Assembly (NCBI GenBank): GCA_903867855.1
Contig: CAIPTA010000064.1
Span: 4,965 to 68,964, forward strand
Direction of reading: 5' to 3'
From: Oligoflexia bacterium
Lineage (GTDB): Bacteria; Bdellovibrionota; UBA1018; CAIPTA01
DNA: 64,000 nucleotides
In this document: piece after piece, positions 1-64,000 of the stretch
Position numbering within the stretch: position 1 is the first letter of the stretch
How the letters are laid out: every line of letters starts with the position of its first letter
Translations under genes and position numbers: made by a program
The notes under the pieces: generated by a model
The model's database searches: none
What the model was told of the DNA's origin: nothing
What the model saw: only the letters and a program-made list of their open reading frames with translations

Positions 1-1271
1 TTTATTGAGGCGCCTTCTGTCCAAATAGCTGCCCGCCTAAGTGTGTTCTGGAGCTCCCTAACATTGCCTGGCCAAGGGTGCTGGAGGATAAGATTTTTTG
101 CGGAAACAGAAAGTTTTTTATGATTGTACCCTGCCTGGTCTGAGTTCTCATTATTGATATGCGTTAGGATATTCTCTACTAATAGGCCCAAGTCTCCCGG
201 GCGTTCTCTCAGGGGGGGGATTTTAAGTACCAATACCGCTAATCGATAAAACAGATCTTCTCGAAAAGCAGATCTAGAGACTTCTTGAATTAAGTCCCTA
301 TGCGTCGCAGAAATAACCCGCACGTCAATCTTAATCGGAAAGCTTGCGCCAACTGGCGTGATTTCCGATTGCTGCAGGACGCGAAGTAATTTTACCTGCG
401 CCGATAGCGGCAGCTCGCCAATTTCGTCCAAGAAGATGGTTCCGCCGGTCGCCGTTTCGAAGTGCCCCTTTCTGTCTGTGGCCGCACCCGTAAATGCTCC
501 CTTTTTGTGACCAAAGAGTTCGGATTCGATCAAGTCTGGGGGGATTGCTCCACAGTTGACCGGGATAAACGGCTTCGACTTTCTTGGACTGGCATCGTGA
601 ATGGCTCGAGCGAATAATTCTTTTCCTGTTCCAGACTCTCCCTCGATAAGCACCGGGGTGCTTCTTGGTGCAACTTTGATAGCTTTATAAATCACGCGCT
701 TCATTACTGGGCTTTTGTGAATAATCTGGGAAAAAGCCGCCCACTGAGGCGCCTTTTCAAGGTTTAGTTCTTGTAAGATCTGATCCGAAGCTTTTACGAA
801 TTCGGGAACATATTCAGCCGTTATATCAAAGGGTACACGCGCGTCGGAGTAGCCTTGTTCTCTAGATGTTTCTATTAATCGAGCTGGGTGCTTGGTCTTA
901 GAAAGCAGTAACCAAACTGCGTGCATCGCGGGAGTTCCTGGGCTCAGGTGAAAATATAGATCACCGAAGTTTCCTTCAGGAGCGTTCTTTTTGAAGTCAG
1001 TTATAACGCGATCGGCGGCTAAAAAAATCTCGGGATGGTGAGTTGGCGATTTGAGGGGAAAGATGTGCCTATCTACATCGATCTCAGCATTTTTCTTTAG
1101 CCACTTAATAAACGGATCTGCATCTTCTTTCGGAAAATTGGATAGAAGGACCAGTTTTCCGAACTTACCTCCGCGAACTCCCTGAAGAATAGGGCCGTCT
1201 CCAGCTTTCGGGTCGCCTTGAGATGCTGCGATGTCGGTTCTTCCTAACCATGCGAACAACGTTTTTTGCAT
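1..1271 (-). CDS. sigma-54-dependent transcriptional activator (bEBP), 3' end cut by window edge; N-terminal RtcR/CARF-like sensor domain instead of a receiver domain
   Basis: Reverse-strand ORF not in the supplied track, open to nt 1, with ATG at 1271-1269 (MQKTLFAWLGRTD...). AAA+ sigma-54 core read directly: Walker A LIEGESGTGKELF, GAFTGA loop (KKGAFTGA, nt 483-500), Walker B GGTIFLDEIGEL, and WPGNVREL near the edge. The N-terminal ~150 aa have no D-box receiver motif. They contain FHLSPGTPAMHAVWLLL (nt ~903-955), which resembles the RtcR CARF motif as I recall it. Confidence 0.85.
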   Translation of the reverse strand, partial: MQKTLFAWLGRTDIAASQGDPKAGDGPILQGVRGGKFGKLVLLSNFPKEDADPFIKWLKKNAEIDVDRHIFPLKSPTHHPEIFLAADRVITDFKKNAPEGNFGDLYFHLSPGTPAMHAVWLLLSKTKHPARLIETSREQGYSDARVPFDITAEYVPEFVKASDQILQELNLEKAPQWAAFSQIIHKSPVMKRVIYKAIKVAPRSTPVLIEGESGTGKELFARAIHDASPRKSKPFIPVNCGAIPPDLIESELFGHKKGAFTGAATDRKGHFETATGGTIFLDEIGELPLSAQVKLLRVLQQSEITPVGASFPIKIDVRVISATHRDLIQEVSRSAFREDLFYRLAVLVLKIPPLRERPGDLGLLVENILTHINNENSDQAGYNHKKLSVSAKNLILQHPWPGNVRELQNTLRRAAIWTEGASI

Positions 1272-1414
1272 TTCCCATGTGTATAATAAAACTTATGTGA
1301 ACACAAATTTATTTATGCCTATTTGCCTCGAGGAAGCCATCTGTTTTTTTCGACATACGAAGGGTCCCCTGAAAAATTAGATAGATACATTGGTTTCTGC
1401 CGGAGATCCGCAGT

Positions 1415-1430
1415 TGGCACATACCTTGAA
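1415..1430 (+). promoter_or_regulatory. sigma-54 (-24/-12) promoter of the downstream cassette
   Basis: TGGCAC-ATACC-TTGA at 1415-1429. GG lies at 1416-1417 and GA at 1428-1429, which is the exact GG-N10-GC spacing with one mismatch (GC->GA). It sits ~50 nt upstream of the ATG at 1481 and divergent from the bEBP gene. Confidence 0.6.
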
Positions 1431-1480
1431 GTATGTATTTCCAAGACAACAAATAAATTTATGAAAAGAAAGCGATCCTT

Positions 1481-1783
1481 ATGAAAACCCAATGCGCCAC
1501 CCAAATGAAGAATGCACACCTAATCTCGGAGAAGGTGACGCTCCGAAATAGACTTTACGACATGCTCATTGAGGTCGATATGGTCGGCCTGCCGAAAGGC
1601 GACATTGATTGCAACGTAACGCTGAGAAGGCTTGCGTTAGATGGGTCTCCTCTTAGCGAAAAGGAGTGTGCCTTCCTTTTGGCTAAGGATGTGCCCTTGG
1701 CTGATTTCGTCGCAGAGCGAGTATGGCGGTTAACGAATCAAGTTACCTCACGCAAGGAACAGCGCCTCGCACTTGCCGGCTGA
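1481..1783 (+). CDS. hypothetical protein (100 aa), first gene of the cassette
   Basis: ORF directly downstream of the sigma-54 promoter, with no recognisable motif. A 7-codon uORF (1461-1484, MKRKRSL) has a stop that overlaps this ATG. Confidence 0.5.
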   Translation: MKTQCATQMKNAHLISEKVTLRNRLYDMLIEVDMVGLPKGDIDCNVTLRRLALDGSPLSEKECAFLLAKDVPLADFVAERVWRLTNQVTSRKEQRLALAG

Positions 1784-1818
1784 GCGATTTTTTAAAATAA
1801 CTTTTAATTGGAGAAAAT

Positions 1819-3060
1819 ATGAAAAATAAAGCGTCTTGTCCAAAATGTTCATTTGAATTTCCTATTGAAGCGGCTCTGGCTGATTCAGTCCGAAAAGATG
1901 TTTCTTTAGAGTTCGATCGCGAACGTCTAGCGATGGAGCAGAAACAGAAACAACGCGAGCAAGAATTTGCTAAGAGCCTTGAGCTCGCGAAACGCGAGAG
2001 TCGTCTTGAGTTTGAAAAGCAGCGAACTGAGTTGCTGGAGCAAGCAAAGCGCCAAGCCGCGCTTGATCAGAGTATGGTCATGCGTGACCAGTCCGCCGAG
2101 CTGGAGCTCATGAAAAATCATTTAGCAAATTACGCTGAAAGAGAAAGCGCATTTTTGAAAGAACGCAATGAGCTCGAGTTTAAGCGTAAATCCATTGATC
2201 TAGAGATCGCCAGGGGCCTAGATAATAAGGCTCAAGAGCTAATTAAGGAAACAGAAGCTCGGCTAGCATCTAGTTTCGAAATAAAACTCAAGGAGCGAGA
2301 GCTTCAAATTGAGCAGCTGATGGGGAAAGTGAAAGAAATGTCACGTACTGCCGGCCTTGGCTCTCAGCAATTACAGGGGGAGTCCCTTGAGGTGATCCTT
2401 GTGGAGGAAATGCAAACAGCTTTTCCCGACGACCTGATTCGCGACGTGAAAAAGGGGGCGAGGGGTGGAGACTATTGCCACATCGTTCGCACTCGATCCA
2501 GTGCTGAAGCTGGGAGTTTGCATATCGAAGCCAAGAATACCAAGGATTGGGGCGGTGACACTTGGATTGCCAAAGCAAAAGAAGATGCTCGGCAACATGG
2601 AGCTGATGTGGCTGTGATCGTTTCGGTCGCTTTGCCCAAAGAGATGATTGGCTTCGGAATGATCGATGGCGTGGTTGTGTGTTCGCCTGCATACGCTAAA
2701 CAAATTGTATCAGTATTGCGAATTAGCGTGCTTCAGCTGCATCGTCAAAAATGGGTGCAGGAAGGAATGAAAGACGCCAAACATGCAGTTTATGAATACT
2801 TCTCTGGCAAGGAATTTCGCCAGCGTTTTGAGCGGCTTGTGGAAGTGCAGTCTGAAATGCGTGATGGGCTTGAACGTGAAAAGCGCTTGGCAATGAAGTC
2901 CTTTGCTCAGAGAGAAAAACTTGTCGATTCGGTAATGGACAACCTTGTCGGGGTGTTTGGCGATCTTCAAGGTTTGATCGGTGAAAAGAACCTTCCAGAC
3001 ATTCCGCTTTTGGCGATCCCTATGGAATCCGAAGAAGAGGAAGAAGAAGTAACGGGCTGA
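1819..3060 (+). CDS. DUF2130-like protein: N-terminal CxxC knuckle, long coiled coil, C-terminal PD-(D/E)xK-like nuclease fold
   Basis: SCPKCSFEF at the N-terminus. E/K/R/Q-rich heptad-like region over ~aa 30-190. GGDYCH...GSLHIEAKNTKDWGGDTWIAKAKED matches the D...ExK pattern I recall for DUF2130. Acidic tail ESEEEEEEV. SD GGAGA lies 7 nt upstream. Confidence 0.7.
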   Translation: MKNKASCPKCSFEFPIEAALADSVRKDVSLEFDRERLAMEQKQKQREQEFAKSLELAKRESRLEFEKQRTELLEQAKRQAALDQSMVMRDQSAELELMKNHLANYAERESAFLKERNELEFKRKSIDLEIARGLDNKAQELIKETEARLASSFEIKLKERELQIEQLMGKVKEMSRTAGLGSQQLQGESLEVILVEEMQTAFPDDLIRDVKKGARGGDYCHIVRTRSSAEAGSLHIEAKNTKDWGGDTWIAKAKEDARQHGADVAVIVSVALPKEMIGFGMIDGVVVCSPAYAKQIVSVLRISVLQLHRQKWVQEGMKDAKHAVYEYFSGKEFRQRFERLVEVQSEMRDGLEREKRLAMKSFAQREKLVDSVMDNLVGVFGDLQGLIGEKNLPDIPLLAIPMESEEEEEEVTG

Positions 3061-3141
3061 TAAAAGCCTCAATTTTCGAGGAATTGCTAACGCCACGGAT
3101 GGCGCATTTTGAACGGATAATATTTTTGAATTGGAGAGAAT

Positions 3142-3633
3142 ATGAGTTTGGCTAAAAAAGAAATCGAGTCACCTGCCCTTGAGCTCGCTGAGGCTTCAGC
3201 TGTGGAAACGGCTCATTGGAATCAAGCTGTTGCGAGGAACCGAGGAGCTGAGTGGCGTAGAAAATTGTTACTCGGCCGCCTGGAGGCTCAGTCGAATCCC
3301 AGCCATATTCGCATATCAAGAATGATGCAAAATTTTACTCAAAAAGATGTGGCACAATCTGTTGCTTTGAGTGTGACCACATATATGGCAATCGAAGCTG
3401 GCAATCGGTTTTGCACAGAAGAAAATGCCAAAAAGATTTGCGAGCTATTAGGAATTCCCATGGAAGGCGGCATGGTGAAATTTAGAAAGAAATATTTGGC
3501 AAGAAAAGTGCACGGCAATCTCCTTGTCGATTCAAAGAGTACTGAGGCAGTGGCTGCGCAAGTGGAGGTTGTTTGGAGCGATTCGAATATTCCAGCTGAT
3601 CAATGGAAAAAACAAAAGGTCTGGTTGATGTAG
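3142..3633 (+). CDS. XRE-family helix-turn-helix protein
   Basis: FTQKDVAQSVALSVTTYMAIEAGNR...AKKICELLGI is a classic HTH_3 pattern. The flanking ~65-aa N-terminal and ~50-aa C-terminal regions are unassigned. Confidence 0.7.
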   Translation: MSLAKKEIESPALELAEASAVETAHWNQAVARNRGAEWRRKLLLGRLEAQSNPSHIRISRMMQNFTQKDVAQSVALSVTTYMAIEAGNRFCTEENAKKICELLGIPMEGGMVKFRKKYLARKVHGNLLVDSKSTEAVAAQVEVVWSDSNIPADQWKKQKVWLM

Positions 3634-3699
3634 GTGTTTTTTTTTAATTGTGCCAACAGAAAAATATTGCGAGAAGAATTATTCAGAAAGGGATGAAAA

Positions 3700-4623
3700 A
3701 TGAAATTTATGAGTCCAGAAACCATTGACGATCTTATCGGGCAGGAGCGGTTAAAGCCGCTTTTGGCTCGATATATCGCAGCAGCAAAGGAGGGCGGGCA
3801 ACCGTTTCCCGATTGTTTGCTAACGGGCCCTTCGGGGGATGGAAAGTCCACTGTGGCAGAAGTGATTTCTCGAGCCATGGGCGGAAATTATCTTCGAATT
3901 CGTTGCTCCTCGAAGCTTCGATTTACGCAGCTGTATGAGGAGGTTACCAAATTAAATTTTGGTGATGTTCTCCATCTCGACGAGGCTCAATCTGGTAGCC
4001 CTCAAGTATTAGAAGCTATTTACGATATCGTTGATAAGAGGATTGTTCCCTTTAGTGATGGAAAGCGAATTGACCCATTTCGGCCAATTTCCATATCCCG
4101 ATTCACGGTCTTAGTTTCTACCAATGAACCGGGAGCCTTAAAGGCCCCCCTACGAAACCGCCTAGTTGATCTTCAGCTCGAGCCCTATGACAGTAAGCAC
4201 ATGCACGATTTACTCATCGCTGGTGGTGCGCAGAGCGGAATTAACTTTTCGCAAGAAGCTGCAGAACTGCTCGTAAAAATTTCTCAGCTCTCACCCCGGA
4301 AGCTGATCAAAATTGTGGGAAGTGGTTTGATGGTGCTCAATCCGGGAGTAGTTGCATTTGAAAAACCTCACGTTGAAGAACTTATGAAGTTTTGGGGAAT
4401 CAATGAGATTGGGCTGGATTCCAATCAGCGAAGATATCTTAAGGCCCTTAAACATTTTGGCGGCCGAGCTCGTTTGATTGCTTTGACTGCATTCAGTGGT
4501 CTTCACCGCTCGGATATCACTGGGGAGATTGAACCTCAGCTGATGCGCATGGGGATCTTGACACGCGAGGAAGCTACTGCAATGCGGATCCTTCTCGAAA
4601 AGCCGGGAGTCTGCTATGGGTGA
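3700..4623 (+). CDS. RuvB-like AAA+ ATPase paralog with C-terminal winged-helix
   Basis: Walker A LLTGPSGDGKSTVA, Walker B VLHLDEAQ, sensor-1 LVSTN and Arg RNRL. The C-terminal GLDSNQRRYLKALKHFGG...EIEPQLMRMGILTR parallels RuvB domain III. No ruvA or ruvC is adjacent. Confidence 0.7.
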   Translation: MKFMSPETIDDLIGQERLKPLLARYIAAAKEGGQPFPDCLLTGPSGDGKSTVAEVISRAMGGNYLRIRCSSKLRFTQLYEEVTKLNFGDVLHLDEAQSGSPQVLEAIYDIVDKRIVPFSDGKRIDPFRPISISRFTVLVSTNEPGALKAPLRNRLVDLQLEPYDSKHMHDLLIAGGAQSGINFSQEAAELLVKISQLSPRKLIKIVGSGLMVLNPGVVAFEKPHVEELMKFWGINEIGLDSNQRRYLKALKHFGGRARLIALTAFSGLHRSDITGEIEPQLMRMGILTREEATAMRILLEKPGVCYG

Positions 4624-5632
4624 GATTTCATTTCCAATAGGACCAAGCCTTTCCGATGCAATTCGGCTGGCACTCCAAGCAAAACTTGCAGTTGGAGTGG
4701 TGGGCCCTCACGGAATTGGTAAAAGTGAATTGCTGGGCCAAGTGGCCGACGATCTTTCACTTGAATATATCGTGAGAGATTTAAGCTTGATGGAGCCAGT
4801 TGATCTTGTGGGGCTTCCAGTAATGAAGGGCAATAGCACAAAGTTTTTGCCCCCTTCTTTTTTACCTACTAGCGGCAGCGGGCTCCTTGTGATGGAGGAA
4901 TTGAATCGGGCACCTCGCCACGTAATTACACCTTGCCTTCAATTACTAACCGCTCGAACACTGAACGATTATAATTTGCCCGCGGATTGGCAGATTGCAG
5001 CCGCATGGAACGAGGGCGAAGAGTACCAAGTTTTTGAGCTTGATCCAGCAATGCGATCCCGATTTGTTATTCTCTATGCCTATGCCGATCCAAAGGAATG
5101 GATAAAGTGGGCGACCAGCCGCGGTGTTTCCAGCACGTTATTAAGCTTCATTGAAAACAGCCCCAAAGTTTTTTCTGATCCGAGCGCCAATCCTCGCGCT
5201 TGGTACAAAGTTTCTAAGCTATTGGAGGCATACGAAAAGAGTGAGTTTGCCAGCAAAGATAGTGTTCTTCTTGCCGCCGTTAGTGGTTGTGTGGGTGTGA
5301 CTTGGGCAAAATCATTTTTGAAATATTATTTCAAGCAAGAGAAGCCCTTGAAGGCCGCCGAAATTCTGACGGAATTTGACCAGCATCGGGCCAGTTTTCA
5401 ATTTTGGATCTCTCGTTGCCGTTTGGATTTGGCCAAAAGCTCCATGAAGAATTTGCAAAACCATCTTGAAAAACAATCGAATTTTGATGAGATGACAAAA
5501 GCAAAGGAACAGAGGGCGAACGTTGCCGCGTTCCTTTCTCTGCTTCCAGCAGACTTTCGTAAAGAATTCTCGCGTTGGGAAAAGAGCCGAGGCTATTCAA
5601 AAGCCAAGACGGGAATAAAAGATGCGATCTGA
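4616..5632 (+). CDS. MoxR-type AAA_5 ATPase
   Basis: Walker A VGPHGIGKSELL. Walker B and the AAA_5 signature LLVMEELNRAPRHVITPCLQLLTARTL. The start overlaps the upstream stop by 8 nt (ATGGGTGA). Confidence 0.8.
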   Translation: MGEISFPIGPSLSDAIRLALQAKLAVGVVGPHGIGKSELLGQVADDLSLEYIVRDLSLMEPVDLVGLPVMKGNSTKFLPPSFLPTSGSGLLVMEELNRAPRHVITPCLQLLTARTLNDYNLPADWQIAAAWNEGEEYQVFELDPAMRSRFVILYAYADPKEWIKWATSRGVSSTLLSFIENSPKVFSDPSANPRAWYKVSKLLEAYEKSEFASKDSVLLAAVSGCVGVTWAKSFLKYYFKQEKPLKAAEILTEFDQHRASFQFWISRCRLDLAKSSMKNLQNHLEKQSNFDEMTKAKEQRANVAAFLSLLPADFRKEFSRWEKSRGYSKAKTGIKDAI

Positions 5633-6794
5633 AAAACCAAAAGGCATTCTAAAGATTGCTCTTCAGCGACACGCAGAAAATTACCCTCTTCATGCCGGTT
5701 TGATCGGGTTAATGACGTGGGTCGAAAATGAACGAATTTCCACGTGCTGCGTTGGATACGATCGGGCCGGCCTTCTTTTTCAGTACAACCCAAAGTTTAC
5801 GGCAGAAATTAAGCTCTCGGAACTCGAGGGTGTGATTCATCATGAAATCAACCACGTGTTACTGGGCCATCTTGATAGCAAGGGGCCTCACGAAAATCCC
5901 ACTGCTATGATGTTGGCGGAGGAGATTACAGTAAATGAATGGGTCGCAGAGCCATTGCCGGGGCGCCCAATTCTCCTAAGTGATTTTCCAAAACTGAAGC
6001 CAAATGAGGACACTCTGACTCGATACGAACTCCTGAAGAAGGAAGATCTCTCATCCTATGAGCATCTTCTCAAAGAGCCCCACTTCCTTGTGCCTCTAGA
6101 GGGGCAAGATGCGGACTTCGCAAGAGCATTATTAAAGTCGGAAATCGCTGTAATTTTATCTGGGCCCCAAAGTGAGGCTCTTAATGATCTGCTAAGGCAA
6201 GTTTGGGGAGATCAATCGGCAGGGCTTAGTAGGCAGGTTTTGCGTGATAAAAAGCGTGGCACTGTGAATTGGATCTCTGTACTACGCCATTTCGTCGGTA
6301 GTTTGAATGCGCCAGCATACTGTGCAACTAGGCCTTCAAGAAGGTTGCCGGAGCTACTGGGCTTGGTTCCTGGCCGCCTAAATCGCCCTGGAAAAATTAG
6401 TTTGATGGCAGTTATCGACACGAGTGGCTCGATAGATGAGTTCGAGCTTGCAGCTATTGCCCGCGAACTAAATTCTTTAAAGAATGTAGCTGAAATGCTG
6501 ATCGTGGAATGCGACGCAGATGTGAAAAGAACATATCGTTTTCAGGGCGGTATCGAGAATGTCCTAGGAGGGGGAGGAACTGATTTTAGGCCAGCCCTTG
6601 AAAAAGAGTTTTTAGGAAAGCATCGCCCCGACCTAGTTGTTTATTTCACGGATGGCTATGGAGCCGCGCCAAAACATGCGCCTGCTGTGCCTGTGGTGTG
6701 GTGCCTCTCGGCGAATGGCCGAAAGCCTGCGACCTGGGGCCGGGTGATTAAGATGGCCAAATTAGTTGGCGACCCTGTGTGGGCGAACATTTAG
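5622..6794 (+). CDS. VWA-domain protein with N-terminal HExxH metallopeptidase-like domain (DUF2201-type)
   Basis: HHEINHVLLGH (HExxH) in the N-terminal half. Intact MIDAS DxSxS (AVIDTSGSI) followed by ...YFTDGYG in the C-terminal half. Overlaps the upstream ATPase gene by 11 nt. Confidence 0.8.
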   Translation: MRSEKPKGILKIALQRHAENYPLHAGLIGLMTWVENERISTCCVGYDRAGLLFQYNPKFTAEIKLSELEGVIHHEINHVLLGHLDSKGPHENPTAMMLAEEITVNEWVAEPLPGRPILLSDFPKLKPNEDTLTRYELLKKEDLSSYEHLLKEPHFLVPLEGQDADFARALLKSEIAVILSGPQSEALNDLLRQVWGDQSAGLSRQVLRDKKRGTVNWISVLRHFVGSLNAPAYCATRPSRRLPELLGLVPGRLNRPGKISLMAVIDTSGSIDEFELAAIARELNSLKNVAEMLIVECDADVKRTYRFQGGIENVLGGGGTDFRPALEKEFLGKHRPDLVVYFTDGYGAAPKHAPAVPVVWCLSANGRKPATWGRVIKMAKLVGDPVWANI

Positions 6795-6912
6795 AAAAAA
6801 AGGCGGCGAAATGAATGCTAAAAAATTGAACATTAAATAAAACAGAATTTAGGAGATGGCAGATGAGCAATAAGACAAAATGAAATTAAATTCCAACTTC
6901 TTGTTCTAGACA

Positions 6913-7506
6913 TTGAAGTTTATTCGTTGCATAAAAGTTTACATCATGGTGGACGCAAAAGTTTTTCAAGGAAAAGATGGAGAAGTGTTTGTCCATATTG
7001 TTACTTTTGGAAAAAAACTTGAAAATTTGCTTTCTGCGATAGAGTTCAAGCGGATTGGCTCAAATTCGAAGACTGTTGAAAATCATTTTGGTGTTGGGCA
7101 TATAGTTATGCTTCATTGTGATTCTCTCTTGTGGGGTATGGCCGAAATTACTGGGGCCTATGAATTCAGCTCTACATTGATTTGGTCGGATAGGACTTAT
7201 CCTCATAGATTTAAAATTGGTAAGATAAAGCTGTTTAGTGATCCCTGTGACCTAGGCTTGGCCAATTTAAAGAGTCGATTGAAAGAGCAATCTGGAATTG
7301 GGTGGGCGTATAAGTATATTTTGTCACCAAGGTTCCTTCCATTTGATCTCGCTAAAGACCTTCAAGCTGCCGCAATGGCTTTGCCAGAAATGCCGATTGA
7401 GGCATTTAATGAAAAAATCGAGATTGAAATTGAAAAAAAGATCTCTCTTAAGAAGCAGAAAAATATGAAGAAGAATGAAAGGCTTAGTCGAAGCTCAGCT
7501 GGGTGA
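6913..7506 (+). CDS. hypothetical protein, possible PUA-like (EVE-type) fold with basic coiled-coil tail
   Basis: GHIVMLHCDSLLWGMAEITGAYEFSSTLIWSDRTYPHRFKIGKIKLF resembles the G-x-(V/I)TG...W.D..YP.R.K(I/V) pattern of EVE/PUA-like domains (recognised from memory only). The track start is TTG at 6913, and ATG at 6946 is an equally plausible start. Confidence 0.45.
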   Translation: MKFIRCIKVYIMVDAKVFQGKDGEVFVHIVTFGKKLENLLSAIEFKRIGSNSKTVENHFGVGHIVMLHCDSLLWGMAEITGAYEFSSTLIWSDRTYPHRFKIGKIKLFSDPCDLGLANLKSRLKEQSGIGWAYKYILSPRFLPFDLAKDLQAAAMALPEMPIEAFNEKIEIEIEKKISLKKQKNMKKNERLSRSSAG

Positions 7507-7734
7507 TTTTCTTAAGGCGCGGTGCGCATTAACTTAATTCTAGAGTGATCTCCTATTGATGGCAGCATTCGAGAAAACGCTGACACTATGCTGACAGTCA
7601 CAGGCTACAAACAGATCGCTCAGTATCTCTCGGTATCGTTCGCGTCATTCCCAAGTTGTTGTTTTTGTTTAATTCTGCTGGAAGATCATGCGGTTACAAA
7701 GTGGGTTTCTTGCCCCCGCACGCTCCGCCAACTT

Positions 7735-7768
7735 AAAAAAAACCTCAGCCTTTGGCTGGGGTTTTTTT
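7735..7768. terminator. bidirectional rho-independent terminator
   Basis: A8 run (7735-7742), stem CCTCAGCC / GGCTGGGG (7743-7750 / 7754-7761, one G-U pair, 3-nt loop), then a T7 run (7762-7768). It lies between the convergent cassette and the VIT gene. Confidence 0.6.
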
Positions 7769-7825
7769 ATTTCTGCTATAGGTCTTGCGGGCAGTTCGAG
7801 AAGCCGCCTGCAAAGCGCGCCGGAT

Positions 7826-8527
7826 TTAAACAACTGTGCCAAAAAGCGCACCAATTCCCGCCGTAATTCCCATGGCCAGTGCTCCCCAAAATCCCACGCG
7901 GAGGGCGCCTCGCCATGCGCTAGCTCCTCCAACCCGCGCTGCGAGTATTCCCAGTAGTACTAAGAATACTATGGAGGCTGAGGAAACTAGCTCGATGAGA
8001 TATCGAGGTGGAGAGAGAAGAACTAAGAGTAGCGGCAGGGCTGCTCCCGCAGAAAAAGATCCCGCCGAAGCAAAAGCCGCTTGGATGGGGCGAGCGCTCA
8101 AAGTATCGGTGATACCGAGTTCATCTCTGGCGTGACTGCCAAGAGCATCGTGGATCATTAACTGTTCTGCTACTTTTTTGGCGAGCGCTGCTTCGATTCC
8201 TCTCCTAACATAGATCTGAGCGAGCTCTTCTGTTTCGAATTCTGTATTAGAAGCAAGCTCCAGTTTTTCCCTAGCCAAATCTGCTTGCTCCGTATCTGCT
8301 TGGGAGCTTACGGAAACATATTCACCCGAAGCCATCGACATCGCTCCCGCCGTGAGGCCAGCTATGCCAGTGAGTAATATAGTGTGGGGGGAAGAGTGTG
8401 CTGCTGCCACTCCCACAATCAGGCTCGCCGTGGAAACGATGCCATCGTTAGCGCCAAGCACTGCCGCTCGAAGCCAGCCAATTCTTGCAGATCGATGGGC
8501 TTCGGGAAGCATGGTTGAATTTGTCAT
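7826..8527 (-). CDS. VIT1/CCC1-family iron/manganese transporter
   Basis: WLRAAVLGANDGIVSTASLIVGVAAA plus C-terminal TM helices. I prefer the ATG at 8527, which forms an ATGA overlap with the nnrD stop. The track start at 8551 is the alternative. Confidence 0.8.
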   Translation of the reverse strand: MTNSTMLPEAHRSARIGWLRAAVLGANDGIVSTASLIVGVAAAHSSPHTILLTGIAGLTAGAMSMASGEYVSVSSQADTEQADLAREKLELASNTEFETEELAQIYVRRGIEAALAKKVAEQLMIHDALGSHARDELGITDTLSARPIQAAFASAGSFSAGAALPLLLVLLSPPRYLIELVSSASIVFLVLLGILAARVGGASAWRGALRVGFWGALAMGITAGIGALFGTVV

Positions 8528-9444
8528 AGTGTAGATCCGATCGCCTGACAATGCGCAATCGCCTGCGGCAAACGATGAATAATATCCATTGCGATTAATC
8601 CACTTGCTCCGCCCTGAGCTGCTGCTGCAATGTCTCCTGCCATGCCATGAAGGAAAACGCCTGCCGCAGCCGCGGGGAGTGGTTCGAGATCCTGGGCAAC
8701 TAGCGCTGCGATCACGCCGCTTAATACATCTCCAGTGCCGCCACTTGCCATACCTGGATTGCCACTAGTATTGGTGTAGAGCGGACTGTGCGTTGTGCTA
8801 ATCAAAGTATGAAATCCTTTTAGTAAAACCACACAGGCATAATTTTTTACGGCACTCGTGATCGCCTCCACACGGTGCTCCTGTACAAATTCTGTTTTCC
8901 AATCGAGGAGTTGGCCCATTTCTCCTGGATGTGGAGTGAGAATCGTGGCGGCCTTTCTGCTCTGAATGCGCGAGGCACCTCGATCTACTTCTTGCGATAA
9001 GGCAGTGAGAGCGTCAGCATCCACCACAAGGGGAACGGGGCAGCGAGTGATAAATTCACGTACAAAATAGAAAATCTCTTCGCCGATTCCTAGGCCTGGC
9101 CCAAGCACCACCACGCTCGCCTTTTTGGAGAGTGAAAGAGCAGCTTCTAAAGAATCCTTTCCAAATGTACGAGTGCTCGGCGGTACTAATCCCTGCGCCA
9201 TCACTACGGGGGAAATACGAGCCATAACTGAGGCTGTAATACTAGATGGCACCGCGAGGGAAACGAGGCCCGCTCCCGCTCTGCATGCCGCTTCTGCCAC
9301 GAGTATCGGAGCTCCTTCGAACCCACGAGAGCCGGCAAGGGCGAGAACGTGTCCGAATGTTCCCTTATTGATATCGCGGCCATTCAAGCGCTTCGGCAGC
9401 CAATGCTGCACATCCTCGGCTCGTAGAAAAATCGTATTGCCCAT
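8524..9444 (-). CDS. nnrD: ADP-dependent NAD(P)H-hydrate dehydratase
   Basis: KGTFGHVLALAGS..., DADAL and GGTGDVLSGVIAAL are YjeF C-terminal carbohydrate-kinase motifs. Confidence 0.85.
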   Translation of the reverse strand: MGNTIFLRAEDVQHWLPKRLNGRDINKGTFGHVLALAGSRGFEGAPILVAEAACRAGAGLVSLAVPSSITASVMARISPVVMAQGLVPPSTRTFGKDSLEAALSLSKKASVVVLGPGLGIGEEIFYFVREFITRCPVPLVVDADALTALSQEVDRGASRIQSRKAATILTPHPGEMGQLLDWKTEFVQEHRVEAITSAVKNYACVVLLKGFHTLISTTHSPLYTNTSGNPGMASGGTGDVLSGVIAALVAQDLEPLPAAAAGVFLHGMAGDIAAAAQGGASGLIAMDIIHRLPQAIAHCQAIGSTL

Positions 9445-9560
9445 TCTACAGAAACTGCAAGAAAGAGCCCAATCGATTGGTTCGCTATATGCAGGCTAGG
9501 CTTTCAAGTAAAAATAACGAGGCATATTTCCTCCTCCAAGAAACTAAAGGACTCCAAACC

Positions 9561-10946
9561 ATGGCCTACCAAAGTATCAATCCAGCCACAGGCAAAACGC
9601 TGAAAACTTTCGAAGAACTAAGCGATAAGCAGGTGGAGCAGAAAATTGCCGCTGCCGCTGCATGTTTTCAAGACTGGAAAGCGAAATCCTATGCAGAGCG
9701 CGCAGTGGTAGTAAATAAAGTAGCTGCGTTATTGAAAGCCAACCTAGATAAGTTTGCCACGCATGCAACCCAGGAAATGGGAAAATTACGGAAAGAAGCA
9801 CGCGATGAAGTAAGCTTCAGTGCAGAAATTTTGAGTTACTATGCGAAGAACAGTGAAAAATTTTTGGAACCGGTAAAGCTGAATCCAACCCAAGGAGAAG
9901 CGCATATGGAGAGCAGTCCGATTGGCATCATCTTTGGAGTGCAGCCTTGGAATTTTCCTTACTATCAACTAGCGCGCATCGCAGGCCCGCACATCATGGC
10001 CGGAAATACCTTACTAGTGAAACATGCTGCTTGTGTTCCCCAATGCTCTATCGAATTTGAAAAACTATGGATCGAGGCCGGTGCTCCCCAAGGGCTTTAT
10101 ACCAATTTGCTAATTACTCATGAACAGTCGGAAAAAATTGTAGATGATCCACGTATAAAAGGAGTGGCACTTACAGGCAGTGTGGCCGCGGGCCGCACGA
10201 TCTCGGCAAGAGCTGGCAAAAATGTAAAAGTATCTTCGATGGAGCTAGGTGGATCTGATGCCTTCATTGTATTGGAAGATGCTGAGTTAGAGAAAACGGT
10301 AGCATGGGCCGTTTGGGGGCGCATGTTCAATGCTGGCCAAACTTGCTGCGCTTCGAAACGCTTCATCGTGGTGGAAGAAATCGCCGATGCATTTCTCGCA
10401 AAATTTAAAACAGCGCTCGAGGCTCTTGTAGCAGGGGATCCGATGGAAGAGAAAACAACCCATGGACCACTATCGAGTGAAGCTGCGCTTCAACTTTTAC
10501 TCAAGCAGGTGGATATGGCCGTGGCAAACGGCGCAAAAGTAGTGCTCGGTGGCAAGCGCTTAGATCGGGATGGCTCCTATATGCAGGCCACTATCTTAAC
10601 GGATATAAAATCAGATAACCCCGCCTTTCGAGATGAATTTTTTGGTCCCGTTGCAATGTTTTTCCGCGTAAAAGATGAAGCAGAGGCGATCGCCCTTGCG
10701 AATAACTCCGACTTTGGTTTGGGCGGATCTGTGTTCACGAAAGATGTAGAGAGAGGCAAACGAGTTGCGAGTGCGGTTGATACGGGGATGATGTTTATCA
10801 ACAATATCGATTGGGCCGATGCGGAACTGCCCTTTGGTGGGATTAAAAATTCTGGGTATGGACGCGAGCTGGGCAATATGGGTATTCAAGCTTTTGTAAA
10901 TAAAAAACTGATTCGCATACACGATATGGCAGCGCCGTTGGTCTAG
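9561..10946 (+). CDS. NAD(P)+-dependent aldehyde dehydrogenase (succinate-semialdehyde dehydrogenase-like)
   Basis: MAYQSINPATGK..., FPYYQ, MELGGSDA and GQTCCASKRF (catalytic Cys). The start was moved to the ATG at 9561. The track ORF starts at an upstream TTG (9477). Confidence 0.85.
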   Translation: MAYQSINPATGKTLKTFEELSDKQVEQKIAAAAACFQDWKAKSYAERAVVVNKVAALLKANLDKFATHATQEMGKLRKEARDEVSFSAEILSYYAKNSEKFLEPVKLNPTQGEAHMESSPIGIIFGVQPWNFPYYQLARIAGPHIMAGNTLLVKHAACVPQCSIEFEKLWIEAGAPQGLYTNLLITHEQSEKIVDDPRIKGVALTGSVAAGRTISARAGKNVKVSSMELGGSDAFIVLEDAELEKTVAWAVWGRMFNAGQTCCASKRFIVVEEIADAFLAKFKTALEALVAGDPMEEKTTHGPLSSEAALQLLLKQVDMAVANGAKVVLGGKRLDRDGSYMQATILTDIKSDNPAFRDEFFGPVAMFFRVKDEAEAIALANNSDFGLGGSVFTKDVERGKRVASAVDTGMMFINNIDWADAELPFGGIKNSGYGRELGNMGIQAFVNKKLIRIHDMAAPLV

Positions 10947-10947
10947 A

Positions 10948-12006
10948 CTATTTTTTTAAAAACGATAGCACTTCGTCTGCCACGATCACGGAGCCCGCGC
11001 TTCCCCAATGAGTATCGTTGGGAAGATAAACATCCTTCGCGCCGCTTTGAATCGCATTTTTTAGCGGGAGATCGAGCCTGATCAAATGTAATTTTGGATC
11101 TTGAGCTATTTTCTCAACGCTATTGGGCATTCGATCGCTGGGAGCTAAGAAATCAGAGTACGCAGTACTTTTATCCGGAGCAATTATCAAAGCAAAATGA
11201 GTAAAAGAGTTGGATTCTACAGCCGCCTGAATCTGTAGAAGACGGCAATCTATCGCCTGCCAATCTGAGGGAGCCCAATCTTTTTTTAGAAAATCACCGT
11301 CGGTAAGTAAAATTTCAGAAGAACGGAGATTCGTAAATAGATCCGCTTTCGAAATTGGTAATTTTACGATGGTGCTTGGATCGCGATTTGTGATCTTTCG
11401 ATAGAGATTTTTCCACAAGTAATCGATGGTTTCTCCCGGTAAGTTATCGTGCCAGCCGGTTTTCGCCGCGCGCTTTTCTGAAACGGGCTCTAGATTTTTG
11501 GTCTTTAGCGAAAGCTGTAGTTTGGTTTTTAATTCAGGCTGGGTAGAGGGGCACTCCGATCCGATAGAGAAAAATTTATTTTTCAATTGGCGCTCTACAT
11601 ACTCGAGAATCACGAGTTTCGGCGGGTGACGCGTGAAAGTTTCCTTCTGTAAAAATTCTTCAAGTTTCGGAGGCTCCACATTGAATACTCCGATTTTGGC
11701 GTCGATTTTTTGTGCCAGAAAATCTGTCCAAAAACCACCATACTGTGTTTGGCGATCGGGAGAAGTGCGAAGGCTAAAAGAATCGCCTAGGATAATGATA
11801 TCGTAGCTCCCGCCCTCCACGCCCTCTTCCGCTAGAGAAGCGGTAAACTTTTTTTGTAGACCATTCCAACCGAAATCATTTTCGGAGTAACCACCAACCC
11901 TCGTCATATCGCCCTTCAATTCCTGGAGTCTCCAGCCGAAGCTGAGCACTAGCAACGCAAGCAATAGTAGGGGCGAGAGTATGAAAGCGATATACTTACG
12001 ATGCAT
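10948..12006 (-). CDS. periplasmic SGNH/AlgJ-AlgX/DHHW-like acyl-transfer partner of MBOAT
   Basis: Signal anchor MHRKYIAFILSPLLLLALLVL, GDS block IIILGDSFS, and C-terminal LPNDTHWGSAG (DxHW). ATG at 12006, 8 nt after the MBOAT stop. Confidence 0.7.
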   Translation of the reverse strand: MHRKYIAFILSPLLLLALLVLSFGWRLQELKGDMTRVGGYSENDFGWNGLQKKFTASLAEEGVEGGSYDIIILGDSFSLRTSPDRQTQYGGFWTDFLAQKIDAKIGVFNVEPPKLEEFLQKETFTRHPPKLVILEYVERQLKNKFFSIGSECPSTQPELKTKLQLSLKTKNLEPVSEKRAAKTGWHDNLPGETIDYLWKNLYRKITNRDPSTIVKLPISKADLFTNLRSSEILLTDGDFLKKDWAPSDWQAIDCRLLQIQAAVESNSFTHFALIIAPDKSTAYSDFLAPSDRMPNSVEKIAQDPKLHLIRLDLPLKNAIQSGAKDVYLPNDTHWGSAGSVIVADEVLSFLKK

Positions 12007-12014
12007 AGGGGCTC

Positions 12015-13484
12015 CTAAAACTGAAAGTATAAAAACTGGCTGATACGAGTCATGTAATAAAGAGAAACTAGGAGCGCGCTGAGAGTGGGAATGGCCCAAA
12101 GGAGATTGGCGCGCCAGCACTTTTCCATCACTTCATGTAGGTTCGGTAGAAAGAGTGCGATCGCCATTAGCCCGATAATCCAACGTAAAGCTTCTGGTAG
12201 GGTGGCATGCTCACCGAGAGAGATATCGGCGAAGCGGACCCCAAGGCTTGCTAGGCGATCCAGGTGAGTGTGGAGATGGGCGCCAATGGCATTAGGAAGC
12301 ACGATGCCCTGCATGCCAAACATGGTGCGCAGTATGTGAAGCGCAGTATGCATATCCGCAGCGCGAAAAAATACCCAGGCGATGAGAACAGCGAAAAAGG
12401 TGAGAGCCCAAGAAATAAAATGATTGAAGGAGATTTTTAGATACTGAGCGGCATGATTGATCATCAAGTAGCAGCCGTGCAAAAGGCCCCACACTAAGAA
12501 GGTCCAACCGGCGCCATGCCAAAGCCCACCGAGAGCCATAGTGATGATGAGATTGGTATAGCGACTCATTTGTCCCTTACGATTTCCTCCCAAGGGAACA
12601 TAGAGATAATCGCGTAGGAAGCGGGAAAGAGTCATATGCCAGCGCCGCCAAAACTCCACGATGCTTTTCGATTTATAGGGAGAATCAAAGTTGGCAGGCA
12701 AATTGATATTGAACATGCGGGAGATGCCAATGGCCATATCGGTATAGCCGGAAAAATCGAAGTAGATTTGCATGGCATAGGCGAGCGCTCCCACCCAAGC
12801 AGTAAGAAAGTTTAGCTGGCTCGCATTCGTTTGCGAGAATGCATAATCAGCATAGCGACTAATCGAATCAGCGAGCATCACTTTCTTGAAAAGACCAAAA
12901 CTAAATATAGTGATACCAGTGGAGATCGATTCGGCTCGAAGCGTATACGTATCTTTGCGAGCAAACTGCGGCATCATCTCTGCGTGGTGCAGGATGGGCC
13001 CGGCGATCAAATGGGGAAAATAAGTAACAAATAAGAGATAGTGGGGGAAATAGGCTTCCTCGGCTTTGCCGCGGGCGGTATCTACTAAGAAGGCAATCTG
13101 AGTAAAAGTATAAAATGAAATTCCGATCGGCAGAGCGATATTCTGCCACGCGAACTGCATGCCCGTTACGAAGGCAAAGCTATGCACGAAAAAATTAACA
13201 TACTTAAAGTAGCCAAGCGTAAGAAGGTTTAGGGTAACGGCCAGAGCTAAGAGCGGCTTTGAGTTTGGCCCTTGCTTGCGGAGATGCATCCCAAAAGAAT
13301 AATTAACAAGAATCGACAATAGTAAAATGGAGGTAAAATGCCAATCCCACCAAGAGTAAAATAGAAGCGAGGCGAGCCCAAGCCAGAGAGCGGCGAGTTT
13401 TTGGCTCACACGAGCGATGAAGAAAAAACCGAAAAATGCGATCGGCAAAAAGACAAATAAGAAGGAATAAGAGTTAAACAGCAT
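12015..13484 (-). CDS. MBOAT-family membrane O-acyltransferase (AlgI/DltB-like)
   Basis: SISFYTFTQIAFLVD, EFWRRWHMTLSRFLRDYLYVPLGGNR and GLWHGAGW, including the invariant His. Confidence 0.9.
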   Translation of the reverse strand: MLFNSYSFLFVFLPIAFFGFFFIARVSQKLAALWLGLASLLFYSWWDWHFTSILLLSILVNYSFGMHLRKQGPNSKPLLALAVTLNLLTLGYFKYVNFFVHSFAFVTGMQFAWQNIALPIGISFYTFTQIAFLVDTARGKAEEAYFPHYLLFVTYFPHLIAGPILHHAEMMPQFARKDTYTLRAESISTGITIFSFGLFKKVMLADSISRYADYAFSQTNASQLNFLTAWVGALAYAMQIYFDFSGYTDMAIGISRMFNINLPANFDSPYKSKSIVEFWRRWHMTLSRFLRDYLYVPLGGNRKGQMSRYTNLIITMALGGLWHGAGWTFLVWGLLHGCYLMINHAAQYLKISFNHFISWALTFFAVLIAWVFFRAADMHTALHILRTMFGMQGIVLPNAIGAHLHTHLDRLASLGVRFADISLGEHATLPEALRWIIGLMAIALFLPNLHEVMEKCWRANLLWAIPTLSALLVSLYYMTRISQFLYFQF

Positions 13485-14501
13485 CTATGATCGTGCAAAT
13501 CCAAAATACAAACCTAGGATCATGCGACTCCCCACCTTAAAGGCGCGGCTATTATTCACATTTCCTCCTTTACTCTGGCCCACTCGCGGATAAAAAGTAA
13601 TAGGGCATTCCACTAGCACTTCACTTCGGGAAAGGGCTGTATCGAGAAAGTGGGCATTGAACTCTAAATTAACTCGCGGATCGAGGTAGGGCATAATCCG
13701 CTCCAGTGCTTCCCGACGGCAGAGCTTATAAGTAGTGCCCACATCAGTGAATGTGCCTTTACCGAGATGTTTAATCTCTAGCAGCTTGCCCACGAAAAAA
13801 TTCCCATAGTACATGAAGGTGCTTAGTTGAGTGTGATTGGCGCGGAGTTGCTCCACGATGCGCGTACCATTCACAATGGTGGCGTGAGGAATATAGGCGA
13901 GGAATTTATCGATGTCATGGGCACGGAAGGTCATATCGCCTTCGCACAAAAGGATTAGATCTGTATCTTTTCGATTCAAACCCTCTTGGAAGCAGCGGTA
14001 AACGCATTGACCGTAGCCAGGCTTTAGTTCATTGAATACGATGGCGCCGGCTTTTTCTGCGGCAGCAAAAGTGCCATCACTGCTATTATTACTCACCACG
14101 ATCACATTTTTTACAGCAGGATGATTTTTAAAATCCTGTACTGCGGGACCAATGCTCTCCTCATCGTTATAGGCGGTGAGCACAACGGTGAGCTCTCGCG
14201 ATTTAGGAATTTCATAGGCGACGTTACGCCCCGTTCTTTTGATGGGGTAGAGAATGAAAAGGTCAAAAGCGCAAAGCAGGCCGCCAAAGATGAGCAGAAA
14301 ACTACTGATGGCCAAGATCGCATTCGGAATGGTGCTGCTTAAGTGAAACGCAGGGAATGCCGTGAACATTTCTAGGAGATGTAAAAATATTCCTGCCAAG
14401 AGCAGCGCAAAGCCATAGAGAAAGGGAGTCCAGTTCGTGTGTTTTTTATTCTTATGTAAGGAGATACCATTCTCCACATTTTCCGTTAGTGTTTGGCTCA
14501 T
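13485..14501 (-). CDS. family-2 glycosyltransferase with N-terminal TM helices
   Basis: LTVVLTAYNDEESIGPAV...VIVVSNNSSDGT...EGDMTF (GT-A DxD-like). It directly abuts the MBOAT gene. Confidence 0.85.
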   Translation of the reverse strand: MSQTLTENVENGISLHKNKKHTNWTPFLYGFALLLAGIFLHLLEMFTAFPAFHLSSTIPNAILAISSFLLIFGGLLCAFDLFILYPIKRTGRNVAYEIPKSRELTVVLTAYNDEESIGPAVQDFKNHPAVKNVIVVSNNSSDGTFAAAEKAGAIVFNELKPGYGQCVYRCFQEGLNRKDTDLILLCEGDMTFRAHDIDKFLAYIPHATIVNGTRIVEQLRANHTQLSTFMYYGNFFVGKLLEIKHLGKGTFTDVGTTYKLCRREALERIMPYLDPRVNLEFNAHFLDTALSRSEVLVECPITFYPRVGQSKGGNVNNSRAFKVGSRMILGLYFGFARS

Positions 14502-15934
14502 GGTTTCGTGGACTCCTGCATTCTAGAGGACAAAAATCGTTTAAACGCTATCGCGCAAAGTATGAGTATAGGAATTACCACCTGAATGGCCATAAAATAA
14601 TATCCACCTTGTTTCATTGTGATCCAGCCTGCATTTCGAAGCACAGAAACTGGCGCACCGTATCTGGAAAAAAGAGGGAGGATGATAAAAAAGAAAAGGC
14701 TCCAAGGCCCGTCTAGTAATGCTGCGGCGGACAATGGCATATCAGGGTACCAGGGCCAAAATCGTTTCGAGTTAATAAATAGATAGCTAGTGCTGATTCC
14801 AAGGTAGGCACGGGCTAAATCCTTGAACGTTTTTACCTTCATGCTGATCCAAAGAACAAGGAGCACAAAGCCAATATCTACGATGACGGTGGAGATTCTT
14901 GCTGGATAGGGTGCCTTCATCACATAGCCGAGGCTTCGCTCTATCCAGTACGAGAGGGTGACTTGGGATTTTTCTCGCATACCGAGCACACCGTCAAAGC
15001 AGTGAATTCCCGCCGACCAAAAGGGGAGGTAGAGAACGATGGTGGTGAATGCACAGAGGGCGACGAGAAAAAGTAGTTTTTTGAAAAACGCGGGATTCGG
15101 TTTGGAGTTTCGCAAAGTGAATACTGCGAAGGCTGGAAAATAGATGAGCGGCAAAAATTTGCAGAGCACGCCGATCCACAAGGCAAACAAGCTGCGCATC
15201 AGCTTGTTTCGGGACGCAAAATAGAGCGCAACGAGTATGAAGAAGATCATCCAGATATCGTTGTGCCCTTCAAACGCGATCTCCACGAGGATGAGCGGAT
15301 TCCAAAGAAAGGCTAAGGCCAGCCACTTGTATCGGCTTGGATCTAAGATTTTCGCAATTTTTGAAATGAGCCAGGTGCAACCAAAAATCGCCGCGCATAC
15401 ACCTAACTTTAGAACAATGGCGGCCACGCCCACATTCGGAGAAATATGAAACGCGAACCACTCGAATAAACTCCAAATTGGCCCATAGGGCGTGACGCTT
15501 GTTACGGGAACCGCGCCGAGTTGAGCGAACTCTGAGGCAATCGGAAATTTAGCAATATCAGCTGCCATGTGAAGATAGGTATTATCTCCAGGAAGATCAC
15601 TAAAGAATCCAGAGCTGATATAGGACCACAAATCATCGGAAAAAACAGGGCGGCAAAAAATAGCGAAAATGCAGATCAGAAGGGGAACTAGCCAAAGCAC
15701 TTTTTCTGTAAAGGAATCTTTGAGCGCAAGCTCGATGCCTGTTTTAAAGAGCCAAAAATACAAGCCAAAAATGATGGCGGTTATGATCGCGTAGCTCAGG
15801 ATCATCATTCTTTCGAAACTAAGCTCATTCACACCTGGGAGTACAAGGAACTCCTTTTGCACAAAATAGACAACAATATAAAGCGCGAGACTGAGGAGCG
15901 CCGCAAGGCTTGATTTACTGAAAAGCTTGGTCAT
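14498..15934 (-). CDS. polytopic membrane protein, putative GT-C-type glycosyltransferase (DUF2029/GT87-like)
   Basis: At least 10 predicted TM segments. An acidic first-loop motif FSDDLWSYISSGFF is typical of GT-C enzymes. 4-nt overlap with the GT2 gene. Confidence 0.5.
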   Translation of the reverse strand: MTKLFSKSSLAALLSLALYIVVYFVQKEFLVLPGVNELSFERMMILSYAIITAIIFGLYFWLFKTGIELALKDSFTEKVLWLVPLLICIFAIFCRPVFSDDLWSYISSGFFSDLPGDNTYLHMAADIAKFPIASEFAQLGAVPVTSVTPYGPIWSLFEWFAFHISPNVGVAAIVLKLGVCAAIFGCTWLISKIAKILDPSRYKWLALAFLWNPLILVEIAFEGHNDIWMIFFILVALYFASRNKLMRSLFALWIGVLCKFLPLIYFPAFAVFTLRNSKPNPAFFKKLLFLVALCAFTTIVLYLPFWSAGIHCFDGVLGMREKSQVTLSYWIERSLGYVMKAPYPARISTVIVDIGFVLLVLWISMKVKTFKDLARAYLGISTSYLFINSKRFWPWYPDMPLSAAALLDGPWSLFFFIILPLFSRYGAPVSVLRNAGWITMKQGGYYFMAIQVVIPILILCAIAFKRFLSSRMQESTKP

Positions 15935-16097
15935 GATTTGTCTAGGGCCACATGCTAAACGGCGAAGTGTAAAACCCCAGTTCCTTATTTATAGTGCCTA
16001 TGATGAGGCAGTGAAAGTGGAAAGGCAAGGGCATCTGAGGCTTCCGCCTGTATAGGCAGATTTTTAAAGAAATAGGCTCGTGTAGCCGATCCGATAG

Positions 16098-17042
16098 GTG
16101 GTGAAACTTTTATTAATCCTATTATTGCAGTTAACTTGCTTCGTTGCTTTTGCAGCCGATGACAAAGCCTGCGTAGATGTATCCTCTATGCAGCGTGGCT
16201 TCCCGCAACAAGCTACCCTGAATGCAGCCCAAAAAAAACTCCAACTAGAGATGGAAAAACCATTTACTGGCCTCACTGCAATTCAAGTTCGCAGGGCGGA
16301 GCAGATCACTACCTATTTTGAAAATGGCACCGTAGATTTTAAGTATGACTATATAGAAAACTTGAAGGATGGCCGTGGATTTACCGCTGGTCGAGTGGGG
16401 TTTTGTACAGGAACAGGTGATTTAGTCCAAGTTGTGAATCGATTTTGCAGCCGGGTGAAGACGCCCATCGACAAAATCTGTACGTACTTGCCACGGCTAA
16501 ATCAGATAAACGCACAGTTTCTCAAAACGAAAGATCCAAATCCGGATGTATCTGGCCTAGATGGGTTTGAAGCTGCGTGGGAAGCCGCCGCGAGTAATGT
16601 AGCGTTTCGTCAGGCACAGGATGAGCTTGTAAATGAGTTGTATTTGTTTCCAGCTTTGGATCATGCCAAAAAAATTGGAATACGTTCGCCGCTAGGAAAG
16701 GCGATCTTGTATGACACGATGATAATGCATGGCGATGAGGCAATCGGAGCATCTGCTAAGGATGGAACTTCCGCTTTGATCAAGCGAACGAATGAGATTT
16801 TGAAGTTTAATGGTAAAAATGAAACCGAATGGCTGAAAAAATTTCTCGATGTTCGCCGTGCGGATTTACAAAATCCCTTTAATCACGCCACGCAAGAAGA
16901 GTGGAGCCCCAATGTGTGGCGAGTGGATGAGCTGCGAAAGCTATTCGATTACGATGTAGACCTAGATAAGCCTGCAATACTACATGCTCCTGTAGTTCCA
17001 GGCACAGCCGCACCAGTTCGGCCGCACAACACAACCGATTAA
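16098..17042 (+). CDS. secreted GH46 chitosanase
   Basis: Signal peptide, then AEQITTYFENGTVDFKYDYIENLKDGRGFTAGRVGFCTGTGD, which carries the GH46 catalytic Glu (FENGT) and Asp (DGRG) context. GTG start. Confidence 0.8.
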   Translation: MVKLLLILLLQLTCFVAFAADDKACVDVSSMQRGFPQQATLNAAQKKLQLEMEKPFTGLTAIQVRRAEQITTYFENGTVDFKYDYIENLKDGRGFTAGRVGFCTGTGDLVQVVNRFCSRVKTPIDKICTYLPRLNQINAQFLKTKDPNPDVSGLDGFEAAWEAAASNVAFRQAQDELVNELYLFPALDHAKKIGIRSPLGKAILYDTMIMHGDEAIGASAKDGTSALIKRTNEILKFNGKNETEWLKKFLDVRRADLQNPFNHATQEEWSPNVWRVDELRKLFDYDVDLDKPAILHAPVVPGTAAPVRPHNTTD

Positions 17043-17085
17043 TTTTGCTCTTGTTGGCTGGAGTCGATCTGTCTATAGTGCCTCC

Positions 17086-18003
17086 ATGGCAACCGATGTG
17101 ATTACAAAAGATGCGGCTCATCTCGCGATTGTGGAGGAGGTGATTGGCAGCGTGGCCCATGCGGCTCATCTGCCATTCACAGGACATTTACTCTCCCTCA
17201 ATGAGGGAGCCTTTTTGTGTCACGGCTGCATCCACTCCTCAGATCGTCGCTCTGGGGCATTGGCCTGCTATGAAATTGCAGGGGTAGCTGCAACCATTAA
17301 AAGTTTAGCACCCACAAATAGAAAATTAGGCCCGATGCTTGCGATATTGATGCAAGGTTTGCTTTTTTCTACGGGAATAGTTTTGTTTGGCCGCAAAAGA
17401 ATTGGCCAGTTCTTTGGGATGCTGCTTTTATCCACCTGGGCTTTTATTCATCCTTTTTTAGGTTTGCTCGTGGCCTTTGGCCCAACGCAACTAAAAAAAG
17501 TAATATCGTATTATCTACAAAAATTGCACTTGGATTATCATTTCGCAGGCCTTGCGGTGCTCTCTGCCATTTTCGTTTTGTTCGCCTTAAAACTAGGGGT
17601 GAGCCTATTCATTGTGCGCTACCTCAATCGTGAGAATGAAGAAAAGTGGGAGGAGTGGCAAACAAAGTGGACAGCGCGAGCCAATCTATTGAAGCCCAAA
17701 AAGAAAAGCGAGCATGAGTTAACTCCTCTGCGTGGCACACTGAGGGATTTGCGTAGCCCTCTTTTTCTTTTATCCTTTGCACTCACTTGGATTTTTCTCT
17801 TGGTGCAAAAAGAATCCTGGTCGGAGTTTGTTTGGTTGGCTTTGCGGCCACTAGGAGTTGCATTTTTATTTTTGTATCTACTACGTTCGCCCACCATCTT
17901 GCGTGTTTTTTCGCACGCTTCCGAGCGAGTTGGCGTGTTAAAGCCAATCCATCGACGCTTGCTTCTTGTTCGTCATTATTGGGAAACACGGAAAAATTTA
18001 TAA
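17086..18003 (+). CDS. hypothetical polytopic membrane protein
   Basis: Long ORF with several hydrophobic helices and no recognisable motif. Confidence 0.5.
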   Translation: MATDVITKDAAHLAIVEEVIGSVAHAAHLPFTGHLLSLNEGAFLCHGCIHSSDRRSGALACYEIAGVAATIKSLAPTNRKLGPMLAILMQGLLFSTGIVLFGRKRIGQFFGMLLLSTWAFIHPFLGLLVAFGPTQLKKVISYYLQKLHLDYHFAGLAVLSAIFVLFALKLGVSLFIVRYLNRENEEKWEEWQTKWTARANLLKPKKKSEHELTPLRGTLRDLRSPLFLLSFALTWIFLLVQKESWSEFVWLALRPLGVAFLFLYLLRSPTILRVFSHASERVGVLKPIHRRLLLVRHYWETRKNL

Positions 18004-18076
18004 TAAAATCCGCCTTGAATAGATGCCTGCTTCCCTTCAATATATCAATATTGATTTATAAATACAGGGAGTGTGC

Positions 18077-19435
18077 ATGGCAGGTCTATTTTCTTTTCTA
18101 GATCGTGAAAATTCAGTAGCTGGTCCTAATTTTAATCGTTGGTTGGTTCCACCGGCAGCGCTCTCGATCCATCTTGCCATCGGGCAAGCCTATGCATTCA
18201 GCGTATTTAATTTGCCTCTCACAAAATTGATCGGAATTAGCCAAGCCGCTCCCGATGATTGGAAACTCACCACAATTGGTTGGATTTTTAGTATTGCGAT
18301 TGTCTTTTTAGGTCTATCCGCTGCCTTCTTAGGTGCCTGGCTGGAAAGAGTAGGTCCGCGCAAGGCGATGTTTCTTTCGGCCGTTTTTTTCTCCGGCGGA
18401 TTTATAGTTGCTTCCTTGGGAGTGACTCTTCATCAAATATGGTTAGTTTATCTTGGCTATGGAGTGCTCGGCGGTACGGGGCTTGGGATTGGCTATATCT
18501 CGCCAGTAAAAACTCTAATGAATTGGTTTCCTGATCGGCCTGGGATGGCCACGGGGATGGCGATTATGGGCTTTGGTGGTGGCGCAATGGTGGGCGCACC
18601 ACTTGCAGTGGCCTTAATGAATCACTTTAAAACGGCTAGCTCTGCGGGAGTGGCTGAAACCTTCCTTACAATGGGTATTATATACTTTTTGTTTATGATG
18701 TTTGGTGTATTTAATGTGCGCGTGATTCCTGATGGCTGGAAGCCGAAGGGTTATCAACCCCCACAGGTGGCTCAGAAATTGGTGACAACGGCAAATGTGT
18801 CGGCTGATAATGCGATTAAAACGCCTCAATTCTGGCTGCTCTGGGCAGTATTGTTTTTGAACGTCACCGCAGGAATTGGAGTACTTGGGCAAGCCTCTGC
18901 GATGATCCAGGAAATGTTTCAAGGCAAGGTAACGGAGGCTGCTGCTGGCGGCTTTGTTGGTCTCCTGAGTATTTTTAACATGGGCGGACGCTTCGTCTGG
19001 TCGTCGCTCTCCGATGTTTTCGGAAGAAAAACAACATATCTTATTTACTTCACCTTGGGCGCTATCCTCTATTCATTAATTCCCTCGATTGGCAGAATGG
19101 GAAGCGTCGGCTTCTTCGTGGCTGGCTATGCGATTATATTGAGCATGTATGGTGGTGGATTTGCCACGATTCCCGCCTATTTGCGGGATCTTTTCGGCAC
19201 GCAGCAAGTGGGAGCAATTCATGGTCGTTTGCTCACGGCATGGTCTGCCGCTGGCGTTGCTGGCCCTGTATTGGTGAACTATATTCGTGAATATGAAATT
19301 AGCCAGGGTGTGGCGAAGGCCGAAGCCTACTCGGTTACTATGTATTTAATGGCGGCACTTTTAGTGCTCGGCTTCATTGCAAATCTTTCGGTGAAAGCCG
19401 TAGACGCAAAATGGCATATCAAGGCAGCGAAGTAG
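18077..19435 (+). CDS. MFS transporter, oxalate/formate antiporter (OFA) family
   Basis: Twelve-TM MFS layout. NRWLVPPAALSIHLAIGQAYAFSVF and GYISPVKTLMNWFPDRPGMATGMAIMGFGGGA are typical of OFA/L-lactate-type MFS. I prefer ATG at 18077 (GGGA SD 6 nt upstream) over GTG at 18071. Confidence 0.85.
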   Translation: MAGLFSFLDRENSVAGPNFNRWLVPPAALSIHLAIGQAYAFSVFNLPLTKLIGISQAAPDDWKLTTIGWIFSIAIVFLGLSAAFLGAWLERVGPRKAMFLSAVFFSGGFIVASLGVTLHQIWLVYLGYGVLGGTGLGIGYISPVKTLMNWFPDRPGMATGMAIMGFGGGAMVGAPLAVALMNHFKTASSAGVAETFLTMGIIYFLFMMFGVFNVRVIPDGWKPKGYQPPQVAQKLVTTANVSADNAIKTPQFWLLWAVLFLNVTAGIGVLGQASAMIQEMFQGKVTEAAAGGFVGLLSIFNMGGRFVWSSLSDVFGRKTTYLIYFTLGAILYSLIPSIGRMGSVGFFVAGYAIILSMYGGGFATIPAYLRDLFGTQQVGAIHGRLLTAWSAAGVAGPVLVNYIREYEISQGVAKAEAYSVTMYLMAALLVLGFIANLSVKAVDAKWHIKAAK

Positions 19436-19445
19436 GGAGACGCTT

Positions 19446-19553
19446 ATGAAGAATCAAACGATAAGATTGGTAATCTCTTGGCTTTGGGCTGGTATTCCCT
19501 TGGCATGGGGCATCTCCCAAACAATTATAAAAGCTTCCGCTCTATTTAAGTAA
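19446..19553 (+). CDS. 35-aa single-TM micro-protein, putative MFS transporter small subunit
   Basis: MKNQTIRLVISWLWAGIPLAWGISQTIIKASALFK. SD AGGGAGA at 19434-19440, with ATG 10 nt after the MFS stop. It is below the ORF-track length cutoff. Confidence 0.5.
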   Translation: MKNQTIRLVISWLWAGIPLAWGISQTIIKASALFK

Positions 19554-20138
19554 TTCAGCGTGGGCGGCAGCCTCTCGCGGAGAATTAATATTCTCTAAAA
19601 TTTTTTCTTCGAGGGGGAGAATAGAAAATACTCCACGTTCCTCTAGCGCGCGTTTCGGGCTCTTCGATCCGGCAAGAAACTGAATGTGGAAATATTGTAG
19701 ATCTGCTGTGGACCAAATGGAAAATAGCGGTTCTATAGTGCCATCTTCGTGGCGATAGCAGACTGATTTTTTTTGATCTGCATAAGTTTGTAGCAGTTTT
19801 TCGATCGCCGATTTTGAAGCAAAGGGAAAATCACAAGCCAGCACAAGCCAATTTACTTCGGGATGAGCAAGGTGGGCGCTCAGGATTCCTACACCCGGAC
19901 CCCCTATGAGTTCTTCCCGGTCGAAGATTATTTTGCCAGTAAAGAGGCTCTCTGAGGGAGGCTGTTCGGCACGGCAGGAGAGAAAACTTCCCAAACCGCT
20001 GCTTTCCAGCAATTGAACTAGTTTTACTCGCTGAGGTTCTCGAGAGAGCTTTGGATATACTAGTTGGGATTTATCTTCGCCCATTCGCCTGCTAAGACCT
20101 CCCGCAAGCACTAATCCCTGCACTTTAGTTGTTGGCAA
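19542..20138 (-). CDS. mobA: molybdenum cofactor guanylyltransferase
   Basis: LVLAGGLSRRMGEDKS N-terminal signature, ~200 aa. Overlaps the ydeP-like stop by 14 nt. Confidence 0.8.
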   Translation of the reverse strand: MPTTKVQGLVLAGGLSRRMGEDKSQLVYPKLSREPQRVKLVQLLESSGLGSFLSCRAEQPPSESLFTGKIIFDREELIGGPGVGILSAHLAHPEVNWLVLACDFPFASKSAIEKLLQTYADQKKSVCYRHEDGTIEPLFSIWSTADLQYFHIQFLAGSKSPKRALEERGVFSILPLEEKILENINSPREAAAHAELLK

Positions 20139-22464
20139 AGCTGGTCTCGCAGGGTTTTAAGCTCACTTCAATGCGCTTATAGGCGGGTGTATTGCTACGT
20201 TCTGCTACGCTTTCGATCGGCACCAGGATATTGCCTTCCGGATAATAAATCGCTACACATTGCCTTGGAATCTCATAGGGCACCACCATAAAGTGTGGCG
20301 CGATTCGTGTTTCACTTTTGAAATGACTCGTAATATCCACCAAGGTATTTTCCGCAAAGTTATTCGCCTTGATATCTTCTGGATTCATGAGGATCACACG
20401 CCGGCCCTTTTTTACTCCGCGGTAGCGATCATCCAAGCCATAGATCGTGGTATTAAATTGATCATGGCTGCGAATGGTCATCAGCATAAACTTGCCCGCG
20501 GGCATGATGGTGCTTGTGATGGAGTGAACTTTGAACAAGGCCTTATGTTCCGCATTATCAAAGCTACGCGTATCTCTTGGAGGGTTGGGAAGGTAGAATC
20601 CGCCGGGCTGTCTCACTCGAATATTAAAGCTATCGAAGCCTCTCACCACGCGAGCGATATGATCGCGAATATGATCATAATTCTCCTCAAGCTTTTCCCA
20701 GTTCACGAGTTTCTGCCTGGCAGGATCTTTTTGAAATACGGCTCTAGCTAAGCCGCATATGATCGCAACTTCGCTTTTGAGAAAGGGCGAGCCCGCTTTT
20801 AGGTTGCCGCGCGAAGCATGAACTACACCCATGGAATCTTCTACGCTCACGAATTGAGAGCCAGATTTTTGCAGATCGATTTCAGTGCGACCAAGGCAGG
20901 GAAGAATGAGGGCCGTTTCGCCAGTAACGAGGTGGGCGCGATTGAGTTTCGTAGAAACGTGTACGGTAAGTTTACAGTTTCTCAAAGCCTGCGCTGTAAA
21001 TTCTGAATCTGGAGTGGCCGACATAAAATTCCCACCCAGACCAAAGAACACTTTTACTTTCCCCGAGTGCATCGCCTTTAGGCTGTCTACAGTGTCGAAG
21101 CCATGCTCCCGCGGCGTTTGCATCCCAAATTCCTTATCCAAAGCATGGAGAAACCACTCTGGCATTTTTTCGAAAATACCCATCGTGCGATCGCCTTGCA
21201 CATTGCTGTGACCTCTCACTGGGCAAGGGCCAGCACCTGGCCTACCAATATTTCCACGCAGCAGAAGGAGATTCATATATTCCTGAATATTGGCAACACC
21301 ATTTTTATGTTGCGTGAGACCCATGGCCCAGCAAGCAATCGTATTTTTCGCCTTCGCCAGAATTTCCGCCGCCTCTCGAATGAGTTCACGAGAGATGCCA
21401 CTCTCTTTCACAATTGCATCCCAATCTTCTTGTTCAAGATCAGCGGCAAAAACATCGAACCCTAGCGTGAGATCTTTGATGAAGCTTAGATCGAGCACGG
21501 AGCCCACTCCGCTAGCAGATTCCATCGCAAGCATCTCTTTCATGATCCCTTTGATCAGCGCCACATCGCCATTGATGCGCACGGGAAGATGAAGGCAAGC
21601 GATAGGAGTGCCCTTGCCAAGCCAGCCACTTACTTCTTGGGGGTTTTTGAAGTTCATCATGCCCGGTTCGTGCAAGGGATTTATGCTGATAATCTTACAG
21701 CCGTTCCGCGAAGCCTTTTGCAAGGCAGAAAGCATGCGCGGATGATTGGTGCCGGGATTTTGCCCAGCCACGATGATGCAATCCGCGTGATTAAAATCTT
21801 CTAGCTTTACGGTGCCCTTGCCGATGCCGATCTGTTCGTTCAAAGCCGTGCCGCTAGATTCATGACACATATTTGAACAATCGGGCAGGTTATTGGTGCC
21901 GAACAGGCGCACGAATAATTGATAGAGGAAGGCTGCCTCATTACTTGTTCTACCCGAGGTATAAAAGGTGGCTTCATGGGGTGATTGAAGTGAATTCAAG
22001 TGTTCGGCAATGAGGGAAAAAGCATTATCCCAAGAAATCTCTTCATAGTGAGTGGCGCCCGGCTTTTTCAGCATAGGGTGAGTGAGCCGACCATTTTTCC
22101 CTAGCACAAAATCACTTTGCTCGGAGAGTGCTACAAGCGAATGCTTAGCAAAGAAATCGGGCGTAACTCGTAGAGTAGTTGCTTCATCGGCCACGGCTTT
22201 AGCACCATTTTCGCAAAATTCTGCAAGCGCGCGGCGATCATCTGGGTCGGGCCAAGCGCAGGAGGGGCAATCAAAGCCATCCTTTTGGTTCATGTTCAAC
22301 AGCGCGATATTCGCTCGCACAAATCCCATCTCTGAAAAGGCATGTTTCATGGCATTGAATACGGCCTTAGGGCCCGCAACTGCAGTAACTGGCGCTGAAA
22401 TTTCTGCTGCCTTTTCTTCTACGGGAGTCTCGATCAGGGGGGAGTTTTTATTTTTATTGGTCAT
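20125..22464 (-). CDS. FdhF/YdeP-family molybdopterin oxidoreductase
   Basis: 779 aa. FDCPSCAWPDP and CENGAKA N-terminal Cys cluster, NLPDCSNMCHESSG, and the MGLTQH...GHSNVQG molybdopterin-binding blocks. Confidence 0.85.
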   Translation of the reverse strand: MTNKNKNSPLIETPVEEKAAEISAPVTAVAGPKAVFNAMKHAFSEMGFVRANIALLNMNQKDGFDCPSCAWPDPDDRRALAEFCENGAKAVADEATTLRVTPDFFAKHSLVALSEQSDFVLGKNGRLTHPMLKKPGATHYEEISWDNAFSLIAEHLNSLQSPHEATFYTSGRTSNEAAFLYQLFVRLFGTNNLPDCSNMCHESSGTALNEQIGIGKGTVKLEDFNHADCIIVAGQNPGTNHPRMLSALQKASRNGCKIISINPLHEPGMMNFKNPQEVSGWLGKGTPIACLHLPVRINGDVALIKGIMKEMLAMESASGVGSVLDLSFIKDLTLGFDVFAADLEQEDWDAIVKESGISRELIREAAEILAKAKNTIACWAMGLTQHKNGVANIQEYMNLLLLRGNIGRPGAGPCPVRGHSNVQGDRTMGIFEKMPEWFLHALDKEFGMQTPREHGFDTVDSLKAMHSGKVKVFFGLGGNFMSATPDSEFTAQALRNCKLTVHVSTKLNRAHLVTGETALILPCLGRTEIDLQKSGSQFVSVEDSMGVVHASRGNLKAGSPFLKSEVAIICGLARAVFQKDPARQKLVNWEKLEENYDHIRDHIARVVRGFDSFNIRVRQPGGFYLPNPPRDTRSFDNAEHKALFKVHSITSTIMPAGKFMLMTIRSHDQFNTTIYGLDDRYRGVKKGRRVILMNPEDIKANNFAENTLVDITSHFKSETRIAPHFMVVPYEIPRQCVAIYYPEGNILVPIESVAERSNTPAYKRIEVSLKPCETSFANN

Positions 22465-22467
22465 AGA

Positions 22468-22866
22468 TCACCCGCAGTGGCCTTTATGTGCGTTTGGATT
22501 GGCGAAGAGTTCTGATTCGTCTTCTTTTTCGTTTTCTCTTGGTTTCAGACACTGAAAATCTTTTTCAATCAGTATGAATAGTTTTGTTTCCGCTTCGCCA
22601 GCAATGGCTTGATCGTGTTTCAAAGCCACTTGATCTGAATTTGCCCAATCGAAGGCAATGACTTCTGGGCAGCTAACAACTAAGCTATTGTTCTTATACT
22701 CTGCTGTAATCGAAGCGATAGATTTGGTAGGCATAAAAACATATTCAAAACTTTCTGTGCCAAGGAAGCGAGTTTTTTCTCGCACGGCTTTGCCTTCGCT
22801 AATCGCTTTCACTTCCTTTTGACTAAGACGGATGCGCACGGAATCGCCGCGAATTCTGAGTTTCAT
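22468..22866 (-). CDS. conserved hypothetical protein embedded in the fdhD-ydeP operon
   Basis: 132-aa ORF. ATGA overlap with the fdhD stop, and it ends 3 nt before the ydeP-like start. No motif recognised. Confidence 0.6.
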   Translation of the reverse strand: MKLRIRGDSVRIRLSQKEVKAISEGKAVREKTRFLGTESFEYVFMPTKSIASITAEYKNNSLVVSCPEVIAFDWANSDQVALKHDQAIAGEAETKLFILIEKDFQCLKPRENEKEDESELFANPNAHKGHCG

Positions 22867-23717
22867 TTTTGTATCCTTTCGGCTCCACAGTAGATATTAA
22901 ATCGTTGATCGCGTAAGAAACCCACTAAGGTCATATTGGATTCTTTGGCAAGTTCCACCGCAAGACTAGATGGCGCTCCAACGGCAGCAAAAAAATGAAT
23001 TCCTGCCATTGCGGCTTTCTGCACGAGTTCAAAGCTGGCGCGTCCGCTCACGAGCAAAAGATGATGGTGGAGGGGAAGCTCATTTTTCATAAAAAAGTGA
23101 CCCACGAGTTTATCGAGAGCATTGTGTCTGCCCACATCTTCACGAAGCACTAATAAATTTCCGCTCGTATCAAACACAGCGCACGCATGCAAGCCACCGG
23201 TTGAATCAAAAATTCCCTGCTGTTCACGAAGTGTTTTAGGTAGCTGGTGAATCAATCCAATCGAAACACTAAGATGATTTTGACTGGAATTAAAATCGCT
23301 CTGCACACGCAAAGCTTCAATCGAAGATTTTCCACAAACACCACAACTAGAGCTTGTGTAGAAGTGTCGCTCCAGTTTTTTTAAGTCAAACGCAATGCCA
23401 GGCTTGATATCCACGCGAACTACATTTTTGGAAGGTCCGCAAAATTCTACTTTTTCAAGGTCGCCATTGTTGCGAAGAATTCCTTCTGTAACAAGGAAGC
23501 CTACCGCTAATTCGAAATCATTGCCTGGGGTGCGCATCGTGATGGAGATGCTTCTGCGCGTTCGGGCAGTTTTGGGTCCATATTCAATTCGAATTTCTAG
23601 GGGCTCTTCGACGGCGAGGAAATCGTGTTGGGTTTTAATGTCGAGAGCGCCATCGAGAGATCGAACTCGTTCAATCTCTAGGCTAGATGTGCTAGGGCGT
23701 TCAACAGCAATTTCCAT
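22863..23717 (-). CDS. fdhD: formate dehydrogenase accessory sulfurtransferase
   Basis: YTSSSCGVCGK (active Cys loop) and EDVGRHNALDKL. Confidence 0.9.
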   Translation of the reverse strand: MEIAVERPSTSSLEIERVRSLDGALDIKTQHDFLAVEEPLEIRIEYGPKTARTRRSISITMRTPGNDFELAVGFLVTEGILRNNGDLEKVEFCGPSKNVVRVDIKPGIAFDLKKLERHFYTSSSCGVCGKSSIEALRVQSDFNSSQNHLSVSIGLIHQLPKTLREQQGIFDSTGGLHACAVFDTSGNLLVLREDVGRHNALDKLVGHFFMKNELPLHHHLLLVSGRASFELVQKAAMAGIHFFAAVGAPSSLAVELAKESNMTLVGFLRDQRFNIYCGAERIQK

Positions 23718-23807
23718 GCTCCTAGACTAAGCCAGTTTAGGAGCAAAGAGAATGAAAAAACGAGGGCAACAAAATGTGATTTTGTTCTTTTCCGAACACG
23801 GCCCTAA

Positions 23808-25193
23808 ATGGTAAAAAATGAAGTGCCCAGCATTAGAGAGCGCTTACAATTTTTTTTCAAAACAGTAGATTTGCCTTTCGGTCTTCTTTTTGTATTTGTC
23901 CTTCTCAATTTTCTCGATGTGAGGCCCGGCCTTACGAACGAAAATTCGCGCCTGGCCCTTTTGCGCGCCATGAGAGTGGATCATTCCTTCCAAATTGATA
24001 AGTATAAGGGATGGAGTGGCGATTGGTCGCTGGCACCGAACCGGCATTACTATTCCAATAAAGCACCGGGTCCTGCACTCCTTGCATTCCCTTTATTTTT
24101 GCCACTCGATGCCTTAGACGTGAAACTGAATACAGGTAATCCAGGCGCCTTGCCTAGCCCTGTATCCAAGGCTCTACTTTGCCTGTTTACGCAGATTTTA
24201 CCCTTCGGCTTTTTGGCGCTCCTCGCCTTGCGCTGGATGAAAGGCCAGGGAGTCTCCGAGGAGGCGAGGCTCTATACGGCTGTGGCTTTACTATTCGGAA
24301 ATACTGTTTCCCTGTTGATGAATGTGTTTTTTGGGCATGCCGTTGCCGCTTGTTTATTTTTGGCAAGCATACTCGCTCTTGTGCACCGGAGATATTTTCT
24401 TCTTGGATTGTTTTTTGGTCTGAGTTTGCTCAGTGATTATTCCAGCTTCTTTGCGATTCCCGCTCTGCTCCTTGGATTTTATTTTCAGCGAGTGGATCGC
24501 AAGGCGATTGCTCGGCTCGCGCTCGGTGGATTGCTGCCGCTTTGCCTTTGGTGTTGGTATCACTACAGCGCATTCGGTGGGATTTTTCGTCTGCCGCTTG
24601 CTTACATAAATCCTCTTTATAACGACAATAAAAGCGGAGCGGCTTGGGGTATTTTTGGTCTGCCGGATGCGATTATTGTTTTACGCCTTTTATTTGGTCC
24701 TGAACGAGGACTACTATTTACTCAGGCTTGGGTATTCTTCTCTCTCGTCGGAATCTTTTTCTTACCGAAAGGAAGCGTAGGCAAAAAAATTGGAAGTATT
24801 GCGCTTGTTACTCTTCTTGGTCTGCTTTGGATGAATTCTTCTTTTAATGGTTGGCACGGAGGTTGGTGCGCGGGGCCGAGATATTTATCGATTGCCTTTC
24901 CCTTGCTCGCCATACTCGCGGGCTTCGTGTTCGATCGTGCTAATGCTTTTTTTCGTAGTATTGCTAATGTGGCCCTCGGCGTTGCGATATTTTTGCGCGC
25001 ACTGGTATTTAGTTTTGGCGCGATAGAAAGTATGCCCAATATCTGGCTGCACTATTTTCACTATCTTTGTGAGGCGAATTTGCAAGATAGCTTTAGGATT
25101 CTGGCGTTCCTTGTGCTCTTGGCGATGGCGATACGCCGTAAGAAAGTGGATACCACTGCTACTGGTAAAGTGGACCTGTCTATATTACCCTAG
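23808..25193 (+). CDS. polytopic membrane protein, possible GT-C/ArnT-like glycosyltransferase
   Basis: At least 10 TM helices. The loop YYSNKAPGPALLAFPLF resembles the (D/N)KPP motif of PMT/ArnT-like enzymes. The assignment is weak. Confidence 0.5.
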   Translation: MVKNEVPSIRERLQFFFKTVDLPFGLLFVFVLLNFLDVRPGLTNENSRLALLRAMRVDHSFQIDKYKGWSGDWSLAPNRHYYSNKAPGPALLAFPLFLPLDALDVKLNTGNPGALPSPVSKALLCLFTQILPFGFLALLALRWMKGQGVSEEARLYTAVALLFGNTVSLLMNVFFGHAVAACLFLASILALVHRRYFLLGLFFGLSLLSDYSSFFAIPALLLGFYFQRVDRKAIARLALGGLLPLCLWCWYHYSAFGGIFRLPLAYINPLYNDNKSGAAWGIFGLPDAIIVLRLLFGPERGLLFTQAWVFFSLVGIFFLPKGSVGKKIGSIALVTLLGLLWMNSSFNGWHGGWCAGPRYLSIAFPLLAILAGFVFDRANAFFRSIANVALGVAIFLRALVFSFGAIESMPNIWLHYFHYLCEANLQDSFRILAFLVLLAMAIRRKKVDTTATGKVDLSILP

Positions 25194-25201
25194 TTTACTA
25201 T

Positions 25202-26032
25202 ATGAATATGAAATCGAAGTCAGTATTGCGAATAGGAATTTTGGGTCTTGGTAAAATGGGCGAAGCGCTGGTGCAAGGGATTCAAGCTTCCGCCAAGAAA
25301 AGCTCCTATAGTTTGGCGGCCACCACCCGAAGTGCAAACACTGCCACGGAAGCGACGAAACGCCTGGGGATTCCCTGTTATTGTGATAACCAAAAACTGA
25401 GTAAAGAATCGGATATTTTGATTCTCGCCGTGAAGCCGCAGCAGGCAAAGGCCGTGCTGCAAGAAATTCAGGGCAGCTTAGCCGAATCAAAAACAATAAT
25501 TTCTATTTGTGCCTCGTTAACTACGGAAGAATTGAGAGAATGGAGTGGGGGTCGCGCCTCAGTGATTCGAGCCATGCCGAATACGCCCGCCCTCGTTGGT
25601 GAGGGAATGACGGTATTGTGTGCTGCAAGAGGCGCAGCGAAAGAATCACTTGCGATTGCCGAGGAGCTGATGGCTTGTGTAGGACGTGTGAGCTTACTCG
25701 ATGAATCCCTCATGGATGCAGCCACGGGCTTAAGTGGCTGTGGCCCGGCCTTTATTTATTTGGTGATCGAAGCCCTGAGTGAGGCGGGGGTGAAAGTGGG
25801 GCTTTCCAGAAAAACCTCCACTCTTCTTGCGGCACAAACATTATTGGGCTCTGCAAAAATGGTTTTAGACCGCGATGTTCATCCAGCGCAATTGAAGGAT
25901 GAAGTAACCACCCCCGCTGGCTGCACGATTGATGGTTTGATGGCGCTAGAGGAGGGAAAGCTAAGAGTTACTCTCATCAAGGCCGTGCTCGCCTCTACGA
26001 AGCGAAGCAAAAGCTTGCGAGAATCCAAATAA
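25202..26032 (+). CDS. proC: pyrroline-5-carboxylate reductase
   Basis: IGILGLGKMGEAL, AVKPQ, RAMPNTPALVGEG and VTTPAGCTI. Confidence 0.9.
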   Translation: MNMKSKSVLRIGILGLGKMGEALVQGIQASAKKSSYSLAATTRSANTATEATKRLGIPCYCDNQKLSKESDILILAVKPQQAKAVLQEIQGSLAESKTIISICASLTTEELREWSGGRASVIRAMPNTPALVGEGMTVLCAARGAAKESLAIAEELMACVGRVSLLDESLMDAATGLSGCGPAFIYLVIEALSEAGVKVGLSRKTSTLLAAQTLLGSAKMVLDRDVHPAQLKDEVTTPAGCTIDGLMALEEGKLRVTLIKAVLASTKRSKSLRESK

Positions 26033-26037
26033 CAATT

Positions 26038-27435
26038 TTAGATGCCTACGCTTCGAGCAATGGCAACCATCGCGATTAGTAGAAAAACCACGCCTGTTTT
26101 CAAAAGTGTGATTGCGAAAATATCTCGGTAGGATTCTCTATGTGTGAGGCCTGTTATAGCAAAGAGAGTGATCACTGCACCATTGTGCGGCAGGGTATCC
26201 ATTCCACCAGAGGCCATCGCTGCCACGCGATGAAGTAGTTCTGGGCTCGTGTTGGTTCGCTGCGCCCATTCCAAATATTGTTTGCCGAAAGTATCGAGAG
26301 CGATACTCATGCCGCCGGAGGCAGAGCCGGTAACGCCGGAAAGTACATTCACCGTAACGGCCTCCGAGAAGAGTGGATTTCCGCCAAACTGGATGCCCAT
26401 CATGCTGGAGGCAATGCTTTTGAATCCATCTAGACCTTTGATCACATTACCAAAGCCCACTTCGGAGGCGGTATTCATGATGGCAAGCAGCGAGCCAGTG
26501 GTTCCTAAACTAATTGTGTTTGCATATTTACCGCTCATTCTCTCGAGGTTAAGCAAAAATGTTAGGGCCGTACCCGCGGCCAGGGCGATGATCAAAGCCC
26601 AATTATTCATGGAGCCTTTGAGGGAATTGGGATCCATTTTATAGGGGGCTTGAGTGGCCCAGGAAGAAATGTCCATATGAGGGAAAATGATTTTCTGCAA
26701 AGTTAGGGTGATTGCGAGCACAGAGAATAAGGGAAGTGCAGCGATTAGTGGATGTGGGAGAGATCGAGCGTTCGTAGCTACCGCAGCGGCTTGACTCCCA
26801 AACCCTTCCCCTTTTTCTTGAGCGGCTTTTCTTCTTCGCTCTAAGTAAAGCATCCCGAAACTAAATACGAGCACAGCACCAGCGCTGCCGAAAATCGGCG
26901 CAGCATATAGGTCTGTGTTAAAAAATTTCATGGGGATCGAATTTTGAATCTGCGGTGTGCCAGGAAGGGCGTCCATGGTGAAGGTGAATGCGCCCAAGGC
27001 AATCGTGGCCGGAAGTAGGCGCTTAGGGATATTGGCGTCTTGAAAGAGCGAAGAGGCGAAGGGGTATACTGCGAAGGCCACTACGAAGAGGCTAACTCCG
27101 CCATAGGTGAGAATGGCACAGGAAAGCACCACGGCGAGCATCGCATGGCGGGTGCCTAATTTTTTGGTGATAGCGTGCGCGATGGATTCTGCAGAGCCTG
27201 ATTGCTCCATGGCCTTGCCAAATACGGCGCCGAGTAGAAAAAAGGGGAAGTAGACTTTTACATAACCGGCCAATTGGGGCAGGAAAAGCTCTGTATAGGT
27301 GGGCAGGGGAGAGAGTCCGGCGATGGATGCCGCTAGCAGGGCAAAAACGGGGGCGAAAAAGATAACGGAAAAGCCCCGATAGGCCATGAACATTAAAAGA
27401 CCAAGACTCAATATAATTCCTAGGCTACCTATCAT
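26038..27435 (-). CDS. GntP-family permease
   Basis: FLLGAVFGKAMEQSGSAESIA, ILTYGGVSLFVVAFAVYP and MDALPGTPQIQN. Confidence 0.75.
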   Translation of the reverse strand: MIGSLGIILSLGLLMFMAYRGFSVIFFAPVFALLAASIAGLSPLPTYTELFLPQLAGYVKVYFPFFLLGAVFGKAMEQSGSAESIAHAITKKLGTRHAMLAVVLSCAILTYGGVSLFVVAFAVYPFASSLFQDANIPKRLLPATIALGAFTFTMDALPGTPQIQNSIPMKFFNTDLYAAPIFGSAGAVLVFSFGMLYLERRRKAAQEKGEGFGSQAAAVATNARSLPHPLIAALPLFSVLAITLTLQKIIFPHMDISSWATQAPYKMDPNSLKGSMNNWALIIALAAGTALTFLLNLERMSGKYANTISLGTTGSLLAIMNTASEVGFGNVIKGLDGFKSIASSMMGIQFGGNPLFSEAVTVNVLSGVTGSASGGMSIALDTFGKQYLEWAQRTNTSPELLHRVAAMASGGMDTLPHNGAVITLFAITGLTHRESYRDIFAITLLKTGVVFLLIAMVAIARSVGI

Positions 27436-27705
27436 GAAGCATTCCTCAATTTTCTTTGTGTGCAGTTATCATGGATGGCTTTCTAGAGGCCATATCAAAT
27501 TTTCATGGTGCCTCTTTAAGGGCATTTGAGGGCCTTCTTGGCTGCTTCTTCTTACAGCAACATACAAATGACACGCCTTTCCTGCAAAAGTTACATGAAT
27601 TATTTTTGAAAACACTAAAGAAAGTATTCACATTCAATTTTTGCTGTGATTCGATAAACAGGTTCAGTTTGTGGGTGGATTTTTTTCTTACGGGGGAGTA
27701 CAGAA

Positions 27706-28515
27706 ATGAAAAATGGAATTTTGAATCATTTGCAGCAAATTAGCCTCATCGCCTTGATGGGGATTAGCGTAACCATATCTGCTAAAGCAGAGTCTTTCGG
27801 TTTTGATGTCAACGAGATCGTGGGCGGAACCACGGTGAAATCCAGTGATCCAGTGGCGGCATCCACCGTGCTACTTTTGGCTAAGCCAAGCAGCGGTGAG
27901 TATCTTTGCACGGGCTCTTTGATTGCTCAGGATATTATCGTAACCGCAGCTCATTGCGTTGCCGCTGCAGCGAGTGAGATTCAAATTGTATTCGGTCTTA
28001 GCATCGATGGAAATTCTTGGAATCCAACCAGTTCAGATGTTGTGATGCCGATCACAGGCTACCTGGCGAACCCCCACTACCAAGGTGAAAACTTCCAAGG
28101 GAATGACATGGGCGATATCGCAATCATTCATATTAACCGCCCATTGCCAGCAGGCTTTCGTCCTGCAGTGGTGCTCCCAAGTAGCATTAGCCTTTCTCCT
28201 GGAGAGCCTACTCTGCTAGCCGGATACGGAATCACAAGTGGAATTACTCAGAAGGGGGCGGGCACTCTTCGTCAGGTAACTGTGCCGATTCTTGATAGTG
28301 TTGGTTCTACGGAAGAATCGATCGATGAATCGCATCGTAAAGGTTCTTGCAGCGGGGATTCGGGCGGTCCTGCTTTCGTTCAATCCGGCGGCCAGCTCTA
28401 CCTTTGGGGTGTAACCAGCCGTGGTGACCAAAATTGTCAGCAAGAAGGTATCTATACTCGTATCAATACCTACAGTGCTTGGATTAACCAGGCTGCTGCG
28501 CAACTTCGTAGATAG
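27706..28515 (+). CDS. secreted trypsin-like (S1) serine protease
   Basis: Signal peptide. IVGG, TAAHCV (His), GDIAII (Asp) and CSGDSGGP (Ser). Confidence 0.85.
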   Translation: MKNGILNHLQQISLIALMGISVTISAKAESFGFDVNEIVGGTTVKSSDPVAASTVLLLAKPSSGEYLCTGSLIAQDIIVTAAHCVAAAASEIQIVFGLSIDGNSWNPTSSDVVMPITGYLANPHYQGENFQGNDMGDIAIIHINRPLPAGFRPAVVLPSSISLSPGEPTLLAGYGITSGITQKGAGTLRQVTVPILDSVGSTEESIDESHRKGSCSGDSGGPAFVQSGGQLYLWGVTSRGDQNCQQEGIYTRINTYSAWINQAAAQLRR

Positions 28516-28529
28516 TATCAAGTTTCCTT

Positions 28530-28565
28530 GGCGCTACCGGATATTCCGGTGGCGCCTTTTTTTTT
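28530..28565 (+). terminator. rho-independent terminator
   Basis: 11-bp stem GGCGCTACCGG / CCGGTGGCGCC (28530-40 / 28546-56) with a 5-nt loop, followed by a T9 run (28557-65), 15 nt after the protease stop. Confidence 0.8.
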
Positions 28566-28640
28566 GAACTCAGCCAAATTTTTTCTGACTGTTTACTTAT
28601 GAAAGAATTGTGAATAGAGTTTTCATGGAGAGTAAAATCC

Positions 28641-28844
28641 ATGAGCCAAGAGAGAAAATTTCTTCACGATATAGCCACCCCCATCACGATTATCAAGCTT
28701 ACCTTGCGCAAGGTGATCGATGAAATGGGGAAGGGAAATGCGGATCTAGCGCAGCATATGGATCGTCTCGCAAAAGTGGAAAAGGCTGTGGATCGTCTTG
28801 AAGAGCTGCACGCCTCCCATAAACTTGAAATCAGTAAAGAGTAG
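28641..28844 (+). CDS. 67-aa two-helix protein resembling an orphan histidine-kinase DHp (HisKA) domain
   Basis: KFLHDIATPITIIKLTL matches the H-box pattern (F-h-H-D/E-h-x-T-P-h), and a second predicted helix follows. No ATPase domain is present. Confidence 0.4.
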   Translation: MSQERKFLHDIATPITIIKLTLRKVIDEMGKGNADLAQHMDRLAKVEKAVDRLEELHASHKLEISKE

Positions 28845-28953
28845 CGAGAAGATCAATTACTAAGTATCTTCTGAAGCCGTGTGAATGAGGCTTTCCTGGC
28901 GCTAATTTTGTTAAGCCCTTGTTAAAACTAGAATATCTATTTACTCTATATAT

Positions 28954-31077
28954 ATGAGTGCGGATTCAGGAAGAACCGTATACTTGGCACCCGATCGGCA
29001 TGCCAATTCAGAAGAGCAAGGCTTTGATCTCAAAGAGGTCATTCGCTTTATCATTAGGCATCACCGTCTATTTTTTATCCTATTATTTGTAAGCTGCTCA
29101 ACCGTTGCACTGCTTCACCATAAATATCCTTTATTTAGGGCGAAAGCCACCATTGTGTTGGAAACAAATGATTCGCAGATTCAAATGATTAATCAGCGCA
29201 TTCAGGGTGCGCAGCTATCGGCGCCTGAGGATGAATCGGATCGCTATATCCGCTCGCTGCAGAACTATGATTTTTTTCTCGCAGTGGCAAAAGAGATGAA
29301 GCGGGTGGGAATTCCGCCTGAAATGGTTCATCAGATGAATCAGCCGAGGGATATATTTTCTTGGATAAAGGCAAAGCTGCTTCATAAAGGCGCCCCGTTT
29401 AATCCCAACTCTCCTGATATCGCCTTTGGAGATGCGATCGAAAGTTGGACCAAATTTAATAAGGTGGGCACCTCCTCGATCGAAGTTGAATTTGTCACGA
29501 TGGATAAAGAGTTTTCTCGTTCTACCGCAGATTTTATTGCCAATCAGGCGGTGAATTGGATTTCAAATATAGAATTGAAAAAGATCAACGATGCCATTGC
29601 CTATATTAAGGGGCGCATTGAAGAAAGCGAGCACAATATCCGCGAGATGGAGAATCAAATGACTCTCTTCAAGCAGAATAATCGCGTGCTTAGCATGGAG
29701 CGCAACGGAAAAACCGAGGGTGGCCAAACGCTGGAGCGTGAGTTTGAGATGGCCACCATCATGTATTCGCAAAATGAAAAGATGATTCGTGAGATACGTC
29801 ATCATTTGGAAAAGCAGCAAGCCCAGGCCGAAGAGTATTCTAAAGAGAATGGCGTGCAAGCCAACTTCAAGTTTAAAACGGAATATTCTCAGCAGCTCGC
29901 AGAGAAGGAACGGGAGAATAGAGAGTTAGAAGCGCGAATTTCCACGATCCAACATCAAATTGATGGTGAGTTCGGAGCGAGAGTGGTGGGGCTAGAAGAA
30001 GACATGTATGAATATCGCCACCGCTTTGAACTTGAATACGGACTTTTTGAGAACTTAAAAAAAGAGATGTTCAAGGCTGAAATGGAACGCGTTTCCATGC
30101 AGAACAAAGTGCAAAACCTGCAAAAGGCAGAATATTCCGAAGTGATGCGCACGGTGAGTTTAACGAAAAAACTCCTCATCGCCCTGATTGCCTCACTCGC
30201 GGTGGGTTGTGTAATTGCCTATCTCTCGGAAATGCTCTGGCCGACAGTGAAAAATCGTAACGATCTGGATAATCTCGGCTTCCAATTTTTGGGAAGTATT
30301 CCGGATCTTTCCTATTCTATTCGCTTGAAATCGAGCAATACCTATCACAAGTTCAGTGGCAAGACGGGTAGGATCTTGCGTTTCGAAAAAGACTCGATGC
30401 AGGTTACAGCCTTCTACAAAATTAGAACGAAAATTCTCTATCAATTGGAACAACAAAAGTTGGATAAGGCTGTTATAGCTCTTGTTAGCGCGAGTTCTGC
30501 AGAGGGAAAAACTTTTTCTTCCACCAATTTGGCTGCAGCCATGGCAAGTCTTGGTAAGAAAGTATTGTTTATCGATGCGGATATTCGTCGTGGTGGTGCT
30601 TCGCAGCTCTTCAGCGCCCATAAATTGCACGGTCTAACCGAGGTATTGCAGCGCCCAGAAATGTTTGGCCAACTTCTGTTGCCTGAAATGATTCCGAACC
30701 TAGATGTTTTACCTGCTGGAGAGTGGACCGTGAATCCCACTGAGCTCTTGGCAAGCAAGGGCTTTCAGGAATTGATCACGAAATTGAAAGTGCTCTACGA
30801 CTATATTGTGATCGATACTTCTCCCTTGCTCGTGGCTAGTGATTCCTCTTTTGTGGAACGTGTAGCGGATATGGTGATATTTGTGGCTAGCTTTAATAAA
30901 ACTCAGCAGGAAGCGATGGCGCGAGCTTGCGATAGCTTACTCGAATTTTCTGCGCGTCAGCAGAAGTTCTATTCCATACTGAATAAGGTGAATTCTCGTT
31001 ACGATAGCCTTGTCATGATGCCCTATCGCGATTACTATGGTTATGGTGAGAGATCAAAAGATAATAAAAACGCTTAG
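28954..31077 (+). CDS. polysaccharide co-polymerase / BY-tyrosine autokinase (Wzc/EpsB-like)
   Basis: N-terminal Wzz-type TM, long coiled coil and second TM. P-loop SASSAEGKTFSSTNLA, FIDADIRR, VIDTSP, and a C-terminal Tyr cluster YRDYYGYG. Confidence 0.85.
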   Translation: MSADSGRTVYLAPDRHANSEEQGFDLKEVIRFIIRHHRLFFILLFVSCSTVALLHHKYPLFRAKATIVLETNDSQIQMINQRIQGAQLSAPEDESDRYIRSLQNYDFFLAVAKEMKRVGIPPEMVHQMNQPRDIFSWIKAKLLHKGAPFNPNSPDIAFGDAIESWTKFNKVGTSSIEVEFVTMDKEFSRSTADFIANQAVNWISNIELKKINDAIAYIKGRIEESEHNIREMENQMTLFKQNNRVLSMERNGKTEGGQTLEREFEMATIMYSQNEKMIREIRHHLEKQQAQAEEYSKENGVQANFKFKTEYSQQLAEKERENRELEARISTIQHQIDGEFGARVVGLEEDMYEYRHRFELEYGLFENLKKEMFKAEMERVSMQNKVQNLQKAEYSEVMRTVSLTKKLLIALIASLAVGCVIAYLSEMLWPTVKNRNDLDNLGFQFLGSIPDLSYSIRLKSSNTYHKFSGKTGRILRFEKDSMQVTAFYKIRTKILYQLEQQKLDKAVIALVSASSAEGKTFSSTNLAAAMASLGKKVLFIDADIRRGGASQLFSAHKLHGLTEVLQRPEMFGQLLLPEMIPNLDVLPAGEWTVNPTELLASKGFQELITKLKVLYDYIVIDTSPLLVASDSSFVERVADMVIFVASFNKTQQEAMARACDSLLEFSARQQKFYSILNKVNSRYDSLVMMPYRDYYGYGERSKDNKNA

Positions 31078-31579
31078 TTTCATTTTGCTGGCAGCGATGC
31101 TGCTTCCTGATTTTGCCTTTGCTTCCGAAAAAACGTTGGGTAATACCATCGCGGAAGAATTGAAGTCGAAGCTAGACACTTCCGTTTCTGAATATTATTT
31201 TCGCACCGATCGCGACGATCTTTTGATGCCCGTTTATGTGCTGGGATCTGTGAGTAAACCTGGGATTTACCATGTTCCTATTCACACAGATTTGATCACG
31301 CTCTTGGCGATTACGGGTGGCGCTACAGCAACGGCCGATCTCACGGATATTAATGTTAAGAATCAAGACGCAAAATCTGTATCCACCATCGATCTAGAAA
31401 AAGAGATTGCCGAGAAAAATGCTCGCGCCATCAGTTTGCGCGGAAACGATGTGATTTTCATTCAAGAAAAGAAGCCTTTCTTTAGTGCAGGCTTCGTTAC
31501 AGGTCTTACGATTTTTGGCACCATTCTTGGCACCGTGCTCACGTATTACTTTGTTCGACAACAGGTTAGAACCAATTAA
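31037..31579 (+). CDS. small polysaccharide-export (SLBB/Wza-like) protein with C-terminal TM
   Basis: Signal peptide ...LLPDFAFA. VYVLGSVSKPGIYHVPIHTDLITLLAITGG is a soluble-ligand-binding beta-grasp pattern. Start uncertain (ATG 31037 or 31043, or GTG 31046). Confidence 0.6.
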   Translation: MVMVRDQKIIKTLSFILLAAMLLPDFAFASEKTLGNTIAEELKSKLDTSVSEYYFRTDRDDLLMPVYVLGSVSKPGIYHVPIHTDLITLLAITGGATATADLTDINVKNQDAKSVSTIDLEKEIAEKNARAISLRGNDVIFIQEKKPFFSAGFVTGLTIFGTILGTVLTYYFVRQQVRTN

Positions 31580-32678
31580 AATTCTATTCGTTGCCAATAC
31601 TGGCTGGTATCTCTTTAATTTTCGTTTGGCCTTTGCGGAGTACTTAAGGGCACGCGGTCATGAAGTACTCTTTGTGTCTCCGCGAGATGAGTACTTTCCG
31701 AAATTGGAATCAGCAGGTTTTCGAGTGATCGATTGGCCTTTGGGTCGAAAGAGCTTAAATCCCATTTCCGAATTCCGGGCGCTCCTCTTGCTGCTACGAA
31801 TCTACAAAGAGGAAAAACCGGATCTTTGTCATCACTTCACGATTAAATGCGTTCTTTATGGCTCTTTGGCTGCCATGATTTCGCATACACGACGGGTGAT
31901 CAATTCTGTCACGGGGCTAGGGCATTTTTTTCTCTCTGATCGTTTCGTGATTCGTGTGCTGCGAGCGCCCATCTTTTTTCTCTATCGCTTTTTGGCGAAT
32001 CGCCGGGGCACTCGTTATATTTTTCAGAACCTGGAAGACCAAAACCTATTTGAGCAGTTAGGCTTAGTACCGAGGGAAATTTGCCGTCTGGTGCGAGGCT
32101 CGGGGATTGATTTACAGTATTTTTCAAGAACGCCGCTACCGCAATCACGACGAATTCTGTTTGCCTCTCGCATGCTAAAAGAAAAGGGCATTTACGAATT
32201 AATTGAGGCGGTTTCGCTCGCGCAAAGGGAAGAAAAGTTCGCCATGATTTTTGCGGGCTCTGTGGACGAAGGGAACCCATCCGCCATATCTAGGCAGGAG
32301 CTCGATGCATGGCAAAGTGATGGGCTCATTGTGTATCTTGGCCACCTACCTTCTATACGGGAAGAGATCGAAAAAGCAGATATAGTGGTGCTGCCTTCCT
32401 ACCGAGAGGGTTTACCAAGAATTCTATTGGAGGCAGCTGCAATGGGGCGAGCGCTGATAGCTAGCGATGTTCCAGGTTGCCGCGAGGTGGTGCAGCATGA
32501 GCAGAATGGTTTGTTAGTTCCTGCTCGCGATGCGGTGGCTCTAAAGCAGGCGATATTGCGCTTGCTCCGCGACGAAACACTTCGAAATTCACTCAGTGAT
32601 GCTGCGGCCAAAACAGCCTTAGATTTTGGCGAAGAAAATGTGTATTCCTCTACGCTTCGTGTGTACGAGGAGCTCTAG
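31551..32678 (+). CDS. family-4 (GT-B) glycosyltransferase
   Basis: ILFVANTGWYLFNFR..., and the C-terminal EGLPRILLEAAAMGRALIASDVPGCREVV (EX7E). The track ORF starts at 31485 inside the previous gene. I place the start at the in-frame TTG 31551, which is uncertain. Confidence 0.8.
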   Translation: MFDNRLEPIKILFVANTGWYLFNFRLAFAEYLRARGHEVLFVSPRDEYFPKLESAGFRVIDWPLGRKSLNPISEFRALLLLLRIYKEEKPDLCHHFTIKCVLYGSLAAMISHTRRVINSVTGLGHFFLSDRFVIRVLRAPIFFLYRFLANRRGTRYIFQNLEDQNLFEQLGLVPREICRLVRGSGIDLQYFSRTPLPQSRRILFASRMLKEKGIYELIEAVSLAQREEKFAMIFAGSVDEGNPSAISRQELDAWQSDGLIVYLGHLPSIREEIEKADIVVLPSYREGLPRILLEAAAMGRALIASDVPGCREVVQHEQNGLLVPARDAVALKQAILRLLRDETLRNSLSDAAAKTALDFGEENVYSSTLRVYEEL

Positions 32679-32745
32679 GGCAATTTTCCTTGAGTTTAGA
32701 GACGTCTAGGATAGTCTTCTTACTGATCATTTCCTGGAGGTTTTA

Positions 32746-33504
32746 GTGAAGAAGATTTATCGCATTGCACTCCTGTGCCTCATCACTTTATTTTTGACTG
32801 ATACTACGGCGCGCGCCTCTGTGATCGAAGATCGCTTGAACGATGCAGCGTCTCCGGTAACTACTCCCGCGAATTCTTATCTCATTGGCGGTGCCAGCCT
32901 TACGGGCCTGCTTTTTTTACTAAGACATAATGTTGATGAACCACTCCAAATAAGAACAGCCGCTAATCCGCCTCTGAGCCATAGCCTTGAGCGTTTGGGC
33001 TATCATGGTGGCGAACTCTATCCCAACTTGGGCTACGTGGGCATTATGTTGGTGGAGGCGGCATTCGGAGTGGATCGCGCACTCACGCGAGTAGATATGA
33101 TGGTTTCGGCTTCCGCGTATTCTGGTGCGGTAGAAGTTTTATTGAAGAGTGTGGTGCATGAAACTCGCCCAAATAATTACGATCAGAAAGCCTTTCCATC
33201 CGGCCATGCAACGGTGGCCTATGCCTTTGCTAGCGTGGTGGCCTCTGAGCATCCTTGGTATATAGGCGTGCCTGCCTATGCTCTCGCTACCCTAACTGGG
33301 TATAGCCGCATGAATGATAATGCCCACTATCTTCACGATGTGATCGCAGGAGCTACGATCGGAATTTCCTATGGCTTAGGCATGCACTATCGCCGCCCGG
33401 AGGGTGGCAGCTCTGCAGACGCGCCAGTGCCTACCCACAGCTGGAATCTCCAGCTTCTTCCGATGGAAACGGGTGCTGGAATTTTTGCTTCCACTAAATT
33501 CTAG
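32746..33504 (+). CDS. PAP2-family phosphatase
   Basis: KSVVHETRPN, PSGHATVAYAFA and SRMNDNAHYLHDV (the three PAP2 motifs). Signal peptide. GTG start with GGAGG SD. Confidence 0.8.
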   Translation: MKKIYRIALLCLITLFLTDTTARASVIEDRLNDAASPVTTPANSYLIGGASLTGLLFLLRHNVDEPLQIRTAANPPLSHSLERLGYHGGELYPNLGYVGIMLVEAAFGVDRALTRVDMMVSASAYSGAVEVLLKSVVHETRPNNYDQKAFPSGHATVAYAFASVVASEHPWYIGVPAYALATLTGYSRMNDNAHYLHDVIAGATIGISYGLGMHYRRPEGGSSADAPVPTHSWNLQLLPMETGAGIFASTKF

Positions 33505-33527
33505 CTTAATTTTGGTGCGGAAAATCT

Positions 33528-34175
33528 ATGTCGAAACTATTCACGATCAAAATCAAAAAATTGCGACCCACTCAGTTTGCTATAGGCCGCGTGGATGTGG
33601 ATGATAAGCGGGAAAAAATCAAAAATTTTTCGAAGAAAAAATTGGAAGAATATTTGGAATTGAATCCTGTGAAGGCCGTGCTGGGCCCGGAAGAGGAAGT
33701 GTATATTATTGATCGCCATCATCTTTCGCGGGCTATGTATGAAGAAGGGGAAACAGAAATTCCCGCAAAACTTTATGGTGATTTTCATGAGCTCGAATCG
33801 GGAGCATTTTGGCAGAAGATGGAAGCTCTCGGCTTTTTATGGCTCTTCGATGCTAAGGGGAAGCCGGCGAAACTGAAGGATCTGCCGAAGCATATCGAGG
33901 ATTTGGCAGATGATCCTTACCGAAGTCTCGCCTGGATTGCCCGTGAAGAAGGGGCTTTTCAGAAAAGTGAAGTGCCGTTTGCGGAGTTTATTTGGGCAAA
34001 TTTTTTGCGCACTAGAGTAAAAATTGAAGAGGGAAAAAAAGCATTCCGTCGCGCGGTGGATGAAGCAAAGCTTTTAGCGCGCACCGAAAGCGCTAAAAAT
34101 TTACCCGGCTTTTTAGGAGCTTTGCCCGGCTGTGAAGAGGCCTTTCACTCCTTTTCGAAGGTGATAAAGAAATAG
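33528..34175 (+). CDS. ParB-like nuclease domain protein (ParBc_2-type)
   Basis: IKIKKLRPTQFAIG...VYIIDRHHLSRAM. No parA or HTH partner is adjacent. Confidence 0.65.
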   Translation: MSKLFTIKIKKLRPTQFAIGRVDVDDKREKIKNFSKKKLEEYLELNPVKAVLGPEEEVYIIDRHHLSRAMYEEGETEIPAKLYGDFHELESGAFWQKMEALGFLWLFDAKGKPAKLKDLPKHIEDLADDPYRSLAWIAREEGAFQKSEVPFAEFIWANFLRTRVKIEEGKKAFRRAVDEAKLLARTESAKNLPGFLGALPGCEEAFHSFSKVIKK

Positions 34176-34179
34176 GGGC

Positions 34180-34198
34180 CTGTCTAAATTTTAGACAG
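34180..34198. repeat. perfect palindrome / hairpin just after the ParB-like gene
   Basis: CTGTCTAAA-T-TTTAGACAG with 9-bp perfect arms, 5 nt after the stop at 34175. No T-run follows, so terminator status is uncertain. Confidence 0.4.
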
Positions 34199-34273
34199 TC
34201 TGAAATTCTCAAGTCTAAACAGGGGCTAGGCTGCGACTCTCAAGGCTGGCCTATTTTTTGCTCCTCTGATCCC

Positions 34274-35743
34274 ATGCAGATCAAAACCTTAAGTTTTATG
34301 GTGTTTTCCTTAAGTATCAATGTTTTCTTCTCTAGCGCGGCCCACGCCATGCCAGAAGAGAAGCTGAATACACACAATAGCACCATCATTCCCAATCTGA
34401 TTTTGCAGAAAAATGGGAAACTAGACGAAGTAAAGGCGCAGCTTTCTCAAGTGGGCGTGCCGGAGCTCGACGATTTATGGAATACCCGCCGCGATATCGT
34501 GGATGGTGTTTGTGATGATAAGCAAAATAATTGCCGAGCCATCTCTGTATTTCCTGGAAAAAACTCTGATCATCCTGTGGTGATGCTGCCGGGGTTCACT
34601 GCCTACAGAAAATTATACTTAGAGCAGATTTACGATCTCATCCAATCGGGTTATGGACCCATCTATATTTCTGATTTCACTGGCACTGGCGATAGCTATA
34701 AGCCTGAGCTAAAGCCCGGCCAACATTTACCAACGATCAATGAATACATGGCTAGCCTGAAGCCCGACATGGAACCAGAGCTTCACCAAAAGATTGTTAG
34801 CATCGTGGGCGAAAAAGATGCGGATCAAATGCGCAAGGCGATCGGAGAATTACCGATTGGTCGCGGATATATTCGCAAATTTTCTGACTATACGAACGAT
34901 ATTGATTTGCTCATGAATATCGCAGTGAAGGAAAATCCAACGAATAAGATAATGCTCACTTCGCTTTCTATGTCTGGCTTGAATCTCGCGCTGGCACTGG
35001 CAACACAAGGAAAACATCCTGTATGGATTTCTAGTGTAGATCGAATCGTGCTTGAGTCTCCGATGATTCGTATTCGCGCCACCGATAAAGTGATCCCAAA
35101 AGTGGGTATGCTTTCTGATCTCGTTACCTTAGTTGGAGGAGATCTTTTTGGTTCCTCTACCATCGTAGTAAAGCGCGGGGCCGTTTTGCAGTTCGTTGAT
35201 AAAGCGCTTGGTAATTTTAATCCAGACAATACTGTTTCTCATTCGCCCATTCGTATTTCGCTCACCGATGGAGTGCGTGTTTGGAATGGTCATGAGACGG
35301 GTGGCGGAACCTTTGGTTGGGCCTATGAAGAGCTAACCCATCAGTATGCTCTCGACCCCTTGGATATCCTTCCTCTTGTTACTATCTCGCTCAATCAGCG
35401 AGTGCCGCAGATTGCAAAGGCTCTGAAGGATAATAACATTACCCTCATCACTGTGGCCTCTGAAGCAGATCCACTTGTAGACACCTCGGCCACGAAGAGC
35501 TTCGTACAAGACTTAGCAGAAGCCGGTGTAACTCAGAGTTCCCTTTGCCTATTCCAAACGGCCAAGCACCAAATTGATATCGAAACCGATAAATATCGCG
35601 AGCCCTTTATGTCGCTCCTCTATGATCAGAAAGACCATCAAATTAAGTCTAGTTATGGTCTCGCCCCCCGAAATGAGCTCCTGGAGTGCGCCCCGGTGGT
35701 GAAGAAGGCTAAGCCTGAAGTAAAGCAAGACGACGAAAGCTAA
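34274..35743 (+). CDS. secreted alpha/beta-hydrolase-fold protein (lysophospholipase/lipase-like)
   Basis: Signal peptide. HPVVMLPGFTAY and LTSLSMSGLNLALA (nucleophile-elbow-like). The assignment is tentative. Confidence 0.45.
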   Translation: MQIKTLSFMVFSLSINVFFSSAAHAMPEEKLNTHNSTIIPNLILQKNGKLDEVKAQLSQVGVPELDDLWNTRRDIVDGVCDDKQNNCRAISVFPGKNSDHPVVMLPGFTAYRKLYLEQIYDLIQSGYGPIYISDFTGTGDSYKPELKPGQHLPTINEYMASLKPDMEPELHQKIVSIVGEKDADQMRKAIGELPIGRGYIRKFSDYTNDIDLLMNIAVKENPTNKIMLTSLSMSGLNLALALATQGKHPVWISSVDRIVLESPMIRIRATDKVIPKVGMLSDLVTLVGGDLFGSSTIVVKRGAVLQFVDKALGNFNPDNTVSHSPIRISLTDGVRVWNGHETGGGTFGWAYEELTHQYALDPLDILPLVTISLNQRVPQIAKALKDNNITLITVASEADPLVDTSATKSFVQDLAEAGVTQSSLCLFQTAKHQIDIETDKYREPFMSLLYDQKDHQIKSSYGLAPRNELLECAPVVKKAKPEVKQDDES

Positions 35744-35812
35744 GTATACTCTTGCACTTTCTTGCCGTTCCCAATACGATCCTGTGCGTTAGCGCACCTG
35801 GGAGGGGCACCT

Positions 35813-36397
35813 ATGAAACTAATCTACGTATGTATGGTGATGAGCTTATTTGCTGCCTCGGCGGCCTTTGCTGCTCCTGCTCAGGTAATCATGATTCGTC
35901 ACGGGGAAAAGCCAGATACAGGCCCTGATTTAAATGCTCGCGGCTATGAGCGAGCCGATGCCTTAGTGGGATTTTTCACCACGAATCCAGCGATGACAGA
36001 GTTTGGCACTCCAGTGGCGATCTATGCGATGGCCGTGAAAGATAATATCGCCGCCGATGGTAGTTCACAACTCAGCTCGAAACGTCCCATTGAAACTGTT
36101 ACGCCACTAGCTCAAAAACTTGGGCTAAGTATCGACACTCAATTCGCCAAAACTGATGTAAATGGAGCCGTGGAAGATATCATGAGTAATCCTGCATATG
36201 ATGGCAAGATGGTGCTCCTCTGCTGGGAGCACAATATGATTCCGGTTTTCGCTCAGGCCTTCGGTGCCGCTTCCGCGCCCACTTCCTGGGATGGAGCCGT
36301 TTTTGATCGCGCCTGGGTGCTAACCTTTAAGGGATCTAAGGTGAGCGGTTTTCAAGATTTACCTCAGCATCTTTTGCCTGGCGATAGTGTAAACTGA
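35813..36397 (+). CDS. secreted histidine phosphatase superfamily protein
   Basis: Signal peptide MKLIYVCMVMSLFAASAAFA, RHGE motif VIMIRHGEKP, and later CWEHNMIP. ATG at 35813 with a GGGAGGGG SD. The track start at 35762 is a TTG. Confidence 0.7.
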   Translation: MKLIYVCMVMSLFAASAAFAAPAQVIMIRHGEKPDTGPDLNARGYERADALVGFFTTNPAMTEFGTPVAIYAMAVKDNIAADGSSQLSSKRPIETVTPLAQKLGLSIDTQFAKTDVNGAVEDIMSNPAYDGKMVLLCWEHNMIPVFAQAFGAASAPTSWDGAVFDRAWVLTFKGSKVSGFQDLPQHLLPGDSVN

Positions 36398-36399
36398 AT

Positions 36400-38427
36400 T
36401 TATTTTTTCTTGAATAGATTGAGTATGCCGAAGTAGCTCGGGCATTTCCCAAGCTGCTCGCCTAGTTTGCTGGGTAGGCCTAGCAAGTATTTTAATCGAT
36501 CACGGATACCTGCTGCTGTTTTTTGATTGATATCCGTGATGAGAACTGCTTGATCTCTTTCGATTCCTTCTGCGGCTTTATTTAGCTCGCCGATCCTATT
36601 TACGTTAGGCTTTCCATCTTCCGTCAAATCAAATCCCATTTCCTGAAGGAGGCGTTCCACCTGCTTCGGGAATTTTTCACGATAGTGTTGCAAGCCATAC
36701 TCTTTTTTCATGGCTTCTGTGGCATGGGTGATTTCAGGGCTAGCTAAGCGGCTATACTCGGGAAACATTTGGTCGTGGAGCTCTTGTGAAGCAATGGCTG
36801 CCACTAGCTGCTGACGGGTTTCCAGCATCTTGCTTTGGCGGAGTAGAATATCGTCTAAAAAGGTGGCGTCTACATGCAATGCCGCTAAGTTTTTCGATTC
36901 TTCTGCGATAATGGAATCCTGTGCTTGAATCTGCTCTAAGGCAGCTGCGCGATTCTTTTTTTCTTCCTTGAGTAAGTCGTCTAAAACATCAGTAGGCGCG
37001 CTTAAATGCGAGAGCTTATCATGGGCCATGCTCAAGAGAGCATCACTTACCTTATTTTGTTTTACCTCATTTTCCAGAAGATCTTTTAATTCCGTCATGA
37101 GCGAAGCAGATACATCATAGGGCACTTTATTATCCTCTAAAATTTTCTCGGCACGACGAAAAATAATATTCGAGTCTTGGGGCATATCGTGGCGTAGCTG
37201 ACGCCTTAGTTCCGCTGCTGATAGGAGTTTATCCAAACTTTCTTTGATTTTACCCTTTTCCTCTTCGAGAACTTTGATATCCGCGTCTCGCTCATCCAAA
37301 ATTTTCTGCACAGCACTTGTTTTATCGCTCGAATTCGAGGCTTGAACGAGCTGAATCTGATCATCGGCAAGACGTCTACGAGCGGCTATTGCTTCGTCTT
37401 GTTTTGCAGCAGCTCTTGGAAGTTCACCATGCATCGCAATCAAGGCACTTTCATAGGTTCCATCGAATGCAGCTATGCTGCCGATATCATCGCGAGGAGC
37501 AAGGAGCACGCCATTGTTAAATGTGCTTCTTCCGCTTTGAGACGCTGGAGGGAGAGTCGAGTTCCACACTGATACAGCTTGATTGAAGAGGTGATTTAAT
37601 TGTTTAAAGTTTTCGTCTAATTCATCTTTAGAAAGACCTGGAATAATTGATTTGATCGAAAGCTCCTTGGCCTCCTTGATTAACTTTTGAGAATAGTCGA
37701 GTTGGTCTAACTTTTCTTCTTGGTCGTTGATGTGATCCGAAAGATAATTTTGCAGCTTCGTTGACCACTTTTTTAAGTCTCTTGCACCTCGAACGCCTGT
37801 TGCTCCCCGAATGGGGCCCATCACGGGCTCTGCATAGGCTCGCATTAAATCCGCAAGAATACTGCTCGTAAAAGTTTGTTCTGCAATACTCGCCACTTTA
37901 TTTAAAATATAAAGAACTGCGGCTCCTGCGCCTCCGGCAATTGTTCCCAGAGTCGCTTTGTCTATCAGATGGGTCTTCGCCTCAGCACTCACATTCATAT
38001 TCGTCGTACCGGGATTTTTAAATACGCAATAGGGCCATATCTTACCAATGATATCGCCTGTCGAAAGGGTAGAGATATTTCTGATCGTGGCGGGATTAAG
38101 GTACTTTAGTTCTTCCTCTTTCCAGCATCCCTTGAATTCTTCCAAGGTAAAATTTGGATTTAGTTTCTGGATGGCCAGCGCATGTTTTTCCATCGCCGCC
38201 TCGAAATTTGCTTTTTCACCGGGGTCAATATCTAGAGATTTCGACTTTGATGATTGTTTCGTTTCGATCGGGAAATAATCAGCGAGCGTTTTTTGATCAA
38301 AGCCCACAATTGCATTATGTGCCTCCACTGCGCTCATGTTTGAGTTAGTCGCAAAGGCGGAAATACTTACCGTACACGCTACCAGGGCATAAAGGGAGAG
38401 TTGAGATTTTCGAGTGAAAATATTCAT
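36400..38427 (-). CDS. large secreted coiled-coil protein, function unknown
   Basis: 675 aa. Signal peptide ...VSISAFA. Extended E/K/Q/L-rich helical regions and no catalytic motif recognised. Confidence 0.6.
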   Translation of the reverse strand: MNIFTRKSQLSLYALVACTVSISAFATNSNMSAVEAHNAIVGFDQKTLADYFPIETKQSSKSKSLDIDPGEKANFEAAMEKHALAIQKLNPNFTLEEFKGCWKEEELKYLNPATIRNISTLSTGDIIGKIWPYCVFKNPGTTNMNVSAEAKTHLIDKATLGTIAGGAGAAVLYILNKVASIAEQTFTSSILADLMRAYAEPVMGPIRGATGVRGARDLKKWSTKLQNYLSDHINDQEEKLDQLDYSQKLIKEAKELSIKSIIPGLSKDELDENFKQLNHLFNQAVSVWNSTLPPASQSGRSTFNNGVLLAPRDDIGSIAAFDGTYESALIAMHGELPRAAAKQDEAIAARRRLADDQIQLVQASNSSDKTSAVQKILDERDADIKVLEEEKGKIKESLDKLLSAAELRRQLRHDMPQDSNIIFRRAEKILEDNKVPYDVSASLMTELKDLLENEVKQNKVSDALLSMAHDKLSHLSAPTDVLDDLLKEEKKNRAAALEQIQAQDSIIAEESKNLAALHVDATFLDDILLRQSKMLETRQQLVAAIASQELHDQMFPEYSRLASPEITHATEAMKKEYGLQHYREKFPKQVERLLQEMGFDLTEDGKPNVNRIGELNKAAEGIERDQAVLITDINQKTAAGIRDRLKYLLGLPSKLGEQLGKCPSYFGILNLFKKK

Positions 38428-38571
38428 ATTCCAGCACTAACTACTCGGCCAATTTTAGGGGGCTCTTGATCGGAAAATAATTGTTTTTTCACGGAAAAAA
38501 TCCCTCTAGTTTTCAGCCTTTTTGGTCGAAAAAGTGAATGGTGCAAGCTTTATGAAAAAGTGTAAGGAAAA

Positions 38572-39762
38572 ATGAAGGAAAAACTGGCAACAATTTTCTC
38601 CACTCGCGATCGAATTAAGCGAGTGAAATTCTGGGGTGGAATATTCCACTTGCTTAGCGTTGCGCTTTGCTTGTTGGGCGCGCTTTCGCTCTATCCTCAC
38701 GGAGCCTTTCAGAAAAATTTTGAGTTGCAGGAAAAGAGTGCGAATTTAATTCGCAGTCGGCAGCAGCTCATGGAGGCAATGGATAAGCTGGTGCGCTATG
38801 AGGATTACTATCGGGAGTTGCATGGTCGCTATACGAGAGATCTTTCGCGACTCTTCTTGCCGGAAAAACTATCCACCGGTTCTTGGGAAGATGTGCGTCG
38901 GCACTATGAAATTTCTGCGCTCGATGTGCAGGGTAATCATCTCTTGATGTTGGCTCAAGGCGTAGATCGCCCTGATCGTGCCACTATCGATGAGCGCCAT
39001 CGCTTCAGTGTGAACTTTGCTGTTCCCACTCCTTCAAAAAGTTATCTCTACGAGGAGGCGGATCGCGCGATTCGCCTCAGCAAAAAAGGCAAGTTGGATA
39101 ATGCATCGCTGGCCGCAGGATTTTGGACAATCACGAAAGAAAAAGAAGATTCCGGCGATCACTACTATGCAACTGGCGTGCGCGGAATTGTGGTGGGGGA
39201 GCGCCATGAGGAGCGTGGCTATAATTCAAGGGAGATCGCTTCGATTTTTACCGCTGTGAGTGAGCAGGTGAAAAATCATATGGCGGCCACCGAGGAAAAA
39301 GTTCCAGCCGCAGCGGGCAGTGTTTTTGACGCCAGTGATGTAGGTGATTATCTTCGTTCGGCTCGAGATGCAGAGCATATTTTTAAACGTGAGCGCGGAC
39401 ACTATGCCAGAAAATGGGAAGAGCTCGATAGTGTAACGGGATTCCACTTTCAAGAGCGCCAGCAGCGCGCGGAAAATATTCGCGTACATCCAATCGATGT
39501 GAAGCAAGACGATTCTGACTTTCATTTGGTGATTGAAGGCACCAGTGGTGAATTACTGGGAGAGAAATTTATGATGGAAGAAGCAGGCGAGATTCGAGAA
39601 ATGCGTTACACGGATGCGCTAATTAATCAGCTCCAAGAATCTACACAATTGCTGGAGAGCGCATCGAAGTTTCAGATTAGCGAAGAGCCCTCTGATACTC
39701 CTCAGGCAATCCTTGACAGAAAAAAATCCGATACCGTACACTCAATAGACCAGGTCAAATAA
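38572..39762 (+). CDS. membrane-anchored hypothetical protein
   Basis: 396 aa with a single N-terminal TM (IFHLLSVALCLLGALSLY). No motif recognised. Confidence 0.55.
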   Translation: MKEKLATIFSTRDRIKRVKFWGGIFHLLSVALCLLGALSLYPHGAFQKNFELQEKSANLIRSRQQLMEAMDKLVRYEDYYRELHGRYTRDLSRLFLPEKLSTGSWEDVRRHYEISALDVQGNHLLMLAQGVDRPDRATIDERHRFSVNFAVPTPSKSYLYEEADRAIRLSKKGKLDNASLAAGFWTITKEKEDSGDHYYATGVRGIVVGERHEERGYNSREIASIFTAVSEQVKNHMAATEEKVPAAAGSVFDASDVGDYLRSARDAEHIFKRERGHYARKWEELDSVTGFHFQERQQRAENIRVHPIDVKQDDSDFHLVIEGTSGELLGEKFMMEEAGEIREMRYTDALINQLQESTQLLESASKFQISEEPSDTPQAILDRKKSDTVHSIDQVK

Positions 39763-39765
39763 TTC

Positions 39766-41190
39766 ATGGATGAAAAAATACGAAAAATAATTCTCGCGGC
39801 TGGTTTGTTAATCACCGTTACTTCGCTTTCCGCTTGCGGACACAATAGTGTGCGCCCTGAAGGTGGAATGGCTGAAACACACGGTAGCGGTGGTTTGCTT
39901 GGCTCTGGCACAAAACCAGAGGAAGCTAAGCCCTCTTCAGAAGCAAGCTTGAATCAGCCTGTGCTCGGCGTTTCTCTGCAGCATCGTGATTTCGATATGC
40001 CTGTGGTCTATAACCAGGAAGTACAAAACTGGGTGGAATACTTCAATGGCCCCGGGAGAAGATATTTCTCGGTCTACCTAGATCGCATGAACGAATATAA
40101 AGGGATCATCCAGCCCAAATTGAAGGCGGCCGGATTACCCCAAGATTTGATTTTCCTCGCCATGATCGAAAGTGGCTTTAGCACCCAAGCGAAATCCCAT
40201 GCGGGTGCCGTAGGGCAGTGGCAATTTATGCGCTCTACCGGACGTCTCTTTGGCCTGAAAGCAGATTGGTGGGTGGATGAAAGATCTGATCCATCGAAGG
40301 CGGCTGACGCTGCTGTAGAATACCTTGGGCGCTTACACGGTGAATTCAATAGCTGGGAGCTTGCCACCGCCGCTTACAATGCGGGGGAGGTGAAAGTGCG
40401 CAATGCGATTGCGCGTCTCCACACGAGGGATTTCTGGGAGATCGCGAAAAATCGCCGCGCGCTTCGCAAAGAAACCAGGGACTATGTGCCGAAGATGATG
40501 GCTGCAGCGATTATCGCGAAAAATGCAGAACAGTTCGGCTTTCATCCTGCGCCGGGCAGTGATCGCTGGCAAAATACGGTGGAAGTGAATATTCCCCGCA
40601 CGGAAAATTTACGCGCCATTGCGAAGGCTGCGAATATCGATCGCGAAGAATTGCGTGAACTAAATCCTGAATTACTTCGTTGCTGCACTCCTCCCAAAAC
40701 AAATAGCTATAGCTTGCGTCTCCCAAAGGGTGAGGCTGCTGCCAAAGTTGCTGCTGCCGTAGAATCCGGGGAGCTTGGCCAGTATAAAGATTTCGATCGC
40801 GTGGTGATTCGTCGCGGCGATACTCTTTCAAAAATCGCCTCTAACCATCATGTGCCGATCGAAGCGATTGTGGCTCTTAATGAATTGCCGAGTGTGCGTC
40901 GACTGAAGCCAGGAACCGAACTCGTAATTCCTGAAGGCGGGTCTGCTCGTATCGCAAGAAGCTCTCGCGGATCAAGAGCAATTGCTAGCGAAGTGCCCGG
41001 ACCAGCCGGCAAAAAGCATCTTCTTTACGTGGTGCAAAAAGGGGATACCCTGGATGCGATTTCCCGCCGTTATTCGGTGCGCGTAAAGGAAATTCGTGCT
41101 TGGAACTCGCTGCGTCGTTCAAAATTGCTGCGTCCCGGAAGCCGTCTTAAGTTATATGTAAGTAATGAAAGCGCCAAAGAAAACATATAA
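39766..41190 (+). CDS. lipoprotein lytic transglycosylase with two LysM domains (MltD-like)
   Basis: Lipobox LSAC. SLT core AMIESGFSTQAKSHAGAVGQWQFM...AAYNAGE. Two LysM repeats (VIRRGDTLSKIA..., YVVQKGDTLDAISRRY...). Confidence 0.85.
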   Translation: MDEKIRKIILAAGLLITVTSLSACGHNSVRPEGGMAETHGSGGLLGSGTKPEEAKPSSEASLNQPVLGVSLQHRDFDMPVVYNQEVQNWVEYFNGPGRRYFSVYLDRMNEYKGIIQPKLKAAGLPQDLIFLAMIESGFSTQAKSHAGAVGQWQFMRSTGRLFGLKADWWVDERSDPSKAADAAVEYLGRLHGEFNSWELATAAYNAGEVKVRNAIARLHTRDFWEIAKNRRALRKETRDYVPKMMAAAIIAKNAEQFGFHPAPGSDRWQNTVEVNIPRTENLRAIAKAANIDREELRELNPELLRCCTPPKTNSYSLRLPKGEAAAKVAAAVESGELGQYKDFDRVVIRRGDTLSKIASNHHVPIEAIVALNELPSVRRLKPGTELVIPEGGSARIARSSRGSRAIASEVPGPAGKKHLLYVVQKGDTLDAISRRYSVRVKEIRAWNSLRRSKLLRPGSRLKLYVSNESAKENI

Positions 41191-42271
41191 GCCCAAACAT
41201 GGCAGTTCCTATGATGCAATCGTGGTTGGTGGAGGTCTATCCGGACTCCTCACTTCAGCCTTCCTCCTCAAAAAGGGTCGCAAAGTTCTGCTTCTCGAAA
41301 AACTAGAAAAACTCGGCGGACGTTTCTCCCCCGAAGCTAGAGATGGCTTTCTGCTGGGAGCTGGATTTCGTTTTGGCGATGCTAGCGCTTGGGCAAGCGT
41401 GGCCGATTATTTACAAATTCCTTGTGAGTTACACAGCATTCAAAATGGCGGCGCCCTTCTTCACTCTACGCGTGGTTGGATTGAACCCGAAGAGCTTCCT
41501 GATTGGGAGGCTTATTACTCTGCGAACTGCACTGCCTATCCCACTCGTGGTGCCTTCGGTATTGCAGAAAGTCTGCTGGATTTTTGCGAGGCTTCGGAGA
41601 ATTTTTCTGTGGCGCTTTCGTCGCCCGTTTCCGGTGTAACGATTCAAGCGGCACGAGTGCATAAGGTATCCATCGGAGCGGAGATGGAAGTAGAAGCGAA
41701 AGATTTATATTGGTCTAGCGACTATAAGGCCTTGCTAGAATCCCTGCGCGGGGAAGTAGCTGAAGCAGGCCCAGAGCGTGTTTCTTGGCTGAAAAAATTT
41801 GTGAAAACTCCTTCAAACCCCGCAGTGGTGATGGAGTTTGCCCATTCCAAAAAGATTGGCGAATTTACCGAGAGCTTGATAATGCCGTTTACGGCTGGGG
41901 AAAAAGAAGAGCGTCGTTATTTAGTGGGTGCTTTGCTTGGCAATCGCGATCCGAGCCTCGCTCCCGCAGGGAAAGAACTTTCTTCTTGGATTATGCCACT
42001 CACAGAATCAGAGTGGGGCGAAAATCATGAGACCATGAAAAAGATTCGCTCTGCCCGACGGCTGCTAGAAAAAGCTTTGCCTGGCTTTGAATCATCCATA
42101 CTTTTTGATCGCGTGCTTGTGCTGAATCAAAGTGCGAGTCCTCTGCTTAAGAAAAAAGGGGAGTGGCATCCGCTGCTCGCCAATTTGAGCCTTTGCGCAG
42201 ATTGGTCTTCGCCTGAGGGAGCTACCCTTGAGGCGCTCTGCTCGCAGATGCTGCATCACTTTCGCGACTAA
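41165..42271 (+). CDS. FAD/NAD(P)-binding oxidoreductase (phytoene-desaturase-like)
   Basis: YDAIVVGGGLSGLLTSAFLLKKGRKVLLLEK Rossmann dinucleotide motif. Confidence 0.65.
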   Translation: MKAPKKTYKPKHGSSYDAIVVGGGLSGLLTSAFLLKKGRKVLLLEKLEKLGGRFSPEARDGFLLGAGFRFGDASAWASVADYLQIPCELHSIQNGGALLHSTRGWIEPEELPDWEAYYSANCTAYPTRGAFGIAESLLDFCEASENFSVALSSPVSGVTIQAARVHKVSIGAEMEVEAKDLYWSSDYKALLESLRGEVAEAGPERVSWLKKFVKTPSNPAVVMEFAHSKKIGEFTESLIMPFTAGEKEERRYLVGALLGNRDPSLAPAGKELSSWIMPLTESEWGENHETMKKIRSARRLLEKALPGFESSILFDRVLVLNQSASPLLKKKGEWHPLLANLSLCADWSSPEGATLEALCSQMLHHFRD

Positions 42272-42741
42272 TGCGTTTCCAGTTAGTGAGTTTTGGTAAA
42301 AGTAAGTTTCCCTTTGTGGATGAAGCCGTAGAGCACTACGCCGAAAATATTCGCCACATGGCGGAGCTCGAAATTGAATTTCTTCGCGATCAAAAGAGTG
42401 ATCGTGAGGTGGAAGCCGAAGTGCTGCTCGCTTGGTTAGAGCGCAAAAAATTTTTGAAGGATGGACGCATCCGAATTATTCTCCTCGATGAGGGCGGGAA
42501 GGAGCATGATTCCGTTTCCTTTTCGAAATGGATTAGTAAACTGGAGAATGAAGGCGTTTCCCGTTTGGTTTTCGTGATCGGCGGTGCCTTTGGCTATGGA
42601 AAGAAAATCCAAGACCATAATTTCGGTAAACTTTCCCTTTCGGCCATGACTTTTCCTCACGATATCGCCCGCATAGTTTTGCTCGAACAAGTGTATCGCG
42701 CGCTTCACATCCAAGCGGGCACCAAGTATCATCATGTGTAA
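42271..42741 (+). CDS. rlmH: 23S rRNA (pseudouridine1915-N3)-methyltransferase
   Basis: 156 aa SPOUT protein with FVIGGAFGYG...LSLSAMTFPHDIARIVLLEQVYRA. Confidence 0.9.
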   Translation: MRFQLVSFGKSKFPFVDEAVEHYAENIRHMAELEIEFLRDQKSDREVEAEVLLAWLERKKFLKDGRIRIILLDEGGKEHDSVSFSKWISKLENEGVSRLVFVIGGAFGYGKKIQDHNFGKLSLSAMTFPHDIARIVLLEQVYRALHIQAGTKYHHV

Positions 42742-42753
42742 GAGGAATTCCTA

Positions 42754-43749
42754 ATGGCGCTCTCCCGACATAGAAAAGAGATTAAAACGATTGCCGTGCT
42801 CACGAGTGGTGGCGATGCCCCAGGTATGAATGCAGCGCTTCGAGCCGTAGTGCGCTACTCGATTGCCAAGGGCTTGCGGGTGTATGGCTCCAAAAAAGGC
42901 TACAGCGGGCTCCTCGATGGCAATCTCTCTGAACTAGATCGCAAAAGCGTGGCGAATATTATTCAGCGTGGTGGCACCATTCTAAAGACAGATCGCTGCG
43001 ATGAATTCCGCACCCGTTCCGGCCGTGCCTCCGCTGCAAAAAACCTTCGCGAAAAAGGAATTGATGCGCTTGTGGTAATTGGTGGCGATGGAAGTTTTCG
43101 TGGTGCCCATGCCCTCTGGCAAGAACAAAATATTCCTGTGATCGGAGTGCCGGGTACGATCGATAACGATATTAATGGCACAGATTTTACGATTGGCTTT
43201 GATACAGCGGTGAATACTGCCATTCAGTCCATCGATAAAATTCGAGATACGGCGAGCTCTCATGAGCGCACCTTCATTGTTGAAGTGATGGGCAGAAACT
43301 CGGGTCATATTGCTCTCGAAGTGGGTATTGGTGGCGGAGCGGAAGCGATTGTGCTGCCAGAGCATAAGCTTTCGCAATCCGCTCTTGCTAGCCGGGTGAA
43401 AAAAGGCATGGAGCGCGGGAAAACGAGTTCCATCATAGTGCTCGCCGAAGGGAAAACTCCGGGCGGATCCTTTCAGCTCGCGAAAGAGTTAGAAAAACGC
43501 TACAAAATTTCGGCGAAGGTTTGCATTCTCGGCCACGTACAACGCGGAGGAGCTCCCACGGCGCGAGATCGCAGCCTTGCTAGTCGCATGGGGGCTGGGG
43601 CTGTGCGGGCATTGCTTGATGGCTATACGGATCTCATGGTGGGCATCAAGGGCGAAAAAGAAGCGCTCGTGCCGTTAAAAGATGCGGTGAAGAAGGCGGA
43701 AAAAATTGGCGATGAACTGATCAACCTCGCTCAAATTTTGGCCCTTTAG
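42754..43749 (+). CDS. pfkA: ATP-dependent 6-phosphofructokinase
   Basis: IAVLTSGGDAPGMNAALRAVV, VIGGDGSF, GVPGTIDNDI, EVMGR and GHVQRGG. Confidence 0.9.
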   Translation: MALSRHRKEIKTIAVLTSGGDAPGMNAALRAVVRYSIAKGLRVYGSKKGYSGLLDGNLSELDRKSVANIIQRGGTILKTDRCDEFRTRSGRASAAKNLREKGIDALVVIGGDGSFRGAHALWQEQNIPVIGVPGTIDNDINGTDFTIGFDTAVNTAIQSIDKIRDTASSHERTFIVEVMGRNSGHIALEVGIGGGAEAIVLPEHKLSQSALASRVKKGMERGKTSSIIVLAEGKTPGGSFQLAKELEKRYKISAKVCILGHVQRGGAPTARDRSLASRMGAGAVRALLDGYTDLMVGIKGEKEALVPLKDAVKKAEKIGDELINLAQILAL

Positions 43750-43843
43750 GTAGTCTGCTTTTCCTACGTCAGAGTAAAATCTAGATTCATTTTCCACATT
43801 TAGGCATCGTCGGGATTGCTCAGCCTTTGCATATCTCCACAGC

Positions 43844-44470
43844 ATGGTAACAACACTGCTGCGATTTTTTTTGCGACCGAAATGTGTGATTTGTGGCAGC
43901 GACTCAAGACTTAGTTTGCACTGGTGCTGGGCCTGTATGCGGGCGCTTCGAAGCCTCAAAAGGTCTACGGGCTCTGCTTGCATCGAGTATCAGGGGAGAG
44001 AGGCAGCAAGTTTACTCTCGGAAATGCGAGGGGCGCAGCATCGGCATGCGCTCGCGTTTTTTGGCAAACGTCTCGCAGAAAAAGCAATGCAGCAAAAATT
44101 TGATTATGTGCTTATTGCCCCACAAAATCGAAAGAGCGGCGGACTCTCCGTATTTGCGAGGAAGCTCGCTTCCCTCACTTCCGCTCAATTTTTACCAAAT
44201 CAATTCTCTAAGCCCTTCAAGCATCGCCAGCACGGGCGGGGAGCGGCAGATCGCTTGAACACTGATCTATTCATTTGTAGCAAAAGGAATCCGTCGCTGA
44301 TCGGGGCGCGGATATTACTCATGGATGATGTGAGCGCTACGGGCACTACGCTGGCGCAATGTGCGCATCTTTTGCAAGAGCAAGGGGTACAGTCCACTAC
44401 GAGTTTCGTGCTAGCCCGCAGTCCCGCCAAATTCAAAAGCGAGCGCGAGGAGACCAATAAAAAAGCCTAA
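43844..44470 (+). CDS. comF: ComF-family phosphoribosyltransferase-like protein
   Basis: N-terminal CVICGS...CWAC zinc-finger and the C-terminal PRTase loop ILLMDDVSATGTTL. Confidence 0.7.
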   Translation: MVTTLLRFFLRPKCVICGSDSRLSLHWCWACMRALRSLKRSTGSACIEYQGREAASLLSEMRGAQHRHALAFFGKRLAEKAMQQKFDYVLIAPQNRKSGGLSVFARKLASLTSAQFLPNQFSKPFKHRQHGRGAADRLNTDLFICSKRNPSLIGARILLMDDVSATGTTLAQCAHLLQEQGVQSTTSFVLARSPAKFKSEREETNKKA

Positions 44471-45172
44471 GAGTTTCAGCCAATGGCCATGCTCTTTTTC
44501 ATGGAGGTGAGGCAGGAGGTCTGCCGAAGCAATATAGAGAAAGGTACCGCAAGAAACAGCTACAGCAATACCCAGAGAGTTATTCGTGTGAGCGCCAAGC
44601 CAATTCACCGATTGGTTGCCCAGCAAAATTCCTAAGGGCCCCATACAAGCATAAAGGCAATTAAATGTAATAGTTTTTTGTTTAGACCAATGGGAGCGAA
44701 GTAGGAGCACCACGAGCGCCAGAGTTTCAGGCACTTTATGAATGAGCACAGCCGCAAGCATGGCAAACGCTACGGGGGTGGCAACATTCGATTTGAGGCC
44801 AACACCCAAGGCGATGCCCGAAATAACGCTATGAACAGAAAGGCCAAAAAAAGTGGTATAGCCCACTTTATGGTTCGGGCAGGCTTCCTCCCCGCAGGCG
44901 TGAGCCATAGTGAAGTTTTCCAGGAAGAAAATCGCTAGGAAGCCTAGCAAAACATAGATACCTGCACTTTCGCCCAATATATGAATAGCGGATGGGAGCA
45001 TGTGCAAAAATGCGGCCGAGAGAAGCACGCCGGCTCCGAGGGCGATGAAGAAATCAAAATGAGCATGCTTGGTTTTTAAGAGGATGGGCAAAAAACCGAT
45101 TATCACGATAATGAGAAAGTGAGCGAGCGCAGCATAAAAGGGTGTAATGATCATGATGCGACTTTCTAACAC
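44411..45172 (-). CDS. ZIP-family metal transporter (ZupT-like)
   Basis: Eight-TM layout. GLSVHSVISGIALG and HKVPETLAL signature His/Glu motifs. Confidence 0.85.
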   Translation of the reverse strand: MLESRIMIITPFYAALAHFLIIVIIGFLPILLKTKHAHFDFFIALGAGVLLSAAFLHMLPSAIHILGESAGIYVLLGFLAIFFLENFTMAHACGEEACPNHKVGYTTFFGLSVHSVISGIALGVGLKSNVATPVAFAMLAAVLIHKVPETLALVVLLLRSHWSKQKTITFNCLYACMGPLGILLGNQSVNWLGAHTNNSLGIAVAVSCGTFLYIASADLLPHLHEKEHGHWLKLLGFFIGLLALAFEFGGTAG

Positions 45173-45197
45173 GACCCATACTGCGAGGCAACAAAGC

Positions 45198-45569
45198 CTA
45201 GCGTTCTTGTAGTTTCAAGTTAAAGCGGCAATGAGGGCAAGTGAGGAGGATTGGGCTCTTTAAGGATTGTTCAGGGCAGCCAATGGTCTTGGCGCATTCT
45301 GGGCAAATTACGCTAAATGCCGCCAACCGGCTTACTTCTCGAATCTTCTTTTGAAATGAATAGATTCCAAAGCCGAAAAAGAAAGGCACGCTTACCCAGT
45401 GAATTGGGGGGAGGGGGATGGTTCCCAGGCTGATGGCCCAGAATAGTCCGAGTGATTTCAGGGCTAATTTTCGACGCTCTTCGGGAGCTAGGAAGCGGAT
45501 AGTCAGATCACAAGAATTAGATTTTCCGCTGCTGCTGGAGAGGCTCGCTAAAAAACTTTTCGATTCCAT
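45198..45569 (-). CDS. hypothetical membrane protein with C-terminal zinc ribbon
   Basis: Two TM helices, then CPECAKT...CPHCRF (CxxC...CxxC). Confidence 0.45.
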   Translation of the reverse strand: MESKSFLASLSSSSGKSNSCDLTIRFLAPEERRKLALKSLGLFWAISLGTIPLPPIHWVSVPFFFGFGIYSFQKKIREVSRLAAFSVICPECAKTIGCPEQSLKSPILLTCPHCRFNLKLQER

Positions 45570-45633
45570 GCTCTACTATTTCTTTCGACGCGCTGTGAAT
45601 GCAAGAGTATTTTTTCTTTGCTATAGTTCCCAC

Positions 45634-46173
45634 ATGGAAGAAATTGAAGTACCTCTCGAGAAAGTAACGGAAGACATGCACGAACACGCTCACCACGCCT
45701 CAGAATCTTGGGTGATGCGAGTGGCAATTTGTTCGGCATTTTTGGCTGCCCTAGCGGCGGTAGCGGCGATGCTGGCTGGCCATCACTCTAACGAGGCCAT
45801 GATCGATCAACTAAGGGCCTCCGATCAGTGGGGTTACTATCAGGCCAAAGGCGTAAAATCTGCCGTATTAGCCTCTCGTCTCGAGCTATTGCAAGCCTTG
45901 GGCAAGCCAGTGGCGGAAGAACAAAAGCAGAAGCTGGCTGAATATAAAAAAGAACAAGAAGAGATCTCTGAACGAGCCAAGGAGAAGGAGGCGGAATCCG
46001 CCAAGCACCTTTCTACGCATCAAATTCTGGCCCGCGCTGTTACTTTTTTTCAAGTGGCCATCGCCATTGGGGCCATTGCCGTATTGAGTCGTCGGCGCAG
46101 TTTTTTCCACGTGAGCCTCCTCTTTGGATTTTGTGGGCTTGGTTTTTTTATTGCTGCCTTTGTAATTCCATAG
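45634..46173 (+). CDS. DUF4337-family protein
   Basis: MEEIEVPLEKVTEDMHEHAHHA..., ASDQWGYYQAKGVK and a C-terminal TM pair. The start was moved from the track's 45418, which would overlap the opposite-strand gene. Confidence 0.65.
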   Translation: MEEIEVPLEKVTEDMHEHAHHASESWVMRVAICSAFLAALAAVAAMLAGHHSNEAMIDQLRASDQWGYYQAKGVKSAVLASRLELLQALGKPVAEEQKQKLAEYKKEQEEISERAKEKEAESAKHLSTHQILARAVTFFQVAIAIGAIAVLSRRRSFFHVSLLFGFCGLGFFIAAFVIP

Positions 46174-46207
46174 ACAAAACGGCATATTGTCGTAGTAGAC
46201 TGCGTCC

Positions 46208-46840
46208 ATGATGGCACATAAAGAACCAAAAATGATTGAGCGCGTCTACGGCAAGATCGGTCCGATCTATAATTTTATCTATGGCAAGCTTCTGTTCAAC
46301 GAAGGCAGAAGTGTGGCAATCAAGCTGCTGGAAATTAAGCCGGGAGCTAAAATTCTTGAAGTTGGCGTTGGCACAGGTCTCACCCTGCCGCTCTATCCTC
46401 ACGAGTGCGATATTATTGGAATCGATCTTTCAGAAAGCATGCTGAAGCAGGCTGAATCTCTGATGGAAGAGCGGGGCATTCATAATGCAAAAGTGCAGAT
46501 CATGGACGCCACAAAACTCGAGTTTCCAGATAACTGTTTTGATGGTGTGCTCGGCAATCTTTTTATTAGTGCCACCACCTACCCAGAAAAATCTTTGGAA
46601 GAAATGCGCCGCGTGTGCAAACCAGGTGGCATCATCGTGCTTATGAATCACTTTCGCAGTGAAAATCCTATTGTGGGTGCCATGGAAAATGCGCTTAACC
46701 CTGTGGCGAAGCGCCTCGGTTTCACTTCTAATCTAGAGATGGTGCCACTGCTCGGTCGTGTAGGCATGAAGGTTCGGAAGTCACAAAAAGTAAATGCCTT
46801 GAATTTGTGGACAGCCGTTTCCATGGTTAATGATAAATGA
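46208..46840 (+). CDS. class I SAM-dependent methyltransferase
   Basis: Motif I ILEVGVGTGL, then IIGIDLSESML and GGIIVLMNH. Confidence 0.8.
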   Translation: MMAHKEPKMIERVYGKIGPIYNFIYGKLLFNEGRSVAIKLLEIKPGAKILEVGVGTGLTLPLYPHECDIIGIDLSESMLKQAESLMEERGIHNAKVQIMDATKLEFPDNCFDGVLGNLFISATTYPEKSLEEMRRVCKPGGIIVLMNHFRSENPIVGAMENALNPVAKRLGFTSNLEMVPLLGRVGMKVRKSQKVNALNLWTAVSMVNDK

Positions 46841-47757
46841 AGAATGTGGTGATTGGAGCGAGCGGGCAAGTGGCTCGTGCGCTTCGCAATGAATTTGCCA
46901 AGCACGGCGAATCCGTTGTCTTTACCAGTTCTAAACCAAGCGCAGAGCAATTTTTAAATCTTTCCGACCTTGCCTCCATCGATAGCTTTTTTGCGAAGCA
47001 ATCCTTAGCAGCTGGCGCCCATATCTATCTCGTTGGCGCCCTCACGCATGTGGATCGCTGTGAAACAGAGCAGGCGCTTTGCCGCGCAATTAATGTTTTG
47101 GGGCCTGTGCGGGTGGGAGAGATCTGCGCAAAGCGCGGCTACAAACTTTGCTACTTTTCCTCGGAGTATGTATATGGCGAGGCTGAATATCAGGGTGGGA
47201 GAGTTGGCCCCTTCTTGGAAACTGATCCGGCCGCACCCACTTCGTATTATGGCGCTAGCAAATTAGAAGCGGAGCAATTGCTTCAGAAAATCCCCTCGCT
47301 GGATTTGTTGGTTATCCGCACTACCATGGTTTTTTCTTTTGATCAGGATGGCATGAATTATTTCATGCAGCTTTTCCGCCATTTACAGAAGCTAGAGCGA
47401 GGCGAGGCTTCGCCCACTTTTAAAATTCCTGTGGACCAGATTTCTACACCCACCTATGCGCCGGCCTTGGCTCAAGCCACGATAGCGCTGATGCAGATGG
47501 AAATGGGAATATTTCATGTGGTTGGAGAAGACTGCTTATCGAGAAAGGCTTTTTTGGAAAGAATTTGCCAAGAATTTGGCTTTTCGAAAGAGAAGTATTT
47601 GCCGGGGATTGAGTTTTTAGAAACAAAGCAATTGGGACAGGCCGCGAAGCGACCCTTAACTGCCGGATTGTCTGTGGAAAAAGCGAAGCGAGCGGGCGTG
47701 CGGATCTGGAATTTGGCAGAAGCCTTCCAAGAGATCCGCACTTTGCAAAAGAGTTAG
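46837..47757 (+). CDS. SDR-fold sugar-nucleotide reductase (RmlD/dTDP-4-dehydrorhamnose reductase-like)
   Basis: VVIGASGQVARAL, SSEYVYG and YGASKLEAE (YxxxK). ATGA overlap with the methyltransferase gene. Confidence 0.7.
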   Translation: MKNVVIGASGQVARALRNEFAKHGESVVFTSSKPSAEQFLNLSDLASIDSFFAKQSLAAGAHIYLVGALTHVDRCETEQALCRAINVLGPVRVGEICAKRGYKLCYFSSEYVYGEAEYQGGRVGPFLETDPAAPTSYYGASKLEAEQLLQKIPSLDLLVIRTTMVFSFDQDGMNYFMQLFRHLQKLERGEASPTFKIPVDQISTPTYAPALAQATIALMQMEMGIFHVVGEDCLSRKAFLERICQEFGFSKEKYLPGIEFLETKQLGQAAKRPLTAGLSVEKAKRAGVRIWNLAEAFQEIRTLQKS

Positions 47758-48599
47758 AAGCGGAACGATAGGCGTCCTGTGCCGCTGTTGCGTCCAAATA
47801 CGCGATCAATTTCAGCACCCAAACAGAAGAAGCCAAATCGTAGGTCAAACCCGGCGAGCAGCTGTGTGTCGGAGGGCTTAGAACCCGCCGATTGTGCACT
47901 GGATTGGCCAGGAATGGTGAAACCCAGAATGGTAGCGGTGCTGCTCGTGCTCGATACGGAGAGGGTACCATCGGCTTTGATCACGCCAATTCCTAGATAG
48001 GGCTCGAAGAATTCAATCTTCTTGCTGATCAAAAGTTGTCCGCCCATGATTTTATCATCAAAGTTCACCGTAGCTGCCACCGGAATATTGCTCGTGGTGG
48101 AGTTATTGATGGTTTGGGAAAAATCTAGGTGAGTCGAGTTATAGAATCCTTTCACTGCCAATGTCACCGGAAGATCCGTAAGCACGACATCGGTAAGTGT
48201 CCATTGAACCGCGCCACCAACTTCTCTTAGGTGCACGCTGCTTGCCGTAATGGTAGGTAGCACTGCGAGTTCCCCGGTAATTCCATAGGGAAGTCCAAGG
48301 CGGCCCACCACACTGGCATGAGGAAGTACGCTAACTTTGGTGCTGGCGCCGGCATTATTCACCAGTGTTTGAATATCTGGAGTATTCGTTACGCCGCCCA
48401 CAACGCCGAGCTCAAAGCCCCAAACAGACCCCAAGCTGGAGGCGGGCACTGGCACATGATAATTCATATCCGAAGATAGTTCCTTCACCACGTTGTTAAA
48501 GTCGTTTTGATTTAAGCTAGGAAAAGTAATCGCGGCTTGAGAAAGGGCGGGCAGAAAAAAACACAGACTAATTAGAATCCAGGATCTCGGAAAACGCAT
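47754..48599 (-). CDS. putative outer-membrane beta-barrel protein
   Basis: Signal peptide ...LPALSQA, alternating amphipathic strands, and a C-terminal ...GRLSFRF (terminal Phe). Confidence 0.55.
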   Translation of the reverse strand: MRFPRSWILISLCFFLPALSQAAITFPSLNQNDFNNVVKELSSDMNYHVPVPASSLGSVWGFELGVVGGVTNTPDIQTLVNNAGASTKVSVLPHASVVGRLGLPYGITGELAVLPTITASSVHLREVGGAVQWTLTDVVLTDLPVTLAVKGFYNSTHLDFSQTINNSTTSNIPVAATVNFDDKIMGGQLLISKKIEFFEPYLGIGVIKADGTLSVSSTSSTATILGFTIPGQSSAQSAGSKPSDTQLLAGFDLRFGFFCLGAEIDRVFGRNSGTGRLSFRF

Positions 48600-48683
48600 A
48601 TAACTCCTTTTTTACTTCCGCTTGCCCCGGATGATTCATTCATCAGGTGGAATGGCAATGCAGTCGTGCTACATTCCTTAAGT

Positions 48684-50102
48684 ATGTCAAAATCTGTGAA
48701 AAAAATCGTGAAAAATTCTTTTTTTCAGACCTTCGGCTCCTTTGGCGCATCCGGTCTGCAATTTGCGCTCACCGTGCGCTATGCAACCTTGCTTGGGCCC
48801 GCTCACTACGGATCGCTGAATACCTCTCTCGCTCAAGTTACCATTTGGAGCTTGCTTGTGGATCTGGGCCTTTCTAACGGCCTCATTGGCGCACTCACGG
48901 CGGCTCAAGGCGAGAAGAGTGAGCTTGCGCGTCAGGGATTTCGCTCTCGCGACCTCTTAGCGCGTGTGCTCTTTATTCGTTTGGCAGGCGCCTTTATTGG
49001 CAGTGCCGTGGTTTTCTTCTTTGCTTGGCTACACGCTAGCAGTCAAGGGCAATTCTCCACCGAACAATTTCACCAAGATATAGCCTATACACCATTTTTA
49101 TTTGCTCTAGCCATGCAACAAACAGCGATCGCCTATAGTAGTTTTCGCGGACGGCAGGGGCTCGCCGTATTTAGTATGCTGAGCGGAATTTTTTGTTCCG
49201 TTTCGAGTGCGATCTTTCTCGCTTGGAAAGGGTATGCCATCACATGGCTTCTGCTCGCTCAGAGTTGGGGTGGATTTCTTACTACAGCAATTTTATTTAG
49301 TGTCTTTGCTTTGCAAAAAGCTGCTTTGCCAGAGGCGGCGGAAAGTACGCGTCGCTTAGAGAAAAAACGCAGGGGACCTTGGGGTGGAGAAGCCTGGCGC
49401 GCGCTTGGGCAGGATGCTTGGCCCTATGCCATAACCTTTGCTGCTGCCGTGCTGTGGCAGCGTCTCGATCAAATTGTGGCCTCTCGTTTTCTGGGGATGG
49501 AATCCGCGGGGCAATATGCTCTTGCTGTGCGACTCGTTGCCATTCCGGTCTTGATTGCCACCTCCATTTCCTTCGCCGCCTTTCCAGATTTACAGCGCAT
49601 AGGTCGTGATGCGCCTGAAAAAATCATTCCCTATCTAGGTGCCGTATCGAAGTTTCTCTATCGCTATGGAATTTTTCTCGCTGCCCTCATGCTTTTTGGC
49701 GTTGCTGCCTTGGTGGGGCCGCTGGTGCCGAAATTTGGTCCCGCACTGCACCTTCTGCCTTGGTTCATCCCGGGTATATGGGCATTTTGGATTCACAGCT
49801 TTATCGTGAATGCGTTATTTGCCTTCCGTCGCTATTGGGCCGTGGTGAATGCGCACCTAGTGGCACTCGCTGCCTATCTAGTTATGCTACCGATTTTGGC
49901 AAAACTCTTTGGGCTCCCAGGTGTGGCTTGGGGTTGCAATGTTTTTCCGCTAGTGCTTCTATTTGTCTGCCTACTTCGGTTACGGGAAACAGAGCTTGTG
50001 GGCGAGCGCTTTTCTTTATTTGCAAAATTCACCGAAACTGAAATTGAGCTACTCCAAAAAGTGGGCGAAAAGTTTATACCTAGAGGTTTACTACGCCGAT
50101 GA
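48684..50102 (+). CDS. MOP-superfamily polysaccharide flippase (Wzx-like)
   Basis: About 12-14 TM helices. The N-terminal KNSFFQTFGSFGASGLQFALTVRYATLLGPAHYG is typical of polysaccharide biosynthesis (Wzx) proteins. I prefer ATG at 48684 over GTG at 48666. Confidence 0.7.
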   Translation: MSKSVKKIVKNSFFQTFGSFGASGLQFALTVRYATLLGPAHYGSLNTSLAQVTIWSLLVDLGLSNGLIGALTAAQGEKSELARQGFRSRDLLARVLFIRLAGAFIGSAVVFFFAWLHASSQGQFSTEQFHQDIAYTPFLFALAMQQTAIAYSSFRGRQGLAVFSMLSGIFCSVSSAIFLAWKGYAITWLLLAQSWGGFLTTAILFSVFALQKAALPEAAESTRRLEKKRRGPWGGEAWRALGQDAWPYAITFAAAVLWQRLDQIVASRFLGMESAGQYALAVRLVAIPVLIATSISFAAFPDLQRIGRDAPEKIIPYLGAVSKFLYRYGIFLAALMLFGVAALVGPLVPKFGPALHLLPWFIPGIWAFWIHSFIVNALFAFRRYWAVVNAHLVALAAYLVMLPILAKLFGLPGVAWGCNVFPLVLLFVCLLRLRETELVGERFSLFAKFTETEIELLQKVGEKFIPRGLLRR

Positions 50103-51325
50103 TAGACATTTCCTCAAAGAGTTATCGCAAGTGGGCGGTATGGCTTTGGAGTTTTGGATTTGCTATTGCCGCTGCAGATAGACTCTCCGTCGCCTTAGGA
50201 TCCTTGCAAATTTCCTATAGCTATTTCTTTTTTACACTAGCGTTCATTCTGTGTTTATTGGCCGAGAAAAAAGAATTTAGTTTGCGGGTGGCATTGTATC
50301 GAATCCATGATGTGGCCATTTATGGTCCATGGCGCTTTCTACTGCTTTATCTATTATGGACGGCAATTTTCGCTCCCTTCACGAATGATAGGGTTACTTC
50401 CATTATTTTTAATCTCGGCGGATGGTTTTCGCTTCTGGCCGTGGGTTTTTCCGCGGAGCTCATTCTGTGCGAACGAAGTATACGAGGTTCTGTGTTTGTT
50501 CCCGAGCGCTTGCGAATTCCGTTTCTCTTGTATTCGCTCGCCATGATTCTGCTTTTTTTCTTATTCGGTCTACGCCTTTTTTTTCCAAATTCTGGACTAC
50601 CAAATCTAAACCAAGATCCCGTGAATCTGTTGCTCTATTTTAGCTTTGGATTCCCTTTTCTGCTCTGGGATTTTTTGAAAGCGCATCGTCGATTGATCGC
50701 CCGACGCTATAGCGGCCTTGCGATTATTTTTGGAATGGCAGTGCTGATACTTATTGGACGCCGCTTTTTCTATCTTTCTGCTATATTTTTCTTAGCCTCT
50801 CTCGCGAGTCTTACGCTGTATAAAGAGCGGGGCCGCTTGCGCTTCTTTTTGCCACTACTCAGTTTGTCCGCGCTGTGTTTTGCTTTTGTGGCCGTATTTT
50901 ATCTTTATATGAGTAAGAACACTACGAGCTTGCTTGCCCACGAATTTTTGCGCGCTCGCGAACTTGTGGAATTGCGTTTACTAACCACTATCACCAATAC
51001 CTGGGATGCGCTTTGGCACACTCGATTTTTAGGGCTCGGCCTGGGCCTTTCACCCTTACAGCGAGGCTTGTGGTCGCGCCTGCTCGTGGAATCTGGGGTG
51101 GTGGGATTTGTTCTCTACGGATGCTATTTTGCAGATCTCTTGCTGGGGCTCTATCGTGTGCGGCACGCGCCTCGTGTGATCGTTTCCAATGTGGCTTTTC
51201 TCTCCGCTCTTTATTTTATCTTCATCGGAAATCGCTATTTGCTGAATCCCTATGGAGCCTATATTTGGGCGTGGTATGCCATCTGGACTGTTTTCTCCGC
51301 TTACTATAGAAAGAAGGAAGTATGA
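50099..51325 (+). CDS. polytopic membrane protein, O-antigen polymerase/ligase (Wzy-like)
   Basis: At least 10 TM helices and a large late periplasmic loop. ATGA overlaps with both neighbours (Wzx-like and GT4). Confidence 0.5.
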   Translation: MIDISSKSYRKWAVWLWSFGFAIAAADRLSVALGSLQISYSYFFFTLAFILCLLAEKKEFSLRVALYRIHDVAIYGPWRFLLLYLLWTAIFAPFTNDRVTSIIFNLGGWFSLLAVGFSAELILCERSIRGSVFVPERLRIPFLLYSLAMILLFFLFGLRLFFPNSGLPNLNQDPVNLLLYFSFGFPFLLWDFLKAHRRLIARRYSGLAIIFGMAVLILIGRRFFYLSAIFFLASLASLTLYKERGRLRFFLPLLSLSALCFAFVAVFYLYMSKNTTSLLAHEFLRARELVELRLLTTITNTWDALWHTRFLGLGLGLSPLQRGLWSRLLVESGVVGFVLYGCYFADLLLGLYRVRHAPRVIVSNVAFLSALYFIFIGNRYLLNPYGAYIWAWYAIWTVFSAYYRKKEV

Positions 51326-52398
51326 AAATACTGTTTCTTTCTCATCAATCAGAATTCATTTATGGCGGTGAAATATGCACATTGGAATTGATGCGAAGCC
51401 TGAAGGAAAGGGGCGTAGATGTTTTTTTTGCCGCGCCTCCCGGGCCTTACTTTGAAAGAGCCAAAGAAGTGGCCAAGTGTTTTCCTATTTCCAGTATTCA
51501 GTTTCAAAGAAAGTTGCGCAGCCTCCCTAAATTTTTTACAGCATTTAATTCTACTCACCGCGAACTTCGAAAAATTTTGAAGGAGAATGATATTGACCTC
51601 CTTCATGCCACTAGTCTGAAGGCCACCGTTTACACTATTGGACTTTCAAAAACTCCCGTGATTTGGCATCACCATGATATCTTGCCAAAGAGTTTTTCGA
51701 ATCGAAAGTGGTTGCGATTCATTGGAAGATTTTCGGCTCAAATTTTTACTCCCTCTGAGGCTGCGCGAGTGGCGCTTATCGAGGCAGGAATTTTGAAAGA
51801 AAAAGTTTCTACTATCTATAATGGTTTTGCGCTCTCCAATTGGAAGCCGAGAGATCACACCCTTGGCTATAAAATTCATTTAGCTACGATAGGAGAGATT
51901 TCGTATCGCAAGGGTAGCGATTGGCTTAAATCTACGTCCGAATTGCTCGGCAAATTTGGAATGGAATTTGAGTGGAAGGTGATTGGGGCAGGATTATCTG
52001 ATCCTGAATTTGCGCGCAAGGTGGAGCAGGATTGTGCTTCGATATCCCAAATCAGCTTTCTCGGGAGACGAAATGATGTGGCCAAAATTCTACAAGAAAC
52101 AGATTTCTTGATCACACCAAGCAGACAAGATCCACTGCCCACAGTAATCGTGGAGGCATTTCTTTCGGGAGTGCCTGCGATTGGTACCAAAGTTGGAGGC
52201 ATTCCTGAAATGATCCAAGATGGCGTGAATGGTTTTCTTGTGGATTCACCAGAAGAGTTAGTGGAAAAGCTTCGAAGCTTAAATCCCGACCGCTACCGAT
52301 CTCTGGCGCTTTCTGCACGGGAAACGGCTGAAAAAATGTTTTCCTCAGCATTCATGGCCGAGTGTGTGCAGGATAGGTATAAAAAAATTATCGGTTAG
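51322..52398 (+). CDS. family-4 (GT-B) glycosyltransferase
   Basis: MKILFLSHQSEFIYGGE..., and the C-terminal DPLPTVIVEAFLSGVPAIGTKVGGIPEMI (EX7E). Confidence 0.85.
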   Translation: MKILFLSHQSEFIYGGEICTLELMRSLKERGVDVFFAAPPGPYFERAKEVAKCFPISSIQFQRKLRSLPKFFTAFNSTHRELRKILKENDIDLLHATSLKATVYTIGLSKTPVIWHHHDILPKSFSNRKWLRFIGRFSAQIFTPSEAARVALIEAGILKEKVSTIYNGFALSNWKPRDHTLGYKIHLATIGEISYRKGSDWLKSTSELLGKFGMEFEWKVIGAGLSDPEFARKVEQDCASISQISFLGRRNDVAKILQETDFLITPSRQDPLPTVIVEAFLSGVPAIGTKVGGIPEMIQDGVNGFLVDSPEELVEKLRSLNPDRYRSLALSARETAEKMFSSAFMAECVQDRYKKIIG

Positions 52399-52400
52399 TT

Positions 52401-52667
52401 TCAGTCTTGGAATTCAAAGAGAAGCTCATCAGACGCCACCATCGATAAGCTCTTTCGGATGGTTTGCTCTAGGTATTGTGGGCTCTTGCCAATCAACTCA
52501 ATTTGGCTCGCCATTTTCGTATTCTCTTCTTCCAGTTTCGTGATGCGTGCCTCTAGGCGAGCATTCTCTTGGCTTTTCTTGTAGGCCGAGAGCACTCCCG
52601 CTTCGCCGAATACCACGATGCCGAAGGAGATCACGAAGGCGGCGAGGAAAATATAGCCTAGTTTCAA
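52401..52667 (-). CDS. ftsB: septum formation initiator (FtsB/DivIC family)
   Basis: 88 aa with an N-terminal TM plus a leucine-zipper coiled coil. 4-nt overlap immediately downstream of eno, which is the common eno-ftsB synteny. Confidence 0.7.
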   Translation of the reverse strand: MKLGYIFLAAFVISFGIVVFGEAGVLSAYKKSQENARLEARITKLEEENTKMASQIELIGKSPQYLEQTIRKSLSMVASDELLFEFQD

Positions 52668-54001
52668 AACTTCATTCCCAGCGATTGTAGGCCATTAAAG
52701 CGTGCGTTCGAGCCGAGACTCTCTTCGATGCGGAGTAGTTCATTATACTTCGCCATGCGCTCGCCGCGAGAGGCGGAGCCGGTTTTTACGAGGCCTGAAT
52801 CAGTGGCCACCGCAAGCTCGGCGAGGAAGCTATCATCTGTTTCACCACTGCGGTGGGAGACGATGGTATTGTAGTGATTTTTTCTAGCCAAGGCCATCGT
52901 AGTAAGCGTTTCGCTGATCGTGCCGATTTGATTGATCTTAATCAGAATCGCATTCCCCACTTTTTTCTCGATGCCTTCCTTCAAGATTTTTTGGTTGGTC
53001 ACAAAAATATCATCGCCAACGAGCATGGTTTTTTTGCCGAGCTCTTTGGTGAGGAGAGTCCATCCTTCCCAATCCGATTCGCCAAGACCATCTTCAATGG
53101 AGACAATCGGATACTTCATGCAGAGCGTGGAATAATAATTCACGAGTTCTGCAGAGCTCATCTTGGATTGGGGGGCGCCTTGCATTTGGTAACTGCCATC
53201 TTTTTCGCGGAATTCGCTGGCGGCACAATCGAGAGCCAAGTAGACATCTTGCCCTGGACGATATCCAGCTTTCGCAATCGCCTCTAGGATCATTTCGAAG
53301 GCTTCCTCGTTAGAATTGATGGAGGGAGCAAAACCACCTTCATCGCCCACGTTAGTGGAAAGTTTATTTTCGTGGAGCACTTTTTTGAGCTGATGGAAAA
53401 CTTCTACGCCGGCGCGGAGGGATTCGTGAAAGGAGCGCCCAATGGATGGGATAATCATGAATTCTTGGATGGAAAGATTATTATCCGCGTGCTTGCCGCC
53501 ATTGATAATATTCATCATCGGAGTAGGAATGGTAACACCGCGATAAGGAATTCCGCGATCGGTTTTCAAAAATTGATCGTAGTAGCAGGCTTCCAAGTAG
53601 GAGTGTAGGGAGATTTTTTTGCTAGCTGCAATCGCGCGACAAAAGGCCATGGAAACGCCCAAAATCGCGTTCGCGCCGAGTTTGGTTTTCATGTCGGTGC
53701 CATCTAAATCCAGCATCACCTGATCAATAGCCGAGATATCGGAAAATTCTTTGCCCACTAAGGCGGGGGCAATCTTTTGATTCACATTCCCTACGGCTTT
53801 TAGCACGCCTTTGCCGAGGTAGCGGCCCTTGTCGTCGTCGCGAAGTTCAAGCGCCTCTCTCGAACCGGTGGATGCACCACTTGGCACCGAGGCTCTGCCG
53901 AAGGAGCCATCGTCGAGAGAAAGTTCTGCTTCCAGGGTTGGATTTCCGCGAGAGTCTAAAATTTCGCGAGCATGAATTTTTTTAATTTTCGGCATAGGCA
54001 T
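52664..54001 (-). CDS. eno: enolase
   Basis: IHAREILDSRGNPTLEAE, SGASTG, GDDIFVTN, IKINQIGT and SHRSGETDD. Confidence 0.95.
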   Translation of the reverse strand: MPMPKIKKIHAREILDSRGNPTLEAELSLDDGSFGRASVPSGASTGSREALELRDDDKGRYLGKGVLKAVGNVNQKIAPALVGKEFSDISAIDQVMLDLDGTDMKTKLGANAILGVSMAFCRAIAASKKISLHSYLEACYYDQFLKTDRGIPYRGVTIPTPMMNIINGGKHADNNLSIQEFMIIPSIGRSFHESLRAGVEVFHQLKKVLHENKLSTNVGDEGGFAPSINSNEEAFEMILEAIAKAGYRPGQDVYLALDCAASEFREKDGSYQMQGAPQSKMSSAELVNYYSTLCMKYPIVSIEDGLGESDWEGWTLLTKELGKKTMLVGDDIFVTNQKILKEGIEKKVGNAILIKINQIGTISETLTTMALARKNHYNTIVSHRSGETDDSFLAELAVATDSGLVKTGSASRGERMAKYNELLRIEESLGSNARFNGLQSLGMKF

Positions 54002-54031
54002 ATCCTCTTTCGTTTGAAAGAGAATAGCATG

Positions 54032-55426
54032 TTACAGCGCCACACGCTCCGCAAAAGGAGTGGCATTTTTGAGGCAAGCATGGCCGATCATTTCTCGTTT
54101 TTCTGCTTTTGGGATTTTCTTTTTATACTTGAGCTGCAGCTCAGCGAGCACTTCAGGAAAATTGCTTTCCTCGAAGAGGCTAAAATTGATGCCAGAGGGT
54201 TGGTAATCCATATTCCGTGTATTTCCTACGTGGCCAAGCAGAGCACCGAGAGCCGTTGCTGCTGGTGGGCAAGGCACAGGGCGATTTTCTAGACGCGCCG
54301 CCATAAATAAAGCAGCCATCATTCCCGTGGCAGCAGATTCCATATAGCCCTCTACGCCGGTAATTTGTCCGGCGAGAATCACATGCCGTGCATTTTTCAG
54401 CGAGAGATCTGGAAGAAGCACTCTTGGCGCATCCACAAAAGAATTACGGTGCATGCTGCCGAGGCGCAAAAATTCTGCATTCTCTAAACCAGGAATCGTG
54501 CGAAATACTTTCGTCTGCTCGCCGTATTTTAGCTTCGTTTGAAAGCCCACAATATTATAGGCCGTTTTCGATTTATTTTCCGGACGCAACTGCACCACTG
54601 CATAGGGATATCTTCCCGTGCGCGGATCATCTAAGCCCACGGGTTTCATGGGTCCATGGCGAAGCGTTTCATGGCCGCGATCTGCCATCTCTTCAATCGG
54701 CATACAGCCTTCAAAGTGTTTCATGCGTTCAAAGGATTTAGCTTCCACGCGTTCAGAGCTTAAGAGCAGTGAAATAAAATTATCGTATTCTTCTTTATTG
54801 AGCGGACAATTTAGATAGTCCCCCGAATCCGAAGCAGGCTCTGTGTTTTCGAGAGATCTAGTTTGTTTGCCGTAGCGATTCGCCTCAAATACCTTTTCGA
54901 AATTCACGCTCGAAGTATCCACGATCGGACTAATCGCATCGTAGAAATAAAAATTTCCTTCGCCGGTTACTTTGCGGAGGGATTCGCTTAACGATGCGCT
55001 CGTGAGCGGACCAGTAGCGAGAATCGTGAAATCAGTTGGGTCATCAGGAAGGGATAAAATTTCTTCTCGTGAAATTGTGATGAGTGGATGAGTGCTGATT
55101 GCATTCGTAATATATTCAGAGAATTTCACTCGATCTACGGCGAGCGCTTCTCCAGCACCGATCGCGGCATCCCTCGCGGCACGAATAGAAAGGGAGCCAA
55201 GCATTTCCATTTCGCGCTTCAGGATTCCTGGAGCGGTGGCGAGATTAAGGGATTTGAAAGAATTCGAACAGACGAGCTCTGCTAAACGATCCGTTTCATG
55301 GGCTTCCGTTTTTTGCACCGGACGCATTTCATAGAGTTTTACAGGGATACCGCGCTCCGCGAGCCAAAAAGCTGCTTCACTGCCGGCCAATCCGCCGCCG
55401 ATTACTTTCACTGATTTCTTTTGCAT
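54032..55426 (-). CDS. trmFO: methylenetetrahydrofolate--tRNA-(uracil-5-)-methyltransferase
   Basis: VKVIGGGLAGSEAAFWLA, LVCSNSFKS and GQITGVEGYMESAATG. ATG at 55426. The track's longer ORF (to 55528) would overlap the next gene. Confidence 0.9.
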   Translation of the reverse strand: MQKKSVKVIGGGLAGSEAAFWLAERGIPVKLYEMRPVQKTEAHETDRLAELVCSNSFKSLNLATAPGILKREMEMLGSLSIRAARDAAIGAGEALAVDRVKFSEYITNAISTHPLITISREEILSLPDDPTDFTILATGPLTSASLSESLRKVTGEGNFYFYDAISPIVDTSSVNFEKVFEANRYGKQTRSLENTEPASDSGDYLNCPLNKEEYDNFISLLLSSERVEAKSFERMKHFEGCMPIEEMADRGHETLRHGPMKPVGLDDPRTGRYPYAVVQLRPENKSKTAYNIVGFQTKLKYGEQTKVFRTIPGLENAEFLRLGSMHRNSFVDAPRVLLPDLSLKNARHVILAGQITGVEGYMESAATGMMAALFMAARLENRPVPCPPAATALGALLGHVGNTRNMDYQPSGINFSLFEESNFPEVLAELQLKYKKKIPKAEKREMIGHACLKNATPFAERVAL

Positions 55427-55466
55427 AGAGCGGTTTTTAGCAGTTGAAGCAGTAAAAGGGAAGGCT

Positions 55467-56486
55467 TTACGCTTGTCTAAATGGGCTTCTTCCCGCGAGC
55501 ATCTCGGAGAAGCCCTTGGTGAGGGCAATTTTCTCCAGCACGATCTTTAAAACTGCAGTTACAGGCACTGCCAAAAACGCGCCACCAACACCCCAGATCA
55601 AGCCCCAAAACATTAGGGAAAGAAGAATTGTGATGGGGTGGAGATCGAGGCCTTTTCCAAGCAATTTCGGCTCTAAAATATTTCCAATCAAAATCTGGAT
55701 CACCGCAGGAATGAAGATAATTCCTAGCACCTGCCAGCCCCCTTCAAACTGAATTAGCGCAATGGGTAGCGGCAAGAGAGTGGCCACTAGAGATCCTAAC
55801 GTGGGAATGAAGGCCAAGAAGAAAGTGAGGAGGCCTAGCATAAGCGCCAAATCAAGGTGGAAGCTTTCCAATACAATCCAGACGCACAAGGCAGTGAGAA
55901 GAGAGGTGGCTACTTTGGTGAGAATATAGCCGCGCACTTTTTCATCGATTTCCAGCGCGATCCCTGTTTTTTCTTTGTCGATGCTGTGTCCACTCACGAG
56001 GAAGATCAAGAAGATCATCATCAGGCCAAAGTCTACGAGGAGGCCCGCGGCTACCCCAGCGGCACTTTGCACAAAGGAAAATACGGGTAAATCCTTCAAT
56101 CGTAACATCACGGAGTGTTTGTTGATGGGTAAGCCGAAGTGATTCGCGTAGTTAATTAAATTTTCTGAAAGTCTTTGAATTTTTTCTTCGTATAAATAAA
56201 AACTATCGATGATTTCGATGATAGAGTTTCTTAAGACGAGTACAAAAATTGTTACGAAAATCGCCACTCCCAAGAAAGCAGAGATCACCGCTAGCCAGTG
56301 TGGAAAGCGTAGTTTACTTTTAAAAAATAACACAATCGGTGCAATGAAGTAGGAGAGAAAAAGCGCCACCACAAAGGGAATCATGATCGCGCGCGTATAG
56401 GCGAGCGCCGCAGCTACCGCGATCGCTGCAATCACGAAAGTGCAGGCAGCAGTGAGGGTATTATTAATTGGCTCTTTTTGTTCCAT
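55467..56486 (-). CDS. AI-2E family transporter (PerM-like)
   Basis: Eight-TM layout with PTLGSLVATLLPLPIAL... and LSLMFWGLIWGVGGAFLAVP. Confidence 0.8.
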   Translation of the reverse strand: MEQKEPINNTLTAACTFVIAAIAVAAALAYTRAIMIPFVVALFLSYFIAPIVLFFKSKLRFPHWLAVISAFLGVAIFVTIFVLVLRNSIIEIIDSFYLYEEKIQRLSENLINYANHFGLPINKHSVMLRLKDLPVFSFVQSAAGVAAGLLVDFGLMMIFLIFLVSGHSIDKEKTGIALEIDEKVRGYILTKVATSLLTALCVWIVLESFHLDLALMLGLLTFFLAFIPTLGSLVATLLPLPIALIQFEGGWQVLGIIFIPAVIQILIGNILEPKLLGKGLDLHPITILLSLMFWGLIWGVGGAFLAVPVTAVLKIVLEKIALTKGFSEMLAGRSPFRQA

Positions 56487-56502
56487 GGCTTAAGATCTTA
56501 TT

Positions 56503-57444
56503 ATGGCTGTATGGGAGACAAAGCGCGAGGAATTCTTGCAATACATGGCGCAGAGTAAGGGCGCGTCTCCGCATACTTTGCGCAACTATGGGCAAGATCT
56601 CGCCGCTTTTTTTCAGTATATGGAATCTAGTATCGGTGCTAGATTTTCCCTCGAAAAAATTGATGCCATGCAGATTCGCACCTATCTCGTGCACCTCCAC
56701 GGAATTAATGTACGCAGCAGTGTATCGCGCAAACTTTCTGCCATACGCAGCTTCTATCGCTGGCTAGAGAAAAAGGGTTTCATCAAAGAAGATGTGGCTT
56801 CTCGCATTCCCTTGCCGAGGGCCGGGAAAAAACTGCCAGTTTTTATGAGTGTGGCAGAAGTGGAATCCCTCCTTCAAATTCCCGACCGCACTTTAAAAGA
56901 AGGTCGCCGAGATTATGCCATTCTCGAACTTCTTTACTCCACCGGACTCCGTGTTAGCGAGCTCACCAATTTAAATATCGATTCCTTGGATTTTTCTTCC
57001 GAATCTGGCGAAGGGGGATCGATCCGGGTGAAAGGAAAGGGCGGAAAAGAACGCCTCGTCGTATTTGGAAAAATGGCGCGCACGGCAGTGGAGCAATATT
57101 TTGTAGACCGTAATAGTCTATTTCCCAAAAACGCGAGCTTAGAAAAGAAAGCGGAAAAGGCGCTGTTCATTAGCCTCCAGGGCACTCGGCTTACGCCGCG
57201 GAGTGTTGAACGATTGGTGGCAGCCTGTGCGCTAAAAGCCAATCTCTCCAATGAGATTAGTCCGCATACGCTCCGCCATTCTTTTGCGAGTCATTTGCTG
57301 GCGAATGGCGCCGATCTTCGCCTGATTCAGGAGTTGCTCGGCCACGCCTCTCTCTCCACCACCCAAAAGTATACCCATATCGAAATGCACAATCTCCTGC
57401 GCGAATATGACAAGGCGCATCCACTCGCTCGTAGTAGCTCCTAA
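56503..57444 (+). CDS. xerC: tyrosine recombinase XerC/XerD
   Basis: SPHTLRNYGQDL, ELLYSTGLRVSEL, HTLRHSFASHLL and LGHASLSTTQKYTH (R..H-R-H/Y catalytic set). The XerC versus XerD choice is not resolved. Confidence 0.8.
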   Translation: MAVWETKREEFLQYMAQSKGASPHTLRNYGQDLAAFFQYMESSIGARFSLEKIDAMQIRTYLVHLHGINVRSSVSRKLSAIRSFYRWLEKKGFIKEDVASRIPLPRAGKKLPVFMSVAEVESLLQIPDRTLKEGRRDYAILELLYSTGLRVSELTNLNIDSLDFSSESGEGGSIRVKGKGGKERLVVFGKMARTAVEQYFVDRNSLFPKNASLEKKAEKALFISLQGTRLTPRSVERLVAACALKANLSNEISPHTLRHSFASHLLANGADLRLIQELLGHASLSTTQKYTHIEMHNLLREYDKAHPLARSSS

Positions 57445-57516
57445 TTCCCATTGGGATTTTCCCTATTTGGCGTTAGACTGCGCTTACTTTTAGCGTGTAA
57501 GCCAGAGGGAGATCGC

Positions 57517-58401
57517 ATGGACAAATTAATTGGTATCATTGGTGCCGGACAAATGGGCAATGGCATTGCGCAAGTGTCTGCTCAGGCAGGATTTCAAGTG
57601 CTCTTGAATGATGTCACCCAAGAACGGGCTGACGCTGGCAAAGCGAAAATTCAAAAGGATCTCGCTAAGCTCGTGGAAAAAGGCAAAATGCAGGGCGCAG
57701 AGGCCACTGCCATCCTCGCTCGCATCCAAGCTACGGGTAATTTTTCCGATTTAAAGAAAGCAAATTTCTTGATCGAAGCCGCCACCGAGCGCGTAGAGCT
57801 TAAATATGAAATATTTAGAAAGCTCGATGAAGTAGCTGCTCCTGGTGTAATCCTTGCCACCAATACTTCTTCCATCTCAATCACCAGCGTAGCCGCGCAA
57901 ACGAAGCGCCCTGATCTGGTGGTGGGTATGCACTTTATGAATCCAGTGCCGGTAATGAAGCTCGTAGAAGGAATTCGCGGGCTACGCACTTCCGATAAAA
58001 CTTTTGCGGAGATGCGCACGCTTGCGGAAACCATGGGCAAAACTGTGATCGAAGCGCAGGATTATCCAGGCTTCGCCGTAAACCGCATCTTGATGCCGAT
58101 GATCAATGAAGCAGTCTATACGCTTTTTGAAGGAGTGGCTTCGATCGAGGATATTGATATGGCCATGAAACTCGGCACGAATCAGCCTATGGGTCCGCTC
58201 ACGCTGGCTGATTTTATCGGACTAGACACCTGCCTTGCGATCATGAATGTGCTCGCGGAAGGCTTGGGTGATACAAAGTATCGCGCTTGTCCGCTGCTTA
58301 AAAAATACGTGAACGCCGGTCTCTATGGGAAAAAATCGGGCATCGGATTTTACGACTATCGCTCCGGCACACCAGTGCCCACTAAACCAGGATCTTTCTA
58401 A
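57517..58401 (+). CDS. hbd: 3-hydroxybutyryl-CoA dehydrogenase
   Basis: IGIIGAGQMGNGIA, TNTSS, HFMNPVPVMKLVE, PGFAVNRIL and GPLTLADFIGLD. ATG at 57517 with a GAGGGA SD. Confidence 0.9.
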   Translation: MDKLIGIIGAGQMGNGIAQVSAQAGFQVLLNDVTQERADAGKAKIQKDLAKLVEKGKMQGAEATAILARIQATGNFSDLKKANFLIEAATERVELKYEIFRKLDEVAAPGVILATNTSSISITSVAAQTKRPDLVVGMHFMNPVPVMKLVEGIRGLRTSDKTFAEMRTLAETMGKTVIEAQDYPGFAVNRILMPMINEAVYTLFEGVASIEDIDMAMKLGTNQPMGPLTLADFIGLDTCLAIMNVLAEGLGDTKYRACPLLKKYVNAGLYGKKSGIGFYDYRSGTPVPTKPGSF

Positions 58402-59210
58402 TGCTTCCTACTTTTGAAAATTTACTTTTATCTGTAACTGATGGCGTGGCCACCATCCGCTTCAATCGCCCCAAGGCCTTGAATGCGCTGAATGAGGCCA
58501 CTCTTCGTGAGCTTCGCAATGCACTTCTCTTCGTAGAGGCGCACGCTGCGGGTCGCGAAGGGGAGCCACAAATTGATGTGGTGATTCTCACCGGCGAAGG
58601 CGAAAAAAGTTTCGTAGCTGGCGCAGACATTCTCGAGATGAAAGATAAGACCGTCGAACAGGGCGAAGCCTTTGCTCGTCTTGGTCAGAGCGTAACTCGC
58701 GCACTAGAGCTCATTCCTCAGCCCGTGATCGCTGCGGTGAATGGCTTTGCTCTCGGTGGGGGCTGCGAGTTTGCGATATCTTGCGATTTTATTTTGGCTT
58801 CGGAAAATGCAGTATTCGGTCAACCGGAAGTGGCTCTTGGCATTCTGCCTGGCTTTGGTGGGTCTGCGCGTCTCGCGCGCTTTGTGGGTCAGCCTCGCGC
58901 TCGCGAATTAATTTATACCGGCCGCAAAATCAAGGCTGCAGAAGCGCTTCGCATTGGTCTCGCCAATGAAGTATTGCCTCTTGCTTCTTTGCTCACCAGA
59001 GCCAACGAAATCGCCCAGGAGATTCGGAAAAATTCTCCGCTCGCGGTCGCGCGCTCGAAGAAGCTCATGAATCATATTTATACGATGCCGATCGATTCTG
59101 CCCTTCGCGAAGAGGCGCTCGTGTTCGGAAGTATTTTTGGTAGTCACGATCAGCGAGAGGGCATGGGTGCCTTCGCTGAAAAACGGAAAGCAAATTTTAA
59201 AGGGGAATAG
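58401..59210 (+). CDS. enoyl-CoA hydratase (crotonase)
   Basis: FNRPKALNAL, FVAGADI, AAVNGFALGGGCEFA and FGQPEVALGILPGFGG. Confidence 0.9.
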   Translation: MLPTFENLLLSVTDGVATIRFNRPKALNALNEATLRELRNALLFVEAHAAGREGEPQIDVVILTGEGEKSFVAGADILEMKDKTVEQGEAFARLGQSVTRALELIPQPVIAAVNGFALGGGCEFAISCDFILASENAVFGQPEVALGILPGFGGSARLARFVGQPRARELIYTGRKIKAAEALRIGLANEVLPLASLLTRANEIAQEIRKNSPLAVARSKKLMNHIYTMPIDSALREEALVFGSIFGSHDQREGMGAFAEKRKANFKGE

Positions 59211-59213
59211 CCA

Positions 59214-60374
59214 ATGGACTTAGGAATTTTAGAACTCACCGAAGAACAAAACATGATCGTGGAACAAGTTCGCACTTTCGCGCAAAAAGAAATCGCGCCG
59301 AAAGCAGCCGAGATCGATCAAACTGGTCGTTTCCCGAAAGAACTCGTCCAAGCCATGGGGGCGATGGGCCTCATGGGTCTCTGCGTGGATACCGAATATG
59401 ATGGGGCAGGTCTCGACTATCTCACCTACGCTCTTGTTGGTGAAGAGATCAACGCCGCCTGCGCTTCCACAGGGGTGATTTTTTCTGCGCACAATTCTCT
59501 CGCTTGCGGACCCATCAAAAAATGGGGCAATGATGAGCAAAAGAAAAAATGGCTCGCTCCTATGGCCCGCGGTGAAAAAATTGGTGCCTTCGCACTCTCT
59601 GAGCCAGGCTCGGGATCGGATGCAGGCGCCTTGATCTGTACCTGCAAAAAAGAGGGCGATCATTATATCATCAACGGCACCAAAAACTGGATCACAAATG
59701 GTCCTGAGAGTGATGTGGTAATTCTACTCGCTACGATGAGCACGGAGCTAAAACACAAAGGTGTTTGTGCCTTCATCGTAGATAAAAACACTCCTGGCCT
59801 CTCTGTTGGCAAAGTGGAACACAAACTCGGCATCCGCGGCTCGGGCACCTCTCAATTGATTTTTGAAAATGTAAAAGTGCCCGCTTCGCAAATGCTAGGT
59901 AAAGAAGGCGATGGCTTCAAAATCGCTATGGCTACTCTCGATGGCGGACGAATCGGTATCGCGGCTCAAGCGATCGGTATCGGTCGTGCTGCTCTCGATG
60001 CTGCGAAAAAATTTGCCCACGAGCGCGAAACCTTCGGCAAGCCCATTGCTAAGCATCAGGGCATTCAGTTCATGTTTGCCGATATGGCCACGAAGCTCGA
60101 TGCAGCAAGACTGCTCAACTATCGCGCCGCTCGCATGCAAGATCGCGGCATGAAGTTCACGAAAGAAGCGGCGATGGCGAAACTCTTCGCGTCCGAGGCC
60201 GCCAACTTCATCTGCGATAAGGGTCTACAAATTCACGGCGGCTACGGCTACGTGAATGAATACTCTGCTGAGCGCCATTACCGCGATCAGCGCATCACCG
60301 AAATCTATGAAGGAACCAGCGAGATCCAGCGCATCGTAATCGCGAGCGCAGAGCTTGCAGAACACGTGAGATAA
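59214..60374 (+). CDS. short/medium-chain acyl-CoA dehydrogenase
   Basis: [27 protein letters not shown] and YEGTSEIQR. Confidence 0.9.
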
Positions 60375-60377
60375 ACT

Positions 60378-62051
60378 ATGGACAATAAAAAAGTATTAGC
60401 TGCAGAAGCAGAGTGGCGCAAAAATGTGCTCGATCCCCATGTGAAAAAAAATGCAGCGATCTACGCTGGCAAAAGTTTCACCACCATTTCTGATATGGAA
60501 GTGCCGCTAGTGGCAGGCCCTTCTCACATCGAGGGTATTGATCCAATCAACGATATCGGCTTTCCTGGCCAGTATCCTTTCACTCGCGGTGTGCAGCCCG
60601 ATATGTATCGCGGCAAACTCTGGACGATGCGCCAGTTCGCCGGCTTCGGCACGCCAAAAGATACGAATGAGCGTTTCAAGTATTTGCTAAGCCAAGGCAT
60701 GATGGGTCTCTCCACGGCTTTCGACATGCCAAGCCTCATGGGCTATGATGCAGACCATCCGCTCGCCCAAGGCGAAGTGGGCCGCGAAGGCGTGAACGTG
60801 ACTACGCTCGCCGATATGGAAATTCTCTTTGATGGAATTCCCCTTGATAAGGTCACCACTTCAATGACAATCAATGCCCCTGCCATCGTGATCCTCGCGA
60901 TGTATGTGGCGCTCGCCGATAATCGCGGAATCCCTCGCGATAAACTAGGTGGCACGATTCAGGCAGACATGCTGAAGGAATTCATTGCCCAGAAGGAATG
61001 GATTTGTCCGCCGCGCCCAAGTGTAAAAATTCTTACCGACATGATGGAGTTCTGCACGAAAGAGCTGCCACGTTGGAACTCGATTTCTATTTCCGGCTAC
61101 CATATTCGCGAAGCGGGAGCTACCGCCGCACAAGAGCTAGCGTTCACCTTAGCGGACGGTCTCACCTATGTAGAGCAAGGCATTGAGCGTGGTCTCGATG
61201 TGGATGATTTTGCCCCTAGGCTTTCTTTCTTCTTCGATGTCCACAATGATTTCTTCGAAGAGATTGCCAAGTTCCGCGCTGCTCGCCGCATTTGGGCCTA
61301 TGAACTCAAGAATCGCTTTAAGGCGAAAAATCCAAAATCCTGGATGCTCCGCACGCACGCCCAAACGGCAGGTGTTTCCCTCACGGCACAACAACCTGTG
61401 AATAACGTAGCTCGCGTAACCATGCAGGCTCTCGCTGCAATCCTAGGTGGCACCAATTCACTTCATACCAACTCCATGGATGAAACTCTCGCCCTCCCTA
61501 CGGAGAGCGCCGTGAAGATTGCGCTTCGCACTCAGCAAATCATTGCGGAGGAGAGTGGTGTGATCAATACAGTAGATCCACTTGGCGGTTCTTACTTCGT
61601 AGAACACCTCACCACGAAAATTGAAAATGAGGCACGCGCCTATATCGATAAGATCTATGAGTTTGGTGGTATGCTGAATGCGATCGAAGAAGGCTATCCG
61701 CAAAAAGAAATCGCGGCAGCCGCCTATCGCTTCCAGCAACAACTCGATCGCAAAGAAAAAGTGATCGTAGGCGTGAACAAGCATACGGATGACGATGAAG
61801 TGGATATTCCGATCCTCAAAATTGAGCAGGACAAAGAAGACCAGCAGATCGCCTTCGTGAAGAAAACGAAGAAGGCACGCAATGCAGACAAGCTCGCCGT
61901 TGCGATGCGCAAACTGCGTGCAGATGCGAAGGCCGACAAAAATATTTTCCCTGCCGTGCTAGAAGCCGTGAAGCTCTACGCTAGCGTTGGTGAGATTGCA
62001 GAACTTTTCCGCGAAGTCTACGGTGTATACCGTGACCCAGCAAATTTTTAA
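60378..62051 (+). CDS. icmA: acyl-CoA mutase large (substrate-binding TIM-barrel) subunit, isobutyryl-CoA-mutase-type
   Basis: [17 protein letters not shown] (Phe87 where MCM has Tyr), STAFDMPS and [17 protein letters not shown] (Gln205 where MCM has Arg). Confidence 0.75.
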
Positions 62052-62064
62052 GGGGCGATAGAGA

Positions 62065-62658
62065 ATGGCAAAGAAGAAAATTGTAAAAAAAGCGAAAGCA
62101 AAGATGCCTGCTGCAAAAAAGCCAGCTAAGAAAGTGGCAAAAAAGGCGGTAAAAAAAGCTGCGCCAAAAAAAGCGCCAGCAGCGCCTAAGAAAAAAGAAA
62201 AGATCGATGTGCGCCAAATTTTTGCGAACACGCCAAAAATTCAAAAAGAGGGCGGACAAATCCGCGTTCTCGTGGGCAAAGCTGGCCTTGATGGCCATGA
62301 TCGTGGCGCAAAGATTATTGCTCGCGCTTGCCGTGATGCGGGCTTCGAAGTGGTCTATACAGGCCTCCACCAAACTCCGGATATGATTGCTAATACGGCA
62401 ATCCAGGAAGATGTGGACGTGCTCGGACTCTCCATTTTGTCTGGCGCGCACAATTACTTAGTTCCTGCCATCATCAAGCAACTGGAATCCCAAAACGTAA
62501 AAGTGGGCAAAGATATGCTTATTCTCGTTGGCGGCATTATTCCAGATAGTGATTTCGCTACTCTCCGCAAAGCTGGCGTGAGCATGGTTTTCACGCCGGG
62601 AGCTTCGGTGGATAGTATTGTGGAATATATTCGCGAACACGTTCAACCCAAAGGATGA
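62065..62658 (+). CDS. icmB: acyl-CoA mutase small (cobalamin-binding) subunit with N-terminal K/A/P-rich extension
   Basis: B12-binding DxHxxG (GLDGHDRGAKI), SILSGAH and LVGGIIP. It is preceded by a ~47-aa tail, MAKKKIVKKAKAKMPAAKKPAKKVAKKAVKKAAPKKAPAAPKKKEKI. Confidence 0.8.
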   Translation: MAKKKIVKKAKAKMPAAKKPAKKVAKKAVKKAAPKKAPAAPKKKEKIDVRQIFANTPKIQKEGGQIRVLVGKAGLDGHDRGAKIIARACRDAGFEVVYTGLHQTPDMIANTAIQEDVDVLGLSILSGAHNYLVPAIIKQLESQNVKVGKDMLILVGGIIPDSDFATLRKAGVSMVFTPGASVDSIVEYIREHVQPKG

Positions 62659-62803
62659 GAACGCGGAAAAGCTGCCATTTGCTTCGTTGGGTCTCGCGCG
62701 GGGCTCGAGTCCAAATCAAACATCATGGCTGATTTGTCCAGCGTCCTTTAAATGGTTTTATGTTCTCCGCATATTAATTTCTGTGATCCGATGAGGAAAT
62801 TTT

Positions 62804-63484
62804 ATGAAATTTGAAGGCTACGATCCCAAGGCTATATCTTTTCTCAAAAGCTTGAAGCGCAATAATCGCCGTGAATGGTTTCAACCGCGTAAAGAAAAGT
62901 ATGAGGAGCTGATTAAGTTTCCTACTCAGGATTTGATTTCCGATCTAGCCGTGATCTGCGCGAAGGATTTGCCAAACGTAATTTTTGACCCTAAAAAAAG
63001 TCTCTATCGTATTTACCGCGATGTGCGTTTTTCGAATGATAAGTCTCCCTATAAAACTCACGTGGCCGCAAGCTTTGCGTTGCGCGGTGCTGGGAAAAAA
63101 AGTGAAGGCCCCGGCTACTACTTCCATGTGGAGCCCGGAGAGGTTTTTGTGGGTGCCGGTGTGTATATGCCGAGCTCTGAGCAGACTCGCAAATTTCGCG
63201 CCTTTGTGATCGAGCATTCGAAAGAGTATTTAGCCGTTGTGAATAGTAAATCCTTCAAGAAAAACTTCGGCGAGATTCAAGGGGACAAACTCAAAACTAC
63301 TCCGCGCGGCATCGATGAAAATCACCCCATGATCGAACACTTGAAGCACAAACAGTTTTTCATTCACTGCACGCTACCAGAGAAAGATGCTTTCAATCCG
63401 AAGCTGCCTCAAAAAGTAGCGAAGAAGTTTATTGCGATGAAAGATTTTGTGGAAATGTTAGAGAAAGCCTTCGCTCTCTGGTAG
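62804..63484 (+). CDS. DUF2461 (TIGR02453) family protein
   Basis: FLKSLKRNNRREWF, YRIYRDVRFSNDKSPYKTH and GYYFHVEPGEVFVGAGVYMP. Confidence 0.75.
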   Translation: MKFEGYDPKAISFLKSLKRNNRREWFQPRKEKYEELIKFPTQDLISDLAVICAKDLPNVIFDPKKSLYRIYRDVRFSNDKSPYKTHVAASFALRGAGKKSEGPGYYFHVEPGEVFVGAGVYMPSSEQTRKFRAFVIEHSKEYLAVVNSKSFKKNFGEIQGDKLKTTPRGIDENHPMIEHLKHKQFFIHCTLPEKDAFNPKLPQKVAKKFIAMKDFVEMLEKAFALW

Positions 63485-63574
63485 GAATCGCAATTAAATT
63501 CCTGCTCTCTTCGTTGCCTTAGTGATCGTCTCGATTCCGTGAATTTTTTTTGCGATTCCGCTTTTTCAAGGTAA

Positions 63575-64000
63575 CTAAAAACCGTGCACACCTTTCCACG
63601 CCTTGAAGTAGCGAGATGGCAAATGGAGCGCCAAGCTTTTCTCTAGTTCGCGGGAGGCTTCACATACTTTTTCAAGTGAAACACCCGTCTCGTAGCCCAT
63701 ACCGTGGAGCATGAAGAGAAGATCTTCTGTGGCCAAATTTCCAGAAGCACCTTTCGCATAGGGGCAACCGCCTAGTCCGCCGGAGGAAGAATCTACGGTT
63801 ACAATTCCTTGTTCAATGGCATGTAGGCAATTGGCAATCGCGGTTCCGCGGGTATCATGAAAGTGCACCGCGAGGGGCCAAGTCTTTGGAAGAAGCGCAA
63901 GCACAGTATCCACCTGTTTGGGAGTTGCTACACCGATAGTGTCTCCAAGAGAAACCTCTTCAACGCCCATCGCTAGCAATTCTTCTGTGACTTGCTTCGC
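63575..64000 (-). CDS. hydroxymethylglutaryl-CoA lyase, 5' part beyond window edge
   Basis: LGDTIGVATP, VHFHDTRGTAIAN and GGLGGCPYAKGASGN. The frame stays open upstream of the track's Met through nt 64000. Confidence 0.85.
   Translation of the reverse strand, partial: AKQVTEELLAMGVEEVSLGDTIGVATPKQVDTVLALLPKTWPLAVHFHDTRGTAIANCLHAIEQGIVTVDSSSGGLGGCPYAKGASGNLATEDLLFMLHGMGYETGVSLEKVCEASRELEKSLALHLPSRYFKAWKGVHGF

What the first reader, a model, noticed from the sequence alone, without database searches (positions are those of the whole stretch)
1..7506. Sigma-54 / CARF-like-activator-gated seven-gene cassette: candidate uncharacterised inducible stress or conflict system
Seen in the sequence: a bEBP gene (1-1271, minus strand) is divergent from a -24/-12 promoter (1415-1430). 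The promoter heads a same-strand run of seven genes. In order these are a 100-aa orphan, a DUF2130-type zinc-knuckle/coiled-coil/PD-(D/E)xK-like protein, an XRE HTH protein and a RuvB-like AAA+. They are followed by a MoxR-type AAA_5 ATPase, a VWA protein with intact MIDAS (DTSGS) and an HExxH domain, and a PUA/EVE-like protein. The run ends in an AT-rich gap and a bidirectional terminator. Established knowledge: in E. coli and Salmonella, the CARF-sigma54 activator RtcR sits divergent from, and controls, the rtcBA RNA-repair operon, and it is activated by damaged tRNA fragments. MoxR-VWA pairs are ATP-driven switch or chaperone modules that comparative genomics (Aravind group) has placed at the core of predicted NTP-dependent conflict systems. 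EVE/PUA domains read modified bases. Inference: an RtcR-like sensor is here wired to a nuclease-plus-ATPase-plus-protease effector set with no RtcA, RtcB or Ro. I do not know any described defence or repair system with this gene composition.
Basis: partly seen in the sequence, partly recalled or inferred. Interest (0 to 1): 0.85.

Follow-up and report, generated by a model that had tools for sequence, protein, structure and literature searches.

The report
Sensor-controlled defence island with mosaic cargo
The eight genes are real, but they are not one new seven-gene machine: they are one arm of a switch-controlled bacterial immune island, whose other arm (a restriction-modification system) lies just outside the window, and this arm is a mosaic that includes an uncharacterised, widely travelling three-gene ATPase/protease module.

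Summary
Observation confirmed. All eight ORFs, their domain calls, the -24/-12 promoter at 1415-1430 and the bidirectional terminator at 7736-7768 are there.

The activator is a CARF/sigma-54/HTH protein of the 'RtcR_PspF2' family, not true RtcR.

- The window cuts the locus. Directly downstream of the activator, outside the window, sits a Type I R-M operon plus an AAA_15 ATPase.
- In 54 of 58 related loci a sigma-54 promoter abuts the activator's stop codon. In 44 of 56 it precedes hsdR or AAA_15.
- About a quarter to a third of related loci also carry a divergent sigma-54 promoter 134-214 nt upstream of the activator. The window's is at 144 nt.
- That divergent promoter drives variable defence cargo: Druantia DruE, DrmD/MkoA-like helicases, Gabija-like genes, ARPP-1, DUF2130.

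The seven genes are not syntenic anywhere else.
- DUF2130 recurs in this slot.
- RuvB-paralog / MoxR / zincin-VWA is an autonomous three-gene module. It occurs in 26 other loci across at least six phyla, usually in integrative elements or defence islands. It never occurs with the activator, DUF2130, the HTH protein or the EVE protein.
- Gene 8 is a divergent EVE-domain protein.

The regulatory scheme was already predicted in the literature. The three-gene module is the novel, uncharacterised part.

The parts
1..1271 (-). First 423 codons of a 503-aa CARF / sigma-54 AAA+ / HTH_8 enhancer-binding protein of the RtcR_PspF2 family. CARF is about aa 1-175 (window ~747-1271). The AAA+ domain is aa 183-349.
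1415..1430 (+). Sigma-54 type -24/-12 promoter TGGCAC-ATACC-TTGAA. It lies 144 nt upstream of the activator start codon on the opposite strand, and 51 nt before the first plus-strand ORF.
   Evidence: Same position class (134-214 nt) in 23 of 74 related loci.
1481..1783 (+). 100-aa ORF with no relatives. One pipeline called it as 67 aa. Reality as a gene is unverified.
1819..3060 (+). DUF2130 protein: N-terminal CxxC, long coiled coil, C-terminal PD-(D/E)xK-like domain (E188, D218, E237-x-K239).
   Evidence: DUF2130 recurs divergent from the activator in L034, L038/L039 and L097.
3142..3633 (+). XRE-family HTH protein, 163 aa, with the HTH at aa 56-108.
3700..4623 (+). RuvB paralogue (AAA+ plus C-terminal winged helix), first gene of the conserved three-gene module.
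4616..5632 (+). MoxR-type AAA_5 ATPase, second gene of the module. It overlaps its neighbours by 8 and 11 nt.
5622..6794 (+). Zincin-like metallopeptidase (DUF2201_N; HExxH..H) fused to a VWA domain with a complete MIDAS site. Third gene of the module.
6946..7506 (+). Divergent EVE-domain (PUA-like) protein of 186 aa. The alternative TTG start at 6913 gives 197 aa. It is separated from the module by an AT-rich gap.
7736..7768 (.). Bidirectional intrinsic terminator (15-bp stem with A-run and T-run flanks), shared with the convergent VIT1 gene.

Best explanation
Window 1-7.8 kb is the right arm of a bidirectional, sigma-54-dependent defence island controlled by an RtcR-like CARF enhancer-binding protein.

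Shown:
- The activator gene is followed at its stop codon by a -24/-12 promoter and a Type I R-M operon plus an AAA_15 ATPase. Both lie outside the window.
- 144 nt upstream on the other strand, a second -24/-12 promoter faces the plus-strand genes.
- Both promoter positions recur across the activator family.
- In other loci the divergent slot holds interchangeable defence cargo.

Inferred:
- An infection or RNA-damage signal binds the CARF domain. The signal could be RNA ends with 2',3'-cyclic phosphate, as for RtcR, or a cyclic oligonucleotide.
- The AAA+ ring then opens both sigma-54 promoters and raises expression of the R-M system and the cargo.

The cargo here is a mosaic rather than one machine:
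(a) An orphan ORF plus a DUF2130 coiled-coil PD-(D/E)xK nuclease. DUF2130 is a recurrent occupant of this slot.
(b) An XRE HTH protein.
(c) An autonomous three-gene module: RuvB paralogue, MoxR ATPase and zincin-VWA protein.
(d) An EVE-domain reader, probably with its own promoter.

For the three-gene module I propose, by inference only, a MoxR-vWA type conflict module. The RuvB paralogue would load on or sense DNA. MoxR would remodel the VWA-zincin protein through its MIDAS site. The zincin would be the proteolytic effector.
For: Activator:
- Family and CARF fold.
- Identical contigs show the order activator, HsdR (1128 aa), HsdM, HsdS, AAA_15 (573 aa) on the activator's strand.

Downstream promoter:
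- Promoter-like sequence next to the activator's stop codon in this locus and in L034 and L036.
- A motif matching at least 9 of 11 positions in a 145-nt window around the activator's stop codon, most starting 0-4 nt after it, in 54 of 58 loci. Background is 1.9%.
- The downstream neighbour is HsdR in 37 of 56 loci and AAA_15 in 6 of 56.

Divergent promoter:
- Present in 23 of 74 loci at 134-214 nt, against 6% in background.

Cargo behind the divergent promoter in other loci:
- DUF2130 plus OLD-TOPRIM plus UvrD.
- ARPP-1, a DrmD-like HEPN-SNF2 protein, an MkoA-like helicase, DruE and DUF1848.

Three-gene module:
- The module is conserved with overlapping genes in 20 of 23 genome loci found with the MoxR gene alone, and in 6 further metagenomic or viral loci.
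- No fourth conserved gene.
- Some loci sit beside CBASS, McrBC-like and EcoRII systems.
- Catalytic residues are conserved.

Literature precedent for RtcR-like regulators heading R-M and defence superoperons: PMC4012209; PMC11090510.
Against: - No transcription data exist. The window's -12 element is GA, not GC.
- No shared upstream activator-binding site could be identified for the two promoters.
- Intergenic gaps of 81, 66 and 118-151 nt leave room for internal promoters. Control of the module and the EVE gene by the sigma-54 promoter is therefore inferred only from co-orientation and the absence of a strong terminator.
- The three-gene module has no hit in PADLOC.
- Its commonest neighbours are integrases, excisionases, ParB-like proteins, methyltransferases and helicase/primase genes.
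- In a viral contig it sits between a helicase-primase and a primase. A mobile-element housekeeping role is not excluded.
- The ligand of this CARF subfamily is unknown.
Confidence: 0.6

Rival explanations
1. The RuvB-paralogue/MoxR/zincin-VWA module is a mobile-element or phage replication, maintenance or host-takeover module, possibly counter-defence. It would have landed next to the activator by chance. The sigma-54 promoter would really serve only the orphan ORF and DUF2130.
For: - Neighbours of the module are dominated by integrases (4-5), excisionases, ParB-like proteins, methyltransferases and helicase/primase genes.
- In viral contig L117 the module lies between a helicase-primase (phrog_62) and a primase (phrog_47).
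- L007 and L009 look phage- or plasmid-like.
- Distant MoxR/VWA pairs are common in N4-like and rV5-like phages.
- None of 83 activator loci has the module.
- The RuvB paralogue is a full-length homologue of a DNA translocase.
Against: - In the window the module is co-oriented in the activator's divergent cargo slot, which holds recognised defence genes elsewhere.
- No integrase or other mobile-element gene lies next to it in the window.
- Some module loci lie between CBASS, McrBC-like and EcoRII systems.
- Replication genes are not consistent neighbours: one primase and two helicases among 141 neighbours.
Confidence: 0.25
2. All seven plus-strand genes form one integrated, previously undescribed defence or repair machine.
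For: - Same strand with short gaps, one upstream sigma-54 promoter and one terminator.
- Complementary predicted activities: nuclease, HTH, two AAA+ ATPases, protease/VWA and an EVE reader.
Against: - Apart from identical copies of this same locus (L001, L002), no other locus among the 26 module loci and 83 activator loci repeats the combination.
- DUF2130 and the module never co-occur elsewhere.
- The closest RuvB-paralogue relative (52% identity, L004) has a different upstream gene.
Confidence: 0.07
3. An Rtc-like nucleic-acid repair regulon. The RtcR-like sensor would induce a nuclease plus a RuvB-type branch-migration motor for stress repair rather than immunity. Alternatively, the MoxR-VWA pair would be a metallo-enzyme chaperone or chelatase of the CobST / NorQD / CbbQO type.
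For: - Homology of the activator to RtcR (NCBIfam RtcR is the best-scoring model).
- RuvB homology.
- MoxR-VWA pairs act as maturation factors elsewhere (established knowledge).
Against: - No RtcA, RtcB, Ro, RuvA or RuvC, and no client enzyme gene, lies nearby.
- The activator scores 329.7 bits against a cutoff of 650 for RtcR.
- The activator family is linked to R-M and defence genes in most of the 56 loci that could be assessed.
- The VWA protein carries a conserved HExxH peptidase domain.
Confidence: 0.08

Closest known systems
RtcR-rtcBA RNA-repair regulon of E. coli and Salmonella
   Same: CARF, sigma-54 AAA+ and HTH architecture. A divergent -24/-12 promoter next to the regulator gene. 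The best NCBIfam model is RtcR.
   Different: - Scores below the RtcR equivalog cutoff: 329.7 bits against 650.
- Belongs to the separate RtcR_PspF2 family.
- No rtcA or rtcB nearby.
- Has a second promoter at its own stop codon that drives a Type I R-M operon.
RtcR-like / PspF-like CARF regulators associated with R-M systems and CoCoNuT 'superoperons' (Makarova 2014, PMC4012209; Bell 2024, PMC11090510)
   Same: Same regulator family. The regulator sits at the 5' end of a co-directional Type I R-M operon with ancillary defence genes. Both papers predict sigma-54-dependent induction by an infection signal.
   Different: - No CoCoNuT or McrBC genes here.
- The passages I read do not mention the divergent second promoter with exchangeable cargo, or this particular cargo (DUF2130, HTH, the three-gene module, EVE). 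'DUF2130' occurs 0 times in PMC11090510.
MoxR-vWA ternary conflict systems (Kaur et al. 2020, PMC7159879; summarised in PMC12839542)
   Same: Three tightly linked genes: a MoxR AAA+ ATPase, a vWA protein fused to a peptidase, and a third NTPase-type component. Mobile, with patchy phyletic spread.
   Different: - The third component here is a full-length RuvB paralogue, not VMAP, iSTAND, a beta-propeller or FtsH. 'RuvB' occurs 0 times in PMC7159879.
- The peptidase is a zincin placed N-terminal to the vWA domain, which that paper calls rare.
- The bpMoxR Pfam model is not matched by the module's MoxR ATPase. Only the RuvB paralogue hits it, at E=0.005 and below cutoff.
RmuC / ShdA (Shield) coiled-coil nucleases embedded in RtcR-associated Type I R-M loci of Pseudomonas (PMC11090510)
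   Same: DUF2130 has the same layout: a long coiled coil followed by a PD-(D/E)xK-type nuclease domain. It sits in the same kind of locus.
   Different: - No sequence match to ShdA or RmuC models.
- An N-terminal CxxC motif replaces the transmembrane helix.
- Nuclease activity has not been tested.
MoxR/VWA(DUF2201) pairs of N4-like and rV5-like phages (phrog_1297 and phrog_1314)
   Same: Homologous ATPase (E=2e-50) and zincin-VWA protein (E=2e-35).
   Different: - Only 23-30% identity.
- No phage record gave a specific match to the RuvB paralogue. Its phage hits, at 28-32% identity, look like ordinary ruvB.
- The function of the phage pair is also unknown.

Membership tests
RtcR (NCBIfam NF038308 equivalog) | Whole-protein score above the curated cutoff (650 bits). 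| tested here: not met
   329.7 bits on the 423 aa present in the window. Pfam RtcR N-domain E=0.057, below cutoff.
RtcR (functional system) | Adjacent rtcB/rtcA operon. | tested here: not met
   No RtcA or RtcB domains in the window or in L001/L002 and the 96-kb contig gene list.
RtcR_PspF2 CARF-AAA-HTH family (PADLOC PDLC01995) | Full-length profile match. | tested here: met
   E=2.1e-168, residues 2-422 against model positions 1-404 of 481. The full protein has HTH_8.
CARF superfamily | [quoted passage not shown] | tested here: met
   AF2 model at pLDDT 86 with the expected strand and helix order. The top 28 Foldseek PDB hits are all CARF proteins, probability 1.00.
CARF superfamily | Ligand binding (cyclic oligoadenylate or 2',3'-cyclic-phosphate RNA). 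| not testable with these tools
   Only motif conservation is seen: HLSPGTPAM and an invariant K125.
Sigma-54-dependent promoter | GG at -24 and GC at -12 with 10-nt spacing, upstream of the regulated gene. | tested here: inconclusive
   The window site TGGCAC-N5-TTGAA has GG but GA at -12. Canonical sites occupy the same relative position in related loci and at the activator's stop codon. Transcription was not tested.
Holliday-junction helicase RuvB (TIGR00635 / NF000868) | Score above the curated cutoff. | tested here: not met
   101 and 118 bits against cutoffs of 299 and 282. It is nonetheless a full-length homologue: the family profile matches RuvB PDB chains at E=1e-66.
Holliday-junction helicase RuvB (TIGR00635 / NF000868) | RuvA/RuvC genomic context. 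| tested here: not met
   None of the genes annotated in the window's first 9.5 kb or in the 96-kb contig carries a RuvA or RuvC domain.
MoxR-vWA ternary conflict system (Kaur 2020) | MoxR AAA+ gene adjacent to a vWA gene with an intact MIDAS site. | tested here: met
   AAA_5 with Walker A and B motifs conserved. The VWA domain has invariant D-T-S-x-S, T and D. The genes overlap.
MoxR-vWA ternary conflict system (Kaur 2020) | Third component of a described type (VMAP, iSTAND, beta-propeller or FtsH). | tested here: not met
   The third conserved gene is a RuvB paralogue. 'RuvB' is absent from the paper's text.
DUF2130 (PF09903) | Pfam gathering score. | tested here: met
   161.7 bits against a cutoff of 26.7.
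PD-(D/E)xK nuclease | Conserved E ... D ... ExK catalytic residues. | tested here: met
   E188, D218, E237 and K239 are invariant in 4 sequences at 27-35% identity. The fold and the activity were not tested.
EVE domain (PF01878) | Pfam match of the protein itself. | tested here: not met
   No hit even at E<=10.
EVE domain (PF01878) | Profile-level homology to solved EVE structures. | tested here: met
   The family profile hits PH1033 (1wmm/2hd9) at E=6.6e-8 and MJECL36 (2p5d) at E=1.2e-5. Five of 29 relatives hit Pfam EVE. The single-sequence AF2 model was unusable at pLDDT 40.
Any defence system catalogued in PADLOC-DB v2 | Profile hit for the cargo proteins. | tested here: not met
   No hits for the orphan, DUF2130, AAA_5, VWA or EVE-like proteins. 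Only weak generic hits for the HTH protein and the RuvB paralogue.

The most novel reading that the evidence does not exclude
The RuvB-paralogue / MoxR / zincin-VWA module is a previously undescribed, self-contained anti-phage or anti-plasmid system. In it a DNA-translocating RuvB paralogue would be the sensor, and a MoxR-activated zincin-VWA protein would be the effector. The RtcR_PspF2 CARF activators would constitute a widespread two-promoter, sigma-54-dependent inducible immune regulon, with R-M on one side and swappable cargo on the other.
Probability: 0.35. Interest if true: 0.75.

Novelty: new variant of a known kind. Interest (0 to 1): 0.55.

Why it matters
Most known bacterial defence systems are thought to be constitutively expressed. 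Here comparative evidence points to transcriptional induction of a whole defence island by a CARF sensor acting through sigma-54. A promoter is welded to the regulator's stop codon in about 93% of loci. A second, divergent promoter feeds an exchangeable cargo slot. That slot could be mined systematically as a discovery device for new defence genes. In this locus it highlights DUF2130 nucleases and the RuvB-paralogue/MoxR/zincin-VWA module. The module is spread over at least six phyla and has no known function.

Tried and rejected
- Word-indexed homologue search with the RuvB paralogue gave only 6 hits. The family was recovered instead through the VWA and MoxR genes.
- Direct Pfam and PDB sequence searches for the last gene found nothing. 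Its single-sequence AlphaFold model was unusable at pLDDT 40. Only the family profile revealed the EVE domain.
- A search for a shared upstream activator site between the two promoters of this locus gave only a weak 12-mer with one mismatch, which I do not consider evidence.
- No relative of the 100-aa orphan was found, including among the small first ORFs of other divergent operons.
- The Makarova 2020 CARF classification paper is not held in the library.
- Plasmid and phage collections contain only distant MoxR relatives at 23-33% identity. Phage hits to the RuvB paralogue look like ordinary ruvB.
- Rejected: true RtcR, true RuvB, a chelatase or chaperone MoxR-VWA pair, and a single seven-gene system. 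Reasons are given in the membership tests and the rival explanations.
- Caveat: gene calls in fetched loci came from a simple longest-ORF procedure. Neighbour counts are therefore approximate.

Full report
**1. Observation**

The minus-strand gene at 1-1271 is cut by the window edge.
- Identical metagenome contigs (L001, L002 and a 96-kb contig) show a 503-aa protein with a C-terminal HTH_8.
- It carries a sigma-54 interaction domain, E=1e-70.
- Its best NCBIfam model is RtcR, but at 329.7 bits against a cutoff of 650.
- PADLOC's 'RtcR_PspF2--CARF_AAA_HTH' profile matches residues 2-422 at E=2e-168.
- An AlphaFold model of residues 1-180, built on 15 homologues, has pLDDT 86 and the CARF topology.
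- Its best 28 PDB neighbours are all CARF proteins.

The plus-strand genes are as described.
- DUF2130. CxxC and the E...D...ExK residues are invariant.
- An XRE HTH protein.
- A RuvB paralogue. Its profile matches solved RuvB over the full length, E=1e-66.
- An AAA_5 MoxR-type ATPase.
- A DUF2201_N zincin fused to a VWA domain. HExxH..H and the complete MIDAS site are invariant in 28 homologues.
- A last protein that hits no library directly. Its family of 28 clusters among 1.84 billion representatives gives a profile that matches the EVE structures PH1033 and MJECL36. Five family members hit Pfam EVE.
- The 100-aa first ORF has no relatives.

The terminator at 7736-7768 and the AT-rich gap before the last gene are real.

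**2. What the window hides**

On the activator's own strand, immediately downstream and outside the window, lie hsdR (1128 aa), hsdM, hsdS and an AAA_15/AAA_21 ATPase. Between the activator's stop codon and hsdR sits TGGCAT-TGGCC-GTGCA, with GG and GC at the correct spacing.

I fetched 80 metagenomic loci using an alignment of the CARF domain alone, plus three more through exact-protein look-ups.
- Among 56 full-length activators with downstream sequence, the next gene is HsdR in 37, an AAA_15 ATPase in 6 and HsdM in 1.
- A -24/-12 motif matching at least 9 of 11 specified positions lies in a 145-nt window around the stop codon in 54 of 58 loci, most starting 0-4 nt after it. Random 145-nt segments of the same loci reach this in 1.9% of cases.

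So the family's conserved target is the co-directional R-M/AAA_15 operon. Makarova et al. 2014 (PMC4012209) and Bell et al. 2024 (PMC11090510) had already noted this association from gene neighbourhoods.

**3. The divergent promoter is also a family feature**

The window site TGGCAC-ATACC-TTGAA (1415-1430) lies 144 nt from the activator's start codon.
- In 23 of 74 loci a motif of at least 9 of 11 lies on the divergent strand, 134-214 nt upstream. Background is 6%.
- At a threshold of at least 10 of 11 the figures are 19 of 74 against 2.4%.
- On the activator's own strand there is no such enrichment.

The genes behind these divergent promoters differ from locus to locus.
- DUF2130 followed by an OLD-TOPRIM ATPase and a UvrD helicase, which is Gabija-like (L034).
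- DUF2130 alone (L038/L039, L097).
- An ARPP-1 family protein in five loci.
- A DrmD-like HEPN-SNF2 helicase with an MkoA-like helicase (L042).
- Druantia DruE (L063, L106).
- DUF1848 (L037).

The slot is thus a cargo site for defence genes. The window's plus-strand run occupies that slot.

**4. The seven genes are not one system**

I searched 185,579 species' genomes with the MoxR gene alone and found 23 loci.
- 20 have the RuvB paralogue immediately upstream and the zincin-VWA gene immediately downstream. The genes usually overlap.
- Six further metagenomic or viral loci show the same arrangement.
- Hosts include Planctomycetota, Myxococcota, Acidobacteriota (Blastocatellia), Verrucomicrobiota, Lentisphaerota and a betaproteobacterium.
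- None of these loci has a homologue of the activator, the orphan, DUF2130, the HTH protein or the EVE-like protein within 10 kb.
- All-against-all clustering finds no fourth conserved gene.
- Conversely, none of the 83 activator loci has the module.
- The closest RuvB-paralogue relative, at 52% identity, has an unrelated upstream gene.

The cassette is therefore a mosaic of four parts:
- the orphan plus DUF2130;
- the HTH protein;
- an autonomous three-gene module;
- the EVE gene, which sits behind a 118-151 nt AT-rich gap.

**5. What the three-gene module might be**

Its three enzymes keep their catalytic residues.

Its architecture parallels the MoxR-vWA ternary conflict systems of Kaur et al. 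2020 (PMC7159879; summarised in PMC12839542). Those consist of a MoxR ATPase, a vWA protein fused to a peptidase and a third NTPase. Here the third partner is a RuvB paralogue, which that paper does not mention. PADLOC has no model for the module.

The context is mixed.
- Some loci lie between CBASS, McrBC-like and EcoRII systems.
- The commonest neighbours are integrases, excisionases, ParB-like proteins, methyltransferases and helicases.
- In an IMG/VR contig the module lies inside the replication module.
- Distant MoxR/VWA pairs occur in N4-like and rV5-like phages.

I therefore rate a defence function as the best reading. It rests on position in the activator's cargo slot and on similarity of architecture. 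A mobile-element replication, maintenance or counter-defence role remains a serious rival.

**6. Mechanism: shown and inferred**

Shown:
- The domain content.
- The two promoter-like sites and their family-wide positional conservation.
- The R-M partnership.
- The exchangeable cargo.
- The autonomy of the three-gene module.

Inferred:
- A ligand bound by the CARF domain activates the AAA+ ring, which opens both sigma-54 promoters.
- The plus-strand transcript reads through to the module. There is no strong terminator, but gaps of 66-81 nt exist.
- The DUF2130 protein acts as a coiled-coil nuclease, by analogy with RmuC and ShdA in similar loci (PMC11090510).
- The EVE protein reads modified bases. 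Two family members carry C-terminal extensions that may be nuclease-like.

Not found: a shared activator-binding site.

**7. Verdict**

The regulatory concept was already predicted in the literature. What is new here:
- the near-universal promoter at the activator's stop codon;
- the recurrent divergent promoter with a cargo slot;
- the RuvB-paralogue/MoxR/zincin-VWA module as a conserved, uncharacterised unit.

I class the finding as a new variant of a known kind, with interest 0.55.

Noticed in passing
L002:4160-4175 (just left of window position 1) and 54 of 58 related loci (L034-L116): A sigma-54 -24/-12 promoter starts 0-4 nt after the stop codon of the CARF activator gene in most related loci. 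The activator's binding site for this promoter must therefore lie inside its own coding sequence or downstream of the promoter.
   Followed up: partly
96-kb contig (left of the window); L035:14274-20356; L038, L045, L060, L077, L083, L091, L098, L108, L111: An AAA_15/DUF3696 ATPase, often followed by a ~310-aa partner with no Pfam hit, regularly follows hsdS or directly follows the activator. The ATPase's best PADLOC hits are NsnB, PDC-M55A, HEC-03B and AriA.
   Followed up: partly
L035:10645-13293 and L034:10711-10734: The activator gene is split by an IS21-family insertion (rve plus IstB) in L035 and by a frameshift in L034. This suggests occasional inactivation of the regulator.
   Followed up: no
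L042:8768-9775, L043:696-1691, L052:232-1314, L080:877-1878, L106:8238-9197: An ARPP-1 family protein (Pfam PF20208, E down to 1e-100) recurs in divergent sigma-54-driven operons of this activator family. It is the first gene after the promoter in four loci and the second in L106.
   Followed up: partly
P0167 (344 aa) and P0170 (283 aa), relatives of window 6946-7506: Two members of the EVE-like family carry a C-terminal extension with a D...E-x-(N/K)-like pattern ('IDVIW ... AFEVENTT'). This suggests a fused restriction-endonuclease-like domain, as in modification-dependent restriction enzymes.
   Followed up: no
L009:80-6178: A 2032-aa protein combining RNA polymerase beta and beta-prime domains (Rpb2_3, Rpb2_6, Rpb1_5) lies about 1.9 kb upstream of the three-gene module, separated from it by one unannotated gene. 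This suggests a phage or other mobile element.
   Followed up: no
L005:12550-18256: A type II CBASS-like cluster (two SMODS genes, SAVED, Prok-JAB, Cap2/ThiF) and a DUF2357/PDDEXK_7 McrC-like gene flank the three-gene module in a 1.4-Mb Deltaproteobacteria MAG contig.
   Followed up: no
window, whole: The sigma-54 core pattern TGGCAC-N5-TTG with up to 1 mismatch occurs 28 times against 14.6 +/- 3.7 expected. Exact matches are at 1415, 24852 and 31516. This hints that the host uses sigma-54 promoters elsewhere, but many of these sites lie inside genes.
   Followed up: no
L031:8997-12305, L020:2566-3579, L028:9998-10882: In some genomes the module's genes are broken into several ORFs. These are either frameshifts (decaying copies) or assembly errors.
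   Followed up: no
window 7826-10946: Right of the terminator the genes look like ordinary housekeeping genes: VIT1 family, carbohydrate kinase (NnrD-like) and aldehyde dehydrogenase. No integrase or transposase marks the island's right border.
   Followed up: partly

Follow-up and report, generated by a model that had tools for sequence, protein, structure and literature searches.

Ternary conflict systems, in which genes for a MoxR-class AAA+ ATPase and a vWA protein are joined by a third component, have been described in four types, designated VMAP, iSTAND, FtsH and beta-propeller (Kaur, Burroughs, Iyer & Aravind 2020, PMC7159879; also PMC12839542). A related pair, consisting of a MoxR gene and a metallopeptidase-vWA gene, occurs in phages, where VWA-peptidases of the DUF2201_N plus DUF2201 type were already noted and a role in virion assembly was put forward as a proposal (Iyer et al. 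2021, PMC7824862). Within a 64-kb window (the whole stretch of DNA that was analysed) of a 96-kb MAG contig, three plus-strand open reading frames encode, in order, an AAA+ ATPase of RuvB fold, a second ATPase of AAA_5/MoxR-like type, and a protein that combines DUF2201_N (HExxH) with DUF2201 (VWA, MIDAS). We refer to them as genes 1, 2 and 3 of the triad. The features of the locus are as follows.

3142..3633, plus strand: XRE-family HTH gene (Pfam HTH_19/HTH_3), 66 nt upstream of the triad
3700..4623, plus strand: gene 1, RuvB-like AAA+ ATPase, 307 aa, with large ATPase domain, lid and C-terminal winged-helix head (Pfam, AF2, Foldseek)
3826..3849, plus strand: RuvB-like Walker A GPSGDGKS, residues 43-50 (motif reading)
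3973..3987, plus strand: RuvB-like Walker B HLDEA, residues 92-96 (motif reading)
4117..4164, plus strand: RuvB-like sensor 1 STNEPG (residues 140-145) and arginine finger LRNRL (residues 151-155) (motif reading)
4291..4302, plus strand: RuvB-like sensor 2 SPRK, residues 198-201 (motif reading)
4405..4599, plus strand: RuvB-like winged-helix head domain (Pfam RuvB_C, residues 236-290)
4616..4623, plus strand: overlap of gene 1 stop and gene 2 start, 8 nt
4616..5632, plus strand: gene 2, MoxR-like AAA_5 ATPase, 338 aa, with a helical C-terminal extension of about 180 aa (Pfam AAA_5, 4.8e-7)
4703..4726, plus strand: MoxR-like Walker A GPHGIGKS, residues 30-37 (motif reading)
4889..4912, plus strand: MoxR-like Walker B region VMEELNRA, residues 92-99 (EE, not canonical DE)
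5622..5632, plus strand: overlap of gene 2 stop and gene 3 start, 11 nt
5622..6794, plus strand: gene 3, zincin-like metallopeptidase and VWA protein, 390 aa, DUF2201_N plus DUF2201 (Pfam, AF2)
5838..5855, plus strand: predicted zinc-binding/catalytic motif HHEINH, residues 73-78 (motif reading)
6417..6431, plus strand: MIDAS DTSGS, residues 266-270, completed by T320 and D344 (motif reading)
7736..7768, strand unassigned: terminator-like hairpin of 15 pairs, the strongest of the region, 3' of a 186-aa orphan gene

The initial annotation of this sequence had described the three genes as an overlapping, translationally coupled triad, and both overlaps were verified. The ATG of gene 2 sits within ...TATGGGTGA of gene 1, and Shine-Dalgarno-like motifs (GGGAG and GGGAA) lie about 6 nt 5' of the internal ATGs of genes 2 and 3. 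Because the strongest hairpin comes only after the 186-aa orphan gene, the transcription unit may reach as far as this structure. The XRE-family gene is a possible local regulator outside the conserved module; among the loci compared, no homologue of it was found beside other triads.

Gene 1 encodes a genuine RuvB-fold paralogue with a winged helix, as had been supposed. It matches Pfam RuvB_N (1.5e-18) and the RuvB_C winged helix (4.9e-8), its AF2 model has a pLDDT of 95, and its 45 best Foldseek matches in the PDB are all RuvB (TM 0.80-0.86). In an alignment of 62 family sequences G48, K49 and R154 are invariant, and D94, E95, T141, P199 and R200 are at least 90% conserved. The arginines of its HRSD and GILTR segments align by BLASTP with those of ERET and GFLQR in E. 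coli RuvB. DNA-contacting arginines of the RuvB head domain have been described (PMC9477746), and this alignment suggests that those of the gene 1 protein may serve in the same way.

The initial annotation had also considered all catalytic signatures to be intact. The motifs are indeed found where they had been placed, with the qualification that the Walker B of the MoxR-like protein reads EE instead of DE, so that its ATPase activity is not certain. This EE is kept in nearly all triad-linked MoxR-like proteins; in distant cellular DUF2201 pairs that have no RuvB-like gene, Walker B stays DE. Gene 2 matches the phage ATPase family phrog_1297 (2.1e-50). It has no Pfam match to the bpMoxR model PF20030, which a homologue at another triad locus (L048) matches weakly.

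Gene 3 exceeds the Pfam gathering scores for DUF2201 (4e-20; 72.6 versus 26.4 bits) and DUF2201_N (1.5e-9; 38.3 versus 23.2 bits) and matches phrog_1314 (1.8e-35). Its AF2 model (pLDDT 86) contains a disordered linker at residues 199-213, followed by a C-terminal domain that matches VWA folds in structure searches. Across 62 homologues H74, E75 and H78 of the peptidase motif are invariant, as are H83, E101, N105 and E106 and the MIDAS residues D266, S268, S270, T320 and D344, the last two of which belong to the further motifs GGGTD (317-321) and YFTDG (341-345). Peptidase competence is judged from this motif conservation, since structure searches returned no solved homologue of the peptidase domain. 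An HExxH-bearing VWA partner, which had been stressed as a peculiarity of the locus, turned out to be the standard DUF2201_N plus DUF2201 architecture with thousands of members. That MoxR-VWA pairs are well known holds even for the MoxR plus peptidase-VWA combination, which is present in Pfam, PHROGs and the phage literature.

At 24 of 29 informative genome loci, the MoxR/DUF2201 pair is immediately preceded by the RuvB-like gene. These loci represent at least seven phyla (Planctomycetota, Verrucomicrobiota, Myxococcota, Acidobacteriota, Lentisphaerota, Raymondbacteria and Pseudomonadota), and all six metagenome contexts picked through gene 3 show this order too. In the reverse direction, five of five loci picked through the RuvB-like protein alone have the pair downstream. 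Such an arrangement is far beyond chance. The three genes are co-conserved, and the lack of co-conservation that the initial annotation had named as grounds for its refutation does not apply. The junction of the RuvB-like and MoxR-like genes is an overlap in 18 of 29 triads and measures at most 20 nt in 24 of 29, and that of the MoxR-like and VWA genes is an overlap in 19 of 29. Across 24 triads, the pairwise identities of each protein correlate with those of the other two (r 0.72-0.82), the RuvB-like protein evolving fastest (34% identity versus 42% and 40%), and each of the three families keeps its catalytic residues with little or no variation. With shared gene order, correlated identities and kept overlaps, the triad is one translationally coupled, co-evolving unit. 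No neighbour is conserved beyond its three genes among the triad loci compared, and a single MAG can hold two triads.

The mobile-element and defence-island context of the triad, which had not been part of the initial annotation, is the main clue to its biological role. Its neighbours, given here as occurrences and not as an estimate of enrichment, include type I restriction-modification (RM) genes, a Dcm, EcoRII and Vsr group, BREX PglZ/BrxL, HipAB and WYL-WCX. PADLOC matches within two genes on either side comprise a pAgo-associated Aga_REase (5.5e-130), PD-T4-6, JetD, mad6, MkoA, AbiJ and a C5-MTase. Searched against PADLOC-DB v2.0.0, genes 2 and 3 themselves gave no match, and gene 1 matched only generic ATPase models (E about 2e-3). 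Other triads are embedded in integrase/D5-primase backbones of integrative elements. In further DUF2201 pairs the third slot is occupied by LRR, HEAT/LRV or unknown proteins in place of the RuvB-like gene. Other RuvB paralogues carry fused XkdF-type peptidase or HNH domains, and RuvB-like ATPases therefore pair repeatedly with effector enzymes.

Taking these data together, we tentatively prefer to regard the triad as a horizontally mobile operon whose products act jointly, that is, as a version of the MoxR-vWA ternary conflict systems that is built on a RuvB paralogue, although we hold this at slightly less than even chances. The reading is suggested by the swapping of the third partner, which parallels that seen among the VMAP, iSTAND, FtsH and beta-propeller systems. 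It is a reasonable inference that the operon encodes an ATP-driven, DNA-linked protease switch that comes into play when bacteria and mobile DNA are in conflict. The RuvB paralogue, a ring AAA+ motor with intact ATP site and winged-helix head, would load on or track along double-stranded DNA, either incoming or replicating foreign DNA or that of the element itself, and would thus be the sensing and targeting arm. The MIDAS of the VWA protein might grip an acidic peptide of a partner, which could be the ring of the RuvB-like protein or a target bound to DNA. Remodelling of this complex by a MoxR-like hexamer at the expense of ATP would license the VWA-fused zincin domain to cut a substrate protein. 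Such a cut would be an irreversible switch by which an invader is blocked, infection is aborted or the mobile element is controlled. The triad may also be, more narrowly, a hitherto undescribed system of immunity to phages or plasmids in which a RuvB-family motor free of RuvA and RuvC senses nucleic acid and licenses the MoxR/VWA-controlled zinc protease. We consider this possible and hold it with less confidence. If it were true, it would represent the first recruitment of the Holliday-junction motor fold for immunity and would bring the classes of MoxR-vWA ternary system to five.

The main rival, rather unlikely in our estimation, sees the triad as a part of the machinery by which integrative mobile elements, and some viruses, replicate or become established. 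In that case the RuvB-like motor would work on element DNA during initiation or in fork or junction processing, the MoxR/VWA-peptidase pair would license replication by remodelling or cleaving a protein of the host or of the element, for instance a repressor or replisome factor, and the copy in the window would be a remnant of, or a capture from, an integrative element. Two loci (L013 and L019) share the order integrase, orphan of about 775 aa, HTH_17, triad, small ORF, D5_N/DUF5906 primase-helicase and ParB, which is found partly in L005 and L144. Another two (L004 and L028) have the triad, a 521-aa orphan and an integrase in common. In the only IMG/VR contig with a triad (L059), the three genes are preceded by a helicase-like gene and followed by a primase. 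At several loci the triad sits within the replication region of an integrative element or viral contig and has been retained along with that backbone, a position that fits a role in replication as well as one as cargo. In addition, the dyad of N4-like phages sits between RNA polymerase and nucleotide-metabolism/repair genes, away from structural genes, and the presence of two triads in one MAG is likewise compatible with this rival. Position as such is no proof, because defence genes are routine cargo at fixed hotspots of mobile elements. Moreover, the triad also occurs alone, unaccompanied by replication genes and beside RM, BREX and toxin-antitoxin genes, and the RuvB-like gene is missing from 79 of the 80 best viral DUF2201 loci.

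That the MoxR and VWA proteins serve as a chaperone-protease in the assembly of a virion or another large complex, with the RuvB-like protein as an accessory, is quite improbable. Such a function was proposed for the jumbo-phage pair (PMC7824862), and it would agree with the matches of genes 2 and 3 to phage families and with BFVD structural matches in many phages. However, structural or packaging genes were found neither near the triad of the window nor in the triad loci examined, the pair of N4-like phages lies in an early/middle DNA-metabolism region, and the best phage pairs nearly all do without a RuvB-like gene. We give still less credence to a classical chaperone for metallo-cofactor insertion or maturation of a housekeeping enzyme. 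The generic pairing of MoxR with a VWA/MIDAS protein is present, and a corresponding mechanism is reported for NorQD (PMC9976466, PMC13036017). Against this, no conserved gene for a client enzyme adjoins the triad, whose distribution is patchy and mobile, and neither a fused peptidase nor a RuvB-like partner is part of NorQD, CbbQO or RavA-ViaA.

A conventional role of gene 1 as Holliday-junction motor, which had been doubted from the outset, is contradicted by three lines of evidence. Its scores of 118 bits (NF000868) and 101.3 bits (TIGR00635) are far under the NCBIfam RuvB equivalog cut-offs of 282 and 299.05 bits. In a neighbor-joining tree of 188 sequences, the comparison with bona fide RuvB that had been proposed, all 33 triad-linked RuvB-like proteins split from eight canonical RuvB including that of E. 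coli in 100 of 100 bootstraps. Finally, phmmer searches of the 8659 ORFs in the window and in all retrieved loci with E. coli RuvA and RuvC gave no match, and RuvA or RuvC Pfam domains were absent from 11 annotated contexts. A second RuvB was not found within the window. That gene 1 nevertheless is the cell's ruvB, placed beside the MoxR pair by accident, is hardly conceivable despite full-length similarity in sequence and fold and the database label 'Holliday junction DNA helicase RuvB', given these results and the tight, conserved MoxR/VWA linkage.

To our knowledge, RuvB, the textbook DNA-repair motor, works only together with RuvA, and a large, fast-evolving, mobile family of RuvB paralogues tied to a chaperone-protease pair would give this motor a second, unrelated career. 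We know of no MoxR-vWA conflict system whose mechanism has been demonstrated, and the triad would add a DNA-motor-based class to this poorly understood group. The DUF2201 family, with thousands of proteins and common in phages, would gain a functional context that can be tested. On the practical side, the label carried by the paralogues inflates apparent ruvB copy numbers in genomes of Planctomycetota, Myxococcota, Verrucomicrobiota and Acidobacteriota. In the searchable literature and in PADLOC we could find neither a RuvB-like partner of a MoxR/peptidase-VWA pair nor a published description of the three-gene mobile operon.

The product of gene 1 resembles the RuvAB motor in its three-domain RuvB fold, its Walker A and B motifs, sensors and arginine finger, the approximate length of its presensor-1 hairpin, and its winged-helix head, whose arginines align. 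It differs in being only 27% identical to E. coli RuvB and in its partners, a MoxR and a VWA-peptidase protein instead of RuvA and RuvC, and the hairpin by which RuvB binds RuvA is the most variable region of the RuvB-like family. NorQ/NorD, CbbQ/CbbO and RavA/ViaA likewise combine a MoxR hexamer with a VWA adaptor whose MIDAS is reported to engage the client. In contrast to the triad, they adjoin the operon of their client enzyme and have neither a peptidase domain nor a RuvB-like partner. BrxL of type 1 BREX provides a precedent in defence for a DNA-binding ring AAA+ ATPase joined to a peptidase-type domain (PMC12839542), in this case an MCM-family ATPase and an inactive, Lon-protease-like domain that contacts DNA in a single polypeptide. 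Its homology to the triad is limited to the AAA+ core, and it has no MoxR or VWA component.

The phage MoxR and metallopeptidase-vWA pair (PHROG 1297/1314; jumbo and N4-like phages; PMC7824862) is a homologous dyad of the same architecture. Unlike in the triad, its two genes are often 1-4 kb apart and are rarely joined by a RuvB-like gene, and identity to genes 2 and 3 is only 23-30%. From the ternary systems the triad differs in its third component, a RuvB paralogue that corresponds to none of the four published types, and in its peptidase, a zincin at the vWA N-terminus (DUF2201) and not part of a C-terminal effector array. Gene 2 has no PF20030 match, and the likeness that can be claimed is one of layout rather than of MoxR and vWA clades. 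In both, a MoxR-class AAA+ gene, a MIDAS vWA gene and a conserved third gene form one operon, and the vWA protein carries a fused effector, in many cases a peptidase. Ternary systems are, like the triad, mobile and variable in their third component, they are enriched in Planctomycetota, Verrucomicrobiota, Myxococcota and similar phyla, and those of the FtsH type also possess a second AAA+ ATPase.

The three genes under study follow one another on the plus strand of the window, with further genes on either side. The features of this region are:

1481-1783, orphan gene of 100 aa
1819-3060, gene for a DUF2130 protein with a long coiled-coil N-terminus (Pfam, 2.6e-47)
3142-3633, XRE helix-turn-helix (HTH) gene
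3700-4623, plus strand, gene 1, RuvB-like AAA+ ATPase (ORF, 307 aa)
4616-5632, plus strand, gene 2, MoxR-like AAA_5 ATPase (ORF, 338 aa)
4889-4912, sequence motif, Walker B of the MoxR-like protein
5622-6794, plus strand, gene 3, VWA-metallopeptidase (ORF, 390 aa)
6913/6946-7506, orphan ORF of 186-197 aa, directly 3' of gene 3 and 5' of the hairpin
7736-7768, strongest terminator-like hairpin of the region, 3' of the 186-aa orphan gene

The initial annotation had described three overlapping genes on the same strand, and both the ORF coordinates and the overlaps were borne out: gene 2 overlaps the end of gene 1 by 8 nt, and gene 3 overlaps the end of gene 2 by 11 nt. Both internal ATGs have a GGGAG or GGGAA motif about 6 nt upstream, and a search for terminator-like hairpins between the three genes found none. 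Gene 1 matches the Pfam families RuvB_N (1.5e-18) and RuvB C-terminal winged helix (4.9e-8), gene 2 matches AAA_5 (4.8e-7), and gene 3 matches DUF2201_N ('putative metallopeptidase', 1.5e-9) and DUF2201 ('VWA-like', 4e-20). All catalytic motifs lie at the positions that had been assigned to them, with the correction that the Walker B motif of the MoxR-like protein reads EE, not DE. The ORFs, overlaps, motif positions and Pfam assignments therefore confirm the earlier observation.

Co-conservation in both directions identifies the three genes as a conserved unit (hereafter the triad). When an alignment of gene 3 homologues was scanned against one genome per GTDB species, 38 loci were obtained, in which genes were assigned by ORF calling, phmmer and BLAST clustering. 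In 24 of these 38 loci the MoxR-like gene is directly preceded by a RuvB-like gene; counted over the informative loci, those with a full-length, close match, this is 24 of 29. The hosts comprise Planctomycetota, Verrucomicrobiota, Myxococcota, Lentisphaerota, Raymondbacteria, Ca. Kuenenia, proteobacteria and Acidobacteriota (Blastocatellia, Thermoanaerobaculia); no RuvB-like gene is present in the eight loci that are most distant (Gammaproteobacteria, Veillonella, Bacteroidota). Metagenome contexts picked via gene 3 homologues contain it in six of six cases. Conversely, contigs picked by similarity to the RuvB-like protein alone carry AAA_5 and DUF2201 genes directly downstream in five of five. 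Chance adjacency is rejected by the recurrence of this order. Three metagenome-assembled genomes harbor two divergent copies on different contigs (L005 and L017, L009 and L018, L011 and L034).

Among 29 triads, the RuvB-like and MoxR-like genes overlap in 18 and are separated by no more than 20 nt in 24, and the MoxR-like and VWA genes overlap in 19. Across 24 triads, the pairwise identities of one protein correlate with those of the others at 0.72-0.82. The most divergent member in this set is the RuvB-like protein (mean identity 34%, versus 42% and 40% for the other two); in 93% of pairs its identity falls short of the MoxR-like value, and within it the presensor-1 hairpin varies most. No neighbor other than the triad genes is conserved across the compared loci. 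Specifically, the HTH, DUF2130, 100-aa and 186-aa genes of the window, checked as additional components, are not kept beside other triads, and the 186-197-aa orphan has neither a match in Pfam, PHROG, NCBIfam, PADLOC or PDB nor a homolog in any fetched locus.

Gene 1 is a RuvB paralog distinct from the canonical protein. When its AlphaFold2 (AF2) model (pLDDT 95) is compared with the PDB, RuvB structures take the first 45 places (TM 0.80-0.86, E as low as 2e-24) and clamp loaders come next; the protein shares 27% identity with E. coli RuvB across 297 residues. In an alignment of 62 RuvB-like members, conservation is complete or at least 90% at the Walker A GK, Walker B DE, sensor 1, arginine finger, sensor 2 and the 'R..T..G' wing of the winged helix. 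In the alignment to E. coli RuvB, the arginines of 'HRSD' and 'GILTR' fall on those of 'ERET' and 'GFLQR'. Arginines of the RuvB head domain touch DNA (PMC9477746), and the aligned arginines of gene 1 may, judging from this correspondence, do likewise.

By contrast, a canonical RuvB identity is rejected because the scores of gene 1 against the NCBIfam RuvB models (118 and 101 bits) fall below the cut-offs (282 and 299), because the triad-linked proteins (33 of 33) separate from eight canonical RuvB sequences including that of E. coli in 100 of 100 bootstraps of a neighbor-joining tree of 188 sequences, and because E. coli RuvA and RuvC queries found no match among the 8659 ORFs of the window and all loci. 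The earlier statement that gene 1 is not the Holliday-junction motor thus holds. Separation from all 30 outgroup sequences, other paralogs included, was obtained in 53 of 100 bootstraps. The proteins are named RuvB in the source databases. Word-indexed searches with gene 1, as a single sequence or as a 62-sequence profile, gave just 6 and 13 matches, since true RuvB crowded out the other candidates, and an exhaustive HMMER search was needed. Using a four-sequence profile against 1.84 billion representatives, it returned 1415 matches below 1e-30, true RuvB counted in, and the best 150 of these are mostly 300-340 aa long with a Walker A of the GPSGxGKT type instead of GPPGLGKT. Further RuvB paralogs among the protein library hits (P0211, P0242, P0275, P0229, P0210, P0259) carry either an XkdF-type serine peptidase (Peptidase_S78_2) fused at the C-terminus or an HNH nuclease fused at the N-terminus; the coupling of RuvB-like cores to effector enzymes that do not belong to the RuvABC pathway is thus recurrent.

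Gene 2 has no PDB relative by sequence and matches phage family phrog_1297 (2.1e-50). Triad-linked MoxR-like homologs (L004-L034) have in common a G.HG[VI]GKS Walker A and an EE(L/I)NR Walker B; distant DUF2201-associated MoxR proteins next to which no RuvB-like gene is found carry the canonical GPPGxGKS and DE. Gene 3, with at least 2938 homologs, likewise has no PDB homolog by sequence. Across 62 sequences, H74, E75, H78, H83, E101, N105 and E106 of the peptidase region and D266, S268, S270, T320 and D344 of the MIDAS are invariant. The AF2 model (pLDDT 86) shows two domains with a disordered linker (residues 199-213) between them. Its C-terminal half matches the VWA domains of CLCA1, integrin I domains, ArnB and NorD; whole-chain Foldseek matched this half alone and found no solved relative of the N-terminal half. 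Gene 3 also matches phage family phrog_1314 (1.8e-35), whose label 'HNH endonuclease', also given in RefSeq and PHROGs to the homolog of Ruegeria phage vB_RpoP-V13 (L148 5586-8152), is probably a propagated mis-annotation of a DUF2201 metallopeptidase-VWA protein.

A role in conflict or defense is possible, and we favor it tentatively. On the 96-kb parent contig, a sigma-54 activator and a type I restriction-modification system lie upstream of the triad of the window, with the DUF2130, 100-aa and XRE genes in between; these three genes may form a separate small module within the same island. Elsewhere, individual triads stand beside Dcm, EcoRII and Vsr; BREX PglZ/BrxL; PDDEXK_4, ParB_N and HsdR; WYL-WCX, ParB_N and a 2045-aa helicase; or HipAB, WYL-WCX and AddAB-like genes, and an N6/N4 methyltransferase is among the neighbors in a metagenome context. 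When the 96 genes standing one or two places from a triad in the genome loci were compared with PADLOC models, the matches included a pAgo-associated Aga_REase (5.5e-130), PD-T4-6, JetD, mad6, MkoA, AbiJ, a C5-methyltransferase and WYL, and Pfam matches near these triads include integrases, IS1595 transposases, MazF and DUF4365. Locus L143 (7484-11203) contains a variant triad in which a 201-aa ORF of no known family separates the RuvB-like from the MoxR-like gene; an N6/N4 DNA methyltransferase gene lies directly upstream, and downstream come a long run of small ORFs and then genes for a type IB topoisomerase and a NusG-like protein, a phage- or element-like setting. In the window itself, a row of ALGX-like, MBOAT and family-2 glycosyltransferase genes on the minus strand (10948-14501; Pfam, parent contig) looks like a polysaccharide O-acetylation cluster with no relation to the triad.

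Triads also recur within the backbone of integrative elements, which often carry them, and a function in the replication or establishment of these elements is the next reading, albeit a somewhat less likely one. The order integrase, ~775-aa orphan, excisionase-like HTH_17 gene, triad, small ORF, D5_N/DUF5906 primase-helicase and ParB-like gene is present in L013 (1338-13995) and L019, with parts of it in L005 and L144 (3954-12186). The ~775-aa orphan (28-45% identity between loci) has no Pfam or PDB match, and metagenome searches for relatives retrieved nothing beyond itself and one 3-kb contig; relatives of the D5 primase were not found among viral contigs. Neither search brought up a related element that lacks the triad. 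In L004 and L028 the triad is followed by a 521-aa orphan and an integrase. Of 392 gene 3 relatives in IMG/VR, the best 80 loci include one with a RuvB-like gene (L059), flanked there by a helicase-like and a primase gene; a four-sequence RuvB-like alignment retrieved from viral contigs only unlinked RuvB-like genes. Phage pairs show 23-30% identity and in N4-like phages lie between RNA polymerase and nucleotide-metabolism or repair genes. Plasmid searches gave distant dyads (gene 2 and gene 3 homologs) and canonical ruvB on chromids, nothing else. A prophage structural module is rejected, as structural or packaging genes are lacking near the window triad and the triad loci examined. That the triad is an assembly or housekeeping chaperone, or gene 1 a canonical RuvB after all, is very unlikely.

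The initial annotation had suggested an ATP-driven, possibly DNA-associated, proteolytic switch. Based on the anatomy of the three proteins, we infer that the RuvB-like ring might sit on double-stranded DNA via its winged-helix head and use ATP to move or to sense the state of the DNA, that the VWA MIDAS might grip a peptide of a partner, and that the MoxR-like hexamer might remodel the assembly. The zincin domain would thereby be licensed to cleave a protein, which would make the switch irreversible. The behavior of the MoxR-VWA pairs NorQD, CbbQO and RavA-ViaA is established, and each step is plausible because of this behavior and that of RuvB.

The RuvB-like partner appears to be the new part of this system: no description of it or of the triad was found in the searchable literature, and there is no PADLOC model. 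The MoxR and metallopeptidase-vWA pair is already known (PMC7824862; also in Pfam and PHROGs), as are MoxR-vWA ternary conflict systems. Where a DUF2201 dyad has no RuvB-like gene, genes of other kinds precede or follow it: those for LRR proteins on a Chondrinema plasmid (L140 6899-13572), a HEAT/LRV-repeat protein (L041 971-6295), and, on a Sphaerotilus plasmid (L141 3865-8020), a 592-aa orphan that ends directly at the start of the MoxR gene, with Sir2 and DUF262 genes among the neighbors. BrxL of BREX represents a defense precedent for the combination of a DNA-contacting AAA+ ring with a peptidase-type domain (PMC12839542). In the published MoxR-vWA ternary systems the third component is VMAP, iSTAND, FtsH or a beta-propeller protein, and the pattern is that of the DUF2201 dyads: one component is displaced while the operon is otherwise kept (PMC7159879; PMC12839542).
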